Translations under genes and position numbers: made by a program
Origin: a virus
Lineage: Duplodnaviria > Heunggongvirae > Uroviricota > Caudoviricetes
DNA: 4,500 bases
Virus record (IMG/VR): IMGVR_UViG_2529293213_000032
Location: 1-4,500 of that record
Direction: 5' to 3' (one strand)
Shown here: positions 1 through 4,500 of the stretch, piece by piece
Layout of the letters: each line of letters begins with the position of its first letter
Numbering within the stretch: the stretch's first letter is position 1
Notes under the pieces: model-generated
Seen by the model: only the letters and a program-made list of their open reading frames with translations
The model's database searches: none
What the model was told of the DNA's origin: nothing

Positions 1-760
1 GTTTTTCCGGGTCATAGTTTGACGGTACCTGGATGATGCGACCGCGGATATGGTAGTTCACCGTCATCTGCTGACCGCCAAACTGCTCCGCATCCACCTG
101 CAGCCCCACAATCGCCGTGTTCGGGTAGCACTGTTTCACATCGATGATTTCGGTGTATGACGACCAGAGCGTCTTATTCTGCAGCTGGTCCGTGGTGCTG
201 TCCGCCGTCTCCCTGACCATCCGGATGTTAAAGGGGCGGGGAGGCAGATTCTCCAGAATCACCGACGCCAGGTACTGTGAGGTGGTCTTGCCGTTAATGG
301 TGACATCCTTTTCCGTCACCCAGTTACCGTTACGCTGCAACTGAATCAGCAGTCGGACAGAAGAGTGATTACGGTCGCCCTTTGAGGTGGTCTCCAACAG
401 TGACTGCACCCCGAAGGTGACCCGCAGGCGGTCAATGTTCGCGGACGTAATGGTGCGCGTCACCGGTTTTGCCTTCGTCACTTCCACGCCCAGTCCGGTT
501 TCAGCTCCGGAGGACTCAAAGCCTTCCGGTGGTGTCTGCTCCTGCTCCCCGGCACGCCAGACCGCGGTCACACCGTGTATCACGGGATTGCCGTCCGTGT
601 CCGTCAGTGGGGTTTTGTTCACCAGAATACTCTGCAGTCCCTTCACCGGACCTTCTATCGGTCCCTCACCAATCGCATCAATCACACTCATCATCTGCGT
701 GGATTTGAGATTATCCTTCGCCTCACGAGGCGTGTGTGCCTTACCGCCACCTTTTCCCAT
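1..760 (-). CDS. J: Tail tip / host specificity protein gpJ, N-terminal 253 codons (partial; 3' end lies beyond the window start)
   Basis: Manual reverse-complement translation from ATG at 760..758 is open to position 1 and reads MGKGGGKAHTPREAKDNLKSTQMMSVIDAIGEGPIEGPVKGLQSILVNKTPLTDTDGN...NIRMVRETADSTTDQLQNKTLWSSYTEIIDVKQCYPNTAIVGLQVDAEQFGGQQMTVNYHIRGRIIQVPSNYDPEK. This closely matches the lambda gpJ N-terminus as I remember it (MGKGSSKGHTPREAKDNLKSTQLLSVIDAISEGPIEGPV...). RBS GGGGAAGG lies 4 nt upstream (766-773 region). Absent from the supplied ORF track, presumably because there is no in-window stop. Confidence 0.9.
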   Translation of the reverse strand, partial: MGKGGGKAHTPREAKDNLKSTQMMSVIDAIGEGPIEGPVKGLQSILVNKTPLTDTDGNPVIHGVTAVWRAGEQEQTPPEGFESSGAETGLGVEVTKAKPVTRTITSANIDRLRVTFGVQSLLETTSKGDRNHSSVRLLIQLQRNGNWVTEKDVTINGKTTSQYLASVILENLPPRPFNIRMVRETADSTTDQLQNKTLWSSYTEIIDVKQCYPNTAIVGLQVDAEQFGGQQMTVNYHIRGRIIQVPSNYDPEK

Positions 761-866
761 ACAGCCTTCCCCTGAATAAATTAACCGCCACTTGCCATTC
801 CGTACAGAAGTCGGATATCCTTCGCCCGAAAAGCATGAAACACATTTCTGCCATGCTAAAGAGAAA

Positions 867-898
867 CCCCGGTATCAGCAGATACCGGGGTTTTCTTT
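867..898. terminator. Rho-independent terminator hairpin, plausibly bidirectional
   Basis: Perfect 10-bp stem CCCCGGTATC (867-876) / GATACCGGGG (881-890) with 4-nt loop AGCA, followed on the plus strand by TTTTCTTT (891-898). It is preceded by AAAGAGAAA (858-866), which gives TTTCTCTTT after the stem on the minus strand. Confidence 0.6.
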
Positions 899-965
899 CA
901 TGCCCACCGATAATCCTGTTGGTTAAAACCGGTAATGGCATAAAAATTCTGAATATCTTCACATT

Positions 966-993
966 TTCACACACTGACTGTGGCGCTTATAAT
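966..993 (+). promoter_or_regulatory. Sigma70-like promoter: -35 TTCACA (966-971), 16-nt spacer, -10 TATAAT (988-993); AT-rich upstream region 930-960
   Basis: Read directly: consensus -10 hexamer, 5/6 match to the TTGACA -35, acceptable spacer, A/T-rich UP-like tract upstream. Oriented opposite to the tail genes. Predicted transcription start near 1000. Confidence 0.45.
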
Positions 994-999
994 TTCGCT

Positions 1000-1098
1000 G
1001 CGTTAGTGTTTTTTTGCCCGAGTAACAAAAACAACTCCTTAACATTGATCTTCATTTGTCTGTCCCCGCAGCTCCGCGATCACTGCGGGATTTTTTTA
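1000..1098 (+). ncRNA. Candidate small non-coding RNA (~100 nt) between the promoter at 966-993 and the terminator at 1065-1098; antisense orientation relative to the tail operon
   Basis: Inference from a promoter plus intrinsic terminator pair with no plausible ORF between them (no ATG on the plus strand in 1000-1096). The predicted transcript contains a CUCCUU anti-Shine-Dalgarno-like motif (about 1036-1041) and ends in a GC stem plus U-run. No homology claim is made. Confidence 0.25.
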
Positions 1099-1099
1099 T
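1065..1099 (+). terminator. Rho-independent terminator (plus-strand orientation)
   Basis: 7-bp GC-rich stem CCCGCAG (1065-1071) / CTGCGGG (1083-1089), 11-nt loop, then ATTTTTTTAT (1090-1099). On the minus strand there is no T-run after the stem, so it is unidirectional for plus-strand transcripts. It sits 4 nt outside the I stop codon. Confidence 0.6.
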
Positions 1100-1102
1100 G
1101 TT

Positions 1103-1783
1103 TTATCCCTGTCGCCCGACAACCACGACCGTTCCGCCCCCGCCTTCATCACGGGTGCTGATGTCCTGGGATATACGGCGGGAGCCAACCAGCATTTCCC
1201 CGTAAGGCACCGGCATCGGGTTCCCCTGGGCAATCATGTTATCCAGCGAGGAAAAGTACGTGTTCTGTCTGCCGTTATCCGTTGCGCGGTAATCCGGTGT
1301 TTTTGCCTTCGGGGCCAGCATCTGGGCCACACCGCCCAGAATCATGCTGGCTCCAAGTGAAAACAGCATCGTGGTGGCAGAAAAACCACCGGCTGCCAGG
1401 GCTGAACCCCATAACGCCATTGATGCCCCGGCAGTGAAGAAAGAGCCCACGATGGCTGCCGCCCCCAGCACAATCTGCAGTCCACCCTTTCCGGCCCCGG
1501 CCAGTCGCGGCACAATATGGATGACCGTTCCCTCACCCAGCTGTTCGTGAAGACGGGCGTACACCGCCTCCGGTGCCGTGTCATAACCGGCAATACGTAT
1601 CTGGTACCAGCCTTCGTTCATCTGACGGCGAAAGCCCGGCACCTGTAACGACAGCGCCCGGATGGCTTCCGCTGCCGTGTTCACATACAGGCTGAGGCGG
1701 CGGCCAAATCGTTGTAAATCCCCGTGAAGGCAGATACGTGCCAGTGGCGGTGACGCCAGGCTGAATGCGTTCGTCGTTGCCAT
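1103..1783 (-). CDS. I: Tail tip assembly protein gpI homologue (226 aa)
   Basis: ORF-track protein MATTNAFSLASPPLARICLHGDLQRFGRRLSLYVNTAAEAIRAL... matches the lambda gpI N-terminus as remembered (ubiquitin-like domain, ...ARICLYGDLQRFGRR...). It has the central Gly/Ala-rich hydrophobic segment and the C-terminal NTYFSSLDNMIAQGN...YGEMLVGSR motif. Putative RBS GGAGAGG is upstream of ATG 1783. The 5' end overlaps the K 3' end by ~103 nt in another frame, as K and I overlap in lambda. Confidence 0.9.
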   Translation of the reverse strand: MATTNAFSLASPPLARICLHGDLQRFGRRLSLYVNTAAEAIRALSLQVPGFRRQMNEGWYQIRIAGYDTAPEAVYARLHEQLGEGTVIHIVPRLAGAGKGGLQIVLGAAAIVGSFFTAGASMALWGSALAAGGFSATTMLFSLGASMILGGVAQMLAPKAKTPDYRATDNGRQNTYFSSLDNMIAQGNPMPVPYGEMLVGSRRISQDISTRDEGGGGTVVVVGRQG

Positions 1784-2425
1784 TTTTCGGAATACCTCTC
1801 CCGTTTACTCAGTTGTTCAGGCAGATGGTGAAGCAGTTCACCGTTGCCGCAGTATATGGCGGCATGATTGGCCACCGATGCGCCAAAGCAGCACAGCAGG
1901 ATATCGCCAGGCTGTGCGGAAGGCAGGGAAATCCTAGTAAAAACCAGTACGCCTCCATATTGTCCAGGTACAGGTTCTGACCGTTGCGCCACCAGTCATC
2001 CTCACGCTCAAAATCCGGCATGTTATTCCCGCCAGATGGTATGCATCCCGGAACAGGGTGTAACAGTCCGTCACCCCGTGCTCAAAACGACGCCCGGTCA
2101 GGTGCGGCACACAGCGGAATTTGTGAATTTCCCCCCGGCAGACCAGCCACCAGGGCAGGGCACTCTTTATCTGCAGCCGCCGGTCCGCCTCGCTCAGCCA
2201 GGGCAGGCCACCGGGGTGGCTGTGGACCAGTGCCACAATCTCCCCCTGCATCTCTGCCCGCAGCCAGTCTTCCGGTGCAATACGAAAATACGCCTCCGGC
2301 TCTGCGGAAATATTCACACAAGGGATATACCACTCCCCCTCCGGCGTGCTTATCACGAAGCCGCACGACTCCGCAGGCGCACACCGCCGGGCATGCGCCA
2401 GAATCGCTGATTCAGTCTGTGTCAT
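1681..2425 (-). pseudogene. K: gpK-like tail tip assembly protein (JAMM/MPN domain plus NlpC/P60 peptidase domain) with the reading frame interrupted twice; either a pseudogene or a sequencing indel artefact
   Basis: Three consecutive minus-strand frames carry contiguous K-like sequence. Frame A 2425..2024: MTQTESAILAHARRCAPAESCGF...HSHPGGLPWLSEAD...GVTDCYTLFRDAYHLAGI (JAMM motif H-x-H-x7-S-x2-D at 2183-2224; NlpC/P60 catalytic Cys codon 2063-2065). Frame B 2021..1950: MPDFEREDDWWRNGQNLYLDNMEA. Frame C 1947..1681: LVFTRISLPSAQPGDILLCCFGASVANHAAIYCGNGELLHH...TGIYNDLAAASACM (NlpC/P60 His motif, His codon 1864-1866). The frame switches need a 1-nt deletion near 2022-2024 and another near 1948-1950. 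The out-of-frame continuations look like non-coding junk (Cys/Trp/Arg-rich). Start ATG 2425 is 10 nt after the L stop. Confidence 0.55.
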
Positions 2426-2435
2426 AAACCGGGAT

Positions 2436-3134
2436 TTACTGCGAAAGTTTATTAATGGAAAGGAAACCGCCAAAATTGCCGACATTCCTGCGCAGTTCAC
2501 ACCCGCGCATGCACTTGCTGCATCTGTCCTTACGGATATCCGGGGTGGGGTTGTCGAACTCATCCGCCACCGCAGGACCGTTATACCCGCATTCATCTCC
2601 CCGGTAATCCCACATACAGGTGTTCGCCAGCATGATGCGACCGGGAAACAGCGCCCCGTCCGTCTCGGTCGGTGTTGCCAGCACAAACGAGGCTGTCATG
2701 GCCGTCAGCTCTGACATCTGCTCCACCACCCAGCGGTCTCTCAGCTCCTGCTCCGGGTCCGCTTCCGGATTGCCCGCCACAAAATTCACCGCATCCAGAA
2801 AACGGGCATACACCCGGCGGCGGACCACCGTGGCACCCACCAGGCTCTGCAAATCCTCCGCCATCCCGGTGACAAGACCGAACAGATTGGACACCGTCAG
2901 CGACGGGCGGGCACTGCTGCCCTTCCCGTTCATCTCAAAGCCACTGCCGTCAATCGGGTATACCTGATATTGCCGCCCCTGCCAGGTGACCGCCTCCCCT
3001 TTTTCATTCAGCTCATTACAGAAAAAATACCGCTCACCGCCCTGCACCGTCAGGTCGATTTCCCAGAGCACCACCCGCGGTGACTGCTCTGACTTAACCG
3101 ACTCGTTCAGGCTTTCTTCATGAATATTCTGCAT
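2436..3134 (-). CDS. L: Tail tip protein gpL homologue (232 aa) with C-terminal four-Cys Fe-S cluster motif
   Basis: Translation from ATG 3134..3132: MQNIHEESLNESVKSEQSPRVVLWEIDLTVQGGERYFFCNE...GNFGGFLSINKLSQ, matching lambda gpL as remembered (MQDIRQETLNECTRAEQSASVVLWEIDLT...). The C-terminal cysteines (DEC...DRC..SKC..RGC) fit the reported gpL iron-sulfur cluster ligands. The ORF-track start at 3161 is 9 codons upstream and lies inside M; the ATG at 3134 shares one nucleotide with the M stop (TGATG), consistent with translational coupling. Confidence 0.9.
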   Translation of the reverse strand: MQNIHEESLNESVKSEQSPRVVLWEIDLTVQGGERYFFCNELNEKGEAVTWQGRQYQVYPIDGSGFEMNGKGSSARPSLTVSNLFGLVTGMAEDLQSLVGATVVRRRVYARFLDAVNFVAGNPEADPEQELRDRWVVEQMSELTAMTASFVLATPTETDGALFPGRIMLANTCMWDYRGDECGYNGPAVADEFDNPTPDIRKDRCSKCMRGCELRRNVGNFGGFLSINKLSQ

Positions 3135-3430
3135 CAGTTCACCACCTGCTCTATCGTGCAACTGAAATCACTGTACCGGGCATTATCCGTGACACTCCAC
3201 TCACGGCACACAACCCTCACCGTCCGGTTATGTTTCGGCGGTCGCCACAAAAAGGCACGGTAACCACCATGCCAGGATAAAAATTCATCCAGCCAGCGCC
3301 GGGTTGACTCATCCGTCACCCGGAACACCGCCTGAAACGTCTTCAGTTGAGGATTCAGCCCTGTGGGCGCGCTGTTCATAACCGTCACCAAACCGCACCT
3401 CACCACCGACGGCTTCTCACTCACCTGCAT
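3134..3430 (-). CDS. M: Minor tail protein gpM homologue (98 aa as called; start uncertain)
   Basis: MQVSEKPSVVRCGLVTVMNSAPTGLNPQLKTFQAVF...FLWRPPKHNRTVRVVCREWSV...FSCTIEQVVN aligns with residues ~12-109 of lambda gpM as remembered (C-terminal EQVVN conserved). In-frame stops TAG (3452-3454) and TGA (3467-3469) upstream preclude a lambda-length N-terminus. An alternative GTG start at 3424 has better spacing to the AAGGG RBS-like sequence. Confidence 0.85.
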   Translation of the reverse strand: MQVSEKPSVVRCGLVTVMNSAPTGLNPQLKTFQAVFRVTDESTRRWLDEFLSWHGGYRAFLWRPPKHNRTVRVVCREWSVTDNARYSDFSCTIEQVVN

Positions 3431-3531
3431 CCCTTCACGCGGGACCAGATGCTAGCGTTTTTTATCTCAGCCACTCAGCATTCCTCCGTCACGTCGCATG
3501 GACAGCATCACCGCCTGCACCCGCTGGTCAA

Positions 3532-4500
3532 TCAGCTGCACAGACTGCCTGCCGCCTCCGGCCCTATCTGTCCGTTAGCCCCGTCATTCTGAATGGCAAT
3601 GTGGTAGACCGGGGAATACACCAGACCAGCACTGCCGTTCATACTGCCCACGGCGCGTACGCCCAGCGAGCCATCCGCCGCCCGGGTCAGGGGCATAATA
3701 GCTTCAGGTCCGGCTTCCCCCATCAGCCCGGCCCCTTTTGCAAACGCAAAGTACGTGGGCGTGTCCACAATGCTGTTGCTGTACGCGCTCAGGTTTGCCG
3801 AGGTATACACGCCGCCTTTTGCATTGGCCACCGCTCCGCCCAGCCAGTCACCAATGCTGCCGAGAAATCCTCCCGCACCGGACATACCGTTTGCCGCCGT
3901 CTTAATTCCGTTGACAATCGCGGCATTCATAAGAACTTTTGATATTTCCTGCAGCACTGATGAGGCCCAGCTGCGCCATTCCACTTTATTTCCGTTCAGC
4001 ATCTCCGTGATGTTATTCACCATCCCTGAGATACCCTCCGTCGCCAGCTGTGCTGCCTGTGAGGCGTAATCGGACGCATTATCCACCCAGTTACTGAATC
4101 CCTCCTGCAGCCCTTTCTGCCAGTCCGCACGCTGCACATCCGATTCGGCATAAAAGACTGCCTGGTCCTTAAGGCGTTCGCTCAGATACTGCGCGTTCTG
4201 TGCCAGCGCCTGTCTGTAAAAATCCTCACTGATATCCCCGGTCTGATACTGAGACTGAAGGTCCGCATCCTTCTGGCGGAAGCTGTCGCGGATCTGCTGC
4301 AACTCCCGCATGCGTTCTCTGGCTCGTTCTCCCTGCCCGTATCCCAGCAGTTCGGCTTCATTTGATGCACGCGCAGCCACATTATCATTCTTCAGGGTCT
4401 CTTCCCGGGATCGCAACTGTTCCCGGATTTTTTGCTGGTCAATCAGGGCCGCGTTACGCAGCAGTTCCTGCTTCTGCATCTCCGTCAGGGTTTTCAGTTC
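3532..4500 (-). CDS. H: Tail tape measure protein gpH, C-terminal ~322 codons (partial; 5' end lies beyond the window end)
   Basis: The frame is open from 4500 (ELKTLTEMQKQELLRNAALIDQQKIREQ...) to the TGA at 3532-3534. The coiled-coil-like charged N-terminal part and the Gly/Ala-rich C-terminal part (GMSGAGGFLGSIGDWLGGAVANAKGGVYTSANLSAYSNSIVDTPTYFAFAKGAGLMGEAGPEAIMPLTRAADGSLGV...) are typical of lambda-like tape measure proteins, and the gene sits immediately upstream of M-L-K-I-J. The 3' end is uncertain (see findings). Confidence 0.85.
   Translation of the reverse strand, partial: ELKTLTEMQKQELLRNAALIDQQKIREQLRSREETLKNDNVAARASNEAELLGYGQGERARERMRELQQIRDSFRQKDADLQSQYQTGDISEDFYRQALAQNAQYLSERLKDQAVFYAESDVQRADWQKGLQEGFSNWVDNASDYASQAAQLATEGISGMVNNITEMLNGNKVEWRSWASSVLQEISKVLMNAAIVNGIKTAANGMSGAGGFLGSIGDWLGGAVANAKGGVYTSANLSAYSNSIVDTPTYFAFAKGAGLMGEAGPEAIMPLTRAADGSLGVRAVGSMNGSAGLVYSPVYHIAIQNDGANGQIGPEAAGSLCS

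Follow-up and report, generated by a model that had tools for sequence, protein, structure and literature searches.

PasB (pathogenicity-associated sRNA B) is an Hfq-dependent sRNA of the EPEC strain O127:H6 E2348/69, encoded in prophage PP6 (Pearl Mizrahi et al. 2021, PMC8550237). Table S6 of that study places it at NC_011601 1466343 to 1466261, on the minus strand, as an 83-nt RNA between E2348C_1436 and E2348C_1437, and the entry names no EHEC homologue (PMC8550237). The RNA has been confirmed by Northern blot at the predicted size, and its stability depends on Hfq: when hfq is deleted, the log2 fold change is -6.8 under activating and -2.4 under nonactivating conditions (PMC8550237). Overnight static cultures in LB contain more PasB than cultures in DMEM (PMC8550237). 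In RIL-seq, PasB exhibits 37 interactions and ranks 15 among all RNAs, its partners in the activating condition being bfpB, bfpI, ftsZ, galE, ler, perB, and rplX (PMC8550237). A PasB-2 variant differing from PasB at position 27 has been described in a preprint, according to which the E2348/69 sequence is not the commonest variant and the proposed seed is a single-stranded stretch directly before the terminator (Zhu, Shabalina & Storz 2026, bioRxiv 10.64898/2026.05.13.724894).

Three RNAs of the O157:H7 strain Sakai, EcOnc22, 23, and 24, have been assigned to the plus strand of prophages Sp15, Sp14, and Sp11 (Tree et al. 2014, PMC4104026). By Northern blot they are ~85 nt long, and they are destabilized without hfq (PMC4104026). 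EcOnc22 is listed in a 2021 review with targets unknown, and the EcOnc RNAs go unmentioned in the preprint of Zhu et al. 2026 (bioRxiv 10.64898/2026.05.13.724894).

The anti-sRNAs AgvB and AsxR (RF02702 and RF02703) of Stx and lambdoid prophages resemble PasB in being short and Hfq-binding, in possessing their own promoter and terminator, and in their moron-type position. They are, however, located 3' of PR' near the stx and lysis genes, whereas PasB lies in the tail operon, and they are 51-60 nt long with another conserved 3' domain.

Organization of the I-J Spacer

The window, i.e., the whole stretch of 4500 nucleotides analyzed here (IMG/VR record IMGVR_UViG_2529293213_000032, positions 1 to 4500), covers lambdoid tail genes (Table 1). 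The spacer between I and J had been singled out from the letters alone (hereafter, the original prediction) as a moron-like insert carrying an sRNA gene. Its length of 342 bp, from the J start at 760 to the I stop codon at 1103-1105, was given correctly, as was its AT-richer composition (GC 0.39-0.47 over 751-1125 vs ~0.53-0.65 in the adjoining tail genes). The gap of a couple of nucleotides attributed to phage lambda was mistaken: I ends there at 15444 and J starts at 15505, leaving 60 bp (15445-15504). In related Stx and lambdoid phages, the I-J spacer is typically ~240 bp long. The moron idea stands, but the single insert does not, since the 342 bp comprise two modules, delineated by alignments: the PasB cassette at ~940-1102, and an unrelated left-hand module from 761 to ~936. 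The cassette can be taken to extend from the conserved A-tract at ~940 to the I stop codon.

Table 1. Coordinates of the features of the I-J region and its surroundings in the window.
Feature	Position	Strand	Basis or remark
H (tape measure; 3' part only), followed by M, L, K, I, and the start of J	right to left	-	lambdoid tail genes
Tail tip/host specificity gene J, 5' part	1-760	-	ATG at 758-760; sequence, and near-identical loci as annotated in RefSeq
I-J intergenic spacer, 342 bp, two modules	761-1102	.	sequence, ORFs, composition, alignments
Left-hand module	761-936	.	unlike the left-hand module of the common 240-bp spacer
Strong hairpin	858-897	.	core stem CCCCGGUAUC/GAUACCGGGG at 861-870/875-884; flanks extend the fold
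A-tract ATAAAAAT in UP-element position	940-947	+	A940 and A942-A945 kept in all 64 unique alleles
CRP-like site TCTGA-ATATCT-TCACA, then TTT	948-963 (with TTT, 948-966)	+	centre ~44.5 bp upstream of the predicted start
Predicted -35 hexamer TTCACA	966-971	+	promoter scan; variable among 64 alleles
Predicted -10 hexamer TATAAT	988-993	+	xATAAT conserved: A989 62/64, T990 62/64, A992 64/64, T993 63/64
Predicted primary transcript, 98 nt	1000-1097	+	promoter geometry; start G1000, 7 nt past the -10
PasB as published, 83 nt	1015-1097	+	mapped from NC_011601 1466343 to 1466261 by alignment
Candidate seed 1 ACAACUCCUUAACA	1031-1044	+	includes anti-SD-like CUCCUUA (1035-1041) and SNP A1041 (C in E2348/69)
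Candidate seed 2 GAUCUUCAUUU	1047-1057	+	conserved block and RIL-seq fragment complementarity
Predicted Rho-independent terminator	1065-1097	+	stem CCCGCAG/CUGCGGG at 1065-1071/1083-1089, 11-nt loop, A1090, U7 at 1091-1097
Tail assembly gene I	1103-1783 (longest ORF)	-	stop codon 1103-1105; RefSeq in relatives: 1103-1684

Identity of the sRNA Gene

The ~100-nt plus-strand sRNA predicted to be transcribed opposite to the tail operon from its own promoter to its own terminator has a known counterpart: the locus is PasB. In RefSeq, the products of E2348C_1436 and E2348C_1437 are the tail assembly protein and the tail tip protein J, separated by a 240-bp gap. The alignment of window positions 941-1110 with the PasB locus of E2348/69 reveals a single differing base. 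The promoter region from 941 is identical throughout, and the published 83-nt PasB is identical to the window at 82/83 positions; the sole mismatch falls at window position 1041 (PasB nt 27), an A in the window and a C in E2348/69. The reverse complement of the PasB Northern probe, AATCCCGCAGTGATCGCGGAGCT, is found exactly at 1070-1092 on the plus strand. Both loci thus share the I-J junction, the strand opposite to the tail genes, and identical promoter and terminator; they differ in their spacer, 240 bp in E2348/69 vs 342 bp in the window, and in the DNA left of the cassette.

The element is therefore not new: it is a new copy, in its common allele, of an already described sRNA. Positions 940-1102 very probably form a PasB-family sRNA gene, a self-contained non-coding moron between I and J of a lambdoid prophage, whose RNA would act in trans in the lysogen. 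The A at 1041 fits, by its position in the sequence, the PasB-2 allele of Zhu et al. 2026, and in the viral-contig sample the allele of the window occurs 16 times and that of E2348/69 5 times. Other carriers of exactly the window's allele include O157:H7 FRIK944 and phage ASU11. An Rfam scan of the whole window at an E-value of 1 or below returned zero matches, which excludes AgvB, AsxR, Esr41, STnc100, IsrK, and other named prophage sRNAs. Likewise, RF02702 and RF02703 have no match in the window, the AgvB model having found AgvB1 in Sakai as a positive control.

Expression from the lysogen is documented in the literature for near-identical and homologous alleles, the promoter and terminator of the window being predicted. 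Hfq-dependent accumulation is known for the E2348/69 allele and the Sakai homologue only, and the Hfq-mediated interactions come from RIL-seq of E2348/69.

Transcript, Fold, and Terminator

The sequence around the predicted start is well kept, G1000, C1001, and G1002 each being found in 61-62 of 64 alleles. The -10 hexamer predicts a start 15 nt upstream of the published 5' end of PasB (1015). The length of PasB may thus be 83 or ~98 nt, because the published start was set from RNA-seq coverage.

At the 3' end, an intrinsic terminator (sought as Rho-independent with a U-tract of at least 4) was recovered where it had been announced: the scan returned a site at 1073-1089 followed by a T-run, and RNAfold a perfect 7-bp stem, then A and U7. 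Among the 64 alleles, the stem hardly varies while the loop is hypervariable, with the reservation that the allele search pattern fixed the 3' arm of the terminator, leaving variants with other stems outside the sample. The original prediction had also called for folding of the whole RNA, whose stability proved no better than that of shuffles (z -0.8 to -0.9). The RNA body is thus modelled as largely unstructured. A single-stranded seed followed by a terminator and a U-tail is usual for Hfq-dependent sRNAs. RNAalifold applied to the 64 unique alleles yields the terminator stem as the only consensus structure, with no covariation for or against it because the stem is essentially invariant.

Promoter and Upstream Region

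The near-consensus sigma-70 promoter announced on the plus strand (TTCACA-16-TATAAT, 966-993) is the best promoter-like site of the window, with 11/12 matches. The whole window contains 3 promoter-like sites vs 2.3 expected from shuffles, so that their count alone is not significant.

Directly upstream, the block at 948-963 is the only site of the window within one mismatch of TGTGA-N6-TCACA, 0.12 being expected by chance. Its left half, TCTGA, is invariant in 64/64 alleles recovered with a search pattern that demanded the right half and left TCTGA free; two positions of the spacer between the halves vary. A poor -35 element adjoining a conserved dimer-type site suggests activator dependence, and PasB expression may accordingly respond, through the conserved TCTGA-N6-TCACA, to CRP-cAMP or a related regulator. 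That PasB is less abundant in DMEM, which contains glucose, than in static overnight LB agrees with activation by CRP; Spf, which CRP represses, shows the opposite pattern. Against CRP, the left half has C where TGTGA has its first G, and the site is centred at ~-44.5, neither of the positions usual for CRP activation (-41.5 and -61.5). Growth phase or oxygen would explain the difference between LB and DMEM equally well. Other possible readings of 948-963 were compared by eye with CRP (9/10), and both a LexA box (5/6 core bases of CTG-N10-CAT) and an FNR site (6/10) fit worse.

EcOnc22, EcOnc23, and EcOnc24 of EHEC Sakai

In the current Sakai record, the coordinates of EcOnc22/23/24 fall inside the 240-bp I-J spacers of three prophages. 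Read literally, the peaks lie 22-84 bp from the J start. Judging by the AgvB1 peak, however, the 2014 coordinates run +137 to +146 bp off those of the current record, and with this shift the three peaks land on the unit equivalent to PasB. The Northern probe common to EcOnc22/23/24 is GGGAGAGAACGATGAAGATTAACTGATGAGTTA. Of its reverse complement, the final 23 nt, GTTAATCTTCATCGTTCTCTCCC, are found without mismatch on the plus strand of the Sp15 I-J spacer (L010, 1375-1397), and a CCCGCAG...CTGCGGG-T7 terminator follows shortly after; the ten bases at the start, in the version extracted from the PDF, have no exact match. The three Sakai copies are identical.

The resemblance to PasB concerns the I-J position and orientation, the TCTGA-N6-TCACATTT block, the xATAAT -10 element, the AACUCC and UUAAUCUUCAU blocks, the CCCGCAG/CUGCGGG-U7 terminator, and an Hfq-dependent RNA of ~85 nt. 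The Sakai module is, however, only ~69% identical to that of the window, lacks a good -35 element, and diverges in its 5' third. From the probe sequence and the shifted coordinates, we infer that PasB of EPEC and EcOnc22/23/24 of EHEC probably belong to one family.

Distribution and Moron Character

Scanning viral contigs with a pattern recovered at least 120 loci. Together with other fetched loci, these amount to 137 instances and 64 unique alleles, a small sample. The 159-bp cassette (944-1102) is found in 1809/5426 complete E. coli genomes, at 5516 places and up to 10 times per genome, with best matches per record that span identities between 100% and the 60-80% band. Only one of the 25 RefSeq records among the matches listed carries an annotation there. 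By comparison, some part of the 4.5-kb window matches 4435 of the 5426 genomes. The cassette is thus variably present, being found in 1809 vs 4435 genomes and missing from the 60-bp gap of lambda, as the moron idea predicts. Among species-representative genomes, the strict pattern retrieved E. albertii and two short contigs filed under Streptomyces and Parendozoicomonas; the latter two look like E. coli phage contamination.

Like the phage morons reportedly described by Juhala et al. in 2000, the cassette adds DNA, of a base composition unlike that of its surroundings, between two genes that almost adjoin in lambda. It has a predicted promoter and terminator of its own, and expression from the prophage is documented in the literature for near-identical and homologous alleles. 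The first described morons encode proteins, whereas the PasB cassette encodes only RNA.

Roughly one complete E. coli genome in three thus carries a member of the PasB family, which has no Rfam model. Since it also goes unannotated in nearly all the RefSeq records listed, scans will keep "rediscovering" it, and because the element was already described, the main value of the present analysis lies in its correct annotation. To this are added the link between PasB and EcOnc22/23/24, a diversity going beyond a few SNPs, and a CRP-like site suggestive of regulation.

Candidate Seeds and Targets

The anti-SD-like stretch CUCCUU noted in the original prediction is present in the transcript, at 1035-1040. 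The best conserved internal blocks of the RNA are AAYUCC (1033-1038, in most alleles) and UUAAUCUUC (1045-1053). In the E2348/69 allele, UCCUUCACA forms a perfect 9-nt pairing with the ler RIL-seq fragment, the bfpI fragment is paired over 9 nt by ACAACUCCU and over 10 Watson-Crick nt by AUCUUCAUUU, and CUCCUUC pairs over 7 nt with GAAGGAG of the perB fragment. Candidate seed 2 shows a 10-nt Watson-Crick match to the bfpI fragment and matches of 8-9 nt to ler. Full-length RNAduplex between PasB and the RIL-seq fragments gave long spurious duplexes no better than shuffles, and a longest-complementary-run test was used in its place. The summed longest-run complementarity of PasB nt 30-60 to six RIL-seq fragments, two of them individually notable, exceeds that of dinucleotide shuffles (p ~0.02); that of the 5' 29 nt of PasB, taken as a control, does not (p 0.67). 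These matches are suggestive of seeds within 1031-1057.

The A at 1041 lies inside candidate seed 1, where it would break the 9-nt match to ler and yields CUCCUUA, identical to the 3' end of 16S rRNA (anti-Shine-Dalgarno). As this SNP sits in a candidate seed, the A1041 allele of the window may have a target preference unlike that of the E2348/69 allele. Accordingly, the RIL-seq targets of E2348/69 may not transfer to the common allele, the two differing inside the likely seed.

Proposed Mode of Action

In the lysogen, the host RNA polymerase would produce from the PasB locus an RNA of ~83 nt, as for the E2348/69 allele one base away, with a start probably near G1000 from the TATAAT promoter and an end at the U7 terminator. 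In E2348/69, the RNA is stabilized by Hfq and is ligated on it to many mRNAs. It would act in trans by imperfect pairing through its single-stranded middle (1031-1057), thereby altering the translation or stability of host and virulence mRNAs, the RIL-seq partners including ler, perB, bfpB, bfpI, ftsZ, and galE. The upstream TCTGA-N6-TCACA might tie this expression to CRP-cAMP or a related regulator.

The RNA had been termed antisense in the original prediction. The opposite orientation is correct, but the transcript (1000 or 1015 to 1097) lies wholly inside the spacer; the term holds for orientation only, because the RNA overlaps no coding sequence or ribosome-binding site. It is nevertheless perfectly complementary to the I-J intergenic part of the late mRNA of the phage, and might mainly act on that mRNA. 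During lytic growth, pairing would lead to RNase III cleavage or to a changed mRNA stability, and hence to a changed I:J ratio; alternatively, convergent transcription would interfere with late transcription. Such a cis role would accord with a gene on the opposite strand inside the late operon, at a fixed place in many phages, and late transcripts would hold the full complement because the operon-strand sequence of the PasB terminator does not resemble a terminator. This cis role is nonetheless unlikely. The RNA ends 5 nt short of the I stop codon, and the ribosome-binding site of J is ~240 nt away. The RNA is detected in lysogens, in which the late operon is expected to be silent, and it is joined on Hfq to unlinked mRNAs. 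Finally, its internal sequence is highly variable between conserved flanks, which suits changing trans targets better than a fixed cis role.

That the short RNA is a by-product, or the attenuated leader, of a longer transcript reading into the antisense of I and K is very improbable. In two strains, Northern blots show an RNA of ~83-85 nt, the U-tract is precisely where the published RNA ends, and in the RIL-seq chimeras PasB is the 3' partner, with its end at 1466260-1466261. Seven U's follow the terminator stem, although the hairpin, of 7 bp and an 11-nt loop, is modest enough to make some read-through plausible. A small protein encoded here in place of an RNA regulator can be dismissed almost outright: as the original prediction held in finding no credible ORF, the transcript is devoid of ATG (zero in 1000-1097) and Shine-Dalgarno or other ribosome-binding site, the mechanical ORFs that might speak for it (736-1161 on the plus strand, 741-974 on the minus strand) cross the promoter and terminator, the short hypothetical proteins annotated in some phage records vary in place and strand between records, and the 64 unique alleles, with predicted transcripts of 90-103 nt, differ by indels that are not multiples of three (1, 2, 4, and 5 nt) and would break any frame, so that the locus is non-coding.

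The preferred reading, an RNA acting in trans in the lysogen, could be extended, with considerable doubt, to the whole family. PasB/EcOnc22 might be a widespread and swappable I-J sRNA cassette wired to CRP-cAMP, with a diversifying seed that A1041 directs toward strong ribosome-binding sites, and the left-hand module might be a second RNA unit or an insulator. If so, the host and virulence mRNAs tied to carbon status would differ from one prophage to the next, and the C-to-A change giving CUCCUUA, a 7-nt copy of the anti-Shine-Dalgarno sequence, would shift the pairing toward strong ribosome-binding sites.

The Left-Hand Module and Its Hairpin

Alignment of the window with E2348/69, Stx phages, and Sakai reveals zero homology left of ~937. 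The left-hand module is found in 1446 genomes, with 1442/1451 matching E. coli records at >=99% identity; only one of the 30 records among the matches listed annotates it. The fold of 828-900, which contains its strong hairpin, has a predicted energy of -31.9 kcal/mol (z = -7.1), 0/200 shuffles being as stable. With an A-rich run upstream and the U-rich UUUUCUUUC downstream, the hairpin is terminator-like on both strands. A second sRNA of ~70 nt, running from a weak promoter-like site at 792-821 to this hairpin, is only a possibility raised by the sequence.

Hairpins also occupy this place in other spacers. The common 240-bp spacers display another one, CAGGCACCC-CGGA-GGGTGCCTG, preceded by a plus-strand A-run, which makes it terminator-like in the direction of the tail operon. 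The 60-bp gap of lambda harbors a different hairpin of like kind, also terminator-like toward the tail operon.

The left-hand module of the spacer

The left half of the I-J spacer, window positions 761-936, forms a module separate from the rest. Of 5426 E. coli genomes, 1446 carry it, with an identity of at least 99% in nearly all of them, and it is annotated in only one of the 30 records listed. The module harbors a hairpin of very high stability (-31.9 kcal/mol, z -7.1), predicted to be terminator-like on either strand, and a weak promoter-like site. A plus-strand RNA of ~70 nt could run from this site to the hairpin as its end.

Doubled PasB-like units

Two viral contigs (L053 and L063) each carry two differing units resembling the sRNA PasB, in the same orientation. 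Those of L053 stand head to tail and adjoin gene I, and each possesses its own CRP-like block, -10 element and terminator. This suggests that the PasB cassette can be stacked by recombination.

A hairpin upstream of J

In lambda and in the 240-bp spacers, a hairpin followed by a U-run lies directly upstream of J, in the direction of the tail operon. It is an intrinsic-terminator-like element within the late operon, conserved between the two in position but not in sequence.

Coordinates of the features
Feature	Record	Position	Strand, direction or reference
Promoter-like site	window	792-821	
Left-hand hairpin	window	858-897	
I-J gap with hairpin and U-run, lambda	L009	1446-1505 (lambda 15445-15504)	tail-operon direction
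Hairpin and U-run, 240-bp spacer	L010 (Sakai)	1230-1265	tail-operon direction
PasB-like units	L053	4420-4553, 4645-4784	minus
PasB-like units	L063	543-679, 996-1128	
STnc100, Sp10	L014 (Sakai)	728-920	plus
AgvB, Sp10	L014 (Sakai)	921-982	minus
K indels	window	1936, 1949, 2025	versus FRIK944
M indels	window	3367, 3397, 3453, 3458	versus FRIK944
H indel	window	3541	versus FRIK944

Coordinates in the Sakai genome

Tree et al. (2014) list positions in their Table S2 that differ by ~+137 to +146 bp from those in the current record of O157 Sakai, NC_002695.2, an offset gauged at AgvB1 (1.94 Mb) and holding at least there; left uncorrected, it leads to peaks being assigned to the wrong feature. In Sakai Sp10, STnc100 and AgvB abut on opposite strands, ending at neighboring bases (920/921). 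Tree et al. (PMC4104026) described these two convergent sRNAs, which bear no relation to the I-J locus.

Broken reading frames and stray matches

The complete genome nearest to the window is that of O157:H7 FRIK944 (98.4% identity), no complete E. coli genome being at least 99% identical. Compared with FRIK944, indels of 1-2 bases disrupt the reading frames of K, M and H in the window, whereas the spacer is identical. The indels reflect either decay of the tail genes alongside an intact sRNA or errors of sequencing; the additional bases at positions 1936, 3453 and 3458 sit within homopolymer runs.

Two short contigs filed under bacteria outside the enterobacteria also match the window's tail region: NZ_JBHTEB010000006.1 (Streptomyces flavalbus; 95% identity, GC 0.59) and NZ_FWPT01000051.1 (Parendozoicomonas haliclonae; 82% identity, GC 0.50). 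Both are almost certainly contaminating E. coli prophage DNA.

Follow-up and report, generated by a model that had tools for sequence, protein, structure and literature searches.

K proteins are required in tail-tip assembly. The member closest to the gene described here is gpK of phage lambda (TAPK; "C40 family peptidase" at NCBI), which has an N-terminal JAB/MPN domain with the HxHx7Sx2D motif and a C-terminal NlpC/P60 domain with its Cys and His, features that the present gene shares; the TAPK name reportedly comes from Iyer, Burroughs and Aravind in 2006. TAPK combines JAB with NlpC/P60 and stands beside the ubiquitin-like TAPI (gpI) (PMC1779556). A study of lambda virions did not detect gpK, and its authors proposed a non-structural role (PMC10721106).

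Here, we analysed a stretch of 4,500 nt of prophage DNA (the window) in which K is broken into pieces lying in different frames. The gene belongs to the lambda gpK/TAPK family and is unremarkable within it; the split does not make it a new variant. Comparison with intact copies leads us to infer that the breaks are very probably sequencing or consensus errors in what is probably a collapsed repeat contig.

The window and its tail module

The entire window corresponds to AMTP01000066.1 of GCA_000302715.1, a draft assembly of about 2012 from E. coli FRIK920. This strain is an O157:H7 isolate of lineage II (PMC1890555). AMTP01000066.1 is a stand-alone short contig with both ends within prophage genes, starting inside H and ending inside J. 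The distal part of a lambdoid tail module runs along its minus strand in the order H-M-L-K-I-J, with K in the gpK/TAPK position between L and I. The neighbouring genes belong to the Pfam families Tape_meas_lam_C, Phage_min_tail, Phage_tail_L, Lambda_tail_I and FNIII-A_GpJ, and an Rfam scan of the whole window returned no RNA family at the gathering score. The genes around K are as follows.

3532..4500, minus strand: H, tape-measure gene, 3' part, ending ...EAAGSLCS*; Pfam Tape_meas_lam_C
3134..3474, minus strand: M, natively 113 aa with a GTG start at 3472-3474, 5' end broken by five 1-nt indels according to alignments; Pfam Phage_min_tail
2436..3134, minus strand: L, intact, 232 aa; Pfam Phage_tail_L; no indels against relatives
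1103..1783, minus strand: I, intact, 226-aa ORF; DNA 100% identical in O157 genomes
1..760, minus strand: J, 5' part, MGKGGGKAHTPREAK..., running off the contig end; Pfam PF24801 FNIII-A_GpJ

The longest ORF of I (226 aa) begins with the ATG at 1783, so that its first 103 nt (1681-1783) coincide with the 3' end of K, which is read in another frame. RefSeq relatives have a 193-aa I with a later start located at the K stop. Phage WGPS2, in its GenBank-derived record, has the long form. I and J are usually adjacent in lambda-type modules. Between the I stop and the J start of the window lies a low-GC (41-44%) gap of ~345 nt (761-1102), which is 100% conserved across O157 prophages and carries no annotation in RefSeq relatives. 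On the plus strand the gap contains promoter-like hexamers and a terminator-like hairpin (1073-1089), and a 77-aa ORF (741-974) was noted on the minus strand.

The K region is highly repeated, with 9-13 copies per O157:H7 genome among the genomes listed and 13,270 places across 4,085 complete genomes. The contig has traits expected of a collapsed repeat or low-quality consensus, being short and ending inside a multi-copy repeat. The sequencing platform and assembler of the FRIK920 assembly were not found in the literature under AMTP00000000, AMTP01 or GCA_000302715. The announcement of a sister batch, from whose list FRIK920 is absent, gives Illumina alone or Illumina with 454, assembled with Velvet or Celera (PMC3593324).

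Pieces and lesions of gene K

The K gene, with the peptidase domains JAB and NlpC/P60, occupies 2425-1681 on the minus strand and cannot be read through in any one frame. The original prediction described a gpK homologue with these two domains, split across three frames by two 1-nt indels. The homology was borne out by the Pfam domains and by near-identity to intact K after repair, and the frame coordinates, peptides and domain assignments by translations and Pfam. The split is also real in the deposited sequence, but the count was wrong: three lesions separate four pieces, in the frame order A, B, A, C.

2024..2425, minus strand: K segment 1, frame A, residues 1-134, ending ...DAYHLAGI (translation)
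2021..2031, minus strand: lesion 1, 1-nt deficit, window GGCGGGAATAACA-TGCC (alignments to intact copies)
1950..2021, minus strand: K segment 2, frame B, 24 codons, MPDFEREDDWWRNGQNLYLDNMEA; the same as intact K at residues 137-160
1949, minus strand: lesion 2, extra T, GCG[T]ACTGG, outside a homopolymer run (alignments to intact copies)
1937..1948, minus strand: K segment 3, frame A again, four codons, TGFY; matches ...EATGFYRISLP... of intact K
1936, minus strand: lesion 3, extra T, TTTAC[T]AGG (alignments to intact copies)
1681..1935, minus strand: K segment 4, frame C, 84 codons and stop, RISLPSAQPGD...NHAAIYCGNGELLHH...ACM* (translation)

Segment 1 contains the whole JAB/MPN domain with the JAMM motif HSHPGGLPWLSEAD; Pfam places Prok-JAB (PF14464) there at residues 3-105 (E = 1.6e-15; score 57 bits, cut-off 25). 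NlpC/P60 also begins in this segment, which includes the catalytic Cys of that domain in GVTDCY. The 3' half of NlpC/P60, corresponding to PF00877 profile positions 46-105, is found in segment 4 with the His motif NHAAIYCGNGELLHH. Lesion 3 creates the in-frame TAG at 1934-1936 that ends segment 3. As had been proposed for the breaks then recognised, the Cys (GVTDCY) and His (NHAAIY) of NlpC/P60 flank all three lesions; in the window as given, these two residues are therefore not on one polypeptide and the gene is divided among four frame segments.

We aligned the window to the intact copies of phage Stx2a_WGPS2, FRIK2455, FORC_044, E2863 and contig ACBHAB010000087. At lesion 1 the intact alleles have GGCGGGGATAACGCTGCC or GGCGGGAATTGATATGCC, and which base is missing is ambiguous, since the window there combines characters of the two allele types. 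For sites 2 and 3, intact alleles have GCG-ACTGG...TTTAC-AGG. Both junctions had earlier been taken for single-base losses, to be repaired as ATAAACATG and GCGTTACTG. The second junction proved to consist of an inserted T at 1949 plus an inserted T at 1936, and the two repairs match no intact allele, site 1 reading GGGGATAACGCTGCC or GGGAATTGATATGCC. In net length, K of the window exceeds intact K by 1 nt (801 vs 800 nt).

Four adjacent pieces that jointly encode a complete K might suggest programmed ribosomal frameshifting or another recoding event yielding the full-length protein, and this arrangement is the one point in its favour. Such a route would need three events of mixed direction (-1, +1, +1) within 90 nt. 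Site 1 (G GGA ATA) lacks a slippery heptamer of the form X XXY YYZ, and TAC TAG at site 3 provides no +1 re-pairing option. The frame change is not conserved among homologues either: K coverage was at least 80% in 1,721 of 1,762 phage records, where the listed matches are single pieces, the intact reference copies that were fetched have one 744-nt ORF, and the split arrangement was found nowhere else among complete genomes and IMG/VR. We therefore rejected programmed frameshifting, whose probability we regard as negligible, in agreement with the earlier view, according to which none is known for K.

Repaired K and its family

Reversal of the three lesions gave a 744-nt ORF encoding 247 aa, of which 244/247 are identical to WP_000194720.1, the intact K of FORC_044. 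With ITL at residues 134-136, repaired K equals EPU9604950.1, an identical intact protein; the other site-1 repairs, ITM, IDM, TDM and INM, had no exact protein in the collection, in which only ITL was present. Both Pfam domains are complete in repaired K, with PF00877 at residues 111-224 covering profile positions 1-105 of 105, and the protein covers PHROG 30, "minor tail protein", end to end (E = 1e-158). The expectation that the frame B and last-frame segments are homologous to K was likewise confirmed, by the identity of residues 137-160 and by the NLPC_P60 3' half, respectively. The gene has the JAB/MPN (JAMM) domain of gpK/TAPK (PF14464) and, after repair, high identity to intact annotated K. 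Most likely, the underlying gene or genes in FRIK920 encode intact 247-aa K proteins. The substitutions that separate K alleles are almost all synonymous, which implies that the underlying alleles or genes are under selection. The 103-aa C-terminal ORF (GTG start) gave no exact match in a look-up, since another fragment had been called by the depositor.

Further indels in H and M

All other tail genes in the window had been considered intact. We found six further 1-nt indels (-T 3543, +A 3463, +A 3453, -G 3400, -C 3370 and -C 3368), which shorten H and disrupt M at its 5' end. The missing T at 3543 (TT to T) cuts H short, with loss of the last 24 codons; the native H end is ...EAAGSLVQLIDQRVQAVMLSMRRDGGMLSG*, with the native stop at 3467-3469. 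The annotated part of M is the 84-aa fragment EKH06273.1 only. In the H/M stretch the six indels are the sole differences from FORC_044 and FRIK2455, without a substitution, and the M region, apart from its indels, shows 0 substitutions against more than 1,000 genomes. No indels relative to the reference copies were present in 1-1935 or 3544-4500. The six H/M indels, which had been missed, are among the strongest arguments for error.

Private differences and the allele patchwork

Relative to the five reference alleles, the differences private to the window in 1900-3650 are nine indels and at most one substitution, located at site 1; every other substitution in this interval occurs in some real allele among the five. 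Six of the nine indels fall within 176 nt (3368-3543) of otherwise identical sequence. In E. coli mutation-accumulation work, substitutions are about ten times as frequent as indels. A decaying gene should show substitutions at least as commonly as indels, and the window shows the opposite; judged from the sequence, the nine-indel pattern does not correspond to a natural spectrum of mutations.

Paralogous alleles are pieced together in the window as a patchwork. The FRIK944 copy at 3.16 Mb has 0 substitutions over 300-1934 and 2217-2675 and differs in 193-278 and 1983-2216; the FRIK944 copy at 5.75 Mb is a near-perfect match in exactly the latter two intervals, and 2660-3650 is matched by a FORC_044-type copy. 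No single real copy matches the patchwork: sub-blocks reach 100%, whereas for the whole window no copy in any complete genome exceeds 98.4%. Lesion 1 is located where the best-matching allele switches from type 1 to type 2. The patchwork may have originated from real inter-prophage recombination or from assembly chimerism. An intact mosaic K with an allele order similar to that of the window is present in another assembly, and the mosaic alone is therefore no proof of chimerism. We also observed that substitutions against the best-matching copy are confined to four tight blocks, 193-278, 1983-2216, 2676-3018 and 4207-4449.

One could envisage a real mosaic prophage allele with junction indels produced by illegitimate recombination between paralogous prophages. 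The patchwork itself, the location of lesion 1 at an allele switch and the comparable mosaic in another assembly are compatible with it. Nevertheless, homologous exchange at ~95% identity makes no single-base indels, eight of the nine lesions (2, 3 and the six in H/M) lie in allele-identical stretches away from the junctions, and the comparable mosaic has an intact K. We consider this origin very unlikely.

Errors of sequencing or consensus remain our preferred explanation. Most likely, the contig is a low-quality consensus, probably built from several copies, of a prophage segment that is repeated. Reads from several near-identical prophage copies (~10 per O157 genome) would have been merged into one consensus. 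The observed product is an allele patchwork with nine one-base indels, which we take for miscalls; they lie between 1936 and 3543, with three in K and six at the H-M junction. At the positions of the H/M indels the three close reference alleles do not differ from one another, and the FRIK944 5.75-Mb paralogue, the one divergent paralogue examined, is too divergent at H/M to co-assemble. Mixing of copies therefore fails for the six H/M indels, and a plain low-quality consensus must be assumed there. Mixing with this same paralogue had been considered as their source and was discarded, as the two sequences are ~60-70% identical by eye and the indel positions were not predicted.

Distribution of the lesions

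No 28-mer spanning lesion 2 or lesion 3 was shared by any of 5,426 complete E. coli genomes. For lesion 1, the best match in the same genomes was 95.5%, and 12 of the 12 records listed were 1 nt longer; the best matches of the H/M stretch in complete E. coli genomes were 97.7-98.1%. The three K-lesion patterns had 0 exact matches in IMG/VR, and the lesion 2 pattern had 0 matches in GTDB representative genomes. Directly past lesion 3, many O157 genomes have intact copies that match positions 1000-1934 at 100.0% identity. The idea that independent isolates might carry the same lesions thus found no support in the complete genomes.

The protein look-up covered a collection of about 15 billion proteins. 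The deposited fragments EKH06271.1 (163-aa K), EKH06270.1 (49 aa, out of frame) and EKH06273.1 (84-aa M) were each on one contig, the single exact match of EKH06271.1 being AMTP01000066.1, and the intact 113-aa M was on at least 1,000 contigs. EKH06271.1 and EKH06270.1 contain out-of-frame sequence made by the lesions. EKH06273.1 starts at an internal ATG and consists of intact M sequence only; that it is unique therefore counts for less. Across the genomes, IMG/VR, GTDB (lesion 2 only) and the proteins, the lesions were neither inherited nor independently observed.

The original prediction had left a choice between very recent decay of a prophage and indel errors in the assembly. The evidence strongly favours errors. 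Genuine very recent pseudogenisation would mean that one FRIK920 prophage has dead K, H and M and makes no tails. O157:H7 prophages are often defective, with frameshifted H, K, I and J annotated in complete genomes, so that decay of such prophages does take place; K fragments of other assemblies are frameshifted at nearby but different positions; and in five of the nine indels a homopolymer changes length, as can also happen by natural slippage. Decay is difficult to reconcile with a 1.6-kb interval in which nine indels, six of them in 176 nt, are private to the window and at most one substitution is. None of the lesions occurs in the 5,426 complete genomes, among them the O157:H7 FRIK strains that match best, the fragment proteins are on no other contig of the collection, and the window is a stand-alone 4.5-kb repeat contig with flanks 100% identical to intact copies. 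We therefore regard decay as unlikely. Were the lesions real, they would describe one tail-less member of the ~10 lambdoid prophages in one O157:H7 strain, which is ordinary for the lineage.

Frameshifted K fragments in other assemblies

Different 1-nt deletions near lesion 1 occur elsewhere: in CTGGCGGGG in TW09109, in GGAATTGAT in two 2.1-kb contigs, and in CCGGATTTT in FRIK944 and a 5.5-Mb contig. The K fragments frameshifted within ~25 nt of lesion 1 come from the TW09109 draft, the complete FRIK944 genome and several contigs of 1-2 kb. Another assembly contributed a K fragment with a T-run deletion at TTTTT near lesion 3.

Codons 130-138 of K (~25 nt, window ~2010-2035) could accordingly be imagined as a real, recurrent hotspot of single-base deletion in O157 prophages. 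JAB would then be repeatedly uncoupled from NlpC/P60, and lesion 1 of FRIK920 would be a real instance. We give this idea very little credence. The clustering probably reflects a selection effect plus assembly errors, since only frameshifts near this place give fragments that fall in the 90% cluster of the query, and several of the assemblies with frameshifted K fragments are error-prone.

In several complete O157 genomes of the long-read era, H, K, I or J is flagged "frameshifted" by PGAP, and at 5.75 Mb in FRIK944 four consecutive genes bear this flag. Indel problems or real decay in the repeated tail module are therefore widespread in public assemblies.

Comparison with known systems

The lambda G/GT programmed -1 frameshift belongs to the same tail gene cluster of lambdoid phages. 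It concerns another gene pair, upstream of H, and differs from the K breaks in being a single -1 event on a conserved slippery sequence and in being conserved across phages.

Another parallel is offered by collapsed-repeat contigs and consensus indel errors in drafts of multi-prophage O157:H7 genomes, with which the window shares a short repeat-bounded contig, an allele patchwork, private indels without private substitutions, and fragmentary gene calls deposited as "tail assembly protein". The sister draft of TW09109, from the batch of PMC3593324, has a frameshifted K fragment too. We caution that short repeat contigs in drafts of multi-prophage genomes yield pseudo-pseudogenes that are deposited as proteins. 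Such fragments can be mistaken for prophage decay, for domain-split K variants or for recoding sites, and we suggest that EKH06270.1, EKH06271.1 and EKH06273.1 be treated as artefactual fragments.

With respect to lambda gpK itself, the repaired protein is 98-99% identical to the intact K of O157 Stx and other lambdoid prophages, and the only difference of the gene in the window lies in three single-base lesions that are most likely not real.

Follow-up and report, generated by a model that had tools for sequence, protein, structure and literature searches.

Many of the prophages carried by Escherichia coli O157:H7 are defective, with morphogenesis genes among those affected (PMC2669165), and the prophage regions of these genomes are hard to assemble (PMC4587872). 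The closest counterparts of the DNA analyzed here are Sp12 of strain Sakai, CP-933P of EDL933 and a prophage of FRIK944, which share its gene order, orientation and Pfam families at 98.0–98.4% identity over all 4,500 bases. However, our sequence has nine single-base indels that they lack, plus short blocks of alleles from another prophage type. The window (i.e., the whole stretch of 4,500 bp that was analyzed) is the reverse complement of the entire contig AMTP01000066.1 from GCA_000302715.1, a 2012 draft assembly of E. coli FRIK920 (O157:H7), a strain placed in lineage II by the typing literature. The searchable literature yielded no mention of the AMTP01 accession or the assembly identifier and named FRIK920 only in two typing papers; the strain is also absent from the 26-strain genome announcement that includes its sister strains (PMC3593324). 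The tail segment on this contig is multi-copy, with as many as 18 places in a complete E. coli genome and 16 in the closest strain, FRIK944.

Gene calls and Pfam matches identified lambda-like tail genes on the minus strand of the contig. Tape measure, M, L, K, I and J follow one another on one strand, collinear with the modules annotated in FRIK944 and Sakai Sp12. Three relatives, all of them intact, were aligned with the window, namely FRIK944 copy a (L001), Sakai Sp12 (L002) and O121 RM8352 (L003). The genes are:

3467..4500, minus strand: H, 3' part, tape measure; Pfam Tape_meas_lam_C, aligning with the annotated tape-measure CDS of L001 and L002
3134..3474, minus strand: M, minor tail gene; GTG start at 3474
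2436..3134, minus strand: L, minor tail gene, intact, 232 aa; Pfam Phage_tail_L, exact match to EKH06272.1 of E. coli FRIK920
1681..2425, minus strand: K, tail-tip assembly, JAB/C40 peptidase; in three frames, split by three indels
1103..1783, minus strand: I, tail assembly, intact, 226 aa; Pfam Lambda_tail_I
1..760, minus strand: J, 5' part, host specificity, cut by the contig end; FNIII-A_GpJ, aligning with the annotated gpJ of L001

The exact I protein occurs on 185 contigs and is named a tail assembly protein of cryptic prophage CP-933P. As deposited, H, M and K are broken and lack a full-length product, and the annotation mis-calls all three (products of 322, 84, 163 and 49 aa), which bears out an earlier warning that assembly quality would affect the gene calls of this contig. 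Specifically, the authentic H stop lies at 3467-3469 and the deposited reading frame ends early, at 3532-3534. Translation of M from the GTG at 3474 reaches a stop after 17 codons, and the gene call for M is an 84-aa fragment only. A 98-aa reading frame within M (3134-3430) is open only since the last three deletions add up to -3; it has no record as a called product in the exact-protein index because the caller kept the 84-aa version.

Nine single-base indels separate the window from its intact relatives. The first-pass annotation had reported up to three frame disruptions between 1930 and 3575, two in K and a possible third at the end of H; disruptions are indeed present in the deposited sequence, but there are nine of them, with three in K, one in H and five, not itemised before, in M, the most damaged gene. 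Neither are they all single-base losses in short runs, as had been stated, since four of the nine are insertions and three of those four lie outside any run. The events, with their window coordinates and with alleles spelled on the coding strand, are:

3542, minus strand: event 1, in H; TT>T, 25 codons before the H stop, turning the last 24 H residues into 'CS*'
3458-3463, minus strand: event 2, in M; A5>A6
3453, minus strand: event 3, in M; +A, GCTGC>GCTAGC, four bases beyond the A run
3398, minus strand: event 4, in M; GGG>GG
3367..3369, minus strand: events 5 and 6, in M; GCGCCGCCCCAC>GCGCGCCCAC (CC>C, CCCC>CCC)
2022..2031 (about 2026), minus strand: event 7, in K; one-base loss at a switch between two prophage alleles
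1949, minus strand: event 8, in K; +T, GCGAC>GCGTAC, five bases before a T5 run
1936, minus strand: event 9, in K; +T, TACAGG>TACTAGG, two bases away from the T5/A5 run of event 8, making an in-frame TAG in K

All nine events are confined to two patches spanning 176 bp and 91 bp, and nine positions placed at random formed two patches as tight in 0 of 200,000 trials. Outside these events there is not a single indel between the 4,500-bp window and L001. Private gap openings of the window amount to 7 in 2.3 kb (3.0 per kb), against an average of 0.18 private indels per kb at 60 other close homologous loci, 49 of which have none; the other outliers of this baseline are assemblies with many tail genes flagged as frameshifted. 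Private substitutions, on the other hand, number zero in 4,500 bp, every substituted base being found in some other prophage copy. When the nine events are reverted, the H end and M become identical to FRIK944 (L001), M after five reversions (WP_000807954.1), and K is restored to a full-length protein of 247 aa that differs from the L001 protein at 3 residues.

These patterns bear on whether FRIK920 truly carries a decaying cryptic prophage without functional H, M or K, a reading that we consider highly improbable. Precedents for such decay are available: besides the defective O157 prophages introduced above, J is split in Sakai Sp12, and PGAP marks K, I and J as frameshifted in several complete genomes. 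Slippage at homopolymers also occurs as natural mutation, and it could have produced the changes in run length, to which five to six events out of nine belong. What argues against decay is that nine indels come with zero private substitutions and lie so tightly together, that three insertions have the geometry of carry-forward errors, and that one deletion falls within a column-wise hybrid of two alleles (the last two are described below). In mutation accumulation studies of E. coli (Lee et al. 2012, PNAS), base substitutions reportedly exceed small indels roughly tenfold. Unconstrained substitutions alongside the indels, as would mark a pseudogene, were not seen, and the repaired M is a widespread protein. 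A local burst of indel-only mutagenesis, by which all nine events would be real and would have arisen together in FRIK920 within two patches of less than 180 bp, strikes us as highly improbable. Such a burst could come, for example, from error-prone filling of gaps as co-resident prophages recombine, which would give frameshifts without substitutions. Programmed ribosomal frameshifting and phase variation were rejected, given that the relatives are single-frame at all nine sites and the runs span only 2–6 bases.

Looking for the same indels in closely related genomes had been proposed as a check, and among the matches listed from 5,426 complete E. coli genomes none was shared except for the length of one C run. 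The best identities over the two patches in these genomes were 97.9% and 97.1%. The shared run is that of CCCC>CCC, its sole sharer is ATCC 43889, and the assembly of that strain is full of frameshifts. No shared indel was found in phage records either. Exact strings bearing the indels at 3542, 3453-3463, 3398, 3367-3369, about 2026, 1949 and 1936 had no match in IMG/VR, and the 3453-3463 string had none in species-representative genomes, both being collections without most O157 drafts; the 1936 string had none in metagenome contigs. As a control, the intact version of the 1936 string was present in 65 IMG/VR contigs. Likewise, the frameshifted K fragment was found in AMTP01000066.1 only, among 153 billion indexed gene positions of the exact-protein index. 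The same lesions, expected in independent related genomes if these were established pseudogenes, are thus missing from the listed complete genomes (the C run apart), IMG/VR, metagenomes and the protein index. A mutation private to one strain would likewise be missing from other genomes, but the lineage is highly clonal and heavily sequenced and still, the C run apart, no indel was found in a relative.

The local sequence of the events provides a second line of evidence. Five of them are clear changes in homopolymer length (TT>T, A5>A6, GGG>GG, CC>C, and CCCC>CCC), and a sixth, the loss in K, affects a short run at a polymorphic site. In each of the other three, the inserted base is that of a run of at least five bases located 2, 4, or 5 nt away. 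Only 1.07% of the possible non-extending insertions match the base of a nearby run in this manner, so three out of three would be expected with a probability of about 1e-6 if the events were independent. Both features looked for as marks of flow chemistry were therefore found, i.e., homopolymer miscalls and non-homopolymer insertions that copy the base of a nearby run. Huse et al. (2007) described carry-forward error in pyrosequencing as the insertion of the same base near, though not adjacent to, a homopolymer (PMC2323236), and Gilles et al. (2011) described the combined effect of carry-forward and incomplete extension (CAFIE), with errors gathering at 3' ends and in reads of poor quality (PMC3116506). 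Given the kind of errors and the assembly date, we infer a 454-type chemistry. The batch that includes the sister draft TW09109 was sequenced with Illumina alone or with Illumina plus 454 (FLX/XLR) and assembled with Velvet or Celera (PMC3593324). In K and J, TW09109 itself has lost single bases from homopolymers, and these losses are private.

A third line of evidence comes from the mosaic of alleles along the window. The backbone is of the L001 type, and only a second FRIK944 copy (L007) matches blocks 193-278 and 2022-2216 in full. The part of the second block next to the K deletion is:

2032..2216, minus strand: block in K, matching the second FRIK944 prophage copy (L007) and not the backbone copy L001

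The K deletion sits precisely at the switch from the L007-type allele to that of L001 and L003, and at this site both alleles are mixed column by column, with GGGAAT-AACATG in the window versus GGGAATTGATATG in L003 and GGGGATAACGCTG in L007 and L008. The L protein (EKH06272.1) is also a mosaic, its 3' part matching L001 and its 5' part L002, and in the exact-protein index it occurs on 1 contig only, this combination of alleles being unique to AMTP01000066.1.

Such a mosaic would also be expected if the consensus were a chimera of at least two co-resident prophage copies, with one or two indels genuine in a single copy and the remaining ones artefactual. Candidates for a real change would be the run lengths near T5 in K or at the A5 run where H and M meet. 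This possibility gains from the fact that, at these same two homopolymers, a T6 run is found in FRIK944 copy b and an A7 run in NJS001; a true T6 read combined with incomplete extension would yield exactly TTTTTACTAGG. However, the T6/CC allele was found in FRIK944 only (1 of 567 records), and A7 was found in NJS001 only (1 of 1,177 records), so that each is private to one assembly, and both look like errors of their own assemblies and not circulating alleles. We accordingly regard a mixture of real and artefactual indels as improbable. For the same reason, the reading of the +2 at the H/M junction and the +1 near T5 in K as smeared A7 and T6 alleles was rejected.

Private indels, the lack of private substitutions, and the signatures of flow errors and mixed paralogues all strongly support the error-prone assembly that had been offered as one of two alternatives, and we consider it very probable that the frame breaks are errors in the deposited consensus, an artefact of assembly and not a feature of the bacterial DNA. 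The other alternative, a decaying cryptic prophage, is not supported, the indels being private to one draft contig and coming without private substitutions. Errors of this sort in a consensus would require coverage that was locally low or mixed. An O157 genome contains many nearly identical copies of the lambdoid tail genes, which may have caused the read coverage to be broken up or mixed between copies, and over the two patches the consensus was probably built from a few poor reads of a flow chemistry (454-type) together with reads of more than one prophage copy. Such reads would give rise to homopolymer miscalls, to carry-forward-type insertions by the A5/T5 runs, and to one gap at the junction of paralogue alleles. 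Most likely, the H, M and K genes of the real locus are intact, like those of the corresponding prophage (Sakai Sp12 / EDL933 CP-933P type) in related strains. If the breaks are errors of the consensus, they say nothing on whether the prophage is defective, and the sequence of AMTP01000066.1 gives no grounds for the claim that it could no longer assemble a tail tip.

The junction of I and J had been credited with an actively transcribed moron. What we find there is only a predicted pair of promoter-like and terminator-like elements on the opposite strand, and the spacer had no Rfam match to a known sRNA. AgvB and AsxR were rejected by location as identities of this spacer, and the Sp12 sRNAs tabulated in the supplement of Tree et al. 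do not include it.

Where tail genes are frameshifted in O157:H7 drafts, or in some early long-read assemblies, this should not be equated with prophage decay unless it has support at the level of reads. In this same operon, homopolymer indels private to the assembly occur in several genomes labelled complete, where PGAP then calls pseudogenes, and surveys of defective prophages that build on such annotations would overcount defects. Even real lesions would only mean one further defective lambdoid prophage in a strain group where many are known.

In comparison with known cases, the contig resembles the collapsed or chimeric repeat contigs of O157:H7 drafts. Natural recombination between co-resident prophages would give the same mosaic, and only the indel at the junction points specifically to an artefact; even so, the contig is short, lambdoid and multi-copy over its entire length, a mosaic of two prophages of one related strain, and has a hybrid with a gap at the junction. 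The likeness to the 454 errors of Huse et al. and Gilles et al. concerns run miscalls in both directions, insertions of the same base near runs, and clustering in poor stretches. Nevertheless, at most two intervening bases are allowed by Huse et al., whereas the distances here are 2, 4, and 5, and the platform is itself deduced from the errors and the date. Lastly, like the defective O157 prophages of Asadulghani et al. (2009; PMC2669165), ours is a lambdoid O157 prophage with disrupted morphogenesis genes, but their defects stand in the finished Sakai genome, whereas those described here are private to a single draft contig and come without substitutions.

The window is identical to the reverse complement of the whole of AMTP01000066.1 (4,500 bp; assembly GCA_000302715.1) and, because of this identity, is one entire short contig from a draft assembly. 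This was the sole contig with an exact match to the truncated K product in an exact-protein look-up covering 153 billion indexed gene positions. Its proteins are named for Escherichia coli FRIK920, an O157:H7 strain of lineage II. Every gene of the window lies on the minus strand, and the segment is arranged as follows:

4500 to 3467, minus strand: tape-measure gene H, 3' part
3474-3134, minus strand: M
3134-2436, minus strand: L
2425-1681, minus strand: K
1783-1103, minus strand: I
between I and J, ~340 bp: I-J spacer
760-1, minus strand: J, 5' part

The segment is highly repeated: a complete E. coli genome may contain as many as 18 places for it, and FRIK944, the strain that matches the window best, contains 16. 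Identity over the whole-window alignment was 98.4% with a FRIK944 prophage (copy a, L001) and 98.0% with the Sakai prophage Sp12 (L002), both of which are annotated with full-length H, M, L, K, and I. Identical gaps in the window recurred against these two and five further references, and beyond the nine events listed here no further indel was detected against L001 across the 4,500 bases.

Single-base events identified by alignment with the references (window coordinates; bases written on the coding strand)
3542, gene H: TT>T
3458, gene M: A5>A6
3453, gene M: extra A (GCTGC>GCTAGC)
3398, gene M: GGG>GG
3367-3369, gene M: CC>C and CCCC>CCC
about 2026, gene K: one-base loss
1949, gene K: extra T
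1936, gene K: extra T, creating an in-frame TAG

As deposited, H is without its final 24 residues, M stops after 17 codons, and K is spread over three frames. The frame breaks described in the first-pass annotation are thus present in the deposited sequence, but it counted up to three where the reference alignments revealed nine. It also considered all of them compatible with single-base losses, whereas four of the nine are insertions, and it placed the damage in K and H, whereas M is the worst-hit gene.

The events were confined to two patches, one of 176 bp and the other of 91 bp, and none of 200,000 random placements produced a two-patch arrangement as tight. In 5,426 complete E. coli genomes, the best identities for the indel-bearing patches were only 97.9% and 97.1%, and among the matches listed the best genomes differed from the window by precisely the indels. 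Related genomes, where the first-pass annotation had proposed to look for the same indels, shared none among these matches except for one C-run length common to the window and ATCC 43889, an assembly whose H, M, L, and K all carry frameshift flags. Exact strings across each indel went unmatched in IMG/VR, in metagenome contigs, and in species-representative genomes, while the intact version of one of them was present in 65 IMG/VR contigs. When these 65 loci and the annotated loci were used as a baseline, sixty close homologues displayed 0.18 private indels per kb (49 of them had none) versus 3.0 in the window. Toward the 3' end of L (window 2478-2489), a +1 and a -1 change separated by 11 nt compensate each other; this pair is common to many loci and divides two allele families. 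Unlike the private indels of the window, it is a case of real, inherited, frame-keeping indels.

Substitutions between the window and each reference occurred in blocks and mainly at third codon positions, as expected of lambdoid mosaics. Considering seven references, all substituted bases were matched by another copy except three positions in H, which had a 100% match in strain UTME-12. Since each substituted base is matched in this way, the contig has nine private indels and zero private substitutions. With the nine events reverted, the H C-terminus and the M protein showed full identity to their FRIK944 counterparts, and K reached 247 aa, with three residues different from FRIK944 K; two of these fall within the repaired hybrid site. 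According to E. coli mutation-accumulation spectra, natural decay with nine indels should bring many more substitutions. Genuine decay of the prophage would agree with the facts that O157 prophages are often defective (PMC2669165) and that J is split in Sakai Sp12 too, but it would have to produce nine private indels without a private substitution, and we deem it very unlikely.

The events themselves carry signatures of sequencing error. Five of the nine are clear homopolymer length changes, and a sixth, the loss in K, lies inside a short run at an allele-switch site. In the remaining three, the inserted base is the same as that of a run of at least five bases located 2, 4, or 5 bases off: the Ts inserted at 1936 and 1949 flank the A5/T5 run at 1939-1943, and the A inserted at 3453 lies close to the run at 3458-3463. 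Of the non-extending insertions that are possible in this window, only 1.07% have this near-run property. Carry-forward error of this kind, near a homopolymer but not adjacent to it, was described by Huse et al. (2007; PMC2323236), who allow for no more than two bases in between. Carry-forward and incomplete extension have been explained by Gilles et al. (2011), who showed that errors gather at homopolymers and toward read ends (PMC3116506). An intermediate reading, with one or two of the run-length changes genuine in a single copy, is improbable.

At the K deletion, the window switches alleles. Upstream of about 2026 (window 2032-2216) it carries an allele shared by MA11 and another prophage of FRIK944 (L007), and downstream it is of the type of L001 and the O121 RM8352 locus (L003). 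The junction reads GGGAAT-AACATG, with some columns from GGGAATTGATATG, others from GGGGATAACGCTG, and the gap at a polymorphic column. Blocks 193-278 (in J) and 2022-2216 differ from FRIK944 copy a and, among 73 loci, are fully matched only by L007, pointing to one of two origins: gene conversion among co-resident prophages, or a consensus that jumped from one copy to the other. The L protein (2436-3134) is intact, with 232 aa, yet occurs on AMTP01000066.1 only in a collection of 15 billion proteins; the allele is that of FRIK944 in its 3' part and that of Sakai Sp12 in its 5' part, and this L may therefore be an assembly chimera. Natural recombination could account for the mosaic, but not for the gap. 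Together, the hybrid junction, the J block, and the unique L are what would be expected of a consensus that combined reads from two co-resident copies of the prophage.

The frame disruptions are therefore most probably a consensus artefact. In this short contig of repeated sequence, flow-chemistry errors (on the presumed platform) together with a mixture of reads from paralogous copies would have led to a faulty consensus. Between the decaying cryptic prophage and the error-prone assembly offered by the first-pass annotation, the private indels, the lack of private substitutions, the error signatures, and the allele hybrid favour the latter. Its suggestion that the prophage is unable to build a tail tip found no support here, as the breaks are best read as an artefact.

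The I-J spacer contains elements antisense to the tail operon (window 960-1100). These are a near-consensus sigma-70 promoter-like site (TTCACA-16-TATAAT, 966-993, plus strand) and a terminator-like GC-rich hairpin on the same strand, with a stem at 1073-1089 by scan or 1066-1090 by fold and a T7 tail at 1091-1097. A transcript of ~95 nt with a CA-rich stretch would be predicted from this strand. Comparison of 19 sequence variants showed conservation of the -35 hexamer and of the stem of the hairpin, and variation in the body between them. No Rfam family matched the spacer, and, among the prophage sRNAs with a known location in Tree et al. (2014) that were compared, the element is neither AgvB nor AsxR (both excluded by position) nor a listed Sp12 sRNA. 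A second perfect hairpin, aaaccccggtatctgctgataccggggttt, lies at 860-895; the only mismatch to Sakai Sp12 there is at position 863.

Other assemblies of this operon present similar anomalies. The TW09109 sister draft (AKLY01000014.1; L009, positions 910 and 2088) belongs to a batch for which either Illumina alone or a combination of Illumina and 454 was used, with assembly by Velvet or Celera (PMC3593324). It lacks one base in a G run of K and one in a G run of J, both losses private, and the former lies 3-8 nt from the K deletion of the window, depending on gap placement. In FRIK944 copy b, K contains a T6 run plus an additional C (unique, 1 of 567 records), and the H/M junction of NJS001 contains an A7 run (unique, 1 of 1,177 records). 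The 'complete' genomes harboring L003, L004 (ATCC 43889), L005 (NJS001), and L007 each have homopolymer indels of their own in this operon, private to the assembly, and PGAP flags H, M, L, K, I, or J in them as frameshifted. Judging from the private run-length changes of TW09109, FRIK944 copy b, and NJS001, homopolymer indels private to single assemblies appear to be a recurring technical problem in this operon. Prophage pseudogene counts from such 'complete' assemblies are probably too high, and difficulty in assembling O157 prophage regions has been noted by others (PMC4587872).
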